A program made the translations under genes and the position numbers. The notes under the pieces are model-generated. The model was not told the DNA's origin. It searched no databases and saw nothing but the letters and a program-made list of their open reading frames with translations. From Oscillospiraceae bacterium (GTDB lineage: Bacteria > Bacillota > Clostridia > UMGS1840 > HGM11507), in contig SVKB01000011.1 of the NCBI GenBank assembly GCA_015068665.1, forward strand, positions 4,858-68,857: DNA of 64,000 nt, in the 5' to 3' direction. Shown piece after piece: positions 1 to 64,000 of this stretch (positions within the stretch are counted from its first letter, which is position 1; the number at the start of each line of letters is the position of its first letter).

Positions 1-299
1 CTTTCGTTTTCAATCTCCAGGGATTTTAATTTGGAGTTATTATGTTCAAGCTCCATCAGCTTGTTATCCAGCTTCTGATTTTCGTTAACCAGGTCCTTTT
101 TATCCTTAAAATAGGTAAAAAAGTCACTCGTTCCCACTGCAACCGAGTTAAAAAGCTTCGCAACAGGCTCGACAATATAACCTACGGCATTATCGTATGC
201 CAAGGTGTTTTCCCTGTCAAGAGCACTGAAATATACAACGACTATGGACAGAATAAGAATTCCGAGCACAATCATATATTTTTTGTTACGAAAAATCAA
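1..299 (-). CDS. mreC: Rod shape-determining protein MreC, N-terminal part (continues past left edge)
   Basis: Not in the ORF track because it is edge-truncated. The minus-strand frame is open from 299 to the edge: (M)IFRNKKYMIVLGILILSIVVVYFSALDRENTLAYDNAVGYIVEPVAKLF...NQKLDNKLMELEHNNSKLKSLEIENE. This is a TM anchor plus coiled coil, as in MreC. TTG at 299 lies 8 nt after GGAG; an ATG alternative is at 275. Directly downstream of mreB. Confidence 0.7.
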   Translation of the reverse strand, partial: MIFRNKKYMIVLGILILSIVVVYFSALDRENTLAYDNAVGYIVEPVAKLFNSVAVGTSDFFTYFKDKKDLVNENQKLDNKLMELEHNNSKLKSLEIENE

Positions 300-323
300 T
301 TATATCACTCCGGTTTTATTTTT

Positions 324-1358
324 TTACCAGCGGCTCTTATTCTTCTGAGCGCTGCCCTGGACACTTCTTAATGTGTCCACAGTATCAAGAACCATACCCG
401 TTCCTTTTGCCACACAGTCAAGGGGATCCTCTGCAATTTTTACCGGAAGAAGTGTTCTTTCGGATAAAAGACGGTCAAGCCCTTTTAAGAAGGCACCGCC
501 ACCTGTTAAGGTTATACCCTGGGTTACGATATCGGCAGAAAGCTCGGGAGGTGTGTTTTCAAGAGTTACCTTAACGGTATCAACTAAAATTTCCGCACAT
601 TCGGATAAAGCTTCTCTTATTTCCGCACTTGTAACAACGATGTTTCTCGGAAGCCCTGAAAGATTATCACGGCCTCTTACATCCATATCAGGCTCATCAT
701 CCTCCATTTTATAAACAGAGCCGATTGCTATTTTAATTTCTTCGGCGGTTCTTTCACCGATTAAAAGATTATGCTTTTTCTTGATATAGTTTGCAATTGC
801 CTCATCAAAGGCATTACCTGCCACTCTTACGGTTTTTGCGGTAACGATTGAGCCTAAGGAAATAACAGCCGCTTCACTGGTTCCGCCGCCGATATCAAGC
901 ACCATATTACCAAGAGGCTCGGAAACGGTAAGATTTGCACCGATTGCCGCCGCCATGGATTCCTCAACAATATAAACCTCTTTTGCGCCTGACTGAATAA
1001 CCGCTTCCTCAACGGCTCTTCTTTCAACCTCGGTTACACCGGAGGGAACACAGGCAACAACACGGGGCTTTGTGAAAGCACCGGATTTTAAAACCTTGTG
1101 AAGAAATCTCTTTATCATTTCATAGGTCATTTTATAATCGGAAATAACGCCATCCTTAAGAGGCTTGATGGCAATAATATTATCGGGTGTTTTACCAACC
1201 ATTTCCTTTGCATCGTAGCCTACAGCATAAACCTCCTTGGAGTATCTTGCAACAGCAACAACCGAAGGTTCTCTTAAAACTATTCCCTTCCCCTTAACAT
1301 AGATAAGAGTATTGGCTGTTCCAAGATCAATACCGATATCCTTACTGAAAAATGCCAT
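324..1358 (-). CDS. mreB: Rod shape-determining actin homologue MreB/Mbl
   Basis: 344-aa ORF. N-terminus FSKDIGIDLGTANTLIYVKGKGIVLREPSVVAV plus the actin-fold motifs DIGGGTSE and TGGGA. Confidence 0.95.
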   Translation of the reverse strand: MAFFSKDIGIDLGTANTLIYVKGKGIVLREPSVVAVARYSKEVYAVGYDAKEMVGKTPDNIIAIKPLKDGVISDYKMTYEMIKRFLHKVLKSGAFTKPRVVACVPSGVTEVERRAVEEAVIQSGAKEVYIVEESMAAAIGANLTVSEPLGNMVLDIGGGTSEAAVISLGSIVTAKTVRVAGNAFDEAIANYIKKKHNLLIGERTAEEIKIAIGSVYKMEDDEPDMDVRGRDNLSGLPRNIVVTSAEIREALSECAEILVDTVKVTLENTPPELSADIVTQGITLTGGGAFLKGLDRLLSERTLLPVKIAEDPLDCVAKGTGMVLDTVDTLRSVQGSAQKNKSRW

Positions 1359-1360
1359 AT

Positions 1361-1864
1361 TTAAACTCTCCTTTCGAGTCTTTCTAATAATAATTTAACT
1401 AAATATCCGTTTATAAATCCCGAAATTATCGCCGCAGCCGATAAAAACGGATAATAATAAAATACAGTATAAGAGCCCAGCATAAAAAAAGCACAGGTAA
1501 GCTGACCGAGAATGTGGGAAACACCTCCCAGCATACTTACACCAATGGGCGATAAGGTTTTACAGCTCCTTGCAAGTCCCATAACGGCGGCAGATAAAAG
1601 ACCGCCCGACAGGCTGTAAAAAAAAGATGAACCGTTCCCTGAAAGCAGGGTTAAAAGCACCGACTTTAAAAATGCCAGGGCAATCCCTTCCTTTGGGGAA
1701 TATATATAAATAACTGCAAGTATCACGATATTTGATATGCCGATTTTTACTCCCGGCAGGGTACCCGATAAGGGAATAAGCCCCTCCAGAAAGCTTAAGG
1801 CAAGAGAAAATACCAGACACAGGCTTAAAAATATAAGCTTCTTAAGACCATCAGTACGAAACAT
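1361..1864 (-). CDS. Gx transporter family membrane protein (heptaprenyl diphosphate synthase component I-like)
   Basis: Polytopic small membrane ORF. ATG at 1864; the track start at 1870 is TTG. Typical partner of the NusG-domain-II gene immediately upstream. Confidence 0.7.
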   Translation of the reverse strand: MFRTDGLKKLIFLSLCLVFSLALSFLEGLIPLSGTLPGVKIGISNIVILAVIYIYSPKEGIALAFLKSVLLTLLSGNGSSFFYSLSGGLLSAAVMGLARSCKTLSPIGVSMLGGVSHILGQLTCAFFMLGSYTVFYYYPFLSAAAIISGFINGYLVKLLLERLERRV

Positions 1865-2216
1865 AATCAAGCTCCGTTTCCCCGGTTAAATAAACTATAA
1901 GACGGTTGGGTAAGCATACGATTGATTCATGGGGGCGGGATATTTCCGCTTCTCTTATACACAGACCGTCCTCACAGCCTGCTTCAACCATTTTCACCTT
2001 TTTTCCGTCGATACTTATTTTATTATAACCGAAGGGAGAATTTATTTCAACTAATTTATTATAATTACCTGTAAGTTTTATTTCCTTATAGGTTTCGGAG
2101 TTAACCTTTATAACCAAGGTAAGCTCGCTGTCCGCCCTTTGAGGAAGCATAAAAAGGAAGGAACAGCAAGTTATTGCGATAAGTAAAATACCTGTAATCA
2201 CATCCCCCTTTTTCAT
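1851..2216 (-). CDS. NusG domain II-containing protein (DUF1312-like)
   Basis: 121 aa with an N-terminal TM helix, then a beta-rich domain with ...KISIDGKKVKMVEAGCEDGLCI...IVCLPNRLIV. Conserved pairing with the Gx transporter gene. Confidence 0.65.
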   Translation of the reverse strand: MKKGDVITGILLIAITCCSFLFMLPQRADSELTLVIKVNSETYKEIKLTGNYNKLVEINSPFGYNKISIDGKKVKMVEAGCEDGLCIREAEISRPHESIVCLPNRLIVYLTGETELDYVSY

Positions 2217-4276
2217 AGAGCACCTCTATAAAAATGACCGCGGGTAAACTTAGAAAGTCTGTTTTCTCCCTCTGAAAACATGGAGAAAACCTCCTCACAG
2301 CCCTTCATATTCTCACCGTAGAAGGAAATAAGTATATAGTCAATTCCGCTTCTTTCCATATCCGCCTTCTTATCGCTCATAACAAGCGGATGGGGGTTAA
2401 GGATAACGTTTCTGCAATCCTCACGGCAGTCAACAATGAATTTTTCACCCTTACGGTCGGTTAGTTCAACCGGCCCCTTAACGCACTCGTTAAGAACACT
2501 TTTTTTAACACAGTTTCTTAAAATCATCGACTCTAAAAGCCCGTAGCCCATAGCACATACGGGAAGTGAAGGACAGTAGCCCTCTATATCCCTTAAGGTT
2601 ATCTCAGGAGATAAGCCTGCGATAAACACATTGTTTTCCTTTAAAAACTCTGCGGAATGGGAATTTGCAATATTAAGATATATATCGGTCATAAGTCTGA
2701 AATCCTTTAAAAATTCAAAGTGGGAGATATTGCTTACAAGAGCATACTTAAACCCTGCCTCCTTTAATTTTAAAAGACGGCTTTTAACCTTATCCGCTTC
2801 GGTATGGGATATTATTTTCGGAAGGGAGATAATGATCCTTTCCTTATCAAGAAAATCCTTGTTCTTTAAAACAAGATTGTAATTTGCAATAATAAAGCTT
2901 ATTTCCTTTTTCGAATCTGCCCAGGTAAGCTGGCTCTGAAGATTAGCCCTTACGATATACTTTAAATTGGTGGGCTTTCTTCTTTGGTTTTCTAAAATAA
3001 CTTCCTTTATTTCAACCTGTTTTTCACTTAAAAGAAGCTCGCAGGCTCTTCTTCTTAGCTCATTTACGGTTTTCTGAGGTATAAAAACATCCTCGTCCAT
3101 ATTGCACTTAAGCTCATTTAAGAAAAAGGGAGTTTCATTAAGCTTTGATAAGCCCTCTTTTATTCTCTCATAGGAGGCAGGAGCACTTCTCGCCTCACCA
3201 AGGGGTTCTTCGCCGTATGCATAAACCTCTTTCCCCTCTGCAAAGGCGGTAATATAGGGAAGCTCACCCTTAAACAGATTGATTTCTATATTAAGGGGCT
3301 TTTTTCCCGAGCCTGCAACAGTATTTTTTGAAATTATATCCCTGTATTTTTCCTCTGCCTTTTTCTCATAATCCGAATAGGGATTTTCGTTTTTATTATA
3401 GCAGAACATTTTCTTATCCTTATAGCCGTAAAAATAGTCGGTATAACCGCCACGGTAAAAGATATTGTTAACAAGGTCAATGTCCTCACGGCTTAAATGC
3501 TCTCCGTCGAGCAGACGGCGGTAAGTATCCACCACCGTTGCCACATAGTATTCATTTTTCAACCTTCCCTCAATTTTCAGAGAATCTATTTTAAACTTTT
3601 TAAATGCATCGGTGTAGTTTACTGAGCTTAAATCCTTAAGACTTAAAAGACTGCCGGTCTTTCCCTTAAGCTCATAGTTAAGACGGCAGGGCTGGGCACA
3701 TTTGCCCCGGTTACCGCTTCTGTCACCTATAAAGGAGCTCATATAGCATTGCCCCGAATAACAGGCACAAAGAGCACCGTGGATAAAAATTTCTATTTCA
3801 CAATCGGTATTTTCCCTGATATATTTTATTTCATCCATAGAAAGCTCACGGGAGAGCACCACTCTTTTAACATCATTCCTATAAAGAAATTCAACACCCT
3901 CAAGATTGTGAACGGTCATCTGAGTGGAGCCATGAATTTCAAGAGAGGGTACCGCCTCTTTAATTAAGCTTACCGCGCCAAGATCCTGAACTATAACCGC
4001 ATCTGCACCGACTTTTGCCGCAAGCTGGGCACTTTTTACAAAATCCGAAGCCTCACAGTCTCTGATAAGAGTATTTAAGGTGATATATCCTTTTTTTCCG
4101 CGGTTATGAAGATATTTAAGACCCTCCTCCGCCTCCTCTACGGTAAAATTCTTTGCCCCGTACCGTGCATTGAAGGACTCAAGACCAAAATAAACAGCGT
4201 CAGCTCCAACGTTTGCTGCCGCTTTAAGTACCTTTAAAGACCCCGCAGGGGATAATAATTCCGGTTTAAATTCCAT
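2213..4276 (-). CDS. Peptidase U32 family protein (collagenase-like / RNA hydroxylation-related family)
   Basis: 687 aa. N-terminus ELLSPAGSLKVLKAAANVGADAVYFG and the Cys-rich motif CACYSGQCYMSS...GNRGKCAQPCR are typical of the U32 family. Confidence 0.85.
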   Translation of the reverse strand: MEFKPELLSPAGSLKVLKAAANVGADAVYFGLESFNARYGAKNFTVEEAEEGLKYLHNRGKKGYITLNTLIRDCEASDFVKSAQLAAKVGADAVIVQDLGAVSLIKEAVPSLEIHGSTQMTVHNLEGVEFLYRNDVKRVVLSRELSMDEIKYIRENTDCEIEIFIHGALCACYSGQCYMSSFIGDRSGNRGKCAQPCRLNYELKGKTGSLLSLKDLSSVNYTDAFKKFKIDSLKIEGRLKNEYYVATVVDTYRRLLDGEHLSREDIDLVNNIFYRGGYTDYFYGYKDKKMFCYNKNENPYSDYEKKAEEKYRDIISKNTVAGSGKKPLNIEINLFKGELPYITAFAEGKEVYAYGEEPLGEARSAPASYERIKEGLSKLNETPFFLNELKCNMDEDVFIPQKTVNELRRRACELLLSEKQVEIKEVILENQRRKPTNLKYIVRANLQSQLTWADSKKEISFIIANYNLVLKNKDFLDKERIIISLPKIISHTEADKVKSRLLKLKEAGFKYALVSNISHFEFLKDFRLMTDIYLNIANSHSAEFLKENNVFIAGLSPEITLRDIEGYCPSLPVCAMGYGLLESMILRNCVKKSVLNECVKGPVELTDRKGEKFIVDCREDCRNVILNPHPLVMSDKKADMERSGIDYILISFYGENMKGCEEVFSMFSEGENRLSKFTRGHFYRGAL

Positions 4277-4338
4277 TTACTGACCCTTCCAAGCTGAATT
4301 ATAAAAGGGGCATTTTACTGCCCCTCTCTAACTATCTT

Positions 4339-4755
4339 TTATAGATTTACCATATATTTTGCGATGTTTGCGCCCGCCTCTTCTTTAGGAGCACTGATAG
4401 CAACAGTGAACTTAACCGAATACTTCTTTGCAAGTTCTTCTAATTTAGGAACAACCATATCAAACTGAGCAACTGTAATATCAGCAATTTTCGTGATACT
4501 GTCTATAAATATATGAGTAATGTCAAAGTTCTGAGAAATCATACCGCAGATAAAGCCGTAAAACTCTTCAACTGTTTTAACATTAAAATCTTCTGTAGTA
4601 ACCATTCTGACTTCAGAGGAGATATCAAAGGTGTGTCTTCCGTCTTTAGTAACGCAAACAACATTACCTTTTTCAGTTTTCAATGCTTCATTAACCTCGT
4701 TAATAAAGACTTTTGTTTTACCTGTTCCCTTAGGACCGATAAGAATGTTAATCAT
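4339..4755 (-). CDS. Small P-loop NTPase of unknown function
   Basis: 138 aa. Walker A GPKGTGKT at residues 7-14. Good RBS (GGGAGG). No further family recognised. Confidence 0.6.
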   Translation of the reverse strand: MINILIGPKGTGKTKVFINEVNEALKTEKGNVVCVTKDGRHTFDISSEVRMVTTEDFNVKTVEEFYGFICGMISQNFDITHIFIDSITKIADITVAQFDMVVPKLEELAKKYSVKFTVAISAPKEEAGANIAKYMVNL

Positions 4756-4918
4756 ATGTATTACCTCCCGGATTTTTATTTAATAACATTATACAATAAT
4801 ATTTGTAAAATTTCAATAACCATTTAAAAAATTTATTCAAATTTTCATAACGGCTTAATTTTTTGTATACAATAAAAACTGTCAGTAATAAAGTTTTAAA
4901 AAAAATTTAAAAAAACTA

Positions 4919-4947
4919 TTGACAAATCCACTATTTATTGCTATTAT
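4919..4947 (+). promoter_or_regulatory. Sigma-A type promoter of the tRNA operon
   Basis: TTGACA (4919-4924), 17-nt spacer, TATTAT (4942-4947), about 30 nt upstream of the first tRNA. Confidence 0.55.
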
Positions 4948-4976
4948 AATATAGTCAATTTTATGCGTGACGCTAT

Positions 4977-5050
4977 GCGGGTGTAGTTCAATGGTAGAAT
5001 CTCAGCCTTCCAAGCTGATTGCGTGGGTTCGATTCCCATCACCCGCTCCA
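4977..5050 (+). tRNA. tRNA-Gly (anticodon UCC), CCA encoded
   Basis: Hand-folded cloverleaf: acceptor GCGGGTG/CACCCGC, anticodon loop CTTCCAA, T-loop TTCGATT. Confidence 0.9.
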
Positions 5051-5054
5051 ATGT

Positions 5055-5131
<77 letters not shown>

Positions 5132-5138
5132 CTTATAT

Positions 5139-5216
5139 GGTGGGTATAGCTCAGCTGGTTAGAGCACCAGATTGTGGTCCTGGGGGTCGTCGGTTCGAAA
5201 CCGACTACCCACCCCA
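5139..5216 (+). tRNA. tRNA-His (anticodon GUG) with encoded G-1, CCA encoded
   Basis: An extra 5-prime G lies opposite discriminator C. Acceptor GTGGGTA/TACCCAC, anticodon loop TTGTGGT, T-loop TTCGAAA. Confidence 0.85.
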
Positions 5217-5245
5217 AATAAAACTCACCGAAAATATGATGTCGT

Positions 5246-5321
5246 TGGGATGTAGCCAAGTGGTAAGGCACAGGACTTTGACTCCTGCATTTCGCTGGTT
5301 CGAGCCCAGCCATCCCAGCCA
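5246..5321 (+). tRNA. tRNA-Gln (anticodon UUG), CCA encoded
   Basis: Acceptor TGGGATG/CATCCCA, anticodon stem CAGGA/TCCTG with loop CTTTGAC, T-loop TTCGAGC. Confidence 0.9.
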
Positions 5322-5340
5322 TTTTTTTTAAACTTAATAT

Positions 5341-5416
5341 GGGCCATTAGCTCAGTCGGCAGAGCACTTGACTTTTAATCAAGGTGTCCGCGGTTCGAAT
5401 CCGCGATGGCTCACCA
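5341..5416 (+). tRNA. tRNA-Lys (anticodon UUU), CCA encoded
   Basis: Acceptor GGGCCAT/ATGGCTC, anticodon stem CTTGA/TCAAG with loop CTTTTAA, T-loop TTCGAAT. Confidence 0.9.
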
Positions 5417-5419
5417 GAA

Positions 5420-5448
5420 AAAAGCACTTCGTAAGAAGTGCTTTTTTC
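5420..5448 (+). terminator. Intrinsic terminator of the tRNA operon
   Basis: AGCACTTC-GTAA-GAAGTGCT followed by TTTTT. Confidence 0.75.
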
Positions 5449-5745
5449 AATGAAATAAATCCTTTCAGGATTTGTGAAATACCCTTCGGGCGTGAAATAT
5501 TGCTTCGCAATATGAAATACGCCTTCGGCGTGTGATAAAGGATTTATTTTATTTCACAGAAAACTTTAGTTTTCTATTTCACAATTTACGAAGTAAATTA
5601 TTTCATATCAACGAAGTTGATATTTCATTAAATATTGACAATTCCACCTGTATGAAATATTGCTTCGCAATATGAAAAGGCACTAAACAAAAATTGTTTA
5701 GTGCCCGTAAGCCCGCAGGCGTATAAATAGATACGTCAAGGGTTT
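5449..5745. repeat. TGAAAT/ATTTCA dyad bead array plus R-like hairpin
   Basis: The word TGAAAT occurs at 5451, 5475, 5493 and 5513 (degenerate TGATAA at 5533), each followed by a different small hairpin (AAATCC..GGATTT, CCCTTCGGG, ATTGCTTCGCAAT, ACGCCTTCGGCGT). ATTTCA then occurs at 5551, 5576, 5600 and 5623 with other hairpins. The 25-nt TGAAATATTGCTTCGCAATATGAAA is duplicated at 5653. Confidence 0.8.
5674..5705 (-). terminator. Probable intrinsic terminator of typA
   Basis: 12-bp perfect stem GGCACTAAACAA/TTGTTTAGTGCC (5679-5705), followed on the minus strand by TTTTC. Confidence 0.55.
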
Positions 5746-5767
5746 TTTAGGTTCAATATACGTATTT

Positions 5768-7591
5768 TTACGCTTTTTGTGCTTTATTTCTTGCCTTTGC
5801 TCTTAAATCGCTGTTTAAGATTTTCTTTCTTAATCTTATATTCTCGGGTGTGATTTCCACCAGCTCGTCATCAGCTATAAATTCAAGGCACTGCTCTAAG
5901 CTTAAAACATCGTGAGGAGTGAGTCTTAAGGCATCGTCCGAGCCGGAGGCACGGGTATTTGTAAGCTGTTTTTTCTTGCAGACATTAAGCACAATATCCT
6001 CAGCCTTGGCATTTTCGCCAACAACCATTCCCTCATAAACCTTAACACCGGGGCCGATAAAGAGTCTGCCTCTGCCCTGGGCATTGAATAAGCCGTAGGT
6101 GATGCTTTCCCCGTCCTCCCAGGCAATGATTGAGCCTCTTGTTCTTCCGGGGATATCCCCTTTATGCTCTTCATAGCCTATAAGAATGGAGTTCATAATA
6201 CCGTTACCCTTGGTGTCGGTTAAAAATTCATTACGGTAGCCGATAAGACCACGGGAAGGAATTTTAAATTCAATTCTTGTGTAGCCGTTTGGATTGGCTG
6301 CCATATTAATCATTTCACCCTTACGGGAGCCAAGCTTTTCAATAACGCTTCCCACATATTCCTCGGGAACATCAACAATAAGGTGCTCAACAGGCTCACA
6401 TAAAACGCCCTTAAGCTCCTTCATAATGATAACCGGCTTGGAAACCTGAAATTCAAAGCCTTCTCTTCTCATAGTTTCAATTAAAATAGAAAGATGAAGC
6501 TCGCCACGCCCCGAAACCTTAAAGGAATCGGCACTGTCAGTCTCCTCAACCCTTAAGGAAACATTGGTTTCTGTTTCCCTGAACAGTCGGTCTCTTAAAT
6601 GACGGGAGGTAACGAAGGTTCCCTCTCTTCCCGCGAAGGGACTGTTATTTACAATAAAGTTCATGGAAATTGTAGGCTCGTCAACCTCAATTACCGGTAA
6701 CGGGTCAATATTTGAGGTGGTACAAAGGGTTTCACCAATGTTGAAATCGCCAAGACCTGCTATACAAATGATTTCACCTGCACTAACCGTTTCGGTTTCC
6801 ACTTTTTTAAGACCGCTGTAAGTGTAGATTCTGCCCGTTTTGGCAGTTTTAACCGAGCCGTCCTTTTTGCATATAGCAACCTGCTCGTTAACCGATACAG
6901 TACCTCTTCTTACCTTGCCGACTGCAATTTTACCCACATATTCATCATAGTCAATATTCGATACAAGCATCTGGAAGGATTCGTTATCCTTGCCCGAAGG
7001 AGCAGGAACATAATCCACGATGGTATCAAAAAGAGGCTGAAGATTTTCCGTTCTTTCGTTAAAATCAAAGGTTGCATAGCCCTCACGGGAGGAGGCATAA
7101 ATAATGGGAAAGTCAATCTGCTCATCGCTTGCCTCAAGGTCAATGAACAAATCAATTACCTCATCAACAACATCATTGGGTCTTGCATCCTTCTTATCAA
7201 TTTTATTTACAACCACAATAGGCTTTAAATCAAGCTCAAGAGCCTTTTTAAGAACAAAACGGGTCTGGGGCATAGCGCCTTCAAAGGCGTCAACCAGAAG
7301 AACAACTCCTTCAACCATACCGAGAACACGCTCAACCTCACCGCCGAAATCCGCATGGCCCGGTGTATCAACAATATTGATTTTAATATCCTTGTACATA
7401 ACCGAGGTGTTTTTGGAAAGAATGGTTATGCCTCTTTCACGCTCTAAATCGTTAGAGTCCATAACCCTGTCCTCAACCTGCTCGTTTGCTCTGAAGGTAC
7501 CGCTTTGCTTAAGCATCTCGTCAACCATAGTGGTTTTACCGTGGTCAACGTGAGCAATTATGGCTATATTTCTTATCTTTTTATCACTCAT
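5768..7591 (-). CDS. typA: Translational GTPase TypA/BipA
   Basis: 607 aa. IRNIAIIAHVDHGKTT G1 motif, DTPGHADF, NKID. Length and C-terminal domain typical of BipA. Confidence 0.95.
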   Translation of the reverse strand: MSDKKIRNIAIIAHVDHGKTTMVDEMLKQSGTFRANEQVEDRVMDSNDLERERGITILSKNTSVMYKDIKINIVDTPGHADFGGEVERVLGMVEGVVLLVDAFEGAMPQTRFVLKKALELDLKPIVVVNKIDKKDARPNDVVDEVIDLFIDLEASDEQIDFPIIYASSREGYATFDFNERTENLQPLFDTIVDYVPAPSGKDNESFQMLVSNIDYDEYVGKIAVGKVRRGTVSVNEQVAICKKDGSVKTAKTGRIYTYSGLKKVETETVSAGEIICIAGLGDFNIGETLCTTSNIDPLPVIEVDEPTISMNFIVNNSPFAGREGTFVTSRHLRDRLFRETETNVSLRVEETDSADSFKVSGRGELHLSILIETMRREGFEFQVSKPVIIMKELKGVLCEPVEHLIVDVPEEYVGSVIEKLGSRKGEMINMAANPNGYTRIEFKIPSRGLIGYRNEFLTDTKGNGIMNSILIGYEEHKGDIPGRTRGSIIAWEDGESITYGLFNAQGRGRLFIGPGVKVYEGMVVGENAKAEDIVLNVCKKKQLTNTRASGSDDALRLTPHDVLSLEQCLEFIADDELVEITPENIRLRKKILNSDLRAKARNKAQKA

Positions 7592-7606
7592 AAATTTCCT
7601 TCTTCC

Positions 7607-7642
7607 TAAAATTATCCTGTGTTAATTAAAACACAGGATAAT
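7607..7642 (-). terminator. Intrinsic terminator downstream of ispH-S1 gene
   Basis: ATTATCCTGTGT-loop-ACACAGGATAAT 12-bp stem, followed on the minus strand by TTTTAGG. Confidence 0.65.
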
Positions 7643-7658
7643 CGTGAAAATTATAATT

Positions 7659-9680
7659 TTATTCTTCAGTAGCTTCTTCAACTGCTTCTTCAACTGCTTC
7701 TTCGGTAGCTTCTTCAGTAACCTCTTCAGCAATTTCTTCAGCAATTTCTTCTGCAGGAGCTTCTTCCTTTAAAAGAGCTCTGATGCTTAAGCTGATTTTC
7801 TTAGCTTCAAGATCAATTTCAATAATCTTAGCTTCAACTTCCTGACCAACAGTAAGCTCATCGGCAGGCTTTTCAACTCTCTTATTGGAAATCTGAGAAA
7901 TGTGAATCAAACCATCAACAAAAGGAATGATTTCAGCAAATGCACCGAAAGGAACAAGTCTTACGATCTTACAGGTAATAACATCGTCAACCTTATAATC
8001 CTTTTCAATCTTTGTCCAGGGATTATCTTCAGCCTTCTTGAAGCCTAAAGAAATCTTCTTGGTTTCAGCATTGATTTCCTTGATGTAAACCTTAATCATA
8101 TCGCCAACCTTAACGATTTCGGAAGGATGCTTGATTCTTCCCCAGGAAAGCTCGGAAATATGAACTAAACCGTCAACGCCACCCAAGTCAACAAATGCAC
8201 CGAAGTTTGTAAGAGATTTAACGATACCGTCATATTCCTTACCCTCGGAAACATTAGCCCAGAATTCTTCCTGAAGCTTTTTCTTTTCATCATCAATAAC
8301 TGCCTTGATAGAACCAACAGCTCTTCTTCTCTTATCATCAAAGTCGATAACCTTTAAGGAAACCTCGGTGTTAAGAAGAAGATTTTTATCATCAGCTGCT
8401 CTTTCGGTAGCAAGAGAGTTAGGAACGAAAATTCTGCAGGAGTTAACAATAACGGTTACGCCACCCTTGTTAACATCGGTAACCTTACCCTTAAGGATTT
8501 CGCCGCTTTCAAACGCAGCACGGATAACCTCGATATTCTTCTGAGAATCAACTCTTTTCTTGGAAAGAAGAACTGTACCCTCAACATCATTTTTCTTGAT
8601 AACCATAGCTTCGATTTCGTCTCCAACCTTGAAGTGATCTTCAGGTTTGAACTGAGAATCGTCTGACAAACCATCAAGAGAAATAACTCCTACTCCTTTA
8701 TATCCGGGGATATTGATATTGATTTCGTTTGGTGAAACTCTTTCAACAGTCCCCTTAACAATCTGTCCTGTGCGTAGTGATGAATTAAGATAATTTTCCA
8801 GCATATCGGCAAAGTTTTCTTCGCCTACCGGTGTTATTTTTTCTTCTGACATAATATTCAGAACCTCCTTTATTATATACGCCGGTGTTGATGCGCCGGC
8901 AGTAATTGCAATTTTATCGCCCTTTATAAGACTTAAGTCCAGCTGAGAGGCATCCTCGATAAGAACAGTTGAATCAAGGATTTCCTTAGCCTTACGGTAA
9001 AGCTCATTGGTGTTGGAGCTGTTTTTCCCTCCAACCACAACCATTGTATCTGCTTCACCTGCAAGCTTTAAGGCTTCAGCCTGTCGCTCAGACGTGGCAT
9101 TACATATTGTATCAAAAATCTCGGTATTTTTACAAGTGTTTTTTAAAAATTTAACATAATTGTAAAATTTCTCTTTATTTATTGTTGTCTGGGCAACAAC
9201 CGAAATATTGTTTTTCCCCTCAATAAGAGGAAGAATTTCATCCTCTGTCTCCTCATATAAAATAAGGGCAGAATCATCGCACCAGCCGTTGATTCCGATA
9301 ACCTCGGGATGGTTTTTCTTACCGATAACAACAATATCCTTACCCTCTTCGTGGGCATTTTTAACGATATTGTGAATTTTCTTTACAAAGGGACAGGTTA
9401 AATCAACATATTCAATTCCCTCTTTTTCAAAATAGTCATAAACCTTCTTACCCACTCCGTGAGCGCGGATTATGACAAGAGAGTCACTTTTAAGATTTTC
9501 AAGCCTTTCCTCAACCAGAACACCGTTCTTTTCAAGGTCGGCAACCACCTGTTCATTATGAATTATGGGTCCGTAGGTGAAAATCCTTTTATCCCTGCGG
9601 GAAGACAGCTCATAGGTTTTTTCAACTGCTCTTTTAACTCCGAAGCAGAAGCCTGCAGTTTCGGCAACAGTAATTCTCAT
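7659..9680 (-). CDS. ispH: Bifunctional 4-hydroxy-3-methylbut-2-enyl diphosphate reductase (IspH/LytB) fused to ribosomal protein S1-like domains
   Basis: N-terminal MRITVAETAGFCFGVKRAV is IspH-like. The C-terminal half has four S1/OB repeats (GxVxxVxxxGxxV, FGAFV) and an acidic EE(I/A/V)xEE repeat tail. The second ATG (9680) has better SD spacing than the track start at 9686. Confidence 0.9.
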   Translation of the reverse strand: MRITVAETAGFCFGVKRAVEKTYELSSRRDKRIFTYGPIIHNEQVVADLEKNGVLVEERLENLKSDSLVIIRAHGVGKKVYDYFEKEGIEYVDLTCPFVKKIHNIVKNAHEEGKDIVVIGKKNHPEVIGINGWCDDSALILYEETEDEILPLIEGKNNISVVAQTTINKEKFYNYVKFLKNTCKNTEIFDTICNATSERQAEALKLAGEADTMVVVGGKNSSNTNELYRKAKEILDSTVLIEDASQLDLSLIKGDKIAITAGASTPAYIIKEVLNIMSEEKITPVGEENFADMLENYLNSSLRTGQIVKGTVERVSPNEININIPGYKGVGVISLDGLSDDSQFKPEDHFKVGDEIEAMVIKKNDVEGTVLLSKKRVDSQKNIEVIRAAFESGEILKGKVTDVNKGGVTVIVNSCRIFVPNSLATERAADDKNLLLNTEVSLKVIDFDDKRRRAVGSIKAVIDDEKKKLQEEFWANVSEGKEYDGIVKSLTNFGAFVDLGGVDGLVHISELSWGRIKHPSEIVKVGDMIKVYIKEINAETKKISLGFKKAEDNPWTKIEKDYKVDDVITCKIVRLVPFGAFAEIIPFVDGLIHISQISNKRVEKPADELTVGQEVEAKIIEIDLEAKKISLSIRALLKEEAPAEEIAEEIAEEVTEEATEEAVEEAVEEATEE

Positions 9681-9795
9681 AAACATCCCGCCTTTTTAAA
9701 TGGGAGAACCTTCCCCTTATAATACATATTCCATATAATGATACAAAAAATCCTCTTATTTGTCAATAGCTTTACTTAAATATGTATATATAAGT

Positions 9796-10686
9796 TTAAT
9801 GGTGATGATGGTGATGTCCCCTGTGACTAAAGTTATCAGTACGGCAGTTTTTAAAGGAACACTCCTCCCCCACTTCTTCAAGCTCTACGGTGACATGGGA
9901 AATCCCATGTTCCGAAAGCTCATTGCGGATTCTCTCTTTTATCACGGCAGACGGAGTATCAACAACCGCATGAAGGGTTGCAAAAACTTGCTGACCGTCT
10001 ATTGTCCATATATGAAGATGATGAATATCTGAAATTCCCTCTGTTTCTTTAAGATGGGATATAATTTCGTCATAATTAATGTTCTCGGGTGCCTTTTCAA
10101 GAAAAATACAGATTATTTCCTTAAGATTTTTAAAGGCATTTGTAAGAATAAAGATAGCCACACCCAGGGACATCAGCGGATCAAGAATCATAAGGTCGGT
10201 AAGCTTTATCACAATGGCCCCCACAAGAACAACCAGCCACCCCAGAACATCCTCAAGCATGTGAAGATTTACCGCCTTCTGGTTAAGAGAATCCCCCTCC
10301 CTCGTAAAAAATGCCGCAAGAGCGTTGACTAAAGCTCCCACCACGGCAAAAAGTATCATTCCGTCGTAATTTATGGGAACGGGATTAAAAATCCTTATAA
10401 CCGCATTTATAATAACGAAAAAAGATCCCACAATCAGAATAAGAGTGGAAAAAGCTCCCCCAAGCACCGAATATCTTCCGTAGCCGTAGGTATATTCCAC
10501 AGTGGGGTTTTTTTTACTTTTTCTTTCAAGAAAATAGGATATACCAATGCTTACCGCATCTCCGATATCATGAACCGAATCGGATACAATGGCAATGCTT
10601 CTTGTAAAAATTCCTCCGAAAAGCTCAAAGACCGAAAAGCACAGATTTAAAATAAAGGCAATAAAAATATTTTGCTGGGTTTTCAT
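9796..10686 (-). CDS. Cation diffusion facilitator (CDF) family metal efflux transporter
   Basis: 296 aa with 6 TM helices. Motifs SDSVHDIGD and HMLEDVLGW. Cytoplasmic C-domain ending in the His-rich tail HRGHHHHHH. Confidence 0.9.
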   Translation of the reverse strand: MKTQQNIFIAFILNLCFSVFELFGGIFTRSIAIVSDSVHDIGDAVSIGISYFLERKSKKNPTVEYTYGYGRYSVLGGAFSTLILIVGSFFVIINAVIRIFNPVPINYDGMILFAVVGALVNALAAFFTREGDSLNQKAVNLHMLEDVLGWLVVLVGAIVIKLTDLMILDPLMSLGVAIFILTNAFKNLKEIICIFLEKAPENINYDEIISHLKETEGISDIHHLHIWTIDGQQVFATLHAVVDTPSAVIKERIRNELSEHGISHVTVELEEVGEECSFKNCRTDNFSHRGHHHHHH

Positions 10687-10699
10687 AAAAATCCTCCTG

Positions 10700-10728
10700 T
10701 TGACTGTTTGTGAATTTTATTGTACAAT
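10700..10728 (+). promoter_or_regulatory. Sigma-A type promoter for the TetR-family gene
   Basis: TTGACT (10700-10705), 17-nt spacer, TACAAT (10723-10728). Confidence 0.45.
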
Positions 10729-10740
10729 ATATCTGATACC

Positions 10741-10753
10741 GAACATATTGTTC
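10741..10753. promoter_or_regulatory. Candidate TetR operator 1 (inverted repeat GAACA-TAT-TGTTC)
   Basis: Perfect 5+5 inverted repeat just downstream of the -10. Shares the context ACCGAACAT with site 2. Confidence 0.4.
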
Positions 10754-10807
10754 AGTATTATTTTAACTGTATTAAAACATATTATCAACAGATAATAAAT
10801 ATGAATC

Positions 10808-10821
10808 GTTCGTTACCGAAC
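10808..10821. promoter_or_regulatory. Candidate TetR operator 2 (inverted repeat GTTCG-TTAC-CGAAC)
   Basis: Perfect 5+5 inverted repeat in the TetR/CDF divergent intergenic region. Confidence 0.35.
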
Positions 10822-10849
10822 ATTTTTTTGAATTTGTACGGAGGTTTTT

Positions 10850-11398
10850 ATGGACAGAAGGCAGAAAAAAACAAGGGAGGCAATATTCAAAGCCTTTACC
10901 TCTCTTTTATCCGAAAAGGATTATGAACATATTACGGTAGGGGAAATAATTGAAAATGCCGATGTGGGAAGGGCAACCTTTTATTCCCATTTTGAAACAA
11001 AGGATTTTCTTTTAAAGGAGCTTTGTGGCGAGCTTTTCTGCCATATTTTTGACGGAATATATGAAAAAAACGAGCATCATCATATTTTCACCTGTGATGC
11101 CCCCGATTCGGTATTTTTACATCTTTTTCAGCATCTGCAAAAAAACGACAATAACATTTTGGAGCTTCTTTCGGGCAAAAGCAATGAGCTTTTTTTCAGA
11201 TACTTTAAAAACAATCTTGTGGACCTGATAAAATGCCAGCTTCATCTGTTCTCCCATAAAAAAACCGAGGCACTTCCCGAAAGCTTTCTTGTAAACCATA
11301 TTGCCTCAACCTTTACCGAAACAATCCAGTGGTGGATAAGTAACGGAAAAAAGGAATCCCCCGAAACTATGACCGGGTATTTTTTTGCGGTAGTGTAA
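10850..11398 (+). CDS. TetR/AcrR family transcriptional regulator
   Basis: 182 aa. N-terminal HTH KTREAIFKAFTSLLSEKDYEHITVGEIIENADVGRATFYSHFETKD. Divergent from the CDF transporter gene. Confidence 0.9.
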   Translation: MDRRQKKTREAIFKAFTSLLSEKDYEHITVGEIIENADVGRATFYSHFETKDFLLKELCGELFCHIFDGIYEKNEHHHIFTCDAPDSVFLHLFQHLQKNDNNILELLSGKSNELFFRYFKNNLVDLIKCQLHLFSHKKTEALPESFLVNHIASTFTETIQWWISNGKKESPETMTGYFFAVV

Positions 11399-11872
11399 AA
11401 CCAGAAGTCAGGTGCGAAGGAAGGCAAGCATGACATATAAATGCAGAATTCAGAGTGCAGAATGCAAAATGATATGCCGCAGGCGGCATAGTGAATTGCA
11501 CCTTACGGTGCGTGAATTGTTATCTATTCGATAACATGAATTGATTTTTACAAATCATGAATTGTTGACTTATGTCAACATTAAGGATAGGACGGATATG
11601 CCATTCGGCATCCGTCCTTTTCTCGTTCCGCAGGAACATATCGAGTGCGAAGCACATATCGAGCAATTTTAATTGCATATCGAGTTTTGCCTTGGCAAAA
11701 CATATCGAAAATCCGAAGGATTTATATCTTATATCTCATCCCTCCTTTTCTTGTTCCGAAGGAACATATCGAGTGCGAAGCACATATCGAGCAATTTTAA
11801 TTGCATATCGAGTTTTGCTTTAGCAAAACATATCGAAAATCCGAAGGATTTATATCTTATATCTCATCCGCC
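11399..11872 (+). repeat. C composite repeat (AGGAA/TGCAGAAT words, TGAATTG bead array, P hairpin, tandem pair of CATATCGAG bead arrays)
   Basis: Starts at the tetR stop codon. TGAATTG occurs 4 times (11492-11570), separated by hairpins CACCTTACGGTG, TTATCTATTCGATAA, ATTTTTACAAAT and TTGACTTATGTCAA. P hairpin at 11589-11618 is followed by TTTTCTCG. The same composite recurs at 39831, 42364, 52326(-) and 62644(-). Confidence 0.85.
11618..11872 (+). repeat. Two tandem CATATCGAG bead arrays (period 128 nt)
   Basis: Each copy is hairpin TTCCNNNGGAA, CATATCGAG, TGCGAAGCA, CATATCGAG, CAATTTTAATTG, CATATCGAG, TTTTGCYTTRGCAAAA, CATATCGAA, AATCCGAAGGATT, then the tail ATATCTTATATCTCATCC. The first CATATCGAG is at 11637 in copy 1 and 11765 in copy 2. 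Confidence 0.85.
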
Positions 11873-12160
11873 AGCTATCGCTGACACCTGTCTCGTTGCG
11901 ACTCAGTCACGGCTCGGCTCTGACAATTCACAGGATTGTCATTCACTACCTCGCTGACGCTTCGCTACCTCATTAAGAAGGCTGTGGCGTCGGTTCTTTT
12001 TTAATACTGTAGGGCGTGGCGACTCGACACGCCGATATAAAATTACAAATTAAACTGTGCGAAGCACAATATCACTTTCAAATTCCCTGCTTGTGACAGT
12101 ATAAGACAAAACTACCCGAAGAAGAGAAAACAAACCTCTTTTTCGGGTAGTAATTTTTAT
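11873..12160. repeat. Mixed hairpin modules (partial V module, GGCGTG..CACGCC hairpin, 15-bp stem hairpin 12103-12150)
   Basis: CCAGCTATCGCTG and AGAAGGCTGTGGCG are shared with 27130-27195 in inverse orientation. CTACCCGAAGAAGAG/CTCTTTTTCGGGTAG is a long stem followed by a T-rich run. Confidence 0.6.
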
Positions 12161-12163
12161 ATA

Positions 12164-12316
12164 GTGATATTCTTTGCTGCGCAAAGAGTGATATGATTGC
12201 CGACGGCATTCGTGATATTAAAACCTACGGTTTTAGTGATATTTTATTCGCCTTTTAAAACTCGCTAAGCGAATAACACCCGGTGTTAGCCGAATATCAC
12301 TGCGTAGCAATATCAC
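12164..12316. repeat. GTGATAT/ATATCAC dyad bead array
   Basis: GTGATAT at 12164, 12188, 12212 and 12236, each followed by a different hairpin. Then ATAACAC at 12273 and ATATCAC at 12294 and 12310. Confidence 0.8.
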
Positions 12317-12384
12317 TCGCCGCAAGGCGAATAAAACTGCCCAAGTGTCCTTAGGAACACTTGGGCAAAGGCAGACACTTTTTT

Positions 12385-12780
12385 TTACTGTTTTTTAAGA
12401 AGGTCTCTGATTTCTGTAAGAAGCTTGATATCTTCGGGGATTTCAGGCTCTTTAACCTCTTCTTTAACCTCTTCCTTTTCCGGCTCTCTTTTAAGCTTTG
12501 CGATAAACTTGATGGTAAGGAACAGAACAAAGGCTGTGATTATAAAGTTTAAAACTGCCTGGATAAGAAGCCCGTAATTGATGGAGGCTTCACCGATTTT
12601 GTAGCAAAGTGCAGAAAAATCAATTCCGTTCATTAAAAGACCTATAAAAGGCATAAAGATATCCTTTACAATGGAATTGGTAACTGCGCTGAAGGCGGTA
12701 CCAATCATAACACCAATGGCAAGATCAATCATATTGCCCTTTACTGCAAATTCCTTAAATTCATTAAAAAACTTTTTCAT
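12385..12780 (-). CDS. mscL: Large-conductance mechanosensitive channel MscL
   Basis: 131 aa. FKEFAVKGNMIDLAIGVMIGTAFSAVTNSIVKDIFMP is the canonical MscL N-terminus. Confidence 0.95.
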   Translation of the reverse strand: MKKFFNEFKEFAVKGNMIDLAIGVMIGTAFSAVTNSIVKDIFMPFIGLLMNGIDFSALCYKIGEASINYGLLIQAVLNFIITAFVLFLTIKFIAKLKREPEKEEVKEEVKEPEIPEDIKLLTEIRDLLKKQ

Positions 12781-12795
12781 ATGTATTCTCCTTTT

Positions 12796-13935
12796 TTATT
12801 TTACTCCCAACCACTTAAGGAAGTAGAGCTTAATTACATCAAAAACATTACGGTGCTTAACCTCTTCCTCGGCAACGATTTCAAGCTCATACATTACCGA
12901 ATCGCCCTTTTTGATTTTCATCACACCTAACTTTTGTCCCTTTTCAACGGGGGCCTTTATGTCGGGGATGATTTCAATTTCCTTTGAGATTTCCCCTTTT
13001 TCGTTTTTATTATCCATTATAACATAATCGTTTTTTGCAACACCGTTGACTCTTTCCTTCTTACCCTTTATAAGATCAACCTCACATATAAGGTCATTCG
13101 CACTTATTTTTTCCTTAAGGGTATAATTATCAAAGCCATAGTCAAGAAGAAGTCTTGCTTCGGAAAATCTTACTTCGGAGGAGGGTCCCCCAAGTATTAC
13201 CGAAATCAAAGCCATCTTATCCTTTTCGGCAGAGGCGGAAAGGCAGTGACCTGCCTCGGTGGTAAAGCCGGTTTTAAGACCGGTGGCATATTTATATGTA
13301 GCAATAAGCTTATTGGTGTTTGCAAGCTGGAATTCTCCGCCACGGAGAGTATCCATCCATATAGTTGTATATTTCTTTATATCGGGATGCTTTTCTATAA
13401 GCTCTCTTGACATAATTCCGACATCGCGGGCGGTGGAATAATGATTATCCTCGGGAAGTCCGTGAGGATTTACAAAATGGGTATTTTTCATTCCCAGCTC
13501 CTTTGCCCTTTTATTCATAAGGGCAATAAAGCTGTCATAGTCACCTGCAATATGCTCGCCTATCGCAACTGCAACATCATTTCCCGAAGCAACCATAAGA
13601 CCCTTTAGCATATCGTCAACACTCATCTGCTCGCCAACCTCTAAAAATATCTGAGAGCCTCCCATATCCTCGGCATTCTCACCGGCGGTAATAAGGTCGC
13701 TGTAGCTTATATTCCCCTTATCAATCTCTTCCATTAAAAGAAGGGCGGTCATAACCTTGGTAACTGAAGCTATTGGGCGTTTTGCATCCGCATTTTTTTC
13801 AAACAGCACGGTACCCGAGGACTGCTCAATAAGAATTACAGAACCGGATTCAATTTCATCAAGCCCCTTGGCAAAAACCGAAAAGGTGCATAAGCAAAGG
13901 GAAATTACAATCATAAAGCAAATAGTCTTTTTCAT
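12796..13935 (-). CDS. D-alanyl-D-alanine carboxypeptidase (S11, PBP5/DacB-like)
   Basis: Signal peptide, SVTKVMT (SxxK), SGN and KTG motifs. ATG at 13935 with AGGAG upstream; the track start at 13941 is TTG. Confidence 0.9.
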   Translation of the reverse strand: MKKTICFMIVISLCLCTFSVFAKGLDEIESGSVILIEQSSGTVLFEKNADAKRPIASVTKVMTALLLMEEIDKGNISYSDLITAGENAEDMGGSQIFLEVGEQMSVDDMLKGLMVASGNDVAVAIGEHIAGDYDSFIALMNKRAKELGMKNTHFVNPHGLPEDNHYSTARDVGIMSRELIEKHPDIKKYTTIWMDTLRGGEFQLANTNKLIATYKYATGLKTGFTTEAGHCLSASAEKDKMALISVILGGPSSEVRFSEARLLLDYGFDNYTLKEKISANDLICEVDLIKGKKERVNGVAKNDYVIMDNKNEKGEISKEIEIIPDIKAPVEKGQKLGVMKIKKGDSVMYELEIVAEEEVKHRNVFDVIKLYFLKWLGVK

Positions 13936-13953
13936 AAACAAATCTCCTATAAT

Positions 13954-14829
13954 CTATCTTGCCTTGGGATGGGCATTTTTATAAATCTGGGTAATACGGC
14001 TGTTGGTAAAGTTATTATAAATCTGGGTAGTGGAAATATCCTTATGCCCCAGCATCTGCTGAATGGACTTTAAATCCGCACCGTTCTGGATAAGGTGAGC
14101 CGCAAAGGAATGTCTTAAGGTATTTGGAGTTATCTCCTTTTTGATTCTGGCAGCCTTTACATATTCCTTTATAACCTTCCAGAAGCCCTGTCTTGTGATG
14201 GGCTGACCGTTCACATTTACAAAAATAAATCCCTCTTCGGTAAACATATTTTTATGCCTTTTTATATAAAGCTTTAAAATATCAATTGCCTCGTCGTGAA
14301 GGGGTATAACCCTCTTGGTGCCGTTGCCGCTGCAGGAAATATATCCCACCTTAATATTTATATCCTTGTTTTTAAGGCTGATAAGCTCGGAAACACGGAT
14401 TCCCGTAGCATACAAAACCTCGAGCATAGCCTTATCGCGAAGCCCCTTGAAGGTGGTGATATCCGGCTGGGAAAACAGCTTATCGATTTCACGCCCGGTA
14501 AGAACCCCGGGGATTTTTCTTACATTTTTATTGTATCTGATACCCTCCGAAGGATTGGTATCAATAACACTTTCATCATACAAAAAACCGTAAAATGCCT
14601 TCAGGGAGGCAACATTTCTTGAAACGGTGGAGGGAGCCTTACCAAGCTCTTTAAGATAGCTTAAATATTCATTAAGGTCATCCTTTTTTACCGTAAGGTA
14701 ATCTATACCGTTTTTCAAAACATATTCTTCATATTGCTTAAGATCCCGCCTGTAGGACATTAAGGTGTTTTCACTTAAATTTTTTTCCTCGTAGAGATAG
14801 TCTATAAACGAGGACAGCATTTCGTTCAT
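13954..14829 (-). CDS. xerD: Site-specific tyrosine recombinase XerD/XerC family
   Basis: SAM-like N-domain (FIDYLYEEKNLSENTLMSYRRDL) and catalytic-domain residues ...TGIRVSEL..., HTLRHSFAAHL, LGHKDISTTQIY. Start moved to the ATG at 14829 behind AGAGG. Housekeeping context (spoIIM-xerD-dac). Confidence 0.85.
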   Translation of the reverse strand: MNEMLSSFIDYLYEEKNLSENTLMSYRRDLKQYEEYVLKNGIDYLTVKKDDLNEYLSYLKELGKAPSTVSRNVASLKAFYGFLYDESVIDTNPSEGIRYNKNVRKIPGVLTGREIDKLFSQPDITTFKGLRDKAMLEVLYATGIRVSELISLKNKDINIKVGYISCSGNGTKRVIPLHDEAIDILKLYIKRHKNMFTEEGFIFVNVNGQPITRQGFWKVIKEYVKAARIKKEITPNTLRHSFAAHLIQNGADLKSIQQMLGHKDISTTQIYNNFTNSRITQIYKNAHPKAR

Positions 14830-14951
14830 TTTTAAACCTCTTTTGTTCTTATTAATCAACCAACCGACAACAATGAAAAAGCCTGTCTTTAAGCGGTTGA
14901 GGAGAGATAACTAAATTTTATGCTATTTATGGCGTTTTGTCAAGTATTATG

Positions 14952-15581
14952 TCAACTTTTGAAATACCATTTTAACAAATTACCCGTAAAGTATCCCTCC
15001 GAAAGGGCAAAAATCACCACAAACAGCAGAGCAAAAATAAAAACACCCATATAAAAAAGCAGATAATTCTTAAGATCAATACGGTATTTGATTTTGCCGA
15101 AAACAACCTTTAAAAGAGTCCCCGAAAGAGAAATTCCGTAGGTTGCCGTAACAAAATAAACGGGAATCAGAATAAGCCCCTGGCCAAAAATAATTATAAG
15201 GGAGGTAATGATTCCGCCCTTAAAATTGGTTATTAAAAAATTGGTGATAAGCCCCAGCACGAAGCCCTTTTTCATAACAGTGAAGAAAATAAGGGGAATT
15301 CCGATTACCGTAAAGCCCGAAAGCCATATAATAAGTAATCCGCTAAAGGAGGAGATAAAAGCATTTTTAAAAAGAAGAGTTGAATTGACCTCCTCGTTTA
15401 TATAAACCTCCCTTGCTTTTTCAAAAAAGTCGTATAAAAGTCTTACCTGGTCGGGAGAATAGCGGTTATAAATGTATGCTCCGCCAATTATACCAAGAGA
15501 AAAGAACACCGTAAGAAGTATATATGAAACGGGATTTTTGATTATATGCTCCCGTATTTTATCAGAAAGTAAATCAAGCAT
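14952..15581 (-). CDS. spoIIM: Stage II sporulation protein M
   Basis: 209-aa polytopic membrane protein. N-terminus LSDKIREHIIKNPVSYILLTVFFSLGIIGGAY and overall topology as in SpoIIM. Confidence 0.8.
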   Translation of the reverse strand: MLDLLSDKIREHIIKNPVSYILLTVFFSLGIIGGAYIYNRYSPDQVRLLYDFFEKAREVYINEEVNSTLLFKNAFISSFSGLLIIWLSGFTVIGIPLIFFTVMKKGFVLGLITNFLITNFKGGIITSLIIIFGQGLILIPVYFVTATYGISLSGTLLKVVFGKIKYRIDLKNYLLFYMGVFIFALLFVVIFALSEGYFTGNLLKWYFKS

Positions 15582-15611
15582 TTTTCCAACCTCCGTAAAC
15601 TTAGTTAATAA

Positions 15612-15640
15612 AGATTATGAAAAATGCCTGTAAAATATGA
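15612..15640 (-). promoter_or_regulatory. Possible sigma-E type promoter of spoIIM
   Basis: The minus strand reads TCATATT, 14 nt, CATAATCT, resembling the mother-cell sigma-E consensus (ATATT / CATACA-T). A weak call. Confidence 0.3.
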
Positions 15641-15647
15641 ATAAAAA

Positions 15648-15673
15648 GGGGCTGTAAATTTATTTACAGCCCC
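15648..15673 (-). terminator. Terminator hairpin GGGGCTGTAAAT-TT-ATTTACAGCCCC at the 3-prime end of S1
   Basis: 12-bp stem followed on the minus strand by TTTTTAT. The same hairpin occurs at 20147, 25006 and 53475. Confidence 0.7.
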
Positions 15674-15925
15674 TAAAACAATTCAGAGGGGATAGGAAAA
15701 AATCTTCAGAATGGATAAACTTAGCCAAAATCTTTGATTTTGGGTCACCCGAAGGCGTATTAGATACGTCGAGTGGCTAAGTTTATTCATAACCAAAAAC
15801 TTAAATTTTAAAGATTTTTCTAAAATCTTTACCTCTTTAATGGATAACTTGATAAGTTTCTCTATCAAAATCGTTGATACATCTTGTTTTTGGTGGTCTG
15901 GAGTTTTTTTACATTCCCGTTTTTA
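15674..15925 (-). repeat. S element copy 1 (body), 3-prime UTR of the 1291-aa gene
   Basis: Near-identical to 25032-25282 and inverse to 19870-20146. Contains nested hairpins (outer GGATAAACTTAGCC/GGCTAAGTTTATTC, AAAATCTTTGATTTT, CGTATTAGATACG, AGATTTTTCTAAAATCT, ACCAAAAAC..GTTTTTGGT). Confidence 0.85.
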
Positions 15926-15928
15926 ATA

Positions 15929-18900
15929 TTATTTTCCGATAAGAGCAAGCTCCTTAATATTCAGCCAGTAGTTAACAGAGTTACCCTTACCTACAATCTT
16001 TAAGTATCTTCCGGTTGCGTCAACCTTGAAGGTCTCAAAGTCTGTGGTTGCGCCTGAGGATTTTACATCCTTTGAAACTAAAGTCATATTATCCTTATCA
16101 TCACCCACATAAAGGTCAAAGGTATACACTCTCTTATCTCCTTGATGGAACATAAGATAGAGTTCTGATATATTCTTTTTGCTTCCAAGGTCTATTATTC
16201 CGTATGCCCCATCAGGCTTTGATTCGTCATAGGCAACACCCCAGCTTGTAGAAACTGTATTATCCACGGTGTTATCAATAATTGAGCCTGCGCCGTCATC
16301 CCCTGACTGAATAAGGTCGTAAATATCCAGTTCACCCGAAAGACCGTGAGGAGCAGGGAATCTTAAGCCTACTGCTCTTATGGTTACAATCTTTCTTACA
16401 TCATTCCAGCCAACCTCACAGCCGAAGGATTCAGAAATAAATCTTACCGGAACAACGAAACGACCGTCCTTAATCATTGCAGGAACATCTAAGGTAACGG
16501 GAGCACCGTTTACATAAGCGGTGGTGTTATTCTTGGTTATCTTAACCTCGGTTTCATCCTTTTTCGAGGTTGCGGTTTCAGTTGCCGCATCCCACATAAC
16601 CTCAGCACCGATTGCTTCGAAAATTGCACGCATCGGAACTAATGTTCTTCCGTTTTCGATAAAGGGATCAACATCGGATTCAAGCTGAAGATTATTAACG
16701 AAAACAGTTACCTTTGGTTCAGCTGTTGCCAAAAGCTTCTTTTCATATTCATCGTAGGTCAGTCTCGGGTCGTTAATAAGGAGAGTTGTTTTGGAAGAAG
16801 GATAGATACTCTGTAAGTATTCGGGATTACCGTTTTCCTTACCTACAGTAATGAATCTGTCCGCATTCTTAACACCCTCAACGCCGCCTATTGTCTGTGT
16901 TGCATAGATTTTATGAACGCCCTCATTAAGCAGTATTGTATATTCAAATTCATTGGTTTCGGGCTTAAGTGTTGCATTGTATGCCACATCGTCAACATAA
17001 ATTGTAACAGCAGTTGCACCCAGCTGATAAAGACCTGAAATTTTAACCTCTTTCACATCGGTTTTCTTATCACTCTTCGGATATACAATAACAGGAGCAT
17101 TAGGTCTCGCATTCTTTATGGAGCCGGTTATTCTTTCAGCAAGCTGTGCCTTATATAAGGAACGCGGCTCAACGGGAGTAAATTCAGCTTCCTTGTACGA
17201 ATCACCTACAAAAGGAGTTCCCTCCTTGGTTACAAAATGAGAATCCTTTGCATTATAGAATTCGGTTGTACGGTATATCTTTTTATAAGAGTTAACGTTT
17301 GACGTCTTCATATTAACTGAAGCTGCATCCTCATAAATACCCCATGCACCAACTAAAAAGTTCTGATAAGTATCAGGAACATCGTGAGCAACAATTGTAG
17401 AAGCAAGTGAGTTCCATACAAGTGAAGATGCCGCTGACCAGCCCTGGGATTTTGCAGTACCGTAAATACCTCTGTTTGCAAGAGCAATAAAGCCCTTTGA
17501 ACCGTTATTTATATGGAAAAGATTATCGTATAATACACCGGTTGACCAGGTTCCGTGAGTTTCGGATGCGGTATTTGAAGAGTCAACAACATTATCAACA
17601 TAAGCAATAGGGCCTGTAACACTTAAGCTTGTTTCAAAGTCGTGACGCCCGTCATAGGAATAGTTACCTGTGTATAAAACCTGCTCTGCGGAGGTTGATG
17701 CCGCAAAGGAATATCTTCTTGAACCTGCAACTGTGGAAACCGGATCTAAGCTTGAACAGCCCACAACCGAAATCTGCTTTGCATTTGCAGCAGATGACAC
17801 CAGTGACATATAGAAATGCTTTGCAGAAACATTTCTTACAAATATGTTTTTGGCATTGCTTATGGAAATAGCAGTTGTAGCGTGCTGTTCGTCACTAGGA
17901 TCGCCGTTATAGTAGGATACTATTCTTAAGTTATCAAGACCGGCGTTCTTAATCTTGCCTGAATCGTCAGTTTTATAAATATAGCTTTGTATATACTTCT
18001 TATCTGCGGGCAGGAACAGAGAATAATTAAGAGTAATTTCCGTACCGTTTATTGCGGTGATTATTCTCTCGCTCTTAGAGTCGAAATCTCCGCCTTTCCA
18101 GGAGGTATCGTCATCATAAACATTTAAAATCTTATCCATACCGATTGCCTTTGAAAGCTCAATGGTAGTCGGATTATAAACGGTAATATGGTCGCCAACT
18201 TTAAAGTTTTTGATATCCTCAGAGGACAGATTGATGGTTTTTGTACCTGCCTTGATATAATCATCGGTTATATTCGCACGCTCACCCTTTATAACAGGTG
18301 CCGAGCCCGTAATTCTTACAGGAATGTACTGAACCGGATCCTTTGCATAAAGAATTGTTCCGGTGGGGCCCTGACCTTCACCAAGAAGAACAATACCGCT
18401 CTTCAGACGGATACCCGATTTATTGATATTATAAGTACCTGCCTTAAGCTTTATAACCTTCATGCTGTCGTCAGGGGACTCATTATATACCTTGTCAATT
18501 GCCGACTGAAGCATACTTGTATCGTCAGCGGCACCTGTTGGAGAAAGCTCCATTGCAACAGGAAGCTTTGTAACATCGGGAAGCTCACATTCACCCATGT
18601 AGAAGCCTGCATAGGAAAAATCGCCGATTGTGTCGCCCTGCTCATTATAGGTATTATAAACAAGCTTATCGCCTACAGGAGCAACAAGTGTTGCAGGAAC
18701 AGGCTGAACCTGTTTCGGAGCAATATACGGATGCTCTACCTTTGGCGCAATATATATACCCTTTACGAATTTGAAATTATCAACATACCCGGTCTGAAGG
18801 GATGCCTTAACGGTATTAAGATATATTGATGCATACACCGCACCTGCAGGAGCAGTCTGGGAATTTGTTACGGTTGTCCAGGTTTTGTGTTCACCTTTGG

Positions 18901-19804
18901 TGGTCGAAACATTTGTCAGCTGCTTTTTATCTGCATCAAAGAACTTGAAGAAAACAGGAACAGAATTTTCAATGGCATAGATATCCACAACAGCTGTGTA
19001 TTTATTGCCGGGAGTAACCGGAATGAAAGGAGATGCAATGCCGCCTGCACCGGTATCACTTTTATCTTCAATGTATAAGCTGGACTTACCGTCCTTTGCA
19101 ACATCGGAGGAAATATTGACAACTACATTTCCCTGTTTTTTCCAGCCTTCGGGAAACTCTGTCCCCTCAAAGGATTCGGAAAGAATAACTTCACCGTCCT
19201 TATAATTATCGGGAACCACCTCTACCTTTGGAGCTTCCGGAATAGGAGGAGTCTTGACAGAAGAGGGGATATCCGCTTTAACATCACCGGTAAACACCTT
19301 AACATTGTCATAATAACCCACATGCTTGGTTTTTATATTTGTGCATAAAAGAACCTTTATGTGGTGTGTGTTTTCGGGTGCCACCTTGGTTAATTTAATT
19401 GTTTCCCACTTTTTTGTAACCTTAACAGCAGTCTGTACTGTTTCTAAGGTTTTGCCGTCAGCATCAAAAAATCTGAAATAAATCGGCATACTTCCCAGGG
19501 TTGAAAAAACATCACAGGTAAGTGTGTAGGTTTCGCCGGGAACAGCAGGAATTTCTTTTGATTTAAGACCCATTGAAAGAGTTTCGTCAGTATCATTTAC
19601 AAAATAGGATTTTGAACCGTGAGAATAGCCTTCATCGGAAACCTTATCGGTTTTCGATGCATCCTTTGACCAGTAATCCCATTTTTCAATTCCGTTTTCA
19701 AAGGAATCCTCGAAAATGGGAGCATCTGCAGCATAGCTTAAATTAAAAGCAGTCATAGAAAGAATCATGCTGAGTGCGATAATAAGGCAAAATATTTTTT
19801 TCAT
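15929..19804 (-). CDS. Giant secreted glycan-active protein: 2x CBM4/9-like modules, pectate-lyase-fold (beta-helix) domain, Ig-like region, copper-amine-oxidase-N-like domain, C-terminal F5/8 type C (discoidin) domain
   Basis: 1291 aa. Signal peptide MKKIFCLIIALSMILSMTAFNLSYA. Two paralogous roughly 150-aa modules (FEDSFENG..YYDNVKVF and SESFEG..YVDNFKFV). LQSAIDKVY...VIKLKAGTYNI is typical of the Pectate_lyase_3 fold. LVPMRAIFEAIGAEVMWD is a CuAO-N-like motif. Confidence 0.75.
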   Translation of the reverse strand: MKKIFCLIIALSMILSMTAFNLSYAADAPIFEDSFENGIEKWDYWSKDASKTDKVSDEGYSHGSKSYFVNDTDETLSMGLKSKEIPAVPGETYTLTCDVFSTLGSMPIYFRFFDADGKTLETVQTAVKVTKKWETIKLTKVAPENTHHIKVLLCTNIKTKHVGYYDNVKVFTGDVKADIPSSVKTPPIPEAPKVEVVPDNYKDGEVILSESFEGTEFPEGWKKQGNVVVNISSDVAKDGKSSLYIEDKSDTGAGGIASPFIPVTPGNKYTAVVDIYAIENSVPVFFKFFDADKKQLTNVSTTKGEHKTWTTVTNSQTAPAGAVYASIYLNTVKASLQTGYVDNFKFVKGIYIAPKVEHPYIAPKQVQPVPATLVAPVGDKLVYNTYNEQGDTIGDFSYAGFYMGECELPDVTKLPVAMELSPTGAADDTSMLQSAIDKVYNESPDDSMKVIKLKAGTYNINKSGIRLKSGIVLLGEGQGPTGTILYAKDPVQYIPVRITGSAPVIKGERANITDDYIKAGTKTINLSSEDIKNFKVGDHITVYNPTTIELSKAIGMDKILNVYDDDTSWKGGDFDSKSERIITAINGTEITLNYSLFLPADKKYIQSYIYKTDDSGKIKNAGLDNLRIVSYYNGDPSDEQHATTAISISNAKNIFVRNVSAKHFYMSLVSSAANAKQISVVGCSSLDPVSTVAGSRRYSFAASTSAEQVLYTGNYSYDGRHDFETSLSVTGPIAYVDNVVDSSNTASETHGTWSTGVLYDNLFHINNGSKGFIALANRGIYGTAKSQGWSAASSLVWNSLASTIVAHDVPDTYQNFLVGAWGIYEDAASVNMKTSNVNSYKKIYRTTEFYNAKDSHFVTKEGTPFVGDSYKEAEFTPVEPRSLYKAQLAERITGSIKNARPNAPVIVYPKSDKKTDVKEVKISGLYQLGATAVTIYVDDVAYNATLKPETNEFEYTILLNEGVHKIYATQTIGGVEGVKNADRFITVGKENGNPEYLQSIYPSSKTTLLINDPRLTYDEYEKKLLATAEPKVTVFVNNLQLESDVDPFIENGRTLVPMRAIFEAIGAEVMWDAATETATSKKDETEVKITKNNTTAYVNGAPVTLDVPAMIKDGRFVVPVRFISESFGCEVGWNDVRKIVTIRAVGLRFPAPHGLSGELDIYDLIQSGDDGAGSIIDNTVDNTVSTSWGVAYDESKPDGAYGIIDLGSKKNISELYLMFHQGDKRVYTFDLYVGDDKDNMTLVSKDVKSSGATTDFETFKVDATGRYLKIVGKGNSVNYWLNIKELALIGK

Positions 19805-19837
19805 ACAGTGTCTCCTTTTTATAATATTTACATATTA

Positions 19838-19866
19838 ATTATCATATATAGACCTCCATTTGTCAA
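19838..19866 (-). promoter_or_regulatory. Sigma-A promoter of the 1291-aa gene
   Basis: The minus strand reads TTGACA (19866-19861), 17 nt, GATAAT (19843-19838), about 35 nt upstream of the ATG with the AAGGAG SD. Confidence 0.55.
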
Positions 19867-19869
19867 GCA

Positions 19870-20146
19870 AAAAATGGGGATGTAAAAAAACTCCAGACCA
19901 CCAAAAACAAGATTTATCAACGATTTTGATAGAGAAACTTATCAAATTAGCCGTCGAAGAGCTATCCGACGGCTAACTATTAAAAAGGTAAAGATTTTAG
20001 AAAAATCTTTAAAATTTAAGTTTTTGGTTATGAATAAACTTAGCCGCTCGACGTATCTAATACGCCTTCGGGTGACCCAAAATCAAAGATTTTGGCTAAG
20101 TTTATCCATTCTGAAGATTTTTTCCTATCCCCTCTGAATTGTTTTA
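19870..20146 (+). repeat. S element copy 2 (body), inverted relative to copies 1 and 3
   Basis: Reverse complement of the S1/S3 body. Carries an additional 22-nt TA-flanked palindrome at 19951-19972. Confidence 0.85.
19951..19972. mobile_element. Minimal TA-flanked palindromic insertion (fused MITE ends)
   Basis: TA-GCCGTCGAAGAGCTATCCGACGGC-TA. It is absent from the equivalent position of S1 and S3 (which have a single TTA there). Its sequence equals the outer part of the 52536-52809 MITE terminal repeats. Confidence 0.5.
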
Positions 20147-20182
20147 GGGGCTGTAAATAAATTTACAGCCCCATTTTTTATA
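20147..20182 (+). terminator. Terminator hairpin of S2 (GGGGCTGTAAAT-AA-ATTTACAGCCCC + ATTTTTTAT)
   Basis: The hairpin plus T-tract reads on the plus strand, convergent with the 1560-aa gene whose stop is at 20186. Confidence 0.6.
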
Positions 20183-20185
20183 TTT

Positions 20186-23100
20186 CTATATTTCGGGAGT
20201 AAAATTAATTATATTTTCTCCGTAAAGTGTTATATTTTCTCCGTCGAAACCTTCATATTCCGCAAATGGCAGTGCATAGCAGGTTACCCCGGGACGGATT
20301 TTCGAGCCAAAAAATCTTATGCCGTACTGACCTTCGGGACCGATTGCCTCGCCGTACGCCTTTACGGTATTTTCATTATTCTCAAACTCACTCTTTGATA
20401 TATTTTCAAAAGAAAGCATAACTCCGTATCTTATACGGGTATAACCGCCGTCTTCTCCTGCTCTTGCAAAGACTATACCTACAGGGGCAGTAATTTCCTT
20501 ACCCTCAAAGGTGAAGGTATCGGTCTGTGAAAATACCTTGTCAAAGCCTTTAAACAAATTCTCCGTATTAAACTCCTCCGCTTCTCCCGAGAAGGACATT
20601 TCATATATTGTAAGGGTACAGCCTGCGCCTAAATTTGCACCCCAGGCGGTTGTAGCGGTAGATGCTGCGTTTGTTCCGTTCCTCTTTATAACCTTTATTT
20701 CTATATACTTTGCCCTGACCGAATCAAGAGGAATTGAAACAAATTCTCCGTTGTTTGCCGCCACCTTCGGACGGATAGTGCCAAGATCAGTCCAGTCCTT
20801 ATTGTTTTCAGACACTCTTACATTAAAATCAACCCACTTGTTGGTGTAGCCATAGTTAAGATTTACTGCATCGAGAGTATAAATCTTATCAAGAGTTACA
20901 GACCAATACTGATTACTGTTATAGGTTGCATCGAGACCGTATGTTGTAACATTACCCGAGCTTGCATAATCAATATAAGAGCCGCTTGCCGCTGTTAATA
21001 TGCCGTCCGAGAACAGGTCCTTGTCAAGAACGGTGGTTTTATATTCCGAGGAAGTTTTATAGTTTGTGTATTTTGTAACCGAAATTTCCGAAACTGTTGC
21101 TTTTTTAGCCATAAGTCCATAGGTTACCTTGCCGTCAGTTTTTATCATTTCATAAAATACACCCATGGAATCCTTCAGCTGATATTTTCCTGATGGCGCC
21201 TCTGAGCTTTCGGGCAAGGTAAGAAGCGAATAATAATCGCCCTCAGTTTTTCCGTAAACAGCAGTATCATTATCACCAAGGCTTCCTATAAAGTCAGCCT
21301 CGCTGTTACCCTTAAATTCACAGTCGGTAAAGCTTGAATTAACTATCGAATAATCGGAGGCAAGGGTCCAGTTTGCAAGCACCAGATCCTCACGGGTCGG
21401 TCTGTTTGTAACCATATCGAAGGTACAGTTATTAAAGTTAAGCTTAAAGGTTGCATACTCGGTGGTATGATTGGAGGCAACTCTGCCTATAAGAGAAACG
21501 GAGGTTGCTCCCTCGGAAAATCCGAAATCAACATTGTTAAAATTAAAAGTTAGGGTTTTAGGGCTTCCCTGAGTATAGCTTCCTGCCTTTGCAATGTATA
21601 AAAATCCGTGAATTTTCGACAAAAGCTTACCGTTTTTAACCTCTATAACACCGCTTGTGGGCACAACACTTCCGGAGGAATCATTGGAATTTCCCGTTGC
21701 AGTATTGCAAAGACTTTCCAGTGCCCCCAGTGTTTTACCGTTTAAATCAAGAGTAATCTTGGTTTTAACACTGCTTGTTCCTGATGGGTAACCGGTATCT
21801 GCCCAGTCTCTTCTTAAATATACCACCGCTTCTTCAGCCGGTGCTGCAAGTGACGATTTTGTGAGATTTATAGCAGCATTCATAGCCGTTTTATATGTTC
21901 CGAAGCCTTGCGAGAACTGATAACTGCCTCCCGACGCCTTACTGAATAAAGCAAAGGGATATACCTCTTCATCGGAATATTCCGCAGGAATTTCACCGTA
22001 GGGGGTTAAAATCCTGTTGGTTTCCTTTAAGCTGTATTCATAGGTAAGCTTGTTATCCGTGTAATTACCTAAGATAAGATATTTTCCGTTGTCACTTACA
22101 AATACAAGCTCCGAAGGATAGCTTTCATCCGAATTAAGCACTATTTTTGTATATTCTTCGTTTGTATTCTTACCAAAGTACACTCCGTCGCCATCGGTTA
22201 AGGAGGAGAATGCTATATCCGCTTCATTTGCACCGATAATTTTTCCGCCCTTAAAGGTAACCGATGCATCAACCTTATTATAGGTATCCGCCGCACCAAC
22301 ATTTTTATCAAGCTTTGCAATATATGCTCCGTCAGGAGCTCCCTTCATATCTATAACACAGTTATTGAAGGTCATATCATATTTAAAATCAGGTGTGGAG
22401 GAGGTTAAATTACTTGCAATGTTAAGATGCATTAAAAGAGAGGCTGCAGTACCTGCTTCTCCGTAGGAAACGGAAACATTCTCAAAATTAAATATATATC
22501 CTCTGCCTGCCACAGTATTTTCAGCCTTTACCTGTGCGTAGAACATACCGTAGGTGGTGTTACAGTAAAGCTTACCGTTTTTGATATTTATATAGGTTTC
22601 TCCGCCCTTGCCCGATGAAAAATCAGCATTACCCGTATTCATAAGGGCAGTACCGTAGGAAAGGGAAAAGCCGTTTAAATCAAAAGTAAGTGTACCGCCG
22701 ATTGCTGAGGAGGTATATAAATCACTGAAGGAAAAGTCTCTTCTTAAAAGAACAACCGCTTCATCCTCCTTTGTTGCCCCGCTTGCACCGTTTATATAGC
22801 CTGCTGCTCCCGAAAGAGCTGATTTCCAGGCACCGTAGCCTGCCACGAAGGTATAATTTTCTTCATCTTTATTTTTCTTAAATACCGCTAAGGGATAATC
22901 CCGGGAATCAGAATATGAAGACGGAATAACACCGTATGAGGTGGTAACATCTCCTTTTGCAACAAGGCTGTAAACCTTATTTGCCCCACTTACCTCCCCT
23001 GTCGGCTTAAGACCAAGAGACACCTGTGAGCCGTTATCAATACCGTTAAAGGCTTTTTCATAGTTTCCTTCGGGAAGAATTACTCTGCCGAAGGCTCCGT

Positions 23101-24868
23101 CCTCGCCCTTTATAAAGGCTACAGAGTCCCCCGATGCACTTAACTGTGCACCAAGATTAGCCTCGCTTTTTGCGATAAATTCACAGTCTTTAAAGGAAAT
23201 ATCATAATTTGATGTGCATTTATCGGTTGCAGGATTATTTGTATTTAAAACACCAAAGGAGGCATCTGCCTTTGCATTGGTGGAAAGGTCTAAAGTACAG
23301 TTATTAAGATTAATATCAAAATTTGCCTCAAGTGAGGAGGTATAATTCCTGTCGGTTACTATAAGGTCGTTATAGTTTGAAGCCTTTGAGGTGTAATCCT
23401 GATAAAAGCCTAAATTTACATTGTCAAAGTTTATCTCAAAGCTTTTGACTTTAGTATAGGTTGAGCCGGAGGTGTTGTAGATAACCCCGTAATTACCAAG
23501 CTTAAGATTACCGTTTTTGATATTTATAACACATTTTTTCTGAGCTGTCTCCCCTGTTTCCATACAATCGTCAACATCGGTTCTTATAAGGGTGATTGTA
23601 GGTGCAAGAGTATGACCGTTTAAATCAATTGTGATTTTTCCGCCCACATCGGACATATTGGAGGGATAATTATTATGTGCAAAGTCTTTTGTAACATAAA
23701 CAACTGCCTCAGCCGTTACAGGCGCCGATGCCAGCGTTAAAGCTCTTGCACGTTCCAATGCAAGCTTAATAGTATCAAAGCTTCCGTCATAAGTGTATGT
23801 TTTACCGTCGTTATTTAATTTGAATACCGCAAGAGGAAGATCCCTGTTTTCATAGGGAATAAAACCGTATTTAGTGGAAATATCGGTAACCGAATTAATT
23901 CTTTCAACCAGTTTTTCACCTATCATCTGCTGGGTTATGGAGTCGTAATGCCAGCCATCCTGCTGATAGGGCTCACGGTGAAGCCCGGTAACAGGGTCGG
24001 TAAGATCGGTGGTGGTATCTATCATAAATACATTTTTAAGATTTTTTGCATTAACCGCATCCTGTGCTGCCTGGACAACGGAAATATAAGGGGTTGCATC
24101 GGTATAGGGTGCTCCGGTATCAGGATTGATACCGGGATTTCTTAAAACCCTGCCGTAGACAAAAGGAAGCTCTGAGCAGTTTATGCCGGTAATTTCACCT
24201 ATATCCCCTCTCATATCCGATATAAGAGTTTCAAGAAGCTCCTGATAACAGCTTGCAGGAGTGGAGCTGAAGGTATCTGCCTCGCCCTGCATATACCATA
24301 TTCCCTTTATGACCGGTGTATATCCCTTATCTTTAAGCCTGTCTATACCGTATTTTATTTTTTTCATAAAGGTAAGATACAAATCCCCTACCTTGTTGGA
24401 ATCGGTTTCAATATTGTGCTTTTTTATATATGAAGGAGGGGTCCATGTGCCGTACTTTTTGGATTCGTTACTGGAGGTATTATTATAAAGAGAGGTATTT
24501 CCCCATGCCACCTTGATAATGGCATTTTCCGATTCATCCTCCATAAGAGCAGTTGCAATACCTATTTCCGCACCTGTTCTTGTAGCACTTGATTTTGTTT
24601 TTGTAAACGCAGTATCGGTCGTTCCCATATACCAGACATTTTCCGAGCCTGCCTCAAGCATGGACTTATATTCTACATATTGGGAGTCTGAAGGATAATT
24701 GGACCACATAGCATATCCCATAGCATTACTTTGCCCTGCAATAAGCCATACATTTATCCTGTTATCTCCATCTGCTTCAGCCACATTGGCAAAAGCACCG
24801 GTAAAGGAAAAACCTCCAAGACTAATAACAATGGATAAAGCTAAAAGGCAACATAAAAATTTTTTCAT
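20186..24868 (-). CDS. Giant secreted protein: N-terminal SGNH/sialate-O-acetylesterase-like domain, three ~311-aa internal repeats, C-terminal discoidin-like domain
   Basis: 1560 aa with a signal peptide. NVWLIAGQSNAMGY is the GQSN esterase motif. Repeats start at aa 334, 645 and 957 with YG(F/V/E)IP..Y...(D/E)..YP(L/F)A(V/L)F. A late region (WSVTLDKIYTLDAVNLNYG...RAKYIEIKV) is discoidin-like. Confidence 0.75.
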   Translation of the reverse strand: MKKFLCCLLALSIVISLGGFSFTGAFANVAEADGDNRINVWLIAGQSNAMGYAMWSNYPSDSQYVEYKSMLEAGSENVWYMGTTDTAFTKTKSSATRTGAEIGIATALMEDESENAIIKVAWGNTSLYNNTSSNESKKYGTWTPPSYIKKHNIETDSNKVGDLYLTFMKKIKYGIDRLKDKGYTPVIKGIWYMQGEADTFSSTPASCYQELLETLISDMRGDIGEITGINCSELPFVYGRVLRNPGINPDTGAPYTDATPYISVVQAAQDAVNAKNLKNVFMIDTTTDLTDPVTGLHREPYQQDGWHYDSITQQMIGEKLVERINSVTDISTKYGFIPYENRDLPLAVFKLNNDGKTYTYDGSFDTIKLALERARALTLASAPVTAEAVVYVTKDFAHNNYPSNMSDVGGKITIDLNGHTLAPTITLIRTDVDDCMETGETAQKKCVINIKNGNLKLGNYGVIYNTSGSTYTKVKSFEINFDNVNLGFYQDYTSKASNYNDLIVTDRNYTSSLEANFDINLNNCTLDLSTNAKADASFGVLNTNNPATDKCTSNYDISFKDCEFIAKSEANLGAQLSASGDSVAFIKGEDGAFGRVILPEGNYEKAFNGIDNGSQVSLGLKPTGEVSGANKVYSLVAKGDVTTSYGVIPSSYSDSRDYPLAVFKKNKDEENYTFVAGYGAWKSALSGAAGYINGASGATKEDEAVVLLRRDFSFSDLYTSSAIGGTLTFDLNGFSLSYGTALMNTGNADFSSGKGGETYINIKNGKLYCNTTYGMFYAQVKAENTVAGRGYIFNFENVSVSYGEAGTAASLLMHLNIASNLTSSTPDFKYDMTFNNCVIDMKGAPDGAYIAKLDKNVGAADTYNKVDASVTFKGGKIIGANEADIAFSSLTDGDGVYFGKNTNEEYTKIVLNSDESYPSELVFVSDNGKYLILGNYTDNKLTYEYSLKETNRILTPYGEIPAEYSDEEVYPFALFSKASGGSYQFSQGFGTYKTAMNAAINLTKSSLAAPAEEAVVYLRRDWADTGYPSGTSSVKTKITLDLNGKTLGALESLCNTATGNSNDSSGSVVPTSGVIEVKNGKLLSKIHGFLYIAKAGSYTQGSPKTLTFNFNNVDFGFSEGATSVSLIGRVASNHTTEYATFKLNFNNCTFDMVTNRPTREDLVLANWTLASDYSIVNSSFTDCEFKGNSEADFIGSLGDNDTAVYGKTEGDYYSLLTLPESSEAPSGKYQLKDSMGVFYEMIKTDGKVTYGLMAKKATVSEISVTKYTNYKTSSEYKTTVLDKDLFSDGILTAASGSYIDYASSGNVTTYGLDATYNSNQYWSVTLDKIYTLDAVNLNYGYTNKWVDFNVRVSENNKDWTDLGTIRPKVAANNGEFVSIPLDSVRAKYIEIKVIKRNGTNAASTATTAWGANLGAGCTLTIYEMSFSGEAEEFNTENLFKGFDKVFSQTDTFTFEGKEITAPVGIVFARAGEDGGYTRIRYGVMLSFENISKSEFENNENTVKAYGEAIGPEGQYGIRFFGSKIRPGVTCYALPFAEYEGFDGENITLYGENIINFTPEI

Positions 24869-24901
24869 TGTATCTTCCCCCGATTATATTATTTCAGTGT
24901 C

Positions 24902-24930
24902 ATTATAACAAATAAAATAAAAAGATTCAA
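24902..24930 (-). promoter_or_regulatory. Sigma-A promoter of the 1560-aa gene (extended -10)
   Basis: The minus strand reads TTGAAT (24930-24925), 17 nt, TATAAT (24907-24902), with TG at -15/-14. Confidence 0.55.
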
Positions 24931-25005
24931 TTGGATTATTATTCGGTGGATTGGACTATCGTGTAAATTACAAATTACCAACGTCCTTCATTTCTCAATA
25001 AAAAA

Positions 25006-25031
25006 GGGGCTGTAAATTTATTTACAGCCCC
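25006..25031 (-). terminator. Terminator hairpin at the 3-prime end of S3 (terminates rny transcript)
   Basis: GGGGCTGTAAATTTATTTACAGCCCC followed on the minus strand by TTTTTTATT. Confidence 0.7.
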
Positions 25032-25282
25032 TAAAACAATTCAGAGGGGATAGGAAAAAATCTTCAGAATGGATAAACTTAGCCAAAATCTTTGATTTTG
25101 GGTCACCCGAAGGCGTATTAGATACGTCGAGTGGCTAAGTTTATTCATAACCAAAAACTTAAATTTTAAAGATTTTTCTAAAATCTTTACCTTTTTAATG
25201 GTTAATTTGATAAGTTTCTCTATCAAAATCGTTGACACATCTTGTTTTTGGTGGTCTGGAGTTTTTTACATTCCCGTTTTTA
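25032..25282 (-). repeat. S element copy 3 (body), 3-prime UTR of rny
   Basis: Begins 1 nt after the rny stop codon. Its shadow ORF 25041..25238 differs from the S1 shadow ORF 15683..15868 at only 2 of 60 codons. Confidence 0.85.
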
Positions 25283-25283
25283 T

Positions 25284-26840
25284 TTATTTTGCATAATCTA
25301 CAGCCCTTGTTTCTCTTACGACATTAACCTTAATCTGTCCCGGATATTCAAGCTCGCTTTCGATTTTTTCTGCGATTTCTCTTGCAACCACAATCATTGT
25401 TTCATCATTGATATCATCAGGCTTAACCATAATTCTGATTTCTCTGCCTGCCTGGATTGCAAAGGATTTTTCAACGCCCTTGAAGGAGGATGAAATTTCC
25501 TCAAGCTTCTCTAAACGTTTAACATAGGTTTCAATATTTTCTCTTCTTGCGCCCGGTCTTGCAGCGGAGATTGCATCAGCTGCCTGAACGATGCATGCAA
25601 TAACTGTTTCAGGCTCTGCATCACCGTGATGGGACATAATAGAGTTTAAAACGACCTGATCCTCATGATATTTCTTGGCAATATCCGCACCAATCATAAC
25701 GTGAGAGCCTTCTATTTCGTGAGTTGAAGCCTTGCCTATATCGTGAAGTAAGCCTGCTCTTTTAGCCATAACAACGTCAACGCCTAATTCTGCGGCAATA
25801 ATTCCCGATATATGAGCAACTTCAATTGAATGCTTAAGAACATTCTGACCGTAGCTTGTTCTGTACTTAAGTCTTCCGAGAAGCTTGATAAGCTCGGGGT
25901 GAAGACCATGAACGCCAACCTCGAAGGTAGCGGATTCACCGGCTTTTTTAATGGTAGCATCAACCTCTTTCTGAGCCTTTTCAACCATTTCTTCAATTCT
26001 TGCAGGATGAATACGGCCGTCCGAGATAAGCTTTTCAAGTGCAAGACGGGCAACCTCACGTCTGACAGGATCGAAGGAGGAAAGGATAACTGCTTCGGGA
26101 GTATCGTCAATGATAACATCAACCCCTGTTGCGGTTTCTAAGGTTCTTATGTTTCTTCCTTCTCTTCCGATAATTCTTCCTTTCATTTCATCGCCGGGAA
26201 GGGATACTGTGGAAACTGTAACCTCAGCAACGTGATCGGATGCACATCTCTGAATAGCAGATGTGATAATGTTTCTTGCCTTTTCGTCAGCAACCTCTTT
26301 TGTTTCTTCTTCAATTTCCTTGATTTTAACAGCAGCGGCAACTCTGACTTTTTCTTCGATATTTTTCAGTAGGTATGTTTTTGCTTCTTCAGCGGTCAGT
26401 CCCGAAATCTTTTCAAGAAGCTCCAACTGTCTTCTCTGGATTTCAGCAACATATTCTTCTTTTTCTTCTAACTGCTTCTGCTTGTCTTTTAAATTTTCTT
26501 CTCTTGACTCAAGGTTTTCAAGCTTTTTATCAAGATTTTCTTCCTTTTGCAGAAGTCTTTTTTCCTGTTTTTGGATTTCTCCGCGACGTTCCTTGATTTC
26601 CTTATCAAGCTCTGATCTGCTCTTATGTATTTCGTCTTTAACCTCTAAAAGCTTCTCTTTTTTCATGTTTTCAACGGTTTTATAAGAGTCGTTAACAATT
26701 CTTTTTGCTTCTTCTTCAGCGCTTTTAATCTGGCTTTCCGCAATCTTTTTACGGTAGGAAATACCGAGTCTGAAAGCTATTAAGCCAACAACCAAAGCAA
26801 CACCGGCGGCGATTCCAATCATTATAAACGGATTATTCAT
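25284..26840 (-). CDS. rny: Ribonuclease Y
   Basis: N-terminal TM helix, long coiled coil, KH domain ([12 protein letters not shown]) and HD domain (HSIEVA...LLHDIGK). Start moved to ATG 26840 (MNNPF) behind GGGAGGTG; the track start at 26909 is an extension. Confidence 0.95.
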
Positions 26841-27021
26841 AATGATACACCTCCCATGTTTTTTACTTTTTGTTTCAGTTTTTTGCCTGTTTAATGAAAT
26901 ACCGACCAAGAGGCAGATAACACTTAATCTGCGTAAACCGGTTTATGAAAAATATCATAATATTTAAAGGAAGTATAGAGCATTGCCCCACTATCCCATA
27001 ATATATAACCTACTAAACTAT

Positions 27022-27050
27022 ATTGTAATATTTTTTGGTGTTATTGTCAA
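27022..27050 (-). promoter_or_regulatory. Sigma-A promoter of rny with ~175-nt leader
   Basis: The minus strand reads TTGACA (27050-27045), 17 nt, TACAAT (27027-27022). Confidence 0.5.
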
Positions 27051-27129
27051 GGCGTTTTTGCAAGTTTAAAAATAAAAACTCTTCCATCATTTGTGATTTA
27101 TTTGTCGGAATATCGGGTCGTCACACTCT

Positions 27130-27316
27130 GCGGGAACCGTCGCCACAGCCTTCTCCTTGAGGAGAAGGTGTCAGCGATAGCTGACGGATGAGGTGTAAGA
27201 TATAAATCCCTACGGGATTTTCGATATGTTTTGCTAAAGCAAAACTCGATATGCAATTAAAATTGCTCGATATGTGCTTCGCACTCGATATGTTGCCTTT
27301 CGGCAACGAGAAAAAG
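27130..27316 (-). repeat. CATATCGAG bead array plus V module (inverse orientation on plus strand)
   Basis: The plus strand shows V (GCCTTCTCCTTGAGGAGAAGGTG-TCAGCGATAGCTGA-CGGATGAGGTG, 27148-27195). It is followed by AAATCCCTACGGGATT, TTCGATATG, TTTTGCTAAAGCAAAA, CTCGATATG, CAATTAAAATTG, CTCGATATG, TGCTTCGCA, CTCGATATG, TTGCCTTTCGGCAA. Confidence 0.85.
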
Positions 27317-27344
27317 AACCGACGATAGTAGCATGTCGGTTCTT
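27314..27344 (-). terminator. Intrinsic terminator of the BMP lipoprotein gene
   Basis: AAGAACCGAC-loop-GTCGGTTCTT followed on the minus strand by TTTCTCG, which is also the first word of the bead array. Confidence 0.6.
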
Positions 27345-27372
27345 ACTTCATTTATAATTTGTCATTTGTAAT

Positions 27373-28389
27373 TTATTCTTCCGTCTGCAAGATAGCAAGA
27401 TAGCCATCAAGTTCTGCAAGATTTTTTGGCGGAATTATTTTTCCGTCTGCAATGGCAACTCTTATTTTATTTGCTTTATCTAAAGTTTCCCTGTCAAGGT
27501 TATTTACCTTTGAAAGAGAAATCATTCTTTCCTTTGCCCCGAATTCATAGGATTTGCCAAATTCTAAAGCTTTTTCTACATAAGAGGAATTAAGATTGCT
27601 TACTGCAATTTTTATATTCTTTATAACACTTACAAGCACATTTTCAGGAGCACTTGTACCGTAGTCAACACCTGCACATATAATTTTTGCATTTAATTCT
27701 TTTGCGGTATCAATAGCACCGTAGGTGCCGGTCTGAAGGGCGCAGAAAACCATATCGCAGCCCTTTTCGGTATAAAGGGCATTTGCTCCCTGCTTACCGC
27801 CTTCACGGTTATTTTCGCCATCCACCTTAACTGTTTCAACAGTTACTTCAAGAGCATCCTCCTTAGCAGAGTATGCGGCACCTGCACGAAATCCCGCTTC
27901 ATATCTTTCACCGATAAAATCATCGGCAACAAGAACACCGAGAGTCTTGTTAAGAGACGCCTTTGCGGCAATATAGCCTGCAATAAAGCCACCCTCCTGC
28001 TCGCGGAAATTAACCGTAATAACATTTTCGGGAACCTTTTCATAAACTGCATCTATAACTGCAAATAAGGTTTCGGGATACTCCTGAGCGTGTTTTTTTA
28101 CTATATCAGCCCCGCCCTTTTCAAGAACCCATATAAAATCGTGACCCTCGCCTATTATGGTGATAAAATTATCTTCAAATTCTTCCTTTACGGTGTTTTC
28201 AAAATAGGAGATTTTTGCAGTTTGAGTATGTGCACGAATTCCGTTATACGCCTCGTTATTCTGAGTGCCGTTAAAAATTTCCGTTTCGTAGGAAACACCT
28301 GAAATCTTTTTCTTACCCTCATAATATTCACAGCCCGAAAAGGCAAAAAGCATTGTCATTATCACTAAAAAGCTTATAAATCTTTTCAT
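27373..28389 (-). CDS. BMP family (Med/PnrA-like) ABC transporter substrate-binding lipoprotein
   Basis: 338 aa. Lipobox LFAFSGC. Periplasmic-binding fold with the motifs FIAGYIAA and GTYGAI, typical of the basic membrane protein family. Confidence 0.8.
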   Translation of the reverse strand: MKRFISFLVIMTMLFAFSGCEYYEGKKKISGVSYETEIFNGTQNNEAYNGIRAHTQTAKISYFENTVKEEFEDNFITIIGEGHDFIWVLEKGGADIVKKHAQEYPETLFAVIDAVYEKVPENVITVNFREQEGGFIAGYIAAKASLNKTLGVLVADDFIGERYEAGFRAGAAYSAKEDALEVTVETVKVDGENNREGGKQGANALYTEKGCDMVFCALQTGTYGAIDTAKELNAKIICAGVDYGTSAPENVLVSVIKNIKIAVSNLNSSYVEKALEFGKSYEFGAKERMISLSKVNNLDRETLDKANKIRVAIADGKIIPPKNLAELDGYLAILQTEE

Positions 28390-28530
28390 TTTCTTAAAAA
28401 CCTCCGCTAAATTATGATAAGATTATAACACTTAATTTATTTTTTTTCAATATAAAAAAAGATTTCCTATTTACATCGTTGGAATTATGTGATAGAATAT
28501 ATAAGACAAAATATAATAATTTGGGGTAGA

Positions 28531-29085
28531 ATGATGCGAATTATATCCGGTTCAAGAAGGGGAACGGTGCTTTTTTCCCCTGTTACTGATAAAACAAGAC
28601 CTACCACCGACCGTGTAAGAGAGAATATATTTAACATCATAAGATTCAATCTTCCCGGTGCAAAAGCTCTTGATCTTTTTTCGGGAAGCGGCGGAATGGG
28701 AATTGAAGCTCTTTCCCAGGGTGCGCAAAGCTGTGTTTTTGTGGACTGTGAGAAGGCGGCAACAGACATAATCAAAAAAAACCTTGAAAAAACAAGGCTT
28801 ACGGATGTATCAAAAGTGGTTAGGGCATCCTTTGATGCATACATAAACAGCACTCGGGATACCTTTGATATTATATTTTTAGACCCCCCCTACCATAAAA
28901 ATCTTATTTACGAAGCGATGAAGCTTATAAAAAATAAAGGGCTTGATAATGACGGATGCCTTTTTGTTCTGGAATGTGACAGCGACGAGGAGGTTAAGCT
29001 TCCTTCGGGATATGAAATAATAAGGGAAAAGATTTACGGAAGAGTCAAGGTCAGTCTTGCAAAAAGAGGTGAAGAAGTTAAATGA
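28531..29085 (+). CDS. rsmD: 16S rRNA (guanine966-N2)-methyltransferase RsmD
   Basis: [10 protein letters not shown]...[14 protein letters not shown]...[19 protein letters not shown]...DPPY. Start moved from 28489 to the MMRIISG methionines. Confidence 0.9.
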
Positions 29086-29576
29086 GCAGCGCAATCTATC
29101 CGGGCAGCTTTGACCCGGTAACAAACGGTCATCTTGATATAATTGAGAGAACCGCCGCAATTTTCGATAAGGTTACGGTTGCTATTTTAATAAACAGCAG
29201 TAAAACCCCCACCTTCACCGTGGAAGAAAGAATTGATATGCTAAAAAAAGCAACGGCTCACATTCCCAATGTGGAAATAGAGTTTTTTGACGGACTGCTG
29301 GTTGACTTTGTAAGAAGCAAAAATGCAAATGTTATAATCAAGGGTCTGCGTGCCGTTTCGGATTTTGAATACGAATTTCAGATGGCAATGCTTAACAAAA
29401 GCGTTGCGCCTGATATTGAAACCCTGTTTATGATGACGGGAAACAAGTATTCATATTTAAGCTCAAGCATTGTTAAGGAGCTTGGACGGCTCGGTGCCCC
29501 GGTTGACGAATTTGTACCACAGGCGATAATGGATAACGTTACAGAAAAATTAAGAAAGGATCGTAAAGAAAAATGA
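29082..29576 (+). CDS. coaD: Phosphopantetheine adenylyltransferase
   Basis: [22 protein letters not shown] is the canonical CoaD N-terminus. ATGA overlap with rsmD. Confidence 0.95.
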
Positions 29577-30145
29577 GTTTTAAAGAATTAATTGATGAAC
29601 TTGAAGAAATAATTGAGGACGCTAATGCCATTCCCCTGTCAGGCGGTAAGGCTATTATCAGCAAGGATGAAATTTTCGGTATTATCGAGCAGATAAGACT
29701 TGCATATCCCAACGACATCAAGGAAGCTGAATATGTAAGAAAGGAAAGAGACAGAATTTTAGCAGACGCCGAAAAGGAAGCTAAAATTTTAACTGATGAA
29801 GCTAAAAACAAGGTTGCCAGAATGGTTGACGATTCTGAAATTGTCCGACTTGCAAAGCAGAAGGCGTCCGAAATAATTGAGGAAACCCAGGCAAAGGCAA
29901 GAGAAATGCATAACGATGCAGTTGCAAGAACCAACGCCTATGAGGATCAGCGTAAGGCTGACCTTCAAAGATATCAGGACAGCGTTATAAAATACAGCTT
30001 AAGCTCTCTTCAGAAGGCTGAATCCACAACCGAAGCAGGCTTGGCTACCGTTAAGAAGGCTATGGATGAGCTTACAAGACAGTATGAAAGCATGAGTAAG
30101 CTTTACGAAACAATTTTAATAAGCAAGAGTAAAATCGGTGAATAA
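29573..30145 (+). CDS. Charged coiled-coil protein of unknown function (ATP-synthase b/H-like helical repeats)
   Basis: 190 aa. Translationally coupled to coa[21 protein letters not shown]...[19 protein letters not shown]. No enzymatic motif seen. Confidence 0.5.
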
Positions 30146-30146
30146 T

Positions 30147-31028
30147 CTACATAAGAATAAAGGTTATCAATGCACAAAGTGCACCAAACAGCAGCTTATT
30201 TAAAATATAGGCTGCTGATTTTATTTTGTCAGAAACGCTTTTTAACTGCATTAAAACGCATATTCCCGAAAAGCCGGTTAAAAAGGCACATAGAGATGCC
30301 TTTAGCTTAAGGCTTATGGGAAAAGCACATACACTGTAAACTCCGCCGGTTATTTCAAGCATTCCCAATAAAAAATCGTAAAAGGGAAGAACAGACAGGG
30401 GCAATAGCCGAAGGGCTTCGGTAACTGCCGAAAAAAAGCAAATCACACCGCAAATGGTAATAACCGACTGAGTGGCTTCGGTTATGCTTTTTAACAGCAA
30501 AGGCAGAAAGGGCTTTTTTTCCTTTTTATGTACAGGAATGATTTTTGTTGCCTTTGATTTTTTTCGGGTGGCAAGTCCGAAAATAAGGGATACCGCAACT
30601 AACGAAAGGTATATAACGGCTCCCGCTTTTATGTTTCCCAAAAGGGATGCACCCACAAGTCCGATTATAAACCCGGGCCCGGGAAGATTGGCAAAAATAA
30701 GAAGACGGTCCTTTTCGGCTTCGGTTATTTCGCCTGCCTCATAAAGCATAAGGGCAAGTCTTCCGCCGATGGGATAACCGCATAAAAGCCCTGATATAAG
30801 TGCCCATACGGACTTTTCCGAAATATTAAAAAGCCTTGCTGAAAGTAAAAGGGGAGGAAAGCTTATATTTCCCGAAAGTCTTACAAGAAGCCCCGAGATA
30901 ACCGAAAATGGAAAAAGTGTGGGGATAATATCCTTAAGGCAAATAAAAAGGGTGTCTGCCACCGCATCGGATACTATTTCAGGGAAAATAAGAAGCAGCA
31001 CAAGAAAAAATAAGGTTAAAAGAATCAT
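30147..31028 (-). CDS. ylbJ: Sporulation integral membrane protein YlbJ-like (nucleoside-recognition/gate domain)
   Basis: 293-aa polytopic protein. Synteny with rsmD (ylbH) and coaD (ylbI) as in Bacillus. Shorter than Bacillus YlbJ. Confidence 0.6.
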   Translation of the reverse strand: MILLTLFFLVLLLIFPEIVSDAVADTLFICLKDIIPTLFPFSVISGLLVRLSGNISFPPLLLSARLFNISEKSVWALISGLLCGYPIGGRLALMLYEAGEITEAEKDRLLIFANLPGPGFIIGLVGASLLGNIKAGAVIYLSLVAVSLIFGLATRKKSKATKIIPVHKKEKKPFLPLLLKSITEATQSVITICGVICFFSAVTEALRLLPLSVLPFYDFLLGMLEITGGVYSVCAFPISLKLKASLCAFLTGFSGICVLMQLKSVSDKIKSAAYILNKLLFGALCALITFILM

Positions 31029-31070
31029 AAATACACCTCCCGTAAAGTATATTTAAGATAGGTGATAATT

Positions 31071-31337
31071 ATGAAAAAATTAAAGCTGAAGGCGGTGAGC
31101 GAGGCTCTTGCACTTCCCTCGGAATATGTGGCAAGCTGTTCAAAAATAACGGTTACCGACTATATGTATACCGAAATTTTAAACTATAAAAGCATTATTG
31201 AATATACCGATAAAATAATAAGAATCAATGCAACCGATAAGATAATAAAAATTTCAGGTGATAATCTTAAGCTGGATAATATTACCGATGACAGAATGGC
31301 AATTTCGGGAAAAATAAACGCCCTCACTTTTGAATAA
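31071..31337 (+). CDS. yqfC: Sporulation protein YqfC (YabP/YqfC family)
   Basis: 88 aa. ...ITVTDYMYTEILNYKSIIEYTDKIIRINATDKIIKISGDNLKLDNITDDRMAISGKINALTFE. ATG 31071 lies 7 nt after AGGTG. Confidence 0.75.
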   Translation: MKKLKLKAVSEALALPSEYVASCSKITVTDYMYTEILNYKSIIEYTDKIIRINATDKIIKISGDNLKLDNITDDRMAISGKINALTFE

Positions 31338-31361
31338 ATTGGAAAAAATAAGTAATAATAA

Positions 31362-31390
31362 TTGTAATCCTTGTCAATGTGTGATATAAT
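31362..31390 (+). promoter_or_regulatory. Sigma-A promoter of rnj (extended -10)
   Basis: TTGTAA (31362-31367), 17 nt, TGATATAAT ending at 31390. About 90-nt leader. Confidence 0.5.
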
Positions 31391-31479
31391 TACAATAGGT
31401 GATTGTGTTCGGTTTTAAAAAATTAAAGGCGGCTGCCTGAATAAAAAATGTACGGAAAAAATTTTATAAGGAGGTAAAA

Positions 31480-33144
31480 ATGTCTAAAAAAACACTTAAA
31501 ATAATACCGCTTGGCGGTCTTAACGAAATCGGTAAGAACATTACCGCTTTTGAGTATGGAAACGATATCATCGTTTTAGACTGCGGAATAGCCTTCCCGG
31601 ATGAGGAAATGCTGGGAATTGACCTGGTTATTCCCGACTTCAGTTATCTTATTAAAAACAAGGATAAGGTAAGAGCACTTGTTATCACTCACGGTCATGA
31701 GGACCATATAGGTGCAATTCCCTTCTTCTTAAAGGAAATAAATGTTCCCGTTTACGGAACAAGACTGACCTTAGGGCTTGTTGAGCATAAGCTTTATGAG
31801 CATAATATCCTGTCAACCACAAAGCTTAACAAGGTTTCGGCAGGAGATACGGTGCGATTCGGAGAAATCACCGTTGAATTTATACGAACAAACCACTCTA
31901 TTGCAGATGCCTGCGCCATAGCATTTCACACACCTGTCGGCATAATCCTTCACACAGGAGACTTTAAAATCGATCCAACACCCGTTACAGGTAAAATGCT
32001 TGACCTTGCAAGATTTGCAGAGCTGGGCAAACAGGGGATAACCCTATTGATGTCGGACAGCACCAATGCTGAAAGACAGGGCTACACCATGTCTGAAAGC
32101 ACCATCGGAGGAACCCTGGACGATATATTTATGCAGAATAAAAAGAGCAGAATAATCGTTGCCACTTTTGCTTCCAATATCCACCGTATGCAGCAGATTA
32201 TTGATGCGGCGCATAAAACGGGAAGAAAGGTTGCGGTTTCGGGAAGAAGTATGGAAAATATTCTTACCGTTGCAATAGAGCTTGGATATATGAAGGTGCC
32301 GCCCGGTGTGCTTGTGGATATAGATGCAATATCGAAATACAATAAAAACCAGACGGTTATAATTACTACAGGCTCCCAGGGTGAGCCCATGAGCGCCCTT
32401 TACCGTATGGCTTATTCCGACCATAAGAAAATTGAAATAACAAACGGTGATGTGGTAGTTGTTTCCGCATCCCCCATTCCGGGAAATGAAAAATTCATTT
32501 CAAGAGTAATAAACGAGCTTTTCCGCAAGGGGGCAAAGGTTATTTACGATGCCATGGCTGATATTCACGTTTCGGGCCATGCCTGTCAGGAAGAGCTGAA
32601 GCTTATTTTAGGTCTTTGCCAGCCTAAATATTTTATGCCGGTTCACGGTGAATACCGTCATCTTATAAAGCATAAGGAGCTTGCCGAAAAGGTGGGTATA
32701 AGTGAAAAGAATATTTTCATTGCCGATATAGGTAATATCCTTGAAATTTCGGGGAAAACCGCTAAGTTAAACGGCACCGTTACCTCGGGAAGAGTATTTG
32801 TGGACGGACTTGGCGTAGGTGATGTGGGTAATATCGTTATCCGTGACCGTAAGCACCTGTCTCAGTTCGGATTGCTTGTAATTGTTGTTACCATTTCTTC
32901 AACCGAGAAAAAGATAGTTGCAGGCCCCGATATTATTTCAAGAGGCTTTGTCTATGTAAGAGAAAGCGAAATGCTTATGCAGGGCGCAAAGGATATCTCT
33001 CTTGCAACCATTGAAAAATGTCTGTCCCGCGGTACGATTGACTGGTCCAGTATGAAGGCAGATGTAAGAAGTGAGGTTGCGGACTTTATATTTAAGGAAA
33101 CAAAGAGAAGACCGATGATATTGCCAGTGATAATGGAAGTCTGA
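31480..33144 (+). CDS. rnj: Ribonuclease J
   Basis: 554 aa. LKIIPLGGLNEIGKN, the metallo-beta-lactamase HGHEDHIGA motif and a beta-CASP region. Confidence 0.95.
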   Translation: MSKKTLKIIPLGGLNEIGKNITAFEYGNDIIVLDCGIAFPDEEMLGIDLVIPDFSYLIKNKDKVRALVITHGHEDHIGAIPFFLKEINVPVYGTRLTLGLVEHKLYEHNILSTTKLNKVSAGDTVRFGEITVEFIRTNHSIADACAIAFHTPVGIILHTGDFKIDPTPVTGKMLDLARFAELGKQGITLLMSDSTNAERQGYTMSESTIGGTLDDIFMQNKKSRIIVATFASNIHRMQQIIDAAHKTGRKVAVSGRSMENILTVAIELGYMKVPPGVLVDIDAISKYNKNQTVIITTGSQGEPMSALYRMAYSDHKKIEITNGDVVVVSASPIPGNEKFISRVINELFRKGAKVIYDAMADIHVSGHACQEELKLILGLCQPKYFMPVHGEYRHLIKHKELAEKVGISEKNIFIADIGNILEISGKTAKLNGTVTSGRVFVDGLGVGDVGNIVIRDRKHLSQFGLLVIVVTISSTEKKIVAGPDIISRGFVYVRESEMLMQGAKDISLATIEKCLSRGTIDWSSMKADVRSEVADFIFKETKRRPMILPVIMEV

Positions 33145-33967
33145 AAGTAAAAAGCGTAAAAAAAGCGTTAAAATTCCCCGGACCATGCAAAGCAATATAT
33201 ATATAAAGAAAGCGATGTACTTATTCCGTAATTAAATGTTAAAGGCGCTTGATAAAATAAGGAATAAATCGCAAAGCGATTTATGGAATTAAAAGCTTTG
33301 CATTTTGAACGAAAATCCCCTCTCGATGTATTTAATACACCTTCGGGTGATTTTCGTTCAATCCAAGAAATTTTTCCTGCTTTTCGTTTGATATTGGCGG
33401 CATCGAGCCACCAATATCAAAAAAAGCGTAAAATCAACAAACCATGTAAAGCAAAATAATATAAATAGAAAATGTGTCTGTATCATATACAGGCACATTT
33501 ATTTGTAGTTTACATTACTATATTAAGGTATAAATTTGCAAGCAAATTTATGAATTTAAATGCTTTGCGTTATAAATGAAACCAGCCATCTGAGAGTTAT
33601 CAAAATTCGTTTTTTAAAAAATTCCAACGGAACCTATATCGCTTTAAAATTGTGATTTTTCAAGGCGGAAGGCTTTGGTAATACGAGGTATGCCAAAGGC
33701 GACAACGAAGAAAAAGCCTATTTTTAAGTGATATAGACGGATTTGGATAGCTCTTAGATGGCTGCAGATGTATCTCATACACCTTCGGGTGATTTTCGTT
33801 CAATCCAAGAAATTTTTCTTATCTTTCGTTTGATATTGGCGGCATCGAGCCACCAATATCAAAAAAGCGTAAATTCAACAAACCATGCAAAGCAAAATAA
33901 TATAAATAGAAAATGGGCGTGTCTCAATAAGTGATTTTTCACTCAATCGAGGCAACGCCCTTTGCTT
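33145..33967 (+). repeat. T-unit composite (three T-type units, R junction modules, one embedded MITE)
   Basis: Units start with AAAAAGCGT(T)AAAAT at about 33149, 33421 and 33863. They contain the 14-bp hairpin AAATGTGTCTGTAT-CAT-ATACAGGCACATTT (33470-33500), AAATTTGCAAGCAAATTT, an R junction (33309-33357) and the GCATCGAGCC-loop hairpin (33379-33427, 33826-33870). Confidence 0.8.
33583..33764. mobile_element. MITE-like element with 27-nt terminal inverted repeats (23/27 match)
   Basis: Left end CAGCCATCTGAGAGTTATCAAAATTCG. Reverse complement of the right end CAGCCATCTAAGAGCTATCCAAATCCG. It interrupts an R module (compare the intact copy at 62195-62241). Its interior is homologous in inverse orientation to 52565-52680. 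Confidence 0.55.
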
Positions 33968-35209
33968 TTAATGTTTTATATCGTCTGCGCTGATTTTTCT
34001 TGTATGCTCGGTATGGAACCAGTCTTTATTATTCTTTCTTATCACACCCACAACCGCAATGGGAAGCCAGGTATAGGTATAAACAAGATAGGGAATATAA
34101 TAAAGAAGCATTTTCTTTGTAAGCTTTCCTTCCAGCCATAAAACAAGCGGAGTAAGAAGAAGCTGACCGATCATAACAAGATTCCATAAATATGGCGGAA
34201 TTGCAAGATTAGTCAAAAACCACATTCCGAGAGGCGGATAGAACAGCTTTATAAAGGAAACGGTGGTTATTATAAGAAGCAGTATAAGAAGGGTTGGCTG
34301 AAGAAGATAAATTATACAGTCAAAGGCTAAAATATTATTTTCTTTAACCGCCTTTTTGAAAAGCTTCGGTATAAATCTTGAAGCAACATCCGCATGCCCC
34401 TGCATCCATCTTGTTCTTTGCTTTACCGACTGGGATAGGGTAAGCGGCTTTTCATCATAAACAATAGCATCGTAAGCATAGCCTACTGAGATACCGTTTA
34501 AAACAAGCTGCATGGTAAATTCCATATCCTCTGCAAGACAGGTAGCGCTCCAGCCGTATTCTTTAATAATATCGGTAGAAACCGCAAATCCGGTACCTGA
34601 AATCTGATTGGATAAGCCTAAATTACTTCTTGCGGTCTGGTAAACCTTATTAAGAAGCCAGAAGGAAATCGCATAGGATGCGGTAATCCATGAGTCATTG
34701 GGGTTCTTTGTATCAATATAGCCCTGAACTGCCTTAAAGCCCTGATTGAACTTTAAGTTCATTTCGGTCAGGAAATTCTTATGAACGATATTATCGGCAT
34801 CGAATACGCAAATTGCATCGTATTCCTTTTCCATTTCGAAAATTCTTCCGAACATCCAGTTAAGAGCATAGCCCTTACCCCTGTCACCCTCGGAAAATCT
34901 TTCATGAACCTCTGCACCGTGCTCTCTTGCGATTTTTGCGGTATCGTCATTACAGTTATCGGCAATAACGAATATATCGTACTTATCCTTATCGTAGTCA
35001 ATATTCTTAAGACTGTCAACAATCTCGGAAATAACGGTCTGCTCATTATGAGCCGCAACCACCATAGCAAAACGGTGCTTCTTATCAGACAGTACCTTTG
35101 CCTTGTTATCGCCAATGAAAGCAAAGATGGCAACCAGTATGTGATATAATCCGATGATTATAACAAAAAGCTGCATCAGAACTGATAAAGCGTATACTAT
35201 AACATTCAT
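33968..35209 (-). CDS. Family 2 glycosyltransferase, membrane-bound (processive beta-glycan synthase-like)
   Basis: 413 aa. N-terminal TM helix, GT-A motifs VVAAHNEQ, DNCNDDT, FDADN and the QRTRW-like motif QRTRWMQG, then C-terminal TM helices. Confidence 0.85.
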   Translation of the reverse strand: MNVIVYALSVLMQLFVIIIGLYHILVAIFAFIGDNKAKVLSDKKHRFAMVVAAHNEQTVISEIVDSLKNIDYDKDKYDIFVIADNCNDDTAKIAREHGAEVHERFSEGDRGKGYALNWMFGRIFEMEKEYDAICVFDADNIVHKNFLTEMNLKFNQGFKAVQGYIDTKNPNDSWITASYAISFWLLNKVYQTARSNLGLSNQISGTGFAVSTDIIKEYGWSATCLAEDMEFTMQLVLNGISVGYAYDAIVYDEKPLTLSQSVKQRTRWMQGHADVASRFIPKLFKKAVKENNILAFDCIIYLLQPTLLILLLIITTVSFIKLFYPPLGMWFLTNLAIPPYLWNLVMIGQLLLTPLVLWLEGKLTKKMLLYYIPYLVYTYTWLPIAVVGVIRKNNKDWFHTEHTRKISADDIKH

Positions 35210-35398
35210 TTTTATTACCTAGCCTTTCTCAATACATAAAAACGATATTACTTTTTTCGCAATTTTCCATTCTAAAATAGAATATACTACATTTATTCAC
35301 TTTTTGCAAGAGTTTTAATAAAAATTTTAAAAGGCGGAATTGACTTTTCTCTTTTTCCATAGTAATATTATTATATATCAGTATGTAAAAGAGGTTTT

Positions 35399-35980
35399 AT
35401 GATGAACAGTAAGGAAAGATTTGTTGAATTATACAAAAAATACATAACAAGAGAGGGAAGTGACAAGCTTCTTAACTATCTTTTATCGGATAAGTGCGAT
35501 TTCTTTGAAGCACCTGCCAGCACAAGGTATCACCTTTCAAGCCCGGGCGGGCTTTGTACCCACTCTTTAAATGTTTACGACTGCTTAAAGGCTTATCTTG
35601 ACCGCCCCTATGCAAAAGAAACCTTCGGACTTGACTATTCCGAAGAAACTATTGCAATTGTTTCTCTTCTTCACGATTTATGCAAGATAAACTGCTATAA
35701 AAAGGGCTTCCGTAATGTAAAGGATGAAACGGGGAAATGGATTCAGGTTCCGAACTATGAATTTGACGATCCCGTTCCTTACGGTCACGGTGAAAAATCA
35801 GTATATATAATTTCAGGCTTTATGCGTCTTACAAGGGAAGAGGCATTTGCAATAAGATATCACATGGGCTACTCAGGCACCGAGGATACAAGAAATGTAT
35901 CCAAGGCATTTGAGGCATTTCCTCTTGCATTTGCGGTATCCACCGCCGATATGGAGGCAACCTTCCTTCTGGAGCAGTAA
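35399..35980 (+). CDS. HD-domain phosphohydrolase
   Basis: 193 aa. H...HSLNV...LLHDLCK...RYHMG signature of the HD superfamily. Confidence 0.75.
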   Translation: MMNSKERFVELYKKYITREGSDKLLNYLLSDKCDFFEAPASTRYHLSSPGGLCTHSLNVYDCLKAYLDRPYAKETFGLDYSEETIAIVSLLHDLCKINCYKKGFRNVKDETGKWIQVPNYEFDDPVPYGHGEKSVYIISGFMRLTREEAFAIRYHMGYSGTEDTRNVSKAFEAFPLAFAVSTADMEATFLLEQ

Positions 35981-35982
35981 TT

Positions 35983-36609
35983 ATGGACATTTTAAATGAG
36001 CTTAAATCAAAAATTCTTGAATGGGGTGCCTTTGAGGTCGGTTTTTTCAATGATGATTTCAATGGCTATAAAAACGGAATTTCCTTTTATGTTAAAATGT
36101 CGCGGGATATTTTAAGCCAGATTGATACCGCCCCAACCTATACATATTTTCATCATTACCGCACCGTTAACGCTCTTATTGACAGCATAGCGTTAAAGAC
36201 GGGGATTTTTCTTGAAAAAAACGGCTACGGCTATTTTACCGTGCCCGCTTCCCAGACGGTTAACGGTCACGACTCCTATCAGGGAATTTATTCCCATAAA
36301 AGGGGAGCCGCATTGTCGGGGCTCGGATATGTGGGAAAGAGCAGTCTTTTTATAAGCAGCAAGCATGGAAGCGGAATAAGACTTGGCACTGTTTTTACCG
36401 ACCTTGACTTAAAGGCGGAAAATAAAATTTTAAATAATCTTTGCGGTGACTGCAGAATTTGTATTGAAAGCTGTCCTGCAATGGCGATTTCAGAAGAGGG
36501 GATTGACAGAAAGTCCTGCTCGGATTATATGAAAAAAGCCTTTCAGCACATCGGCAGAGGCTCGGTTTGCGGAATATGCATAAAAAAATGTCCTCACAAC
36601 AATTTGTAA
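35983..36609 (+). CDS. 4Fe-4S dicluster protein, epoxyqueuosine reductase (QueG)-like
   Basis: 208 aa. CGDCRICIESCP and CGICIKKCP ferredoxin motifs. The preceding region resembles the QueG/reductive-dehalogenase fold. Confidence 0.55.
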   Translation: MDILNELKSKILEWGAFEVGFFNDDFNGYKNGISFYVKMSRDILSQIDTAPTYTYFHHYRTVNALIDSIALKTGIFLEKNGYGYFTVPASQTVNGHDSYQGIYSHKRGAALSGLGYVGKSSLFISSKHGSGIRLGTVFTDLDLKAENKILNNLCGDCRICIESCPAMAISEEGIDRKSCSDYMKKAFQHIGRGSVCGICIKKCPHNNL

Positions 36610-36635
36610 AAGGCGGGTTTCCCAGGGAGGTAGTT

Positions 36636-37211
36636 ATGGTTATCGGTATTATGGGCTATTCGGGCTCGGGAAAATCCACTTTATCCGAAGAGTTTAAAAA
36701 GCTTGGCGCTTTTGTTATAGATGCGGATAAAATTGGAAAGGATATATTAAGTCCGGGAAGTGAAGGTCTTAAAAAAGTGATTTCGGTATTCGGTGAAGAA
36801 TTTTTGTTTCCCGACGGAAGCTTAAACCGAAAAATGCTTGGCGAGGTTGTTTTTAAAAGCCGTGAAAAATTAGAGCTTTTAAACAGCATTACCTGGGCAC
36901 AAATAGATAAAAAAATCAAAGAAGCAGTAGCAGCCTCAGAAGAAAGGGTAACGATTATAGATTGTCCTCTTTTATATAAGGTTTCCTCATATAAGCTTTG
37001 CCATGAGGTTATTTTTATAAATACTCCCGATGAAATTCTTATAAAAAGGATAATGAAAAGAGACGGGCTTGACTATAATACTGCAAAAGCCAGGATAGAT
37101 TCCCAGAAGGATGAGGCTTTTATAAAGCATGCAACAATAATTCTTGAAAATACAAGTGTGGAAGGCTTAAAAGCCGATGCCGAAAGGCTTATGAAAGGAT
37201 GGTTAAAATGA
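36636..37211 (+). CDS. coaE: Dephospho-CoA kinase
   Basis: MVIGIMGYSGSGKSTLSEEF P-loop start behind GGGAGG. The track start at 36567 overlaps the preceding gene and is an extension. Confidence 0.9.
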   Translation: MVIGIMGYSGSGKSTLSEEFKKLGAFVIDADKIGKDILSPGSEGLKKVISVFGEEFLFPDGSLNRKMLGEVVFKSREKLELLNSITWAQIDKKIKEAVAASEERVTIIDCPLLYKVSSYKLCHEVIFINTPDEILIKRIMKRDGLDYNTAKARIDSQKDEAFIKHATIILENTSVEGLKADAERLMKGWLK

Positions 37212-38593
37212 CAAATAAGGAAGAACTTTTATTAATGAAAAGGGAGCAGGGCTACGATTCGGTAACCCAGTCACAGAAAAAGAAGATTTTCGATTTTTCC
37301 GAGGGCTATAAGGAATTTATAGGAAGGGCAAAAACCGAAAGAGTTTTTGTTAAAGACACAATTGAACTTCTAAAAAAGGAAGGCTTTAAGAAATTTTCTC
37401 CCGATATGAAATTAAAGCAGGGAGACAAGGTATATTTTGAAAACAGAAAAAGAGCTCTGATTGCAGTAAAAATGGGTAAAAAAAGCTTAAGTGAAGGGGT
37501 AAGTATGATAGGTGCGCATATTGACTCACCAAGACTTGACTTAAAGCCGATTCCCCTGTATGAGGCTGAAAATACCCTTTATATCAAAACCCACTATTAC
37601 GGCGGAATTAAAAAATATCAGTGGCCTGTAATTCCGCTTTCAATGTTCGGTACGGTTGCTCTTAAAAACGGTAAAACCGTTGATATTGTTATAGGCGAAG
37701 ACGAAAAGGATCCGATTTTCGTTATTACCGATATTCTTCCACATCTCGGAAATACCCAGTACAAGAAAACTCCTGCCGAGATTATCCATCCCGAACAGCT
37801 TAATGCTATCGGCGCTACCATTCCTTATGAGGATAAGGAGGCTTCGGGCAGAGTAAAATTAAACTTTCTAAATATTATCAATAAGAAATATAATATTACC
37901 GAGGAGGATTTTATTTCCGCGGAAATAACTCTTGTTCCTGCTCTTAAGCCAAGGGATGCGGCTATTGATTCAAGCCTTGTTGCCGCTTACGGTCAGGATG
38001 ACAGGGTTTGTGCATACACAGGTCTTATGGCACTTCTTGACTCTAAGGAAGAAGCAAAAACCCAGCTTCTTTTGCTTTCGGATAAGGAAGAGGTAGGCTC
38101 AATGGGAAATACCGGTATGCAGTCAAAATTCTTCGAATTCACATTAGAAGCACTTTGCGAAAATCAGGGAGTAAAATTAAGAGAGGCCCTGTGGAATACC
38201 GAATGTTTATCAGCCGATGTTTGTGCCGCTTATGACCCTAATTTCCCCGAAGTTTATGAAAAGAACAACTCGGTGTTCTTAAACGGAGGCGTTTCTCTTA
38301 TGAAATATTCGGGTGCAAGGGGTAAATCGGGCACCTCGGATGCAAGCGCAGAGCTTTTGGGAAAAATAAGAGGTCTTTTTGATAAGGCTTCGGTTAAATG
38401 GCAGATTGGCGAGCTTGGAAAAACCGATGAAGGCGGCGGCGGAACAATTGCACAGTTCGTGGCAAACCTGGGATGTGAGGTAATCGACTGCGGAGTTGCC
38501 CTTCTTTCAATGCACTCACCCTATGAGGTTGCTTCAAAGTATGATATTTATATGACATATAAGGCATATAAAACCTTTTTTGAAAAAGCATAG
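37208..38593 (+). CDS. M18 family aminopeptidase
   Basis: About 461 aa. GAHIDSPRLDLKP, DDRVCAY, DKEEVGS and LSMHSP motifs of aspartyl/M18 aminopeptidases. The alternative ATG at 37199 is also possible. Confidence 0.85.
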   Translation: MTNKEELLLMKREQGYDSVTQSQKKKIFDFSEGYKEFIGRAKTERVFVKDTIELLKKEGFKKFSPDMKLKQGDKVYFENRKRALIAVKMGKKSLSEGVSMIGAHIDSPRLDLKPIPLYEAENTLYIKTHYYGGIKKYQWPVIPLSMFGTVALKNGKTVDIVIGEDEKDPIFVITDILPHLGNTQYKKTPAEIIHPEQLNAIGATIPYEDKEASGRVKLNFLNIINKKYNITEEDFISAEITLVPALKPRDAAIDSSLVAAYGQDDRVCAYTGLMALLDSKEEAKTQLLLLSDKEEVGSMGNTGMQSKFFEFTLEALCENQGVKLREALWNTECLSADVCAAYDPNFPEVYEKNNSVFLNGGVSLMKYSGARGKSGTSDASAELLGKIRGLFDKASVKWQIGELGKTDEGGGGTIAQFVANLGCEVIDCGVALLSMHSPYEVASKYDIYMTYKAYKTFFEKA

Positions 38594-38935
38594 CCTTCTT
38601 AATGAGGAGAAGGTGTCAGCGATAGCTGACGGATGAGATATAAGATATAAATCCTTCGGATTTTCGATATGTTTTGCTAAAGCAAAACTCGATATGTGCT
38701 TCGCACTCGATATGTTGTCTTGCGACAACGAGACAGGTAGGGGCGTTTATTACCGCCCGAAAGCCCTCCTTGCCTAAAGGAGGGGGGACCGCTTTAGCGG
38801 TGGGAGGATTTTTGAAAAGGTGTAATATAAATCCCTATGGGATTTTCGATATGTTTTGCTAAAGCAAAACTCGATATGTGCTTCGCACTCGATATGTTCC
38901 TTTGGAACTCGATATGTTCCTTCGGAACGAGATAA
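38593..38935 (-). repeat. V module, two CATATCGAG bead arrays (inverse orientation) and a GC-rich W5 module forming the whole aminopeptidase-era spacer
   Basis: V at 38593-38637 overlaps the TAG stop. Array 1 is at 38631-38733 and array 2 at 38821-38935; both lack the CAATTTTAATTG unit. W5 at 38740-38828 equals the inverse of 42621-42700. Confidence 0.85.
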
Positions 38936-38948
38936 AAGGAGAGCTAAA

Positions 38949-39830
38949 ATGAAAAGCGGATTTATAAGCGTAGTAGGAAGAACAAATGCAGGGAAGTCAA
39001 CACTGGTCAATTCTCTTATCGGAGAAAAAATTGCAATTATCTCCAATAAGCCCCAGACCACCCGCTACAGAATTATGGGAATAAGAAATGAAGAGGAGTG
39101 TCAGATAATTTTTACCGACACTCCGGGAATACATAAGCCCAAAACCAGACTTGGCGACTTTATGATAAATGAAGCCAACGAGGCTCTTAACGATACCGAT
39201 GCGGCTCTTCTTGTAATCGAGCCGGTTGACAATGTGGGAATAAGTGAGAAAAAGCTTATTGAAATCCTTAAAAAGTCAGGTATTCCCGCAATACTTGTTA
39301 TCAATAAAATTGATACAATTAAAAAGGAAAGCCTGTTTCCCATAATTGAAAAATACTCCTCCGAGTTTGATTTCGATGCAATCATTCCCGTAAGCGCAAA
39401 AACAGGAGACGGAGTTTCGGTTTTACTTGAAGAAATAAAAAAATACTTAACTGAAGGTCCTATGTTCTTCCCCGAAGATATGGTAACCGATTCACCCATA
39501 AAGCAAAGATTATCCGAAATTGTAAGAGAAAAGCTTTTATGGTCTCTTGATAAGGAAATACCTCACGGGATTGCAATAGAGGTTACTAAAATGGATGAGG
39601 ACAAAAATAAAGTAGCCCTTGATATTACCATTTACTGTGAAAAGCAGTCCCATAAGGGAATTATTATCGGTAAGGGCGGAGAGCTTTTAAAAACAGTTGG
39701 TACAAGAGCCCGTTACGATATGGAAAAGCTTCTCGGAAAAAAAGTCGGTCTTACTCTTTGGGTTAAGGTCAAGGAGGGCTGGCGTGACAGCGTGATGCTT
39801 CTTAAAAACTTCGGGTTTAATGAGGAATAA
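38949..39830 (+). CDS. era: GTPase Era
   Basis: MKSGFISVVGRTNAGKSTLVNSL..DTPG..NKID..KH domain. ATG 38949 lies behind AAAGGAGAG. The 31 extra codons in the track (start 38856) are translated repeat sequence. Confidence 0.95.
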   Translation: MKSGFISVVGRTNAGKSTLVNSLIGEKIAIISNKPQTTRYRIMGIRNEEECQIIFTDTPGIHKPKTRLGDFMINEANEALNDTDAALLVIEPVDNVGISEKKLIEILKKSGIPAILVINKIDTIKKESLFPIIEKYSSEFDFDAIIPVSAKTGDGVSVLLEEIKKYLTEGPMFFPEDMVTDSPIKQRLSEIVREKLLWSLDKEIPHGIAIEVTKMDEDKNKVALDITIYCEKQSHKGIIIGKGGELLKTVGTRARYDMEKLLGKKVGLTLWVKVKEGWRDSVMLLKNFGFNEE

Positions 39831-40281
39831 TTTGAAAATCAGGAATTAGGAATGAAGTAAGGCAAGCATGACATATAAATGCAGAATTCAGAGTGCAGAA
39901 TGCAGAATGATATGCCGCAAGCGGCATAGTGAATTGCACCTTTCGGTGCATGAATTGTTATCAGCTTGATAACATGAATTGATTTTTACAAATCATGAAT
40001 TGTTGACTTATGTCAACATTAAGGATAGGACGGATATGCCCGAAAGTGGTTAATGAATTTAGTTGCAGTATCATATTTCTTTTTATTTAATGGACTACAC
40101 TTCATTACACCTCATCCGAGTTGCTATGCAACCCACCTTCTCCTCAAGGAGAAGGCTTTGGCATCCGTCCTTTTCTCGTTGCCGAAAGGCAACATATCGA
40201 GTGCGAAGCACATATCGAGCAATTTTAATTGCATATCGAGTTTTGCTTTAGCAAAACATATCGAAAATCCCAAAGGGATTT
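39831..40281 (+). repeat. C composite repeat starting at the era stop codon, with P hairpin split by an insertion
   Basis: AGGAAT and TGCAGAAT words, then TGAATTG 4 times. P left arm at 40027-40040 and P right arm at 40160-40171. Complete 5-hairpin CATATCGAG array at 40171-40281. Confidence 0.85.
40041..40159. repeat. 119-nt insertion in the loop of the P hairpin, carrying a V module (40108-40156)
   Basis: Intact P elsewhere reads GGACGGATATGCC-ATTC-GGCATCCGTCC. Here the arms are separated by sequence ending in CACCTCATCCG-AGTTGCTATGCAAC-CCACCTTCTCCTCAAGGAGAAGGC. Confidence 0.7.
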
Positions 40282-40318
40282 AAAAAAAGCGCCAAACGCT
40301 TTCGTTTGGTGCTTTTTA
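40282..40318. terminator. Bidirectional intrinsic terminator (era / 40337 gene)
   Basis: AAAAAAA-GCGCCAAACG-CTTT-CGTTTGGTGC-TTTTT between convergent genes. Confidence 0.7.
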
Positions 40319-40336
40319 TTGTCTCTTTAGCCAATA

Positions 40337-41065
40337 CTAATTGTATAAATATTTTAAATAATCAAAATATATTTCACTATGATAGTTTTCCAGTTCTTCT
40401 TTGATATCAAAAAGCAAGTAGATATCGTTTATGAATTCTGTTTCAGTGCATATAAATCCGGAAGATTCTACAAGATTTTTCACCAGAGAATAAATATAAG
40501 CAGTTTTATTATACACTTCGTCGAGTTTTTGATAAAATCCGTCAAGGTTTTCCTTTGATGTGAGGTCTGATAGAATAATATACATCATTTCTTTATATTT
40601 AATCAGGGAATTATAGTATTCCGATATATATTTGACATCATCTGCCAATCCCTGATAATAGGTTATATCACTATTATGAAAATAACCAGTCCAATGCGAC
40701 TTGTTGAATCTGAAATCCGAGTAAGAGTATATGTTGTCACATAAATCTGTAATTCGTCCTGCTTCATACAAACACTCAAAAACAAAAGCTATTTCCGTTT
40801 TTTCATTATATCGCATAATGGTCGCCGTATTTGTTTCTCCGTTCCATCCGACTTCACAGCCAAGAATTTCAGCTGCTTTTCTTAAAGGTACATAAGTGGT
40901 GCCGTTATAAAGAATGTTATCAGCATTTACCGGGTTTCCATTTACATTTAGGTTAACCATGTTAAAATGTACCGGAATTGTCTGCTGGCTGTTATCGGCA
41001 AGTGTTGAAACAGTGTTGAAAATAAAAATAAATACTGTTGCCAATAGTATTAATCTTTTTTTCAT
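40337..41065 (-). CDS. Secreted protein with copper-amine-oxidase-N-like (stalk) domain
   Basis: Start moved to MKKRLILLATVFIFIF (41065) behind GAGGTGG. GTTYVPLRKAAEILGCEVGWNGETNTATI motif. C-terminal helical region of unknown function. Confidence 0.65.
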   Translation of the reverse strand: MKKRLILLATVFIFIFNTVSTLADNSQQTIPVHFNMVNLNVNGNPVNADNILYNGTTYVPLRKAAEILGCEVGWNGETNTATIMRYNEKTEIAFVFECLYEAGRITDLCDNIYSYSDFRFNKSHWTGYFHNSDITYYQGLADDVKYISEYYNSLIKYKEMMYIILSDLTSKENLDGFYQKLDEVYNKTAYIYSLVKNLVESSGFICTETEFINDIYLLFDIKEELENYHSEIYFDYLKYLYN

Positions 41066-41119
41066 ATTGTCCACCTCTGAATAATTTATTTTAAAATAGT
41101 ATATCATATAATTCTATAA

Positions 41120-41139
41120 TACGCAAGTGCGTATACGCA
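41120..41139. promoter_or_regulatory. Candidate operator: TACGCA-AG-TGCGTA palindrome plus third half-site TACGCA
   Basis: Perfect 6+6 inverted repeat in the divergent region between the XRE regulator and the 40337 gene. Confidence 0.35.
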
Positions 41140-41181
41140 AAAACATAAATTATTTTAAAATGACCTTGAGAGGTGTTTTAA

Positions 41182-41424
41182 ATGGATGTTAAAGATATGG
41201 TTGTAAAAAGATTTAAGGAATTATGTGCAGAAAGAAATATGAGAATAAATGAGCTTGCGAATATATCAGGCGTTACTCCGTCAACTGCGTACAGTATGAT
41301 GGATGCCTCACGGAGAGATATATCAATAAAAACCATTAAGAAATTTTGTGATGGTCTGGAAATAACCTTGGGTGAATTTTTCTCGACAAAGGATTTTGAC
41401 AGTCTTGAGCAGGAAATACAGTAA
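41182..41424 (+). CDS. XRE-family helix-turn-helix transcriptional regulator
   Basis: 80 aa. RFKELCAERNMRINELANISGVTPSTAYSMM is a Cro/C1-type HTH. Good SD (GAGAGG). Confidence 0.8.
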   Translation: MDVKDMVVKRFKELCAERNMRINELANISGVTPSTAYSMMDASRRDISIKTIKKFCDGLEITLGEFFSTKDFDSLEQEIQ

Positions 41425-41440
41425 CGGCTTGGGTATCGGT

Positions 41441-41551
41441 TCTTTCTCGTTGCCGAAAGGCAACATATCGAGTTCCAAAGGAACATATCGAGTGCGAAGC
41501 ACATATCGAGTTTTGCCTTGGCAAAGCATATCGAAAATCCCAAAGGGATTT
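41441..41551 (+). repeat. CATATCGAG bead array (variant with extra TTCCAAAGGAA unit, lacking CAATTTTAATTG unit)
   Basis: TTTCTCG, TTGCCGAAAGGCAA, w, TTCCAAAGGAA, w, TGCGAAGCA, w, TTTTGCCTTGGCAAAG, CATATCGAA, AATCCCAAAGGGATT (w = CATATCGAG). Confidence 0.85.
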
Positions 41552-41578
41552 AAAAAAAGCACCAATTGGTGCTTTTTT
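41552..41578. terminator. Bidirectional intrinsic terminator (XRE gene / yesL)
   Basis: AAAAAAA-GCACCAATTGGTGC-TTTTTT, a perfect palindrome between convergent genes. Confidence 0.7.
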
Positions 41579-41581
41579 ATA

Positions 41582-42334
41582 TTAATCCTTTTTATATTTC
41601 TCAATTGTTCTTAGAGCATAAAGGTTTATAAGAAGGATTGAGAAGCCGTAAAAGATAAGTGAAAATGCCATATAACCGAGCAGTGTGGTCATAAAAAAGG
41701 CAATGGCATAAATCAAAATAAGAATAATTAAAATCAAAATATTCTGTGGAAGATTTATAAGGGTAAAGGCAAGTGCCTTTTTATAAATATCCCCGGTTTT
41801 TATTTTAAAGTTTACAGTAAGACAGCCGATATAAATATTCATTATAAGATAGATTACAAGGGCTATTATAAAGGCAGGCATTACCGAAGAACCAAGACCG
41901 CTTATAAAATAGAATTTAAAGGAAACGGTAAAAAGATAAAAGACAACTGCATTTACCGCAAAAATTATCAGGGATTGCTTTATATTTTCCTTTATACCGT
42001 TTAAAAAATCGCTCATAATAAATACCGGCTTTTCCTCGGCTAAGTATGATGCCACACGGCAAAAACCGAAGGTAACGGGTGAAATTCCCACCAAAGTAAA
42101 GTAAAGGGCTGAAAATATATTGAAAATATACTCTCCGCCGGGGCTTAACCCAAGCTCGTGCTTTACTGCCTCCATAAAAACTGCAAAAATTGCAATTAAT
42201 GGAATGGCAAGAAAATTTATGAAGAATATTTTTGTAAAATAAAGGTATGAGCTGTAGAAAAACTGAAAAAAACCATTTTTCCGTTTTTCTCCCTTTTCCA
42301 CACCCTTACCGGGTTTTGAATAGTTGTTAAACAT
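41582..42334 (-). CDS. YesL family membrane protein (DUF624)
   Basis: Start moved to MFNNYSKPGKGVEKGEKRKNGFFQFF (42334) behind GAGG; this N-terminus is typical of YesL. Associated with a sugar ABC locus. The track start at 42397 lies inside a repeat. Confidence 0.75.
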   Translation of the reverse strand: MFNNYSKPGKGVEKGEKRKNGFFQFFYSSYLYFTKIFFINFLAIPLIAIFAVFMEAVKHELGLSPGGEYIFNIFSALYFTLVGISPVTFGFCRVASYLAEEKPVFIMSDFLNGIKENIKQSLIIFAVNAVVFYLFTVSFKFYFISGLGSSVMPAFIIALVIYLIMNIYIGCLTVNFKIKTGDIYKKALAFTLINLPQNILILIILILIYAIAFFMTTLLGYMAFSLIFYGFSILLINLYALRTIEKYKKD

Positions 42335-42363
42335 AAATACCTCTTTAGAAATCACAAATAAAG

Positions 42364-42625
42364 GATAATATGCCACAAGTGGCATAATGAATTGCACCTT
42401 GCGGTGCGTGAATTGTTATCAATCTGATAACATGAATTGATTTTTTAAAAATCATGAATTGTTGACTTATGTCAACATTAAGGATAGGACGGATATGCCA
42501 TTCGGCATCCGTCCTTTTCTCGTTGCCGTAAGGCAACATATCGAGTTCCAAAGGAACATATCGAGTGCGAAGCACATATCGAGTTTGCAAGGCAAACATA
42601 TCGAAAATCCCATAGGGATTTATAT
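42364..42625 (+). repeat. C composite repeat, 5-prime truncated (TGAATTG array, intact P hairpin 42486-42515, CATATCGAG array 42515-42625)
   Basis: Same module order as 11476-11750. The array has TTGCCGTAAGGCAA and TTCCAAAGGAA units and lacks the CAATTTTAATTG unit. Confidence 0.85.
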
Positions 42626-42740
42626 TACACCTTTTCAAAAATCCTCCCACCGCTAAAGCGGTCCCCCCCTCCTTTAGGCAAGGAGGGCTTTGCAATGTGC
42701 CTGCCCTTCGGCAAGCACATTATTTTTCTATATATCCCCT
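42626..42740. repeat. GC-rich W5 module and variant long hairpin AATGTGCCTGCC-CTTC-GGCAAGCACATT
   Basis: 42621-42700 is the inverse of 38740-38828. The hairpin at 42686-42718 shares outer stem bases with the AAATGTG..CACATTT hairpin of the T units but has a different inner stem. Confidence 0.65.
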
Positions 42741-42965
42741 GCTTTGCGATTTATTCCTTATTTTATCAAGCGCCTTTAACATTAGTGTTATTCCGTACCT
42801 TGTACGGAGTGATATTTTTGATAAATCAAAAGTGTTATTGAAACCTGACGGTTTCAGTGGTATTTTATCCGCCTTTATTAAGCTGTGCGAAGCACAATAC
42901 CACTGCGCAGCAATATCACTTGCTAACAGCAAATATCACTCGCCGTAAGGCGAATAAAACTGCAA
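42741..42965 (-). repeat. GTGATAT dyad bead array (Q), inverse copy of 62340-62575
   Basis: Shadow ORFs 42720..42932 and 62379..62582 translate identically for about 63 aa, and 42697..42948 versus 62363..62617 for about 68 aa. The DNA is therefore essentially identical. Confidence 0.85.
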
Positions 42966-43262
42966 AGCTCCGCTTTGCAAAGTCCGGGGAATTTTACATC
43001 TTTTTTATGGCGGTGGCTCGATGCCTCCGCCATAAAACGAAAGATAGGAAAAATTTCTTGGATTGGACGAAAATCACCCGAAGGTGTATTAAATACATCG
43101 AGAGGGGATTTTCGTTCAAAATGCAAAGCTTTTAATTCCATAAATCGCTTTGCGATTTATTCCTTATTTTATCAAGTGCCTTTAACATTTAATTACGGTA
43201 TAAGTACATCGCTTTCTTTATATATATTGCTTTGCATGGTCCGGGGAATTTTTACATCTTTC
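42966..43262 (-). repeat. T-type unit, inverse near-copy of 33170-33430, ending 5 nt from the stop of the 904-aa gene
   Basis: Contains an R junction (43067-43115) and a GCATCGAGCC-loop hairpin with an altered but still complementary stem (43003-43037). Confidence 0.8.
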
Positions 43263-43267
43263 TAATT

Positions 43268-45982
43268 TTATTTGGTTATTATTTTTACTGTATTTGTGCT
43301 TCCGTCCCAGCCTACATAACATCCGATTGCTTCCGATAGAAATCTTAAGGGAACAAGTGTACGGTTATTATATATTCCCGGTGCCGCGTCAATTGCCTTT
43401 GCTTCACCGTTTATATAAGCCTCCTTGCTTCCGATTATCATTTCAATAGAGGCGTTATCCTTTTTCGCGGTTGCCTTTTTAGCTTCGGCATCCCACATAA
43501 CCTCCATCCCAAGTGCTTCGCAGATTGCACGGAATGGAACAAGCAGTCTGCCCTCTGAATTTACGGGATCCGAGTCAAATGAAAGCTTTACTCTGTCCAC
43601 ATAAATTTTATAAAGGTCATTATCTGTTATCACCTGTGAGCCGGAATTATTATAAAGAAGAAGCTCAAATATACCGATTGCCTTCTTTCCCTCCGCTTCA
43701 CTCTGAAGTCTTACATATCTTACCTCTTTTAAGGGGAAGGTAACTTTTTCATTTCCCCCCTTTGATTCCGCTTCAAGAAGCTTTACATAGTTTTCGTTAT
43801 CGGTAGAAACGCTGATTGAGTATTTTTCGGGAAAGTTATTGTAATCCCACAAAATTTCAGCTTCATCAATTTCGGTGCTCTGCCCTAAATCAATGGTAAT
43901 ATAAGGCTTTTCCTCCACATTACTTAACCACTTGGTTGCTGTGGAATTATCGTTTACATTTATATCCTTATCTGCAACCGAGGATGCAGAAACAAGCTTT
44001 TCCTTTGCTAAATTGGCAGGATTATAATAAAGCTCTGCTTCTCTTACTGAAACACCCTGCGGAAGCTCAAATTTAAAATATCTTGCCTTTATTTTATTAA
44101 AGGTCAATACGTCTCCCTGTGAGGTGCCCAGAGGGATATAGCCTGCACCGTCATCTGAATAGTAGAAATTATAATTTGAATCCGCCTTTAATATTGCGGT
44201 ATTTACATAAAAAGCCTCACCTAAATCAACTATTACCTCATTTGCACTCTGAGAGGTTTCAAGGCGATTGTCGGTAAATACGCCGCCGTTTTTATTTTTA
44301 AGGGCAAGGTTACTCTTAAGCTTTGCCTGATTTGCACCTCTTATGGAGTTACCCGATTCAAATATATACCAGGGCCAGCTTCTGCCGGTGTCCATATATC
44401 TTTCCTTCATGGTTGCAAGATGCTCGTTGGCTCTTAATATATCACCCATTTTACCTGATATTATGGAGGTAGCCATCCATGGGAAATCGGTTTCCTTTGG
44501 TCTTACAACTCTTTTAGGCTGCTCGGAATTAAATCTTTTGTAAAGATGGATTGCTCTTTCCGATTCGGGGGAAAGTGCATCGTATAAAATAGGGAATACC
44601 TCACTTGCCGCATCGCCGTAGAAAACGGTCCAGTCGCAAAGACGGGTTTTATTGGGAGTGATATAGTAGATATATTCGCCCTTATCCTCCATCCACATTC
44701 CTTCAATACCCTTATAGCTTTTCTCGGCAAGGGCACCGTAGTGAGCGGCCTTGGGCTCATCCTCAAATACTTCCTTTTCAAGTCTTGTAATGGCTCTTAA
44801 GCCCATAAGCACCTGAATATTATCCTGAAGGTATTTGGTGTAGTGCCCCTCCTGATTTTTTGCATCGGTAAGGCCGTCATCCCTCATAGTAAAGATAGCC
44901 GAATCCAGAATAAGCTCTAAATCCGCCTTAAGACTCTTGAAATACTCCTTGTCCCCGGTAACCTCATAAAGCTTCTCAACTAAGATTAAGAAGGTAGTAC
45001 CGCGGGAGTCAGATGCGGAGTAATCATCTGTTGAACGGTAATCGTTATAATCGTCTGCATTTACCTGACGGGTATATATAGTACCCTTTATTCCGTATTT
45101 ATCAGGCTCTCTGTTTATATGCCTTATATACCAGTCTATCCACTTTTTAACAGCGGTAACAGCCTCTTCGTTCGGAATATCCAAAAGACCTAAACAGCCT
45201 AAATTTACAAAATAAGGCTCGATTGTGTGATATCTTTTATCGGTGGCTGCATCCTTGGTAGAGTTATTTTTATTTCTTACAAAGGCACCGTCAATGGGCA
45301 TTCCGGGCATATTAATCTGCTGCTCTAAAAACCACTTATGCTCTCCTTCCATTATTCCCGAATAATCCAGAGGCTTTATTTCGGTTCTTATATCCTGGGG
45401 AAGCACTACATGGGTTGAGCCTGCAATAACTCTTCCTGCTTCATCCGGCTTGGTATCGAAAATTTCAATTTCCTCAACATATCCGATATTTTTATTGGCA
45501 TTTCCCGACGGGTCCTCAGCCTTAAGCACCGAAACCTTTACAAAACGGGCGGTTACCTTTTCAAATTCTATGGTACCCTTAAAATGCTTATCGTCTATGG
45601 CATCCGGGCAGGTAAACTTATCGGCTTCCATAACCGCAAGAGTTTCCCACTCCTCGGTATTCTGGGACACCTCTACCTTATAGCCCTTAAGACGCCTTAC
45701 CTTGGTGGTATTTATTTCATAGATATCAATTTTGTTAAAGGACTTCATCTGACCGAAGTCAAAGCGAACATAGGCTTCCTTTCTTACCTGCCAGCCCTCA
45801 CCGTGCTTGGAAACATCCTTTATTCCGTCGTTTACACGAAGATGGTCATTTGAGGAACGGGTGGTAAGGGGAACTATTTCTGCTCCGATTGCGATATTTT
45901 CAGGCTCCTCTGCCAGACTAAGGCAGGGAATAAGTGAAAGTATAAGTGAAGCGATAATTAATAATGTTAATAATCTTTTCAT
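43268..45982 (-). CDS. Secreted multidomain glycan-binding / glycoside-hydrolase-like protein (discoidin-type modules, central helical catalytic-like region, C-terminal copper-amine-oxidase-N-like domain)
   Basis: 904 aa with a signal peptide. N-terminal and two later F5/8-type-C-like modules (FNKIDIYE.., ARYFKFEL.., VRYVRLQS..). LVPFRAICEALGMEVMWDAEAKKATA at the C-terminus. First gene of the sugar ABC operon. Confidence 0.6.
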   Translation of the reverse strand: MKRLLTLLIIASLILSLIPCLSLAEEPENIAIGAEIVPLTTRSSNDHLRVNDGIKDVSKHGEGWQVRKEAYVRFDFGQMKSFNKIDIYEINTTKVRRLKGYKVEVSQNTEEWETLAVMEADKFTCPDAIDDKHFKGTIEFEKVTARFVKVSVLKAEDPSGNANKNIGYVEEIEIFDTKPDEAGRVIAGSTHVVLPQDIRTEIKPLDYSGIMEGEHKWFLEQQINMPGMPIDGAFVRNKNNSTKDAATDKRYHTIEPYFVNLGCLGLLDIPNEEAVTAVKKWIDWYIRHINREPDKYGIKGTIYTRQVNADDYNDYRSTDDYSASDSRGTTFLILVEKLYEVTGDKEYFKSLKADLELILDSAIFTMRDDGLTDAKNQEGHYTKYLQDNIQVLMGLRAITRLEKEVFEDEPKAAHYGALAEKSYKGIEGMWMEDKGEYIYYITPNKTRLCDWTVFYGDAASEVFPILYDALSPESERAIHLYKRFNSEQPKRVVRPKETDFPWMATSIISGKMGDILRANEHLATMKERYMDTGRSWPWYIFESGNSIRGANQAKLKSNLALKNKNGGVFTDNRLETSQSANEVIVDLGEAFYVNTAILKADSNYNFYYSDDGAGYIPLGTSQGDVLTFNKIKARYFKFELPQGVSVREAELYYNPANLAKEKLVSASSVADKDINVNDNSTATKWLSNVEEKPYITIDLGQSTEIDEAEILWDYNNFPEKYSISVSTDNENYVKLLEAESKGGNEKVTFPLKEVRYVRLQSEAEGKKAIGIFELLLYNNSGSQVITDNDLYKIYVDRVKLSFDSDPVNSEGRLLVPFRAICEALGMEVMWDAEAKKATAKKDNASIEMIIGSKEAYINGEAKAIDAAPGIYNNRTLVPLRFLSEAIGCYVGWDGSTNTVKIITK

Positions 45983-45985
45983 ATT

Positions 45986-46867
45986 CTACCCCTTTACTGC
46001 GCCTACGGTGATACCCTTTACAAAATATTTTTGTAAGAAAGGATATAAGAATAAAATAGGCACGGTTGCAATAATAATGGTTGCGTACTGAATGGTTTCG
46101 GAAATCTGCTCCTTTTCCGCAGTTGCAACATCCCCCATCATCTGGTCGGTGCTGTTGGAAATTAAGATTTCCCTCAGGAAAAGCTGAAGCGGGAACAGCT
46201 CTCTGTCCTGGATGTAAATCATGGCGTTAAACCATGCATTCCAATGCCCTACCGCATAATAAAGGGTGATAACCGCAATGGTGGGAAGCGCAAGAGGGAA
46301 CACGATTTTAAATAAGATAACCAGGTCATTTGCCCCGTCAATTTTTGCCGCTTCTTCAATGCTTTCGGGAAGTCCCTGAAAGGCATTTTTCATAATCATA
46401 AGATTATAGGTGCTGATTGCGGTGGGAAGAATCAGAGACCATCTGGAATTTAAAAGACCTACTCCCTTTACAACAAGGAAGTGAGGAATAAGACCTCCCG
46501 AGAAGAACATGGTAATAAGCACCATGGTCATAAGAGGCTTCTGCCAGAAAAAGTTTCTTCTTGAAAGGCAATAAGCCGCAATACATGTCATAAAAATATT
46601 TACAATTGTACCCACTACAACATAAAATAGTGTGTTGCCGTAGCCGATATAGATGTCAGGATCGGCTAAAACCGCTTCATAAGCGGCAGTCGAGAAGCCC
46701 ACAGGCTTAAAAACTATCCCCGAATAGTTTGCAAGCTGTGTTGCATCCGAGAAGGAAACAAATACAACATACAAAAACGGATAAAGACAAATTATTGAAA
46801 GCAAGGTCAGAAATACAACATTGAAAAAATCAAATATGTATGAACCTATTCCTCTTTTAACTACCAT
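45986..46867 (-). CDS. Carbohydrate ABC transporter permease (LplC/YtcP-like)
   Basis: 293 aa with 6 TM helices. EAA-loop-like motif ESIEEAAKIDGANDL. Confidence 0.9.
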   Translation of the reverse strand: MVVKRGIGSYIFDFFNVVFLTLLSIICLYPFLYVVFVSFSDATQLANYSGIVFKPVGFSTAAYEAVLADPDIYIGYGNTLFYVVVGTIVNIFMTCIAAYCLSRRNFFWQKPLMTMVLITMFFSGGLIPHFLVVKGVGLLNSRWSLILPTAISTYNLMIMKNAFQGLPESIEEAAKIDGANDLVILFKIVFPLALPTIAVITLYYAVGHWNAWFNAMIYIQDRELFPLQLFLREILISNSTDQMMGDVATAEKEQISETIQYATIIIATVPILFLYPFLQKYFVKGITVGAVKG

Positions 46868-46879
46868 AAATAATCCCTC

Positions 46880-47842
46880 CTACCATAAGCTTGTTTCACT
46901 GAATTTCTTGCTCAGCTTGTTGGTTGTAAGAACAAGAATCAGGTTAACCACCGAATTGAATAAGCCAACTGCGGCAGAATAGCTGTAGTCCGCATTAAGA
47001 AGGCCTCGTCTGTATACATAAGAGGAGATTATATCCGCCGTCTCATAGGTATTTTCATTATAAAGAAGAATAACCTTTTCCGAGCCCTGAGACATAAACT
47101 TACCTATTTTCAAAATGAATAAAACCACGATTGTGGGGGTTATTGCAGGAAGGGTTACATTTAAAAACTGCCTGAATCTGCCCGCACCGTCAATGCTTGC
47201 CGCTTCGTATAATTCAACATCAACAGCGGTAAGTGCCGCAAGATAGATAATGGAATCCCAGCCCATTGACTGCCATATACCCGTTGAAACGTAAACCGTT
47301 CTGAAATACTTGGGATCAAGTAAGAAGCTTACTCTTTCACCGCCAAGCATTTCAACGATATCGTTTATAAGACCTTCCTGAGAGGTAAATTCAACCACCA
47401 TACCGCAGATAACCACCACTGAAATAAAGTGGGGAAGATAGGTAATGGACTGAACGGTTTTCTTAAACACCTTACCCCGAAGCTCATTTAGCGAAAGCGC
47501 TAAAAGAATGGGCAGCGGGAAGGAGAAAACAAGCTGATACAAGCTTAAAAGCAGGGTATTTCTTATAATTCTCCAGGCGTAAATATCGTTAAAGAAATTT
47601 ATAAAATGACTAAAGCCCACCCAATCACTTTTCATAAGACCTCTTGCAATGCTGAAGTCCTTGAATGCCATTGTAACACCATACATGGGTGCATAGTGGA
47701 ATACTCCGTAGTATGCCACCACGATGAGCATCATATAAATCACTATGTAGTTTTTCTGATAATCCTTTCTGATTTTTCCGATGAGAGAATCCTTTTTCAT
47801 AATCACGGTATCTCCACCGGAGCTTTTTTTCTTAAAAGCCAT
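46880..47842 (-). CDS. Carbohydrate ABC transporter permease (LplB/YteP-like)
   Basis: 320 aa. EAASIDGAGRFRQF EAA motif. Polytopic. Confidence 0.9.
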   Translation of the reverse strand: MAFKKKSSGGDTVIMKKDSLIGKIRKDYQKNYIVIYMMLIVVAYYGVFHYAPMYGVTMAFKDFSIARGLMKSDWVGFSHFINFFNDIYAWRIIRNTLLLSLYQLVFSFPLPILLALSLNELRGKVFKKTVQSITYLPHFISVVVICGMVVEFTSQEGLINDIVEMLGGERVSFLLDPKYFRTVYVSTGIWQSMGWDSIIYLAALTAVDVELYEAASIDGAGRFRQFLNVTLPAITPTIVVLFILKIGKFMSQGSEKVILLYNENTYETADIISSYVYRRGLLNADYSYSAAVGLFNSVVNLILVLTTNKLSKKFSETSLW

Positions 47843-48018
47843 GTAAATACTCCCCTTTCTACACCTTATTTTATCAAATAATCATAAGAAAGTAAATCAC
47901 CTTTTTTTAAACTGAATATTCATTTTTGGATATTGTTTTCAAAAAAAGAATATTTACAATAGGGAAATAAAATGTTATTATATAGTTACATTAAATAATC
48001 TTAAAAGGAGAATTTAAC

Positions 48019-49653
48019 ATGAAAAGCATTAAAAAAATCGCACTTTTATTACTTACTCTGTCAGTAATTACCATGTCCTTTGCAGGCTGTGGCGGAAGTG
48101 ATAAGGGTTCATCCTTCAGCGGTGAAATCAGCTTTCCTCTTACCGAAACTGCAAAGCTTACCTACTGGGTGCCTCTTTCAGGCTCGGTTGGTGTGGTAGA
48201 TAATTTCAATCAGATGGGTATGTATAAAACTCTTCAGGAAAAAACCAATGTTGAAATTGAATTTATCCATCCCGTTCAGAGTAACGTTAAGGAACAGTTC
48301 AATATTATGATTGCAACCGGCGAATATCCCGATATCATCGAGGGTATGAGCAACTATCCGGGCGGTGTTACAAAGGCTTATGATGACGGTGTTGTTGTAA
48401 GACTTAACGAGCTTTCCGACTACACTCCGAATCTTAATAAGATATACGAGGAATATCCCTTCCTTACTCCTTACATAAAGGAAGAGGACGGCTCCTTCCT
48501 TATATTCCCTGTTTTAAGAGGCGGTGCCGTGCTTCGTCAGGGTAACGGTCCCATATTCAGAAAGGACTGGTTAAAGGATGTTGGCGCGTCAGCTCCCGAA
48601 ACCATTTCAGACTGGACTGATATTTTAAGAAAGTTCAAAACTGAAAAGAAGGCTTCAAGACCTTTGATTCTTACTACCTCCGACCTTAAGAAGGATGTTT
48701 TAATCGGTGCATACGGAATCAAATACGGCTTCTTTGCGGATAACAACCAGATTAAATACGGTCCTTACGATGCAAGATACAAGGATTATCTTACCCTGCT
48801 TAACAGCTGGTACACCGAAGGTCTGCTTGATAAGGAATTTACCACACTTAACTCCAAGACCGTTGACTCAAGCGTTTTAAACGGTGAGGGCGGTGCTTAT
48901 ATCGGCGTTTTGGGTAACGGCCTTCAGAGATATCTTACTCTTGCAACCGCAGAGGGCTTTGACCTTCAGCCTGTTCAGTACCCTGTGCTTAAAAAGGGCG
49001 ACAAGCAGACAATCGAAACCCTTTCTCCTATCGTAGGAACCAAAAACTGCTCTATCTCAACCACCTGTAAGAATCCTGAGCTTGCCGCTGCATGGCTTGA
49101 CTATGCATACGGCGAGGAGGGTCATTATATCTATAACTTCGGTGTTGAGGGCGAAAGCTTTGAATTTAAAGACGGTGAGCCTGTGTATACAGAGCTTCTT
49201 ACAAACAATCCCGAAGGCAAGGCATTCTCAACAGTGGGAAGAAGCTATGCAAGAAGCTTCGGAAGCGGTCCGTTTGTGCTTGATACAAGATACGGTAATC
49301 AGTTCTTCTCAATGCCTGTTCAGCAGGAAGCAGTTTCCATTTGGGGTAAATTCTCAAAAGAGGCTGAGGAGGCAGGTCACGAATTTATCGGTATTTTAAC
49401 CTCCGATGAAAATAAGCAGGCTACCTTAAAGATGAACTCCATTCAGACCTATGTTGACGAATCCTTTGTTCAGTTTGTTATGGGAACAAAGCCGCTGTCC
49501 GAGTTTGACGGATATATTGCCCAGCTTAAGAAGATGGGAATTGAGGATGTAATCAAAATCTACCAGGGCTCTCAGGACAGATTCATAAAGAACAATCCCG
49601 AGTACAAAATCCCTTATGACACAGATATCAGTAATCTGTTTTCTAAAAAATAA
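48019..49653 (+). CDS. Extracellular solute-binding lipoprotein (LplA-like, family 1)
   Basis: 544 aa. Lipobox SFAGCGG. Large SBP typical of polysaccharide-fragment uptake systems. Confidence 0.85.
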   Translation: MKSIKKIALLLLTLSVITMSFAGCGGSDKGSSFSGEISFPLTETAKLTYWVPLSGSVGVVDNFNQMGMYKTLQEKTNVEIEFIHPVQSNVKEQFNIMIATGEYPDIIEGMSNYPGGVTKAYDDGVVVRLNELSDYTPNLNKIYEEYPFLTPYIKEEDGSFLIFPVLRGGAVLRQGNGPIFRKDWLKDVGASAPETISDWTDILRKFKTEKKASRPLILTTSDLKKDVLIGAYGIKYGFFADNNQIKYGPYDARYKDYLTLLNSWYTEGLLDKEFTTLNSKTVDSSVLNGEGGAYIGVLGNGLQRYLTLATAEGFDLQPVQYPVLKKGDKQTIETLSPIVGTKNCSISTTCKNPELAAAWLDYAYGEEGHYIYNFGVEGESFEFKDGEPVYTELLTNNPEGKAFSTVGRSYARSFGSGPFVLDTRYGNQFFSMPVQQEAVSIWGKFSKEAEEAGHEFIGILTSDENKQATLKMNSIQTYVDESFVQFVMGTKPLSEFDGYIAQLKKMGIEDVIKIYQGSQDRFIKNNPEYKIPYDTDISNLFSKK

Positions 49654-49659
49654 AAAGTT

Positions 49660-51930
49660 ATGAAAAGAAAATTACCCTTTTTAAAAAAATTGAATATTAA
49701 TTTTAATAAAAAAGGTGTGTTCAGATATTTTCTTATTACTTATATGTTAGTATTTATGGTGCCGGCTCTGATAAGCTTTGTTATGCTTGCCGGTGCCCTT
49801 GATACAGCTAAAAACGAAGCTGCTGAGAAAAACCTTATTATTTCTCAGCAGTTTAAATATTCAGCGGAACAAATTTTAATAAGGCTGGAAAATATCAGAG
49901 CAAGAGTTATTTCGGATAAGGAGCTTACGGGCTTAAATTATGAAACCGAAAACATTACCACCCCCGAGCGCTACCGCCTTACAGGGGATATAAAAAGACT
50001 AAATGACTGTATTCTTACGGAAAACGATTTTATCGGAAGCATCTATCTTTACAGAAACGATAAAAATATTGCAATGGGAACGGCAGGTCTTTTTTCACTT
50101 GAAAGGCTCTACCGTACAGGCTTTTCGGGCTCAGACCTTCCCTACGGACGGCTTTATGACAGGCTAAGCCTTTCAGAAAGCTTCTATATTCCGTATCGGG
50201 AGCTTAATATAAACGGAATTTATGAGGACAGTATTTTATGCATTCTCCCGATTGAAAAGGGAGTATATCTTACCGACTGGACACATATTATTATGACCTT
50301 ACCGAAATCCCGTTTTGCAGGTAAGATAAAAACCGAAAAGGAAAATGCGGATATCCTTATTCTTGATAAGGAAAATAAAATTATTCCCCTTTACGGAAAG
50401 TGTGAGGGCTTAAGCCTTGACTACAGCTATTTTAAAAAGGATAAAACGGTTTACACCGATAAGAAAAGGGGAGCGGTTATAACCTGTTTAAGCTCAGAGC
50501 TTACCGACTGGAAGTATATAATGATAGAGCCTGATTCATCTTATTTAGGAAGGGTTCACCGTCTGTGGGGCTTTATTCTTTTTGGCTTTATCCTTGCCCT
50601 TCTTGCAGGAATGTTTATCATTTTTATATTTTCCAAACGGAACTATGAAAAGATAAGAAGCATTGCCGACCTTTTCGGGAAAAATGATACTGAAGCAAAC
50701 GAGCTTCAGTATATAAACGAGAATATATTAAAATCCATGGGCGAACGAGCCGAGCTTATAAAACTTAAGGAAAAAACCGGTGCCGATAAGGAAGAAGAAA
50801 AAATAAGAGAGCTTTTAAGAGGAGTTAAGTTTGAGAATTTAACCGACAAGGCATATCTTGACGAGCTTTCGGATCTGTTTGAGGGGGATAAGGTAAGAGT
50901 TATTGCCCTTTATCCCGAGAATACCCACGAGCTTTATTTCGGTGCTGATATTTCAGCCTCAGAAAAAGAGGAGGAAACCGCCTTTATTATAAGGAATACT
51001 GCCTCGGAGGAGCTTAGGGGAAAATCGGTCGTAATTGATGGAATTATTGCCCTTATTCTTGATAAAGCGTATAGCGATGAAGCTCTTTACGGTAAAATAA
51101 GAGATCTTATTGATATTTATAAAAAGCATTTTAACCTTACTGTAAGTGCAGGCATCGGAGGTGCCCAGTGGGGGGCAGGAAGTCTTAAAAGGGCTTATGT
51201 AACCGCCCGTAAGGCATTGGAATATAAATTTATTTCGGGTAAAGGAAGCATAAACCTTTGGGACGAGGTTTCCAAAAAAAATTCAGGGTTCAGCTATCCG
51301 CCCGAAACCGAGCAAAAGCTTATTAACTGTGTAAAATCGGGAAGCTTTAAGGATGCGAGCGCTATTACCGAGGAAATATTCAAAACTAATTTTATAGAAA
51401 GTCAGCCTTCGGTGGAAATGGCAAAATGCCTTATCTTCAACCTGGAGGGTACAGTTTTAAAAACGGTTCCCAAGGACACGGACGGAGAATATAAGCTTGA
51501 TACCGCCTTCATAAGCGAGCTTCTTACCCCGGAAAATATATGGGAAATAAAAAACTATTTGATAAAAATACTTGAAAAAATATGCGAATATAATCAAAGT
51601 CAGCTTTCTGATAATGCAGGAGCTGTTTCGGAGAAAATAAGCAGGTTCATAGCTGAAAGGTGCTGTGATCCTCAGCTTAATATAAGCCTTATTGCAGAGC
51701 ATTTTTCCCTTTCGGGAGCTTATATCTCAAAGCTTTTTAAGGAAAGCCGCGGAACAAGCATCCTGGACTTTATTCACACCGAAAGATTAAAAAAAGCAAA
51801 GGAGCTTTTAAAATCGGGAAAATCCGTTTCCGAGGTTGCTCTGGCTACGGGATACAGTAACTCCAATGTGTTTATCAGAGTATTTAAAAAATACGAAAGG
51901 GTAACACCGGGTCAGTTTATCAAAATGTAG
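49660..51930 (+). CDS. Membrane-anchored AraC-family transcriptional regulator with extracytoplasmic sensor region
   Basis: 756 aa with two TM segments (about aa 22-44 and 300-322). C-terminal AraC HTH (LNISLIAEHFSLSGAYISKLFKE...ATGYSNSNVFIRVFKKYERVTPGQF). Confidence 0.8.
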   Translation: MKRKLPFLKKLNINFNKKGVFRYFLITYMLVFMVPALISFVMLAGALDTAKNEAAEKNLIISQQFKYSAEQILIRLENIRARVISDKELTGLNYETENITTPERYRLTGDIKRLNDCILTENDFIGSIYLYRNDKNIAMGTAGLFSLERLYRTGFSGSDLPYGRLYDRLSLSESFYIPYRELNINGIYEDSILCILPIEKGVYLTDWTHIIMTLPKSRFAGKIKTEKENADILILDKENKIIPLYGKCEGLSLDYSYFKKDKTVYTDKKRGAVITCLSSELTDWKYIMIEPDSSYLGRVHRLWGFILFGFILALLAGMFIIFIFSKRNYEKIRSIADLFGKNDTEANELQYINENILKSMGERAELIKLKEKTGADKEEEKIRELLRGVKFENLTDKAYLDELSDLFEGDKVRVIALYPENTHELYFGADISASEKEEETAFIIRNTASEELRGKSVVIDGIIALILDKAYSDEALYGKIRDLIDIYKKHFNLTVSAGIGGAQWGAGSLKRAYVTARKALEYKFISGKGSINLWDEVSKKNSGFSYPPETEQKLINCVKSGSFKDASAITEEIFKTNFIESQPSVEMAKCLIFNLEGTVLKTVPKDTDGEYKLDTAFISELLTPENIWEIKNYLIKILEKICEYNQSQLSDNAGAVSEKISRFIAERCCDPQLNISLIAEHFSLSGAYISKLFKESRGTSILDFIHTERLKKAKELLKSGKSVSEVALATGYSNSNVFIRVFKKYERVTPGQFIKM

Positions 51931-52325
51931 AAAAGCATTAAAATTCCCCGGACCACGCAAAGCAAAATAATATAAAGAGTAAAATGTGTCTGTATCATAT
52001 ACAGGCACATTTATTTATAGTTTACATTACTATATTAAGGTATAAATTTGCAAGCAAATTTATGAATTAAAAGCTTTGCGTTTTGAACGAAATCAGCCAC
52101 TCGACGTACTTAGTACGCCTTCGGGTTCCACCCCTTCGGGGCTGAATTCGTCCAATCCAAGAAATTTTTTCTGCTTTTCGTTTGATATTGGCGGCATCGA
52201 GCCACCAATATCAAAAAAAGCGTTAAATCGACAAACCATACAGAGCAAAATAGTATAAATAGTAAATGTGTCTGTATCATATACAGGCACATTTTGTTTT
52301 AGTATACATTACTATATTAAGGTAT
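51931..52325 (+). repeat. Two T-type units starting at the stop codon of the AraC-type gene
   Basis: AAAAGCATTAAAATTCCCCGGACCACGCAAAGC. 14-bp hairpins at 51982-52012 and 52264-52294. R junction with an extra CCCCTTCGGGG hairpin at 52087-52151. GCATCGAGCC-loop hairpin at about 52174-52220. Confidence 0.8.
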
Positions 52326-52899
52326 AAATCCTTCGGATTGTCGATATGTTTTGCTAAAGGCAAAACTCGATATGCAATTAAAATTGCTCGATATGTGCTT
52401 CGCACTCGATATGTTGCCTTTCGGCAACAAGAAAAAAGGACGGATGCCGAATGGCATATCCGTCCTATCCTTAATGTTGACATAAGTCAACAATTCATGA
52501 TTTTTTTAAAATCAATTCATGTTATCGAATTGATAGCCGTCGGAGAGCTATCCGAACTCGCCTCAAACCCTTAAAAATAGGCTTTTTCTTTGTTGTCGGT
52601 TTCGATATACCTTGTATTATCAAAACCTTCCGCCTTGAAAAATCACAATTTTAAAGGGTTATAGGTTCTATAAGAATTTTTAAATTAGGAAATTTTTAGA
52701 TAGAATGAGGCAAAAACGCAGGTAATATTTCGGATATTACCGAGGATTTTAACGATATTATATCAAAAATTTACAATTTAAAAACGAGTTCGGATAACTT
52801 TCCGACGGCTACCAATTCACGCACCGCAAGGTGCAATTCACTATGCCGCTTGCGGCATATCATTCTGCATTCTGCACTCTGAATTCTGCATTTATAATT
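52326..52899 (-). repeat. C composite repeat (inverse), co-oriented with and abutting the stop of the HAD gene, interrupted by a MITE
   Basis: On the plus strand: a complete 5-unit CTCGATATG array at 52326-52437, P at 52437-52467, then the CAATTCA array interrupted at 52536-52809, then ATTCTGCA words up to 52899. Confidence 0.85.
52536..52809. mobile_element. MITE-like element, ~25-nt terminal inverted repeats, flanked by TA
   Basis: TA-GCCGTCGGAGAGCTATCCGAACTCG ... CGAGTTCGGATAACTTTCCGACGGC-TA (2 mismatches). It is inserted in the loop/arm of the GTTATC..GATAAC hairpin, which is intact at 62838-62856 and 11519-11536. No ORF inside. Confidence 0.6.
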
Positions 52900-53457
52900 T
52901 CATTCCTTCCACTTAACAATCCTGTCCCCTTTGACAAGATAGGCATTTTCCGAAATTTCTGCAAGGGGAGAATCGGAATAAGAATCCGAATAAAAGTTTT
53001 CTATTCTTTCATTGCATATTGCCTTAAATCTTACCACCTTTTCCTCACCGTAGCAGTTAAGACCGTCATATTTTCCGGTATACTTATCCACTCTTGATGC
53101 TTCAAGGCTTTTTATTCCGATGCTTTGGCATATTGGCTTTAATAAAAATTCAGGAGAAGCAGATATTATCATATCATTCTCTGCCTGAATATCAAAATAC
53201 CAGCTTTTTAAATTTCTCTTATGCTCCTTCCAGAAGGAAACAATATGGGAATCAATATCCTTTATTCCCTTAAAGAATATGTAAAATTTCTCTTTGAACT
53301 GTGTTTTATTTACTATTCCCAAAATAAATTTTAAAAACCAGTAGCCCTGATAGGGTAAGAATCTTATAATAAGCGGGAATTTCTTCAAGCTGTAGAAATA
53401 AAAATCCCTTGTACTGTCACCCTTATAAATAGTATTGTCAAAATCGTAAACGTTCAT
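52900..53457 (-). CDS. HAD-superfamily hydrolase (subfamily IB-like)
   Basis: MNVYDFDNTIY (DxDxT motif) behind GAGG. 185 aa. The track start at 53469 is 4 codons longer. Confidence 0.75.
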   Translation of the reverse strand: MNVYDFDNTIYKGDSTRDFYFYSLKKFPLIIRFLPYQGYWFLKFILGIVNKTQFKEKFYIFFKGIKDIDSHIVSFWKEHKRNLKSWYFDIQAENDMIISASPEFLLKPICQSIGIKSLEASRVDKYTGKYDGLNCYGEEKVVRFKAICNERIENFYSDSYSDSPLAEISENAYLVKGDRIVKWKE

Positions 53458-53474
53458 ATTAAACCTCATAAAGA

Positions 53475-53500
53475 GGGGCTGTAAATAAATTTACAGCCCC
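53475..53500 (-). terminator. Terminator hairpin GGGGCTGTAAAT-AA-ATTTACAGCCCC downstream of the M23 peptidase gene
   Basis: Same 26-nt hairpin as at the S-element ends. The minus strand continues TCTTTAT. Confidence 0.55.
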
Positions 53501-53507
53501 CGTTCTT

Positions 53508-55112
53508 TTAATATATATAATTTGCAGGGTTAAGAGTTTTTCCGTTAAGCCTTATTTCAAAGTGAAGATGCGGTCCGGTTGAATTACCCGTATTTCCCAC
53601 TCTTCCGATCATTTCGCCCTTTGCAACCTTTTTTCCGTTGGAAACGTTGATAGAGCTTAAATGAGCATAATAGGTAACATAGCCGTTACCGTGATTGATT
53701 TTGATAAGCTTTCCGTAGCCTCCACTCCAGCCGGCAAAGGAAACGGTTCCGCCGTCCGCCGCATAAACAGGGCTTCCGGATGCACCGGCTAAATCAAGAC
53801 CTGTATGGAAGCCTCTTGAACGGTTTCCGTAACGGGAGGTGATTGAGCCTGCCGCAAATGGATTTCTGAACTTACCGGTTGCCATATAAACGGGTCTTTT
53901 CTTTGTTCCCACCTTAACCTGTTTGGTAACAGGCTCCTTAAGAACCTCTTCGGCAGTGGCAATTCTTTCGGTGATAATGCCGTTTTCCTTGTAAACATCA
54001 TAGGAAACCTCTTTTTCACCGTACTCACCGTCCGAAACAACAATTGTTATTCCCGTATACTGAGTGGCATCCTTTATTTTATTTGTATCATAAGCGATTT
54101 TTTCAACCGCCGTAACAGCTTCCTTGGTTTTTACCGCAATTGCAGGAGTGGTGTCTGAAACATTAAGCTTCTGACCAATCTGCAGTCTTTCGGGGGTAAG
54201 TCCCGGATTCATATCAAGCACCTTTTGGGTAGTGGTGCCTGTAAGCTCGGCAATTTCCGAAATGGTTTCCCCTTCCTTTACGGTGTGGGTTTTAATTCCG
54301 CCAACCGGTGTTTTAAGGGCAACATAAGCATCCTCAAAGGGTAAAACGGAGTTTTTCGGAACTCTTGCGGAAACAATTTCAACATTCTTATTAAAGCCAA
54401 CCTCCAGGGTGGTTTCGCTTGTGAATTCCTTTTTGTAATCCTCTAAAAGCTTTTCAGCCTCTTCCTCGGTTTTAACAGCGGTTACAATAACACCCTCTGC
54501 ACTGATTCCGTAGGCATCCTGCCTTCCGTCATAAACTGCGGCAATGGCATTTTTCGCACAGGAGGCGGTAAGGAAATTATCTTTTGGAGAGATAACCGGA
54601 ATGATTTTCACATCCCCGATATCCGTAACCTTAAGGGCATCAAGTGCAATCCTTGCTTCCTCATAAGCATCAACCGCATCGCTTCTTTTGGCGGTAATTG
54701 CAACGGTTTTACCGTCACAGTTTATTCCGTAGCCAAAATCAAGACCGCTTCCTGCCCAGGCGCAGATAACAAGCACTAAGAATACGCCTGCGGCCATCTT
54801 ATCAAGCTTTACTATATCAAGATTTTTCAAAAAGCTGTATAAGCCTTCGCTTCCGATAAGCTCGGAAACTCTTTTTTTAGTGTTATTGTAAGAAGCCTTT
54901 ATTCTCTCAATAACCTTTTTAATGTCAAATTCTCTTACCTTATTTATAATATTTGTGAACTTACCTTTTATATCAACATTTTTTATGTGTGTTAAAACAT
55001 CTTTAATTCTTCCCTTTAAGTTCAACTCAGCTACCCTTGTAAAAGCCTTCTTGTAAATTTCCTTTGCCCCTTCAAAAAGCTTATACAAAGCCTCTTTCAG
55101 TTTACTTAACAA
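53508..55112 (-). CDS. M23 family peptidoglycan metalloendopeptidase with LysM domain
   Basis: 534 aa. TM anchor. LysM (HTVKEGETISEIAELTGTTTQKVLDMNPGL...IGQKLNV). M23 motifs HTGLDLAG and GNSTGPHLHFEIR. TTG start behind GAGGTG. Confidence 0.85.
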   Translation of the reverse strand: MLSKLKEALYKLFEGAKEIYKKAFTRVAELNLKGRIKDVLTHIKNVDIKGKFTNIINKVREFDIKKVIERIKASYNNTKKRVSELIGSEGLYSFLKNLDIVKLDKMAAGVFLVLVICAWAGSGLDFGYGINCDGKTVAITAKRSDAVDAYEEARIALDALKVTDIGDVKIIPVISPKDNFLTASCAKNAIAAVYDGRQDAYGISAEGVIVTAVKTEEEAEKLLEDYKKEFTSETTLEVGFNKNVEIVSARVPKNSVLPFEDAYVALKTPVGGIKTHTVKEGETISEIAELTGTTTQKVLDMNPGLTPERLQIGQKLNVSDTTPAIAVKTKEAVTAVEKIAYDTNKIKDATQYTGITIVVSDGEYGEKEVSYDVYKENGIITERIATAEEVLKEPVTKQVKVGTKKRPVYMATGKFRNPFAAGSITSRYGNRSRGFHTGLDLAGASGSPVYAADGGTVSFAGWSGGYGKLIKINHGNGYVTYYAHLSSINVSNGKKVAKGEMIGRVGNTGNSTGPHLHFEIRLNGKTLNPANYIY

Positions 55113-55281
55113 AGAATCACCTCTTCTTTCTTTTTCACCGATTTTTATTATTACTCAAATATTACTCAAATGTTACAAAAATATTTCACAAGGCAATTTT
55201 ACTACAATTTGGAAAAAAAATCAACCCCTTTTTAACATTTTCACATATTTTTCATAATATAATTCCTTGAGGTGAGGGTAT

Positions 55282-56442
55282 ATGACAGAGAGAATTTACA
55301 ATTATTTTACGGGCTGGGTCAGGGTGAAAATCACCACCTCACAGCCTGAGCGGTTTCTTAATATGGCGGTTATAAACAATATATATTTATGGGATATTGA
55401 ACGCCCTCTTTCCGGTGAAATTGTCTTTTCGGTATCTAAAAAGGGCTTTAAAAAATTAAGAAAAATTGTTTACAGTGTGAGAGGACGGGTTAAAATACTA
55501 AAAAAGAAGGGGCTTTTTTTATTTTTAAGAAAGCTTAAATCGAAAAAAATCATACTTTTCGGACTGATTCCTCTTATTATTATGATTGGCTTTTTATCCT
55601 CTTTAATACTTGAAATTGAAATTATCGGCAATAATTCGGTAAAAACTGACCTGGTTTTGGAAAAACTTCGTGAAATTAACTTGCAAAAATTCGCATTCCG
55701 AAGTAATATAGATAGTAACAGGATAGCTTTGAAGCTTACAAGGGAAATAAACGAAATTGCCTGGGTGGGAGTATATGAAAAGGGAACACGGCTTACCGTT
55801 GAAATAAAGGAAAGACGGCTTCCCCCTGAAATCGTCCCCAAAAACACGCCCTGCAACATAGTTGCAAAAAAGGACGGAGTCATAAGAGAGCTTACGGTTG
55901 AAAACGGTGAGGCACTTGTAAAAGCAGGGGATGTGGTAAAAAAAGGGCAGGTAATTATATCGGGGCTTCTTATCTCACCTATGGAGGGGCTTCGCTTTCT
56001 TCATTCAATGGGCTCGGTAAAGGCAGAAACCTTTTACGAAAATTCTCTTGATATTAAGCTTTACGAATACAGGAAAAAATATACCGGTAAAAGCTTTTAC
56101 AAGCTTTATTTAAAGGATTATGATTTAATGCCCGGCAGGATAATTCCCTTTTATAACTATGATGAGGAGGTAAAGCGCTATACCCTTTCCCTTCTTGATA
56201 TACGGCTTAAAAAATACCGTGAATACACCCTGGAAAAAGAAAGTGTGTCACGGGAGGAGGCAATAAAAAAGGGGAAAATTGCACTTGAACAGGAGCTTTA
56301 TTCATTATATAATAAGGAAAGTATAATAAATACGGGATATAATATGGAAGATATAGACAAAGAAACCGTAAGACTTACAATAAATGCCTCAGTGAATGAG
56401 GATATAGGACTACAAAGGATAATAAGAAAGGAAAACAATTAA
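55282..56442 (+). CDS. yqfD: Sporulation protein YqfD
   Basis: 386 aa. N-terminus ...YNYFTGWVRVKITTSQPERFLNMAVINNIYLWDIE and a central TM helix, typical of YqfD. Confidence 0.85.
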   Translation: MTERIYNYFTGWVRVKITTSQPERFLNMAVINNIYLWDIERPLSGEIVFSVSKKGFKKLRKIVYSVRGRVKILKKKGLFLFLRKLKSKKIILFGLIPLIIMIGFLSSLILEIEIIGNNSVKTDLVLEKLREINLQKFAFRSNIDSNRIALKLTREINEIAWVGVYEKGTRLTVEIKERRLPPEIVPKNTPCNIVAKKDGVIRELTVENGEALVKAGDVVKKGQVIISGLLISPMEGLRFLHSMGSVKAETFYENSLDIKLYEYRKKYTGKSFYKLYLKDYDLMPGRIIPFYNYDEEVKRYTLSLLDIRLKKYREYTLEKESVSREEAIKKGKIALEQELYSLYNKESIINTGYNMEDIDKETVRLTINASVNEDIGLQRIIRKENN

Positions 56443-57392
56443 TGGCTGAAATTATGATTGAGGCTTATTCGGTAGAAGGAATAAGCAACCTTTTCGGGAA
56501 TTTCGATTTCAACATCCGACTGATTGAACGGGAATATGACGTTAAAATTACCAACCGTGATACCTTAATAAAAATAGAAGGGGAAAACAGCGAGGCGGCA
56601 AAGGCTCTTATTATGGAGCTTTTAGAGCTTTCAAAAAAGGGTGAGGTAATTGACGAGCAGAAAATAAGAATGCTTAAAAACGCCCTTGATGAAAACTATA
56701 CACAGCTTGTCCGCGAGCTTTCGGATGACTGTATCTGCCATTCTGCCTCGGGAACTCCCATAAAGCCAAAAACAGTAGGTCAGAAAAACTATGTTGAGGC
56801 TATAAAGAATAATATTATAACAGTAGGCGTGGGACCTGCCGGAACAGGTAAAACCTATCTTGCGGTTGCCATGGCGGTTGTGGCATTCAAGAAAAAGGAA
56901 ATAAACAGAATTATCTTAACAAGACCTGCAGTTGAGGCAGGGGAAAGCCTTGGGTTTCTTCCCGGGGATTTACAGGAGAAGGTTGATCCTTACTTAAGAC
57001 CTCTTTACGATGCCCTTTTTGAAATGCTGGGCGGAGAAAACTTTACCGCATACCAGGAAAAGGGGATGATTGAGGTTGCCCCCCTTGCTTATATGAGAGG
57101 AAGAACCCTGGACAACAGCTTTATAATACTTGACGAGGCACAGAATACCACCAAGGAGCAGATGAAAATGTTCTTAACCCGTATCGGCTTTAATTCAAAG
57201 GCGGTAATCACCGGGGATATAACACAGATTGACCTGCCCGGCGGTAAGGTTTCAGGTCTTAAGGATGCCATAAGAGTTATAAAAAACATTGAGGGAATTG
57301 AAATATTCAATTTAACCGACAGGGATGTTGTCCGTCATCCTCTTATCCAGAAGATTATCAAGGCTTATGAAAGGGCGGATTCAAAGAAATGA
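56442..57392 (+). CDS. phoH: PhoH family ATPase
   Basis: 316 aa. GPAGTGKTYLAVA Walker A, ILDEAQN Walker B, ITGDITQIDLP. Confidence 0.95.
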   Translation: MAEIMIEAYSVEGISNLFGNFDFNIRLIEREYDVKITNRDTLIKIEGENSEAAKALIMELLELSKKGEVIDEQKIRMLKNALDENYTQLVRELSDDCICHSASGTPIKPKTVGQKNYVEAIKNNIITVGVGPAGTGKTYLAVAMAVVAFKKKEINRIILTRPAVEAGESLGFLPGDLQEKVDPYLRPLYDALFEMLGGENFTAYQEKGMIEVAPLAYMRGRTLDNSFIILDEAQNTTKEQMKMFLTRIGFNSKAVITGDITQIDLPGGKVSGLKDAIRVIKNIEGIEIFNLTDRDVVRHPLIQKIIKAYERADSKK

Positions 57393-57868
57393 ACTATATA
57401 GACATTGATATTGAGGAGGGCGTTGAGTTTCCCGAAACCTCACAAAATACCGTCAATGAGGTTATAAAAAGAGTTATAGAAACTGAAAAGCTTCCTTTTT
57501 CGGTATATATATCGGTTATGATAGTATCGGCAGATACAATTAAGGAAATAAACGCCGCCGAAAGAGGGATTGACAGGGTTACCGACGTTTTATCCTTCCC
57601 TGCCCTTGATTATGATAGGGAATACAGGCTTACCCGGGCTCCGGGTCCCCAGGATATGGTGCCTGAATATGAGGCGGTATATTTAGGGGATATGGTTATC
57701 TGCGACGATAAAATAAAGGAGCAGGCAAAGGAATACTGCCATTCCTACGAAAGAGAACTTTCCTATCTTACCGTTCACTCAATGTATCATCTTTTAGGCT
57801 ATGACCATGAGGATGAGGCGATGAAGAAGGATATGCGAAAAAAAGAGGAGAATATATTAAAAAAATGA
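57389..57868 (+). CDS. ybeY: rRNA maturation endoribonuclease YbeY
   Basis: 159 aa. The HSMYHLLGYDH zinc motif (HxxxHxxGxxH). Confidence 0.95.
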   Translation: MNYIDIDIEEGVEFPETSQNTVNEVIKRVIETEKLPFSVYISVMIVSADTIKEINAAERGIDRVTDVLSFPALDYDREYRLTRAPGPQDMVPEYEAVYLGDMVICDDKIKEQAKEYCHSYERELSYLTVHSMYHLLGYDHEDEAMKKDMRKKEENILKK

Positions 57869-58389
57869 ACGCGATTAAACATTTTATAACTATTACGAAA
57901 CACCGTCACAAGGTGTTTTCCCACGCTGTGAAGGCAGGAATTCCCTTCCGTGGGCTTATTCACGACCTTTCCAAATACTCTCCCACCGAATTTATTACCG
58001 GGATAAAGTATTATAAAGGAACAAGAAGCCCCAATGACGGTGAGCGTGCAGCCTACGGCTATTCAAAGGCGTGGATGCATCATAAGGGCAGAAACAAGCA
58101 CCATTTTGAATACTGGACCGACTATGAGCCCGGTACAAAGAAGTTAAGACCGGTTAAAATGCCGGTTAAGTTCTTAAAGGAAATGTTCTGTGACCGTGTT
58201 GCCGCAAGCAAGATTTATAACAAGGATAAATATACCGACGGTGATTCTTACGATTATTATATGAGAGGTAAGGACCAGAGGTATATCCACCCCGAAACGG
58301 CGGCAATGCTTGAAAAGCTCCTTCTTATGCTTAAGGAGGAGGGGGAGGAAAAAACCTTCAGATACTTAAAATCTCTCAAGGAGTATTGA
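57865..58389 (+). CDS. Conserved hypothetical protein (DUF5662-like, His-rich)
   Basis: 174 aa. Translationally coupled to ybeY. Motifs HDLSKY and WMHHKGRNKHHFEYW. The family assignment is from memory only. Confidence 0.5.
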   Translation: MNAIKHFITITKHRHKVFSHAVKAGIPFRGLIHDLSKYSPTEFITGIKYYKGTRSPNDGERAAYGYSKAWMHHKGRNKHHFEYWTDYEPGTKKLRPVKMPVKFLKEMFCDRVAASKIYNKDKYTDGDSYDYYMRGKDQRYIHPETAAMLEKLLLMLKEEGEEKTFRYLKSLKEY

Positions 58390-58390
58390 T

Positions 58391-59128
58391 ATGGATAAAA
58401 TTTACGGAAGAAACCCCGTTTCCGAGCTTATAAAATCGGGCGGAGATATTGATAAGCTGTATGTTAATAAGGAGCTTATGGACGGCTCCTTAAGAAGCAT
58501 TGTTAAAATGGCGCAGGAGAAAAGAATTATCATTTCCTACTGTACAAGGGAAAAGCTTGATGAATTAAGCGAAACCACCAAGCATCAGGGAATTGTTGCA
58601 TTGGTTCCTCAGACGGAATATGCATCAGTAGAGGATATATTAGCTTATGCCCATAAAAAAAATGAGGCGCCCTTTATCTTTATACTTGATGAAATTGAGG
58701 ACCCCCATAATTTAGGCGCAATAATAAGAACCGCAAATGTATGCGGTGCCCACGGAGTAGTTATTCCGAAAAGAAGAAGCGCAACAGTTAACGGCACGGT
58801 TGCAAAGGCTTCTGCAGGAGCGGTTTCATCCACACTTATTGCAAGGGTGAATAATATTTCAAATACCATTGCCGCCCTTAAAAAGGAAAATATCTGGATT
58901 TACGGTATGGAGGCTGACGGAGATAAAATGTACTATGAGCATGACTTAACCGGCGCAATTGCCATCGTGGTAGGCTCGGAGGGCTTCGGAATGAGCCAGT
59001 TGGTCAGAAAATCCTGCGATTTTACCGTAAAAATCCCGGTTCTCGGCACAGTTAATTCCCTTAATGCCTCGGTTGCAACGGGAGTTGTAGCCTTTGAAGC
59101 CTTAAGACAAAGACTTTCGGGAAAGTAA
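58391..59128 (+). CDS. rlmB: 23S rRNA (guanosine2251-2'-O)-methyltransferase RlmB (SpoU/TrmH family)
   Basis: 245 aa. IYGRNPV, LDEIEDPHNLGAIIRTA, VVGSEGFGM and NSLNASVA motifs. Confidence 0.85.
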   Translation: MDKIYGRNPVSELIKSGGDIDKLYVNKELMDGSLRSIVKMAQEKRIIISYCTREKLDELSETTKHQGIVALVPQTEYASVEDILAYAHKKNEAPFIFILDEIEDPHNLGAIIRTANVCGAHGVVIPKRRSATVNGTVAKASAGAVSSTLIARVNNISNTIAALKKENIWIYGMEADGDKMYYEHDLTGAIAIVVGSEGFGMSQLVRKSCDFTVKIPVLGTVNSLNASVATGVVAFEALRQRLSGK

Positions 59129-59150
59129 AAACCCTGAAATTCTGGGTAGC

Positions 59151-59232
59151 GGGAGGCAAAAACGCAGGGAGTATCAGGATATTTCCGAGGCTTTTAACGA
59201 AGTAATATCGGAAATTTACAATTTTAAAGAAG
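59151..59232 (+). repeat. Solo fragment homologous to the interior of the 52536-52809 MITE
   Basis: GAGGCAAAAACGCAGG..CCGAGG(C/A)TTTTAACGA..AAATTTACAATTT aligns with 52706-52788. No terminal repeats seen here. Confidence 0.5.
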
Positions 59233-59309
59233 TTTTAAAGTTTTTGTAACGCTCCTGTAACAATTATATAGTATAATGGTATCAGAAAGATAGATTGGAG
59301 GCGTACCGC

Positions 59310-59753
59310 ATGAGAAAGATTATAGCATTTGTTATTTTATTTGTACTTGCATTTTCTTGTATGAATGTGTTTGCAGCGCCTGAAACAATCAATCCTGCCG
59401 ATGCGGTAAGCAATGTGTCGGGAATTCTGACTGTTACCAATCCGTCAACCCAGAGCATATCCTCTTATGACAGATCTCATAATATTTCGGGATATGCAGC
59501 TGCAGGTGCAGAAATATCAATCTATTCCCTTAATAACGGAGTTTACACACTGTTACATAAGAATGAGGCGCCCGTTTCCTTTATCTGCGGTGCTTCCGGA
59601 ATGTTCATAAGTCCCATCAGTCTTCAGTATGGCAGAAATGATATTTTAGTTCGTGCTCAGATTGACGGAAAGGTTCAATATGCTGCAAAAACTATCACTG
59701 TATTGAGTCCTAACCTGTTTAATTTATTTAGAGGATTTAAGTTGTTCTCATGA
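59310..59753 (+). CDS. Small secreted protein of unknown function
   Basis: MRKIIAFVILFVLAFSCMNVFA signal peptide behind GGAGG. 147 aa, beta-rich. Translationally coupled to the YycH-like gene. Confidence 0.6.
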   Translation: MRKIIAFVILFVLAFSCMNVFAAPETINPADAVSNVSGILTVTNPSTQSISSYDRSHNISGYAAAGAEISIYSLNNGVYTLLHKNEAPVSFICGASGMFISPISLQYGRNDILVRAQIDGKVQYAAKTITVLSPNLFNLFRGFKLFS

Positions 59754-61174
59754 AGCTAAAAGAAACAGTTAAAACAATTATTTTGACAGGGCTGGTTATA
59801 TCGGCCCTTGTTTTGTCGTTTAATATATGGTTTTCGGAAGGATTATGGCCGGATGGCTATAATTCTTTTTTCTCTGAAATTTTCTCAGTTTTCAAAAACA
59901 ATCAGGCGGAGTCTCTGGACCTTTCCCGTATCTACTACCCCAAGCAGATAATGGTAACCGATACTGACCGTTCCGAGATAATTTCAACAAATAATTCAAA
60001 ATATGACGAGCTTAACGAGCTTTTGAAAAATCACATAAAAACAGCGGTTATATCCAATGAAATCAGCGATTCCGATGACGAGGAATATAAGAAGGCATGT
60101 AATGAAAAGGGCCTTTTTATAGGTCTTTACAGCTACATTTCCTTTGATATGCTGGCGGATTACTATGAGGTGCCTATTACAAATAAAATTCTTGATATAA
60201 ACCATGTTAAAAACATTTTATTCTCACCCGCATCCGACGGTCAGAGCTTTGAAATTTATGTGAAAAACAGCGAAACGGGTAAGGTTTATAAAATGTCTGC
60301 GAAAGAGGATATAAGTAAGCTTGTTTCAATCACCGATAAAATCCTCTCCTCACTTCATGACGGTGAGGTGGCGGCAGCCTTTGCCTTTGAAAATAATTTT
60401 GATAAGAAGAATGAGAATGAAAAGGATAAAATTCTTCTTGACTCCTATATGCTGATAAATCTTAACGAAATGAAGATGCCGGAAATTTCTCCCATTATCC
60501 TTATGGATATTGAGAATGACTTTTCCAATGAGTCCTACGATAAAATTTCAAGATATTTCAATGTTAACACAGGTACCGCACGTCGCTTTACCGATACCGA
60601 CGGCACGGTAAATTTAATTGAAAACTTCGGAACCTTAAAATTCTCTACCGACGGACTTTTGGAATACACCTCCATTGACAGCGGTATTGATATGGGTATT
60701 GATATAAATACCGACTATGATGCGGTCAAGCTTGCAGGGGAATTTACCGAGGGAGTAAACAACCTGTTCAGTCTGCCGGAGCATAATTCCTATGTGTTTG
60801 CAGGAGTAACCTATAAGGAAAATATATATACTGTAAGCTTTGATATTTTATATAAGGGTGTTCCCGTTGTGCTTTCAAGGGCACTTTCCAATAAGGAAAC
60901 TCTTAACCATCCGATTGAAGTTAAAATTTTAAACGGCAAAATCATCTCCTACCGACAGCTGTTTAACGGCTTTAAGCGCTCGTCCCAGGAGGCGGTTGTG
61001 CCCAATATGATTTCGGTGCTGGATAAATTCTATACTCTTTACGATATAAAGAGCAATCCCCAGGTTATCATAAATGATATATACAGTATTTATCACTATG
61101 ATACCAACTCTTCCCAGGTTAAAGCGGGTAACGGAGTTTTACTGTCCGACGGAAAGGTTGTGATTGTTGAGTGA
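59750..61174 (+). CDS. YycH-like two-component regulatory accessory protein
   Basis: 474 aa. The N-terminus KETVKTIILTGLVISALVLSFNIW resembles the Bacillus YycH anchor. The rest is extracytoplasmic. Confidence 0.6.
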   Translation: MKLKETVKTIILTGLVISALVLSFNIWFSEGLWPDGYNSFFSEIFSVFKNNQAESLDLSRIYYPKQIMVTDTDRSEIISTNNSKYDELNELLKNHIKTAVISNEISDSDDEEYKKACNEKGLFIGLYSYISFDMLADYYEVPITNKILDINHVKNILFSPASDGQSFEIYVKNSETGKVYKMSAKEDISKLVSITDKILSSLHDGEVAAAFAFENNFDKKNENEKDKILLDSYMLINLNEMKMPEISPIILMDIENDFSNESYDKISRYFNVNTGTARRFTDTDGTVNLIENFGTLKFSTDGLLEYTSIDSGIDMGIDINTDYDAVKLAGEFTEGVNNLFSLPEHNSYVFAGVTYKENIYTVSFDILYKGVPVVLSRALSNKETLNHPIEVKILNGKIISYRQLFNGFKRSSQEAVVPNMISVLDKFYTLYDIKSNPQVIINDIYSIYHYDTNSSQVKAGNGVLLSDGKVVIVE

Positions 61175-62037
61175 ACTTTAAAAGAGCAAAAACAATACTT
61201 ATAGTTATCTTCCTGTTCGTCAATATATTTTTAATTGTAATTAACAATCTTTTCTATGAATCGGATATAACAGTTGATACAAAAACAGTTATCAGCATTC
61301 TGTCAAAATCGGGAATCTCGCTTAATGAGGATATTTTAAAGGAATATCCGGTCTCGGTTCCAAGAGTTGAAGTTGAAAATGTTGCTGCCGATGAAAATAA
61401 GCTTGCTACCCTGCTTTTAGGTAAAGGCTATAACAGCTCCAAGGAGCATTACTACTCGGGCGAGGGTGCAGCCCTTACCGTCAGTGAGCTTTCGGTTGAC
61501 TACAAGGTGGTTGAGCCCAAGGATAAATCCTTTAAGGATATAAGCCCCTTAAATGCAGGCAATAAGGCACTGAAAAAGCTTAATAAAAAGGGAATTGGTG
61601 AATCGGCACTTGAGGTTGAGAATATTTCCGATAACGGAAACAATAACTACTATGTAACTCTTTCTTATAAGTTTGAGGAATATCCCCTTTTCAATAATCA
61701 TCTCTATGTAACTGTTACCGACAGGGGAATTCTTGCAATGAAGGGTACTGTTATTGATTTTAATGAAATAAAAAACGAGGATTATAAAATAATCCCCGCC
61801 GCAAACATACTTCTCGAGCTTCCTTCCAACCCCGATTTAAAGAATGTGGATAAAAATCCTGAAGTAACGGGCATCCGACTGGGATATTTCCTGCCTATGG
61901 GTAAAGGGGAAGCATCAATCTATGCAATTCCCGCCTATGAGATTGAGATAAGCAATAAAAAAATTTATTACTATGATGCCAGGGAAAATATAAGCTCGGA
62001 TGTAATATTGTTGGGAAGCATAAACGCCATCAAGTAA
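61171..62037 (+). CDS. YycI-like regulatory accessory protein
   Basis: 288 aa. GTGA overlap with the preceding gene. The N-terminus NFKRAKTILIVIFLFVNIFL resembles YycI. Confidence 0.55.
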   Translation: MNFKRAKTILIVIFLFVNIFLIVINNLFYESDITVDTKTVISILSKSGISLNEDILKEYPVSVPRVEVENVAADENKLATLLLGKGYNSSKEHYYSGEGAALTVSELSVDYKVVEPKDKSFKDISPLNAGNKALKKLNKKGIGESALEVENISDNGNNNYYVTLSYKFEEYPLFNNHLYVTVTDRGILAMKGTVIDFNEIKNEDYKIIPAANILLELPSNPDLKNVDKNPEVTGIRLGYFLPMGKGEASIYAIPAYEIEISNKKIYYYDARENISSDVILLGSINAIK

Positions 62038-62317
62038 AAAAGCGTAAAAATTACCCAGACCACGCAAAGCAAAATAATATAAATAGTAAATGTGTCTGTA
62101 TAATATACAGGCACATTTATTTATAGTTTACATTAATAAATTAAGGTATAAATTTGCAAGCAAATTTATGTTTTTAAATGCTTTGCGTTATAAATGAAAA
62201 ACACCTCTCGATGTATCTCATACACCTTCGGGTGTTTTTCATTTATTCCAGGAAATTTTTCCTGCTTTTCGTTTGATATTGGCGGCATCGAGCCACCAAT
62301 ATCAAAAAAAGCGTTAA
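62038..62317 (+). repeat. T-type unit starting at the yycI-like stop codon
   Basis: AAAAAGCGTAAAAATT... 14-bp hairpin at 62088-62118, AAATTTGCAAGCAAATTT, R junction at 62195-62241 (outer stem TGAAAAAC/GTTTTTCA), GCATCGAGCC-loop hairpin at about 62264-62312. Confidence 0.8.
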
Positions 62318-62575
62318 AATTCCCCGGACTTTGCAAAGCGGAGCTTTGCAGTTTTATTCGCCTTACGGCGAGTGATATTTGCTGTTAGCAAGTGATATTG
62401 CTGCGCAGTGGTATTGTGCTTCGCACAGCTTAATAAAGGCGGATAAAATACCACTGAAACCGTCAGGTTTCAATAACACTTTTGATTTATCAAAAATATC
62501 ACTCCGTACAAGGTACGGAATAACACTAATGTTAAAGGCGCTTGATAAAATAAGGAATAAATCGCAAAGCAAAAT
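62318..62575 (+). repeat. GTGATAT dyad bead array (Q)
   Basis: GTGATAT at 62372 and 62392, GTGGTAT at 62408. Then ATAACAC at 62473, ATATCAC at 62496 and ATAACAC at 62520. All intervening hairpins differ from one another. Confidence 0.85.
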
Positions 62576-62643
62576 AATATAAAGAGTAAAATGTGTCTGT
62601 ATCATATACAGGCACATTTATTTATAGTCTATATTAATATATT
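62576..62643 (+). repeat. Partial T unit with 14-bp hairpin (62589-62619)
   Basis: AAAATAATATAAAGAGTAAAATGTGTCTGTATCATATACAGGCACATTTATTTATAG, as in 51965-52020. Confidence 0.75.
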
Positions 62644-62978
62644 AAGATATAAATCATTCGGATTTTCGATATGTTTTGCTAAAGCAAAACTCGATATGCA
62701 ATTAAAATTGCTCGATATGTGCTTCGCACTCGATATGTTCCTTCGGAACGAGAAAAGGACGGATGCCGAATGGCATATCCGTCCTATCCTTAATGTTGAC
62801 ATAAGTCAACAATTCATGATTTGTAAAAATCAATTCATGTTATCAAGCTGATAACAATTCATGCACCGCAAGGTGCAATTCACTATGCCACTTGCGACAT
62901 ATCATTTTGCATTCTGCACTCTGAATTCTGCATTTATATGGCTTGCCGGCCTTCATTCCTCATTCCTGATTTTAAAAT
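62644..62978 (-). repeat. C composite repeat (inverse), uninterrupted reference copy
   Basis: On the plus strand: 5-unit CTCGATATG array, P at 62755-62785, CAATTCA 4 times, ATTCTGCA words, CATTCCT words. Confidence 0.85.
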
Positions 62979-63069
62979 GTTCTTCATTTGCCATTTGCAA
63001 TTTCCCCTTGCTATTTCACCCGTTTTATGCTACTATGAGAATGAATAAATATAAGTGGTGGAATTTGGT

Positions 63070-63834
63070 ATGGAAAGAATTGAAAGTGCCAACAATAGAA
63101 TAATAAAGCTTGTTACTTCCCTGAAAATGAAAAAGTTCAGAATTAAGGAGGGGCTGTTTGTTGCAGAGGGTGAGCGTCTTGTTAAAGACGGCATAAAAAA
63201 TATTACCCCCGAATTTTTAATTGTTTCCGAAAGCTTTAGTGAAAAAAGCTTTCCTTATAAAACCTATGAGGTGCCTGATTCCCTTTTTAAAAAAATATCC
63301 GAAACGGTTACTCCCCAGGGGATTATCGGAGTATTTAAAACAAATATTAAAAATGAAAAGGAAATTCCCTTTGGAAATACCCTTATTCTTAACAGGCTTC
63401 AGGATCCGGGAAATCTGGGAACTATTTTAAGAACTGCCAAGGCATGTGGCTTTCAGAATATAATCCTGGATAATGAATGTGTTGATGTTTACAATCCCAA
63501 AACAGTGCGAAGCTCAATGAGCGCCTGCTTTTCCCTTGATATCTTTTCATCGGAGGATATTATAAAAACCGCGATAAGACTTAAGCAAAAGGGCTTTACT
63601 CTTGCAGGCACAGTGCTTGATAAGGATGCGAAAAATCTTTACAGCACGGAATACAAATCTCCCGTTGCTTTTATTATAGGAAATGAAGGCTCGGGAATCA
63701 GTGAGGCTCTTAAAGAGCTTTGTGATATAAAAATAATAATTCCCATGGAGGAGGGAATCGAGTCTCTTAACGCCTCGGTTGCCGCTTCGGTGGTTATGTA
63801 TGAATTCTTAAGGAGGGAAAAGTATGAAAATTGA
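63070..63834 (+). CDS. TrmH/SpoU family RNA 2'-O-methyltransferase
   Basis: MERIESANNRIIKLV..., LQDPGNLGTILRTA, IIGNEGSGIS and ESLNASVAASV motifs. The ATG at 63070 is preferred to the GTG at 63055. Confidence 0.85.
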   Translation: MERIESANNRIIKLVTSLKMKKFRIKEGLFVAEGERLVKDGIKNITPEFLIVSESFSEKSFPYKTYEVPDSLFKKISETVTPQGIIGVFKTNIKNEKEIPFGNTLILNRLQDPGNLGTILRTAKACGFQNIILDNECVDVYNPKTVRSSMSACFSLDIFSSEDIIKTAIRLKQKGFTLAGTVLDKDAKNLYSTEYKSPVAFIIGNEGSGISEALKELCDIKIIIPMEEGIESLNASVAASVVMYEFLRREKYEN

Positions 63835-64000
63835 AAATGTTAAAAAGCCTCTGTGGATTATAACCTATGCAATACTGCTCTACTTTATTGTAAACAATCT
63901 TGCAACCTTTTTAGATTATATAAACTCAGGCATAAAGCTGTTTACTCCGCTTATAATCGGCGGTGTGCTTGCCTTTATACTGAATCTTATCTTAAGGTTT
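63824..64000 (+). CDS. Membrane protein, N-terminal part (possibly AI-2E/PerM family transporter), continues past right edge
   Basis: ATG at 63824 behind AGGAGGG, overlapping the trmH-like stop. MKIENVKKPLWIITYAILLYFIVNNLATFLDYINSGIKLFTPLIIGGVLAFILNLILRF has two TM helices. The frame is open to the edge. Confidence 0.5.
   Translation, partial: MKIENVKKPLWIITYAILLYFIVNNLATFLDYINSGIKLFTPLIIGGVLAFILNLILRF

Follow-up and report, generated by a model that had tools for sequence, protein, structure and literature searches.

A TA-flanked non-autonomous element with terminal inverted repeats of 25 nt that splits a repeated intergenic hairpin, and its relatives in uncultured Clostridia

The stretch of DNA analysed here (the window, 64,000 nucleotides) contains an intergenic module of about 300 nt that occurs five times. 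Four of the modules carry an unbroken hairpin, GTTATC-N4-TGATAAC, at 62839-62855, 11519-11535, 42415-42431 (minus strand) and 39957-39973 (minus strand), and in the remaining one this hairpin is split by an element, e1, at 52536-52809. The first-pass annotation of this DNA had described an ORF-less element of 274 nt with terminal inverted repeats (TIRs) of about 25 nt and a TA on both sides, splitting a GTTATC..GATAAC hairpin that was intact in two sister copies. The sequence is as described, and the hairpin is indeed split, with the correction that the intact sister copies number four. The parts of e1 and of its host site are the following.

52521-52533, plus strand: portion of the host hairpin to the left of the insertion (GTTATC GAAT TGA), comprising its 5' arm, its loop and the first bases of its 3' arm, in the 'bead-array' module; CC at 52812-52813 continues the 3' arm.
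52534-52535, no strand: the TA on the left of e1, one of the two copies of the target, with a single TA at the matching position in the paralogous empty sites.
52536-52560, plus strand: TIR, 'A' end, GCCGTCGGAGAGCTATCCGAACTCG; 7 of 27 columns variable among six full copies.
52561-52665, plus strand: interior module 1, a fold-back with arms at 52561-52587 and 52639-52665, seen by the repeat finder, in the DNA fold and as a self-inverse nhmmer match, and common to the sibling element e2.
52677-52784, plus strand: interior module 2, a fold-back with the inner hairpin GGTAATAT..ATATTACC; missing from e2 and related to 59137-59228.
Within 52677-52784, plus strand: outward-facing promoter-like hexamers of module 2, TTAACG-17-TACAAT, by consensus match only.
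Within 52677-52784, minus strand: TGATATAAT motif of module 2, by consensus scan.
52785-52809, minus strand: TIR, 'B' end, reading GCCGTCGGAAAGTTATCCGAACTCG on the minus strand; 0 of 27 columns variable in a set of six full copies drawn from different organisms.
52810-52811, no strand: right copy of the duplicated TA target, read from the sequence.
62839-62855, plus strand: paralogous empty site GTTATCAAGCTGATAAC, with a single TA at 62852-62853 and an unbroken hairpin.

The length of 274 nt includes the TIRs, whose arms are separated by 224 nt, and the GC content of e1 is 33.9% versus 39.3% for the whole window. The A-end repeat and its inverse at 52785-52809 agree at 23 of 25 positions (2 mismatches), and none of 100 dinucleotide-preserving shuffles attained the observed 2 matches. 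The element is non-coding, with stops in six of six frames and a longest ORF touching it of 33 aa, and a TA lies directly outside each end (52534-35 and 52810-11). As single-stranded DNA it folds strongly (z = -11), with a terminal stem around two internal fold-backs, and there is a small hairpin, TCGG-N8-CCGA, inside each TIR. The repeat finder reported a longer inverted repeat, with arms of 34 nt agreeing at 91% (52527-52560 / 52785-52818). We rejected this longer repeat as the true end of e1, the extra positions being the palindromic TA plus the loop of this particular copy, which pairs by chance with the host motif; the remaining copies of the host module carry different loops.

A short peptide is encoded across the TIR, in a frame from which the start codon is missing in most copies.

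In the filled host copy the arrangement is GTTATC GAAT TGA-TA-[element]-TA-CC. Removal of the element and one TA leaves GTTATC GAAT TGATACC, in which five of the six arm positions match and the restored hairpin has one mismatch, GATACC versus GATAAC, so that the near-restoration foreseen in the first-pass annotation is borne out. When the two flanks of e1 were aligned by BLAST to the empty copy at 42389-42444, they overlapped by exactly 2 nt (42417-42418), and these are its single TA. Set against its paralogs, the e1 site forms a filled/empty pair in which the TA is doubled and, apart from this, a single base is substituted (GATAAC to GATACC).

A degenerate TIR pattern was scanned against one genome per species for 185,579 species, an exact match to the pattern being needed, and this located 12 loci in four MAG species of Clostridia/Eubacteriales (SGB_7716, SGB_8176, SGB_1726 and SGB_1127). 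The pattern also found two further contigs, and only two, in a metagenome collection. The search with the TIRs for further copies, which the first-pass annotation had proposed, was therefore successful, with copies in two metagenome contigs and in a minimum of four uncultured species of Clostridia/Eubacteriales. With 14 loci outside the window and five traces inside it, the census comprises 22 distinct ends. Full-length copies are found in L004 (5150-5424), L005 (660-936), L008 (3475-3742), L009 (6274-6550) and L014 (883-1159); without the flanking TAs they are 264-274 nt long, their identity to e1 is 85-96% and their flanks are unrelated. Remoter relatives with the same architecture are found in L007 (2948-3223) and L004 (5436-5700), and L001 (2051-2209) is a chimera of the left half of a sister element with an e1-type B end. 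Seven family copies are cut by contig ends, as is expected of a repeat that breaks assemblies. The operons with inserted copies include spoIIIA (at spoIIIAB-AC), a PPIase pair and oad genes.

The TIRs are conserved across all copies, with the consensus TAGCC[G/A]TCGGA[G/A]AG[C/T]TATCCGAAC[T/C]CG in an element of about 274 nt. The two ends do not vary alike, since among the six full copies the B-end TIR has no variable column out of 27, versus 7 out of 27 for the A end; B-end variants are present in some truncated copies. Within SGB_7716 the copies are up to 99-100% identical to one another, which would point to a recent amplification in that species. No orthologous genes common to the window and the MAG loci were found, and consequently no claim of horizontal transfer between the window organism and the MAGs is possible. 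A blastn comparison of the element and of its B end with plasmids and phages gave nothing relevant, viral contigs showed no match to three TIR patterns, and the literal TIR strings had no match in the literature text searched.

A family profile (nhmmer) run on the window gave four matches, which are e1, e2 (33602-33763) and two decayed fragments. Together with a short remnant, the traces of the family other than e1 are these.

33583-33764, minus strand: e2, a diverged sibling of 182 nt with TIRs matching at 23 of 27, without module 2 and with ends CAGCC..GGCTG, found by BLAST and profile search.
59137-59228, plus strand: decayed fragment of interior module 2 with no recognisable TIR (BLAST 83% over 77 nt; nhmmer E = 3.8e-15).
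14862-14906, minus strand: decayed fragment of the subterminal A-end region (BLAST 87% over 45 nt; nhmmer E = 3.3e-6).
19948-19975, no strand: 24-nt remnant TA-GCCGTCGAAGAGCTATCCGACGGC-TA, made up of the A-end TIR up to TCCGA and the last bases of the B-end TIR.

The sibling e2 matches the left part of e1 at 82% over 150 nt, in inverse orientation. If its ends are taken as CAGCC..GGCTG, its flanks are AC and CA and not TA, and when it is placed in register with the GCC..GGC ends of e1, the positions of the two TAs are taken by CA and TG. Its two arms have five differences from e1 in common, one of them at the TA position, and the site itself is untidy, with 10 nt of the paralog (62200-62209) missing. 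What had been reported of this sibling holds for its homology, its length, its 23/27 TIRs and its inverse orientation; it has neither TA flanks nor a clean site. e2 gives no support to the TA rule, which in its simple form predicts otherwise.

For the rest of the family, TA precedes all 22 of the distinct ends and no consensus extends beyond it. In three independent filled/empty comparisons (e1, the remnant at 19948-19975 and the L005 copy) the empty site has one TA and the filled site has TA...TA. The paralogs of the remnant, at 15760-15924 and 25118-25281 (both minus strand), lack 26 nt and have one TA, reading AAATTA-ACCATT versus AAATTA[24]TAACTATT in the filled site, and the remnant is what a deletion of the interior, running from the TCCGA of one TIR to that of the other, would be expected to leave. 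The L005 copy is nested in another short element, where it reads GACCT-TA-[element]-TA-AATGC versus GACCT-TA-AACGC in the uninterrupted L004 homolog. A duplication of 3 bp or longer was considered and rejected, as the flanks differ beyond the TA.

It could be argued that the TA is simply the outermost step of the element's own inverted repeat (TAGCC...GGCTA) and that insertion takes place without any duplication. The TA is palindromic, so TA..TA does lengthen the inverted repeat, and the CA..TG of e2 is still mutually complementary, four further TIR positions having changed with it on both arms. However, in each of the three independent pairs the empty site has exactly one TA, as opposed to two when filled, and L004 contains an e1-type copy in tandem with a sister element (TIR GCCGTAGGAGTATCGAACTC), the two having one TA in common. 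In L008 and L001 the stop codon of the upstream ORF consists of TA plus the first G of the element; with both TAs taken away this stop codon is lost, whereas an empty site with a single TA would read TAG or TAA and lead into the downstream gene with its ribosome-binding site and start codon. As for the CA..TG of e2, it is explicable by a concerted change of the palindromic, TA-containing stem, and either extruded-hairpin repair or selection for pairing would explain such a change. The reading of the TA as part of the element is thus largely refuted and we give it very little credence; the single TA in the empty sites of three independent pairs identifies the TA as the duplicated target, in agreement with the TA duplication claimed in the first-pass annotation.

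The copy in L005 also permitted a comparison between relatives. It sits between a biotin-carrier gene and oadB, and a composite of about 556 nt carrying it is missing from the same spacer in relatives with OadB 97% and 94% identical, in which this spacer is only about 40 nt (L029-L030, L034-L039). This presence/absence dates the insertion of the outer element and not that of the e1-type copy alone. Contigs found through the neighbouring HAD and RNase J proteins revealed no strain polymorphism of e1 or e2, those that span the elements all being 100% identical and the others broken in repeats. In the nearest other species (74% HAD identity) there was no synteny at the e1 site.

Bacterial MITEs are described as non-coding, AT-rich sequences of <200 bp with TIRs, a terminal 5'-TA-3' and target duplications (PMC2229807). 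Every structural property of a MITE is found in e1, which at 274 nt lies in the size class of tens to a few hundred bp, is non-coding, has TIRs and a target-site duplication, and has dispersed copies with unrelated flanks; with it goes the TA property of IS630/Tc1-mariner mobilisation, insertion at TA with exactly TA duplicated (22/22 ends). We are therefore highly confident that e1 is a TA-duplicating non-autonomous transposon. That it is a MITE, an ordinary kind of bacterial repeat whose family is absent from the collections and literature searched, is well supported.

The strong fold of e1 might also recall another mode of movement, in which a Y1 (HUH) transposase of the IS200/IS605 or REP-associated (RAYT) type carries a palindrome-associated element in single-stranded form, the element inserting beside a TA without duplicating it and with a preference for hairpin DNA. 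The ends of IS200/IS605 elements are asymmetric, with subterminal hairpins, no TIRs and no target duplication, and insertion is 3' of a fixed tetra- or pentanucleotide. The TCGG-N8-CCGA hairpin in each TIR, the very strong single-stranded DNA fold, the position of e1 within a hairpin of a hairpin array and the failure to find a DDE partner would all be in keeping with such an enzyme. On the other hand, the element has true 25-nt TIRs, so that the loops of the end hairpins are opposite on any one strand; every copy has TA on both sides and no fixed motif beyond it; the majority of insertions lie outside hairpins, for instance in operon spacers and at stop codons; and a Y1 transposase domain is absent from the scanned ORFs of the window. 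Transfer by a Y1 enzyme is accordingly most improbable in our view.

All four of the intra-operon copies run from A to B along host transcription. In consensus scans, terminator-like sites (a hairpin plus T-run) were seen on the B-to-A strand only, and an outward promoter-like site on the A-to-B strand. An A-to-B strand lacking terminators and carrying an outward promoter-like site would explain why the intra-operon copies are co-directional, a secondary suggestion from four cases and consensus scans only. With these small numbers, the co-orientation would also fit selection against polar insertions. Reading the alignment by eye, we noticed stem differences between copies that look compensatory (GGTAATAT/ATATTACC versus GGGAATAT/ATATTCCC, and GGTT../..AACC versus GATT../..AATC). 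RNAalifold applied to nine copies gave no net covariation, with a covariation term of +1.05 and a double change in one of 54 pairs. At the gathering score no Rfam family overlapped e1, and the only two matches in 51900-53000 were at chance level (E = 0.08-0.25).

Perhaps, then, these sequences are structured RNA or regulatory cassettes (promoter, terminator or sRNA) that are maintained by the host and were spread long ago, the TIRs being a closing stem and not transposition signals. The strong fold, the seemingly compensatory stem differences, the invariance of the B end across organisms, the co-orientation of intra-operon copies with host transcription and the presence of promoter-like and terminator-like motifs all lean in this direction. 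Nevertheless, the lack of net covariation support and of an Rfam match speaks against it, and the unrelated flanks, the TA duplication, the nested and tandem copies and the 99-100% identical copies in one MAG point to transposition. Any secondary effect at the RNA level is moreover compatible with a MITE and not an alternative to one. We judge that the cassette explanation has a slim chance of being right, and keep to the interpretation of e1 as a MITE.

The first-pass annotation had noted the lack of a transposase gene in the window, and a Pfam scan agreed, with no transposase in any of 38 ORFs. The only recombinase among them is a XerD-like tyrosine recombinase (13954-14859), which adjoins spoIIM. 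In the loci that were fetched (about 90 kb of related loci) no transposase-like ORF borders any TIR. Solitary TIR matches in L004, L007, L008 and L001 were considered as ends of an autonomous element and rejected, their neighbours being host genes and the ends belonging to diverged or short family members. No TIR-bounded autonomous element was found in the 185,579 representative genomes, where the matches all proved to be ends of short non-coding elements; this is a weak negative for a partner, MAGs being incomplete and usually without IS copies and an exact pattern match being required.

The proposal of IS630/Tc1-mariner mobilisation is consequently upheld in part, by the TA duplication and the TIRs, and an autonomous partner with matching ends was not found. 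The assignment follows from the TA duplication plus TIRs only, and from these our best inference is that an IS630/Tc1-mariner-type enzyme probably moves e1. The evidence for mobility and TA duplication fits equally well with a MITE moved by another DDE transposase family, either a subgroup of the IS5 family (IS427/ISL2/IS1031-like) or an undescribed family, and the IS630-type partner was found nowhere searched. Some IS5 subgroups (IS427/ISL2/IS1031-like) are reported to make TA/TNA duplications of 2-3 bp. IS630/Tc1-mariner elements duplicate TA, and the TIR length of 25-27 bp seen in these TAGCCGTCGG-type repeats is typical of that superfamily, which weighs against the other families. So does the exact 2-bp TA duplication across all 22 ends, beyond which no target consensus extends, since this is the signature that textbooks give for IS630/Tc1-mariner (PMC2229807). 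We regard another DDE family as unlikely.

A more unusual reading is that the e1-, X- and e2-type elements form an 'orphan' superfamily of TA-duplicating MITEs in gut Clostridia that lacks an autonomous partner of the conventional kind. An enzyme so far not tied to TA duplication could then move them, or they could be partly domesticated cassettes internal to operons. This reading is hinted at by the lack of a TIR-bounded gene in the 185,579 representative genomes, by the invariance of one end across organisms while the other is variable, by the concerted change of both arms of the sibling, flanking TA position included, and by the common orientation of the intra-operon copies, which follow the host direction without a terminator-like site and with an outward promoter-like site. 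We consider this improbable.

Returning to the IS630/Tc1-mariner reading, e1 is one copy of a MITE that codes for nothing, and its TIRs of 25-27 bp would be bound and cut by a transposase that is encoded at another place in the genome and acts in trans. Such an enzyme, most likely a DDE transposase of the IS630/Tc1-mariner type, the classic TA-duplicating family, would excise the element and insert it at a TA dinucleotide, cutting the two strands 2 nt apart, so that filling in the gaps would leave the TA duplicated. In the case of e1 the landing site was the TA within GATAAC, the 3' arm of the small hairpin in the repeated intergenic module.

Several known systems share features with e1. RUP has been attributed to IS630-Spn1 through matching TIRs and TA targets, and like e1 it is a MITE of Firmicutes, non-coding, with TIRs and TA duplication, multi-copy, intergenic and able to enter other repeats (PMC2229807). 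The likeness drawn here is one of features. RUP measures 107 bp, its TIR is short and contiguous, and an IS630-family partner is known whose ends match, whereas e1 has 274 nt, TIRs of 25-27 nt, two internal fold-backs and no partner found. The Correia/NEMIS elements of Neisseria resemble e1 in their TIRs of about 24-26 bp, their terminal TA and its duplication, a size from 100-160 bp upward and a strong hairpin potential, and they often lie beside or between genes, with promoter or RNA-processing effects reported (compare PMC2229807). They too are likened to e1 by features, no sequence relationship being expected, and they differ in having a host among the Proteobacteria and an IHF site and RNase III processing documented by experiment. 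Stowaway-type MITEs, which derive from Tc1/mariner, have TA duplication, short TIRs, a non-coding interior, nested or tandem TA insertions and microhomology deletion derivatives as e1 and its relatives do, but their hosts are eukaryotic and their tie to parent transposases has been demonstrated. With the IS630 insertion sequences the only tested property in common is TA duplication plus TIRs of suitable length; these sequences are about 1.0-1.4 kb and encode a DDE transposase, unlike e1 with its 274 nt and no ORF.

A new mechanism would be at issue only if the missing transposase proves to be unusual. The value of the finding is mainly practical, in that this is a repeat family which breaks the assemblies of uncultured gut Clostridia and which annotators and MAG binners should recognise. 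The family sits within operons, where it can create or replace stop codons, and it supplies clean bacterial cases of TA duplication, nesting, tandem insertion with a shared TA and microhomology-mediated miniaturisation.

The bead-array module, an intergenic repeat of about 300 nt that hosts e1 (the TA-flanked MITE), is more unusual than the MITE itself. Short perfect hairpins with TCGATATG spacers (4-5 times) come first, followed by a strong hairpin, GGACGGATGCCGAATGGCATATCCGTCC, and then by further hairpins with CAATTCAYG spacers (4 times). A search of the module against Rfam gave no match. The window holds five copies.

Copies of the bead-array module in the window
11420-11730, minus strand
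39880-40260, minus strand
42390-42660, minus strand
52320-52900, plus strand
62640-62940, plus strand

In one copy of the module, about 125 nt (AAAGCCTTCTCCTTGAGGAGAAGGTGGGTTGCATAGCAACTCGG...; 40045-40165, minus strand) take the place of the loop between the hairpin arms GGACGGATGCC and GGCATATCCGTCC. This stretch is a second module-hairpin insertion, unrelated to e1.

A second repeated intergenic module, R, has CTCTCGATGTATNTNATACACCTTCGGGTG as its core, with complementary arms on either side; next come a GGCGGCATCGAGCCACC hairpin and a run of A. Upstream of several of the repeated modules lies a 31-nt terminator-like hairpin, AAATGTGTCTGTATCATATACAGGCACATTT, in near-identical repeats.

R modules and terminator-like hairpins in the window
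33270-33420, R module
33520-33900, R module
42990-43150, minus strand, R module
62150-62330, R module
15745-15770, 20050-20075 and 25103-25128, partial matches to the R module
51982-52012, 52264-52294, ~33474, ~62090 and ~62598, terminator-like hairpin

One R module copy is split by e2, the diverged sibling of e1. Compared with e1, both arms of e2 (33583-33609 and 33738-33764) carry the same five changes, among them the base matching the T of the flanking TA; the two arms have thus changed in concert.

Further variants were found outside the window. At locus L005, an outer short element (513-1068) without TA flanks has a different terminal inverted repeat, AGGCACTCGGGAG[C/T]TGA..CCTTATG, and in the interior it shares about 90% identity with the TA-flanked sister element at L004 (5436-5700); related interiors therefore occur with different terminal repeats. 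Some copies in the MAG species SGB_7716 have an extra mid-element insert of about 70 nt (TTATTATGTCTTGACATAACAAGG...; for example L011, 3510-3578), and contigs L012 and L001 are broken, at their starts, where this insert lies. Contig L032 and the empty-site contigs encode identical OadB proteins. Immediately before the oadB leader, L032 has a sequence (1-68; ..cgccaaaaaattatat followed by aaaaataacag) that differs from theirs, which suggests that yet another insertion entered the same oadB spacer.

Among the RNA genes of the window, a Gut-1 RNA (RF01706; 5448-5523, 70 bits) directly follows a cluster of five tRNA genes (4977-5413), a finding consistent with an origin in gut-associated Clostridia.

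What the first reader, a model, noticed from the sequence alone, without database searches (positions are those of the whole stretch)
62035..62060. T units, C composites and S elements start at or within a few nt of stop codons and are co-oriented with the upstream gene
- T units begin 0-8 nt after the stops of rnj (33144), the AraC-type gene (51930), the yycI-like gene (62037) and, on the minus strand, the 904-aa gene (43268). All four are co-oriented with the upstream gene.
- C composites begin at the stops of tetR (11398), era (39830) and the HAD gene (52900, minus). That is 3 of 5 copies.
- S1 and S3 begin 1-4 nt after the stops of the 1291-aa gene and rny.
- A V module overlaps the TAG of the aminopeptidase (38593).

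This pattern fits either a 3-prime-UTR function (RNA stabiliser or terminator cassette) or insertion targeting of gene ends. The sample is small.
Basis: seen in the sequence. Interest (0 to 1): 0.6.

Follow-up and report, generated by a model that had tools for sequence, protein, structure and literature searches.

The report
Repeat cassettes occupying the terminator slot
In this uncultured gut or rumen Clostridia genome, large folded DNA repeats sit directly after the stop codons of unrelated genes because they stand in or before the gene's transcription terminator, a repeat family that no catalogue searched here lists and that behaves like a swappable gene-end module.

Summary

**Position.**
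- 36 of 43 independent T/S element heads lie within 25 nt after the stop of a co-oriented gene. Random placement predicts 1.8.
- None lies between divergent genes.
- C composites show the same closeness to stops (10 of 21 against 0.7 expected).
- A second species and a second genus repeat the pattern.

**Why there.** Ordinary terminators in this genome also start a median 14 nt after the stop.
- Every element type contains an intrinsic terminator or a terminator-like hairpin.
- Orthologous genes in sister species keep their stop codon but carry different cassettes there: a plain terminator, a heptamer tract plus terminator, a T unit or an S element.
- At five comparable loci the S cassette stands where the sister species has a plain terminator.
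- One T unit is a clean 271-nt gain or loss bounded by the direct repeat AAAAAAAGCG.

**Orientation.** Co-orientation is strict only for T (12:0 in informative regions). S occurs both ways (about 6:4), always with one end against a stop.

**Reading.** These are mobile, polar 3'-end cassettes, probably read as the gene's 3' UTR. How they spread and what the RNA does are inferred.

Earlier notes on this same genome had already seen the stop-codon adjacency. No look-alike on other DNA turned up in the scan's notes.

The parts
62035..62037 (+). TAA stop of the yycI-like gene. The stop position is conserved in sister species.
62038..62303 (+). T unit directly after the yycI stop. Its closing helix P0 starts at +1 (AAAAGC pairs with GCTTTT). 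It is absent from G001, G002, G003 and G004.
62085..62121 (+). hp1, a terminator-like hairpin plus T tract inside the left arm of the T unit.
62304..62339 (+). Second T head, followed by a Gut-1-like hairpin array.
62745..62990 (-). C composite forming the inverted distal arm of the yycI spacer. Its head lies 98 nt from the start of the next gene, not at a stop.
33145..33415 (+). Stuttered AAAAAGCGT cores and the first T unit after the rnj stop (33142-33144). A T element is also present after rnj in G001; G002 and G004 have a plain terminator there.
33416..33960 (+). Second T unit (with an inserted element), a third head, and a closing terminator hairpin.
51931..52209 (+). T unit 1 nt after the TAG of the AraC-type gene.
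43003..43262 (-). T unit (AAGATG-type closing helix) 7 nt after the stop of the 904-aa gene.
15648..15918 (-). S1 cassette: branched body plus its own terminator (15648-15673). The model start is 10 nt after the stop of the 1291-aa gene.
25006..25275 (-). S3 cassette 8 nt after the rny stop. It is present in all three same-species metagenome contigs read out of 16 that carry this exact rny protein. G001 has a plain terminator there.
19877..20172 (+). S2, the inverted exception. Its terminator end lies 13 nt from the stop of the 1560-aa gene, and its head abuts the -35 box of the 1291-aa gene's promoter.
11399..11625 (+). C composite starting at the tetR stop: heptamer leader, hairpin array, and a terminator-like hairpin (AGGACGGATATGCC..GGCATCCGTCCT plus T tract).
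39831..40040 (+). C composite starting at the era stop. G001 has a T head plus terminator there, and G004 has a heptamer tract plus terminator.
52810..52899 (-). C composite head 2 nt after the HAD gene stop.
38592..38640 (+). V module hairpin overlapping the TAG of the aminopeptidase gene.

Best explanation
T, S and C are copies of modular, strongly folded 3'-end cassettes that occupy the slot where a gene's intrinsic terminator normally sits. In this genus that slot starts a few to about 15 nt after the stop codon.

**Build (shown).**
- A T or S cassette is polar. A closing helix (P0) forms its 5' edge.
- A branched body of 230-260 nt follows.
- S carries an intrinsic terminator at its 3' end. 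T carries a terminator-like hairpin inside the unit.
- C is a heptamer leader and hairpin array ending in a terminator-like hairpin.

**Placement (shown).** Copies stand where a sister species has a plain terminator, or in front of a terminator. The reading frame and stop codon stay intact.

**Consequences (inferred).**
- The body is transcribed as the 3' UTR of the upstream gene.
- T is tolerated only in the gene's orientation.
- S is tolerated in both orientations because its terminator is a perfect palindrome.
- None is tolerated near promoters.

**Spread (inferred).** Units copy in by recombination or template switching, either at the A tract and T tract that flank terminators or at a short core such as AAAAAAAGCG.

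**Possible RNA role (untested).** P0 starts inside the footprint of a terminating ribosome, so the body may couple translation termination to 3'-end structure. Candidate roles are protection of the mRNA 3' end or REP-like damping of translation.
For: **Position and region type.**
- 36 of 43 T/S heads lie within 25 nt after a co-oriented stop, against 1.8 expected. None is in a divergent spacer.
- Ordinary terminators of repeat-free genes start a median 14 nt after the stop, 40% of them within 10 nt.

**Terminators inside the cassettes.**
- The S terminator GGGGCTGTAAATAAATTTACAGCCCC has 23 copies. About 17 are S-adjacent and 3 more keep the S linker.
- In convergent spacers both cassette ends lie 2-15 nt from the two stops.
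- The yycI spacer has 7 terminator-like sites against 0.9 expected, 6 of them on the gene's strand.

**Orthologue survey.**
- C-termini and stops are conserved while the slot differs between species.
- Example, rny: S in G000, a plain terminator in G001, heptamers plus terminator in G002, heptamers plus R module in G004.

**Filled and empty pairs.**
- At C16:76970, C1:43833, C23:28606, C42:59430 and C23:118457 the S cassette stands where G001 has a plain terminator, and homology resumes at or after the T tract. At C4:7316 the S body sits in front of a shared terminator.
- At upp, G000 equals G001 plus one 271-nt T unit between AAAAAAAGCG repeats.

**Fold.**
- The closing helix covaries in at least 9 types.
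- In the consensus fold, G-U pairs outnumber A-C pairs 51:17, which points to the sense strand.

**Constraint.** In orthologous T units of G000 and G001 the head is 86% identical (195 of 226). Four-fold degenerate sites of the adjacent genes are 47% identical.

**Orientation.**
- It follows the gene, not replication: 10 of 33 stop-adjacent copies lie on the lagging-like strand.
- T is 12:0 co-oriented in tandem regions.
Against: - Co-transcription and the real 3' ends are therefore inferred.
- In many T units the terminator-like hairpin hp1 lies between the two strands of the covarying helices P0 and P1. If hp1 terminated efficiently, the full fold could not form on the gene's mRNA.
- No target duplication or catalytic enzyme was found for S. 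No empty site was found within the species. One-step replacement therefore cannot be told apart from insertion followed by deletion of the old terminator.
- Heads sit closer to stops than ordinary terminators do (median 6 against 14 nt, P 9e-6). The terminator slot alone does not fully explain this.
- In G001, three heads abut the start of a divergent gene.
- The gene calls come from my own simple caller.
Confidence: 0.55

Rival explanations
1. The elements are purely selfish, non-autonomous mobile elements (MITE-like) with a target preference for the 5' flank of terminator hairpins. They sit after stops only because that is where their target is and where insertions do no harm. The fold serves transposition, as single-stranded DNA or as transposase-binding ends, and has no role for the host gene.
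For: - S copies are nearly identical at 15 or more unrelated loci, and none of about 10 S sites is shared with G001.
- Presence is patchy between species.
- One unit-sized gain or loss has a 10-nt direct repeat at its ends.
- The P0 helix amounts to imperfect terminal inverted repeats.
- S is found in both orientations.
Against: - The ends covary in at least 9 complementary types. Ends that must bind one transposase should stay constant.
- G-U pairs outnumber A-C pairs 51:17, which favours a strand-specific fold.
- T is 12:0 co-oriented.
- The orthologous T heads are 86% identical between G000 and G001, against 47% at four-fold sites, and the stretch from the stop through hp1 at the sigA locus is about 93% identical.
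- No matching transposase was found. The single Y1 transposase gene is flanked by a different repeat, and no reverse transcriptase or IS110-type enzyme was detected.
Confidence: 0.25
2. The elements are dedicated cis-acting RNA regulators, and their function requires them to start within about 15 nt of the stop. Terminating ribosomes would melt the closing helix, as with REP sequences that damp translation, or the C-rich head (UUCCCC or ACUCC) would pair with Shine-Dalgarno regions. Selection for that function, not insertion preference, would set the position.
For: - The closing helix starts 0-13 nt after the stop, closer than ordinary terminators (median 6 against 14 nt).
- Head sequence is conserved across species.
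- The fold looks sense-strand specific.
Against: - S works in the genome in both orientations, with the terminator rather than the head at the stop.
- In G001, era ends inside the head. The carrier genes share no function.
- Sister species do without the element at most orthologous sites.
- No expression data are available.
Confidence: 0.15
3. Co-orientation with genes is a by-product of strand-specific single-strand transposition tied to the replication fork (IS200/IS605 or REP/RAYT style), because most genes point with replication.
For: - 84% of genes follow the local GC skew.
- One RAYT-like Y1 transposase gene is present.
Against: - 10 of 33 stop-adjacent elements lie on the lagging-like strand and still follow their gene.
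- Plus-strand and minus-strand copies alternate within the 64-kb window.
- The Y1 gene is flanked by an unrelated 26-copy repeat.
Confidence: 0.03
4. The pattern arises by chance, or because spacers are short.
For: The genome is compact (90% coding by my calls).
Against: - 36 observed against 1.8 expected, with each head placed at random within its own spacer.
- Repeats begin a median 17 nt from stops but end a median 100 nt from starts.
Confidence: 0.01

Closest known systems
REP/BIME elements of enterobacteria and pseudomonads, including REPs within 15 nt of a stop codon that damp translation
   Same: - Intergenic, hairpin-forming and high in copy number.
- Concentrated at gene 3' ends inside transcription units, many within a ribosome footprint of the stop (PMC12306157).
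- Mosaic combination of modules.
   Different: - REPs are 20-40-nt single palindromes with a GTAG or CGTC tag, tied to a RAYT gene.
- Here the units are 230-285 nt and multi-branched, contain an intrinsic terminator or a terminator-like hairpin, and stand where sister species have a plain terminator.
- The one RAYT-like gene is flanked by a different repeat.
bcr1-bcr3 interspersed repeats of the Bacillus cereus group (MITE-like)
   Same: Firmicute intergenic repeats of 100-400 nt that fold, show mobile-element traits and are often part of UTRs or operon spacers (PMC3446304).
   Different: - The passages of PMC3446304 read here place bcr repeats in 5' and 3' UTRs and operon spacers alike, with no rule of starting at the stop.
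- No sequence or Rfam similarity was found here.
- Terminator replacement is not mentioned in those passages.
Correia elements of Neisseria and other MITEs that bring terminators or processing sites
   Same: Small non-coding mobile units that are co-transcribed with neighbours and can supply transcription signals (my own knowledge of the family).
   Different: - Correia elements have fixed terminal inverted repeats and a TA duplication, and they insert in both orientations in many contexts.
- T/S ends covary.
- No duplication was seen for S.
- T is strictly polar.
Gut-1 RNA motif (Rfam RF01706)
   Same: - Found in the same genomes and the same spacers.
- Gut-1-like hairpin arrays follow the T heads (46.5 bits at 62349-62419; 70.2 bits at 5448-5523).
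   Different: The T and S bodies themselves give no Gut-1 match. Gut-1 describes only the hairpin-and-linker arrays.
Integron attC sites and class C group II introns that home next to terminators
   Same: - Structured sites found directly behind reading frames (attC).
- Homing that reads a terminator hairpin (class C introns). Both points are from my own knowledge.
- Discrete units gained or lost at a short core.
   Different: - The carrier genes are housekeeping genes in place, not cassettes.
- No integrase or reverse transcriptase was found.
- The elements lie before, or instead of, the terminator rather than after it.

Membership tests
REP/BIME (RAYT-associated) | Short (20-40 nt) imperfect palindrome with a conserved GTAG or CGTC tag | tested here: not met
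   Units are 230-285 nt and multi-branched. The head core is GTWAAAA..CCRGACC.
REP/BIME (RAYT-associated) | A single-copy Y1 (RAYT) gene flanked by the same repeats | tested here: not met
   One PF01797 gene lies at G000:C16:42538-43284. It is flanked by GACAAGGGGACGGTTCTGTTGTC repeats (26 copies), not by T or S.
REP/BIME (RAYT-associated) | Location in 3' or intercistronic spacers, absent from promoter regions | tested here: met
   0 of 43 heads lie in divergent spacers, and 36 of 43 lie just after stops.
MITE (cut-and-paste, non-autonomous) | Conserved terminal inverted repeats | tested here: inconclusive
   The ends are complementary (P0 helix), but they occur in at least 9 covarying sequence types rather than one conserved end.
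MITE (cut-and-paste, non-autonomous) | Target-site duplication of fixed length | tested here: inconclusive
   A 10-nt direct repeat AAAAAAAGCG flanks the T unit at upp. None was seen at five S replacement sites.
MITE (cut-and-paste, non-autonomous) | Filled and empty sites between related genomes | tested here: met
   Seen at upp (T unit), at yycI and rny, and at 10 or more further loci between G000 and G001, G002 or G004.
Intrinsic (Rho-independent) terminator | G+C-rich hairpin followed by a T tract on the gene's strand, just downstream of the stop | tested here: met
   S: 12-pair stem plus TTTTTAT. T hp1 and other sites: 7 found against 0.9 expected. Function in the cell was not tested.
Gut-1 RNA (RF01706) | Score at or above the Rfam gathering threshold (50 bits) | tested here: not met
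   The T and S bodies give no match. Neighbouring hairpin arrays score 46.5, 24.4 and 22.7 bits. Only 5448-5523 passes, at 70.2 bits.
IS200/IS605-type single-strand elements (PATE) | Orientation tied to the replication strand | tested here: not met
   10 of 33 stop-adjacent copies lie on the lagging-like strand and follow the gene.
Any Rfam family (ribozymes, sRNAs, cis-regulators) | Covariance-model match | tested here: not met
   Only sub-threshold hits were found: RsaE at 32.9 of 79 bits on the S tail plus terminator, and rli36 at 28.3 of 50 bits.
bcr1 (Bacillus cereus group) | Sequence similarity to the ~155-bp bcr1 consensus with a TTTAT duplication | not tested
   No bcr1 sequence was at hand. 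The resemblance is by kind only.

The most novel reading that the evidence does not exclude
T units, and perhaps the whole superfamily, may be discrete cassettes exchanged at a short core sequence directly behind stop codons. An as yet unknown site-specific mechanism would read the core by base pairing with a complementary stretch inside the unit. The closing helix P0a fits this: AAAAGC pairs with GCTTTT, AAGAT with ATCTT, GGAGAT with ATCTCC, and so on. That would make it an integron-like or guide-directed exchange system for 3' UTR and terminator modules rather than for genes.
Probability: 0.12. Interest if true: 0.85.

Novelty: new variant of a known kind. Interest (0 to 1): 0.55.

Why it matters
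- **Gene ends as a site of turnover.** If this reading holds, the short stretch between stop codon and terminator is a hot spot of modular turnover in a whole group of gut and rumen Clostridia. Orthologous housekeeping genes (rnj, rny, era, sigA, upp) carry different 3' modules in sister species. That would make 3' UTRs and terminators a fast-evolving, horizontally exchangeable layer of gene control.
- **A natural test set.** The elements offer structured RNAs placed at 0-15 nt from stops. They could be used to test how terminating ribosomes, 3' structure and mRNA decay interact in Firmicutes.
- **A practical point.** These repeats break metagenome assemblies exactly at gene ends. They can also produce chimeric contigs.

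Tried and rejected
- **Empty sites within the species.** Exact-protein look-ups for rnj, yycI and rny returned contigs that all carry the element. No polymorphism was found.
- **Rfam.** Searches at the gathering threshold and at permissive E-values gave no family for the T or S bodies.
- **Replication-strand bias.** Rejected by GC skew.
- **Transposase candidates in the own genome.** There is one Y1 gene, tied to another repeat. No RVT_1 or IS110 DEDD domain was found.
- **The element supplies the stop codon.** True only for era in G001. Elsewhere the native C-terminus and stop are conserved.
- **The S terminator is a local add-on.** Rejected for this genome, because the terminator travels with S.
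- **Heptamer tracts as a separate positional test.** The result was only moderately informative: 48 tracts face a stop and 16 face a start.
- **Literature.** No description of this family was found. Only the REP and bcr analogies came up.

Full report
**Setting.** The window is G000:C47:4858-68857 of a 2.21-Mb, 38% G+C draft genome in 48 contigs. Its nearest public relative is a MAG titled only 'Clostridia bacterium'. Same-species contigs come from JGI and ENA metagenome assemblies. The spacers of the window are packed with shared modules.

**1. The listed cases.** I read each junction.
- T heads (..AAAAGCGTWAAAATTCCCCGGACCAYGCAAAGC..) follow four stops: yycI-like (TAA 62035-62037), the AraC-type gene (TAG 51928-51930), the 904-aa gene (TAA 43270-43268, minus strand) and rnj (TGA 33142-33144). 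The distances are 1, 1, 7 and 17 nt. In rnj the gap is filled by stuttered AAAAAGCGT copies.
- S1 and S3 follow the 1291-aa gene and rny.
- S2 is inverted.
- C composites start at the tetR, era and HAD stops.
- The V module begins inside the aminopeptidase TAG.

T and S are one superfamily. They share the head core GTWAAAA..CCRGACC, the R module and the same helices. P1 reads GCAAAGC/GCTTTGC in T and CAAAAAC/GTTTTTG in S.

**2. Genome-wide test.** I called 1,833 genes with a codon-usage caller. Stop positions do not depend on the choice of start codon. I searched the genome with profile HMMs built from the window copies.
- Of 56 T/S heads, 43 are the first in their spacer and strand. 30 lie within 10 nt and 36 within 25 nt after a co-oriented stop.
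- Placing each head at random within its own spacer predicts 0.77 and 1.81 (Poisson P about 1e-33).
- Twenty are in convergent spacers, 23 in tandem spacers and none in divergent spacers (P 7e-7 against spacer length).
- C composites: 10 of 21 lie within 25 nt (0.70 expected), and 16 of 21 are in convergent spacers.

A family-blind test gives the same picture. DNA repeated in three or more other spacers makes up 61% of convergent, 27% of tandem and 5% of divergent spacer. It begins a median 17 nt from stops but ends a median 100 nt from starts.

The pattern recurs elsewhere. In G001, 12 of about 19 heads follow a stop. In G008, a different genus, 7 of 10 do.

**3. Orientation.** Orientation is informative only where both neighbours point the same way.
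- T is 12:0 co-oriented there (10:0 without paralogous duplicates, P 0.001).
- S is about 6:4 and C is 1:4.
- In inverted S copies the terminator end, not the head, lies 6-15 nt from the stop. C copies in tandem spacers are mostly the inverted far arm of a two-armed composite whose near arm is a T array.
- Replication bias does not explain this. 84% of genes follow the local GC skew, yet 10 of 33 stop-adjacent elements lie on the lagging-like strand and still follow their gene.

**4. What the slot is.**
- In repeat-free genes the first terminator-like hairpin starts a median 14 nt after the stop, and 40% start within 10 nt. So structures that start right after stops are the norm here. The elements are somewhat closer still (median 6 nt, P 9e-6).
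- Every element type contains an intrinsic terminator or a terminator-like hairpin. S ends in GGGGCTGTAAATAAATTTACAGCCCC plus a T tract. Of its 23 copies, about 17 are S-adjacent and 3 more keep the S linker.
- In convergent spacers both ends of the S cassette lie 2-15 nt from the two stops.
- T units hold a hairpin plus T tract (hp1, 62085-62121). The yycI spacer has 7 terminator-like sites against 0.9 expected, 6 of them on the gene's strand.

**5. Comparison with sister species.** I fetched the 3' flanks of orthologues of 35 element-bearing genes from three congeners, in addition to rnj, yycI and HAD.
- C-termini and stop positions are conserved, while the slot differs between species.
  - rny: S in G000, a plain terminator in G001, heptamers plus terminator in G002, heptamers plus R module in G004.
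  - era: a C composite in G000; a T head plus terminator in G001, where the ORF ends in the head's TAA; heptamers plus terminator in G004.
- T elements are shared by G000 and G001 at rnj, sigA, a GNAT gene, C12:13091 and C34:99024. None of about 10 S sites is shared.
- At C16:76970, C1:43833, C23:28606, C42:59430 and C23:118457 the S cassette stands where G001 has a plain terminator, and homology resumes at or after the T tract. At C4:7316 the S body sits in front of a terminator shared by both species.
- At upp, G000 equals G001 plus one 271-nt T unit bounded by AAAAAAAGCG on both sides.
- Same-species metagenome contigs all carry the elements.

**6. Structure and constraint.**
- The element is a closed fold. 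The 5-7 nt before GTWAAAA pair with the tail after TTTTTCC in at least 9 complementary types. Examples are AAAAGC/GCTTTT, GAAAGAT/ATCTTTC, GGAGAT/ATCTCC, AAAGGGG/CCCCTTT, GGGGAT/ATCCCC, AAAAATC/GATTTTT and GAAAGGC/GCCTTTC.
- In the RNAalifold consensus of 43 distinct copies, G-U pairs outnumber A-C pairs 51:17. That favours the sense strand.
- In orthologous T units of G000 and G001 the head is 86% identical (195 of 226). At sigA the stretch from the stop through hp1 is about 93% identical. Four-fold degenerate sites of the adjacent genes are 47% identical.
- No Rfam family fits.

**7. Reading.**
- *Shown:* position, polarity, terminator content, replacement of or insertion before plain terminators, patchy distribution, one clean unit-sized gain or loss, and covarying ends.
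- *Inferred:* co-transcription with the upstream gene, spread by recombination or template switching at the A and T tracts or at the AAAAAAAGCG core, and any RNA role.
- The start of P0 lies inside the footprint of a terminating ribosome. [quoted passage not shown]

**Open points**.
- hp1 lies between the strands of covarying helices.
- How S replaces a terminator so exactly is unknown.
- The core repeat may be a target duplication, a recombination core or a guide target.

Noticed in passing
G000:C16:42538-43284 (outside the window): A single-copy RAYT-like Y1 transposase gene (249 aa, PF01797). It is flanked on both sides by its own hairpin repeat GAGACAAGGGGACGGTTCTGTTGTCTTGAC, which has 26 copies in the genome and is unrelated to T or S.
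   Followed up: partly
G000:C8:7856-7999, C8:13865-14008 and C12:5552-5695 (outside the window): A 48-aa peptide gene (MKNYIKPSIDVLKIAPEVTIAAGLEDWMMGNELSAESNITTFEYISE) occurs three times. Each copy is followed at +1 or +2 by a T array. It could be a duplicated small-peptide locus.
   Followed up: no
window 39831-39860, 11399-11440 and 52870-52899; loci L047, L049, L090, L115, L126, L128: Tracts of 7-nt units (AATnnnR, for example AATCAGG AATTAGG AATGAAG or AATGCAG repeated) run from the stop to a terminator hairpin in four species. The number of units differs between species.
   Followed up: partly
loci L003, L004, L049, L090, L115 and L128 (G002 and G004): Terminators of different genes share a conserved loop (ATGCTATACAGC or ATACCATACGGT) while their stems differ. 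This looks like a terminator family with exchangeable stems.
   Followed up: no
locus L037:3868-4385: A metagenome contig joins yycI plus its T unit to the azlC promoter. In G000 and G001 that promoter follows the T array of sigA. This is either an assembly chimera or recombination across T units.
   Followed up: partly
locus L092 (G001, era 3' end): The era reading frame runs two codons further than in G000 (..QEENR*) and stops at the TAA inside a T head (CGT TAA AAT TCA CC). Here the element supplies the stop codon.
   Followed up: partly
window 38594-38948; loci L094, L104 and L105: The aminopeptidase and era genes are 14 nt apart in G002 and G004. In G000 and G001 they are separated by hairpin arrays (355 nt in G000), which suggests an insertion inside what looks like an operon.
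   Followed up: no
locus L045 (G002, yycI 3' end) and L127: Another repeat (GAACCTCACGAAAA..CACAATAA, about 80 nt, tandem) starts exactly at the yycI stop in G002 and also occurs after a GNAT gene. It is a different family showing the same positional habit.
   Followed up: no
loci L054, L076 and L081 (G001): Three S-type heads lie about 20-30 nt from the ribosome-binding site and start codon of a divergent gene. That places them antisense within a 5' region, and they are exceptions to the stop-codon rule.
   Followed up: no
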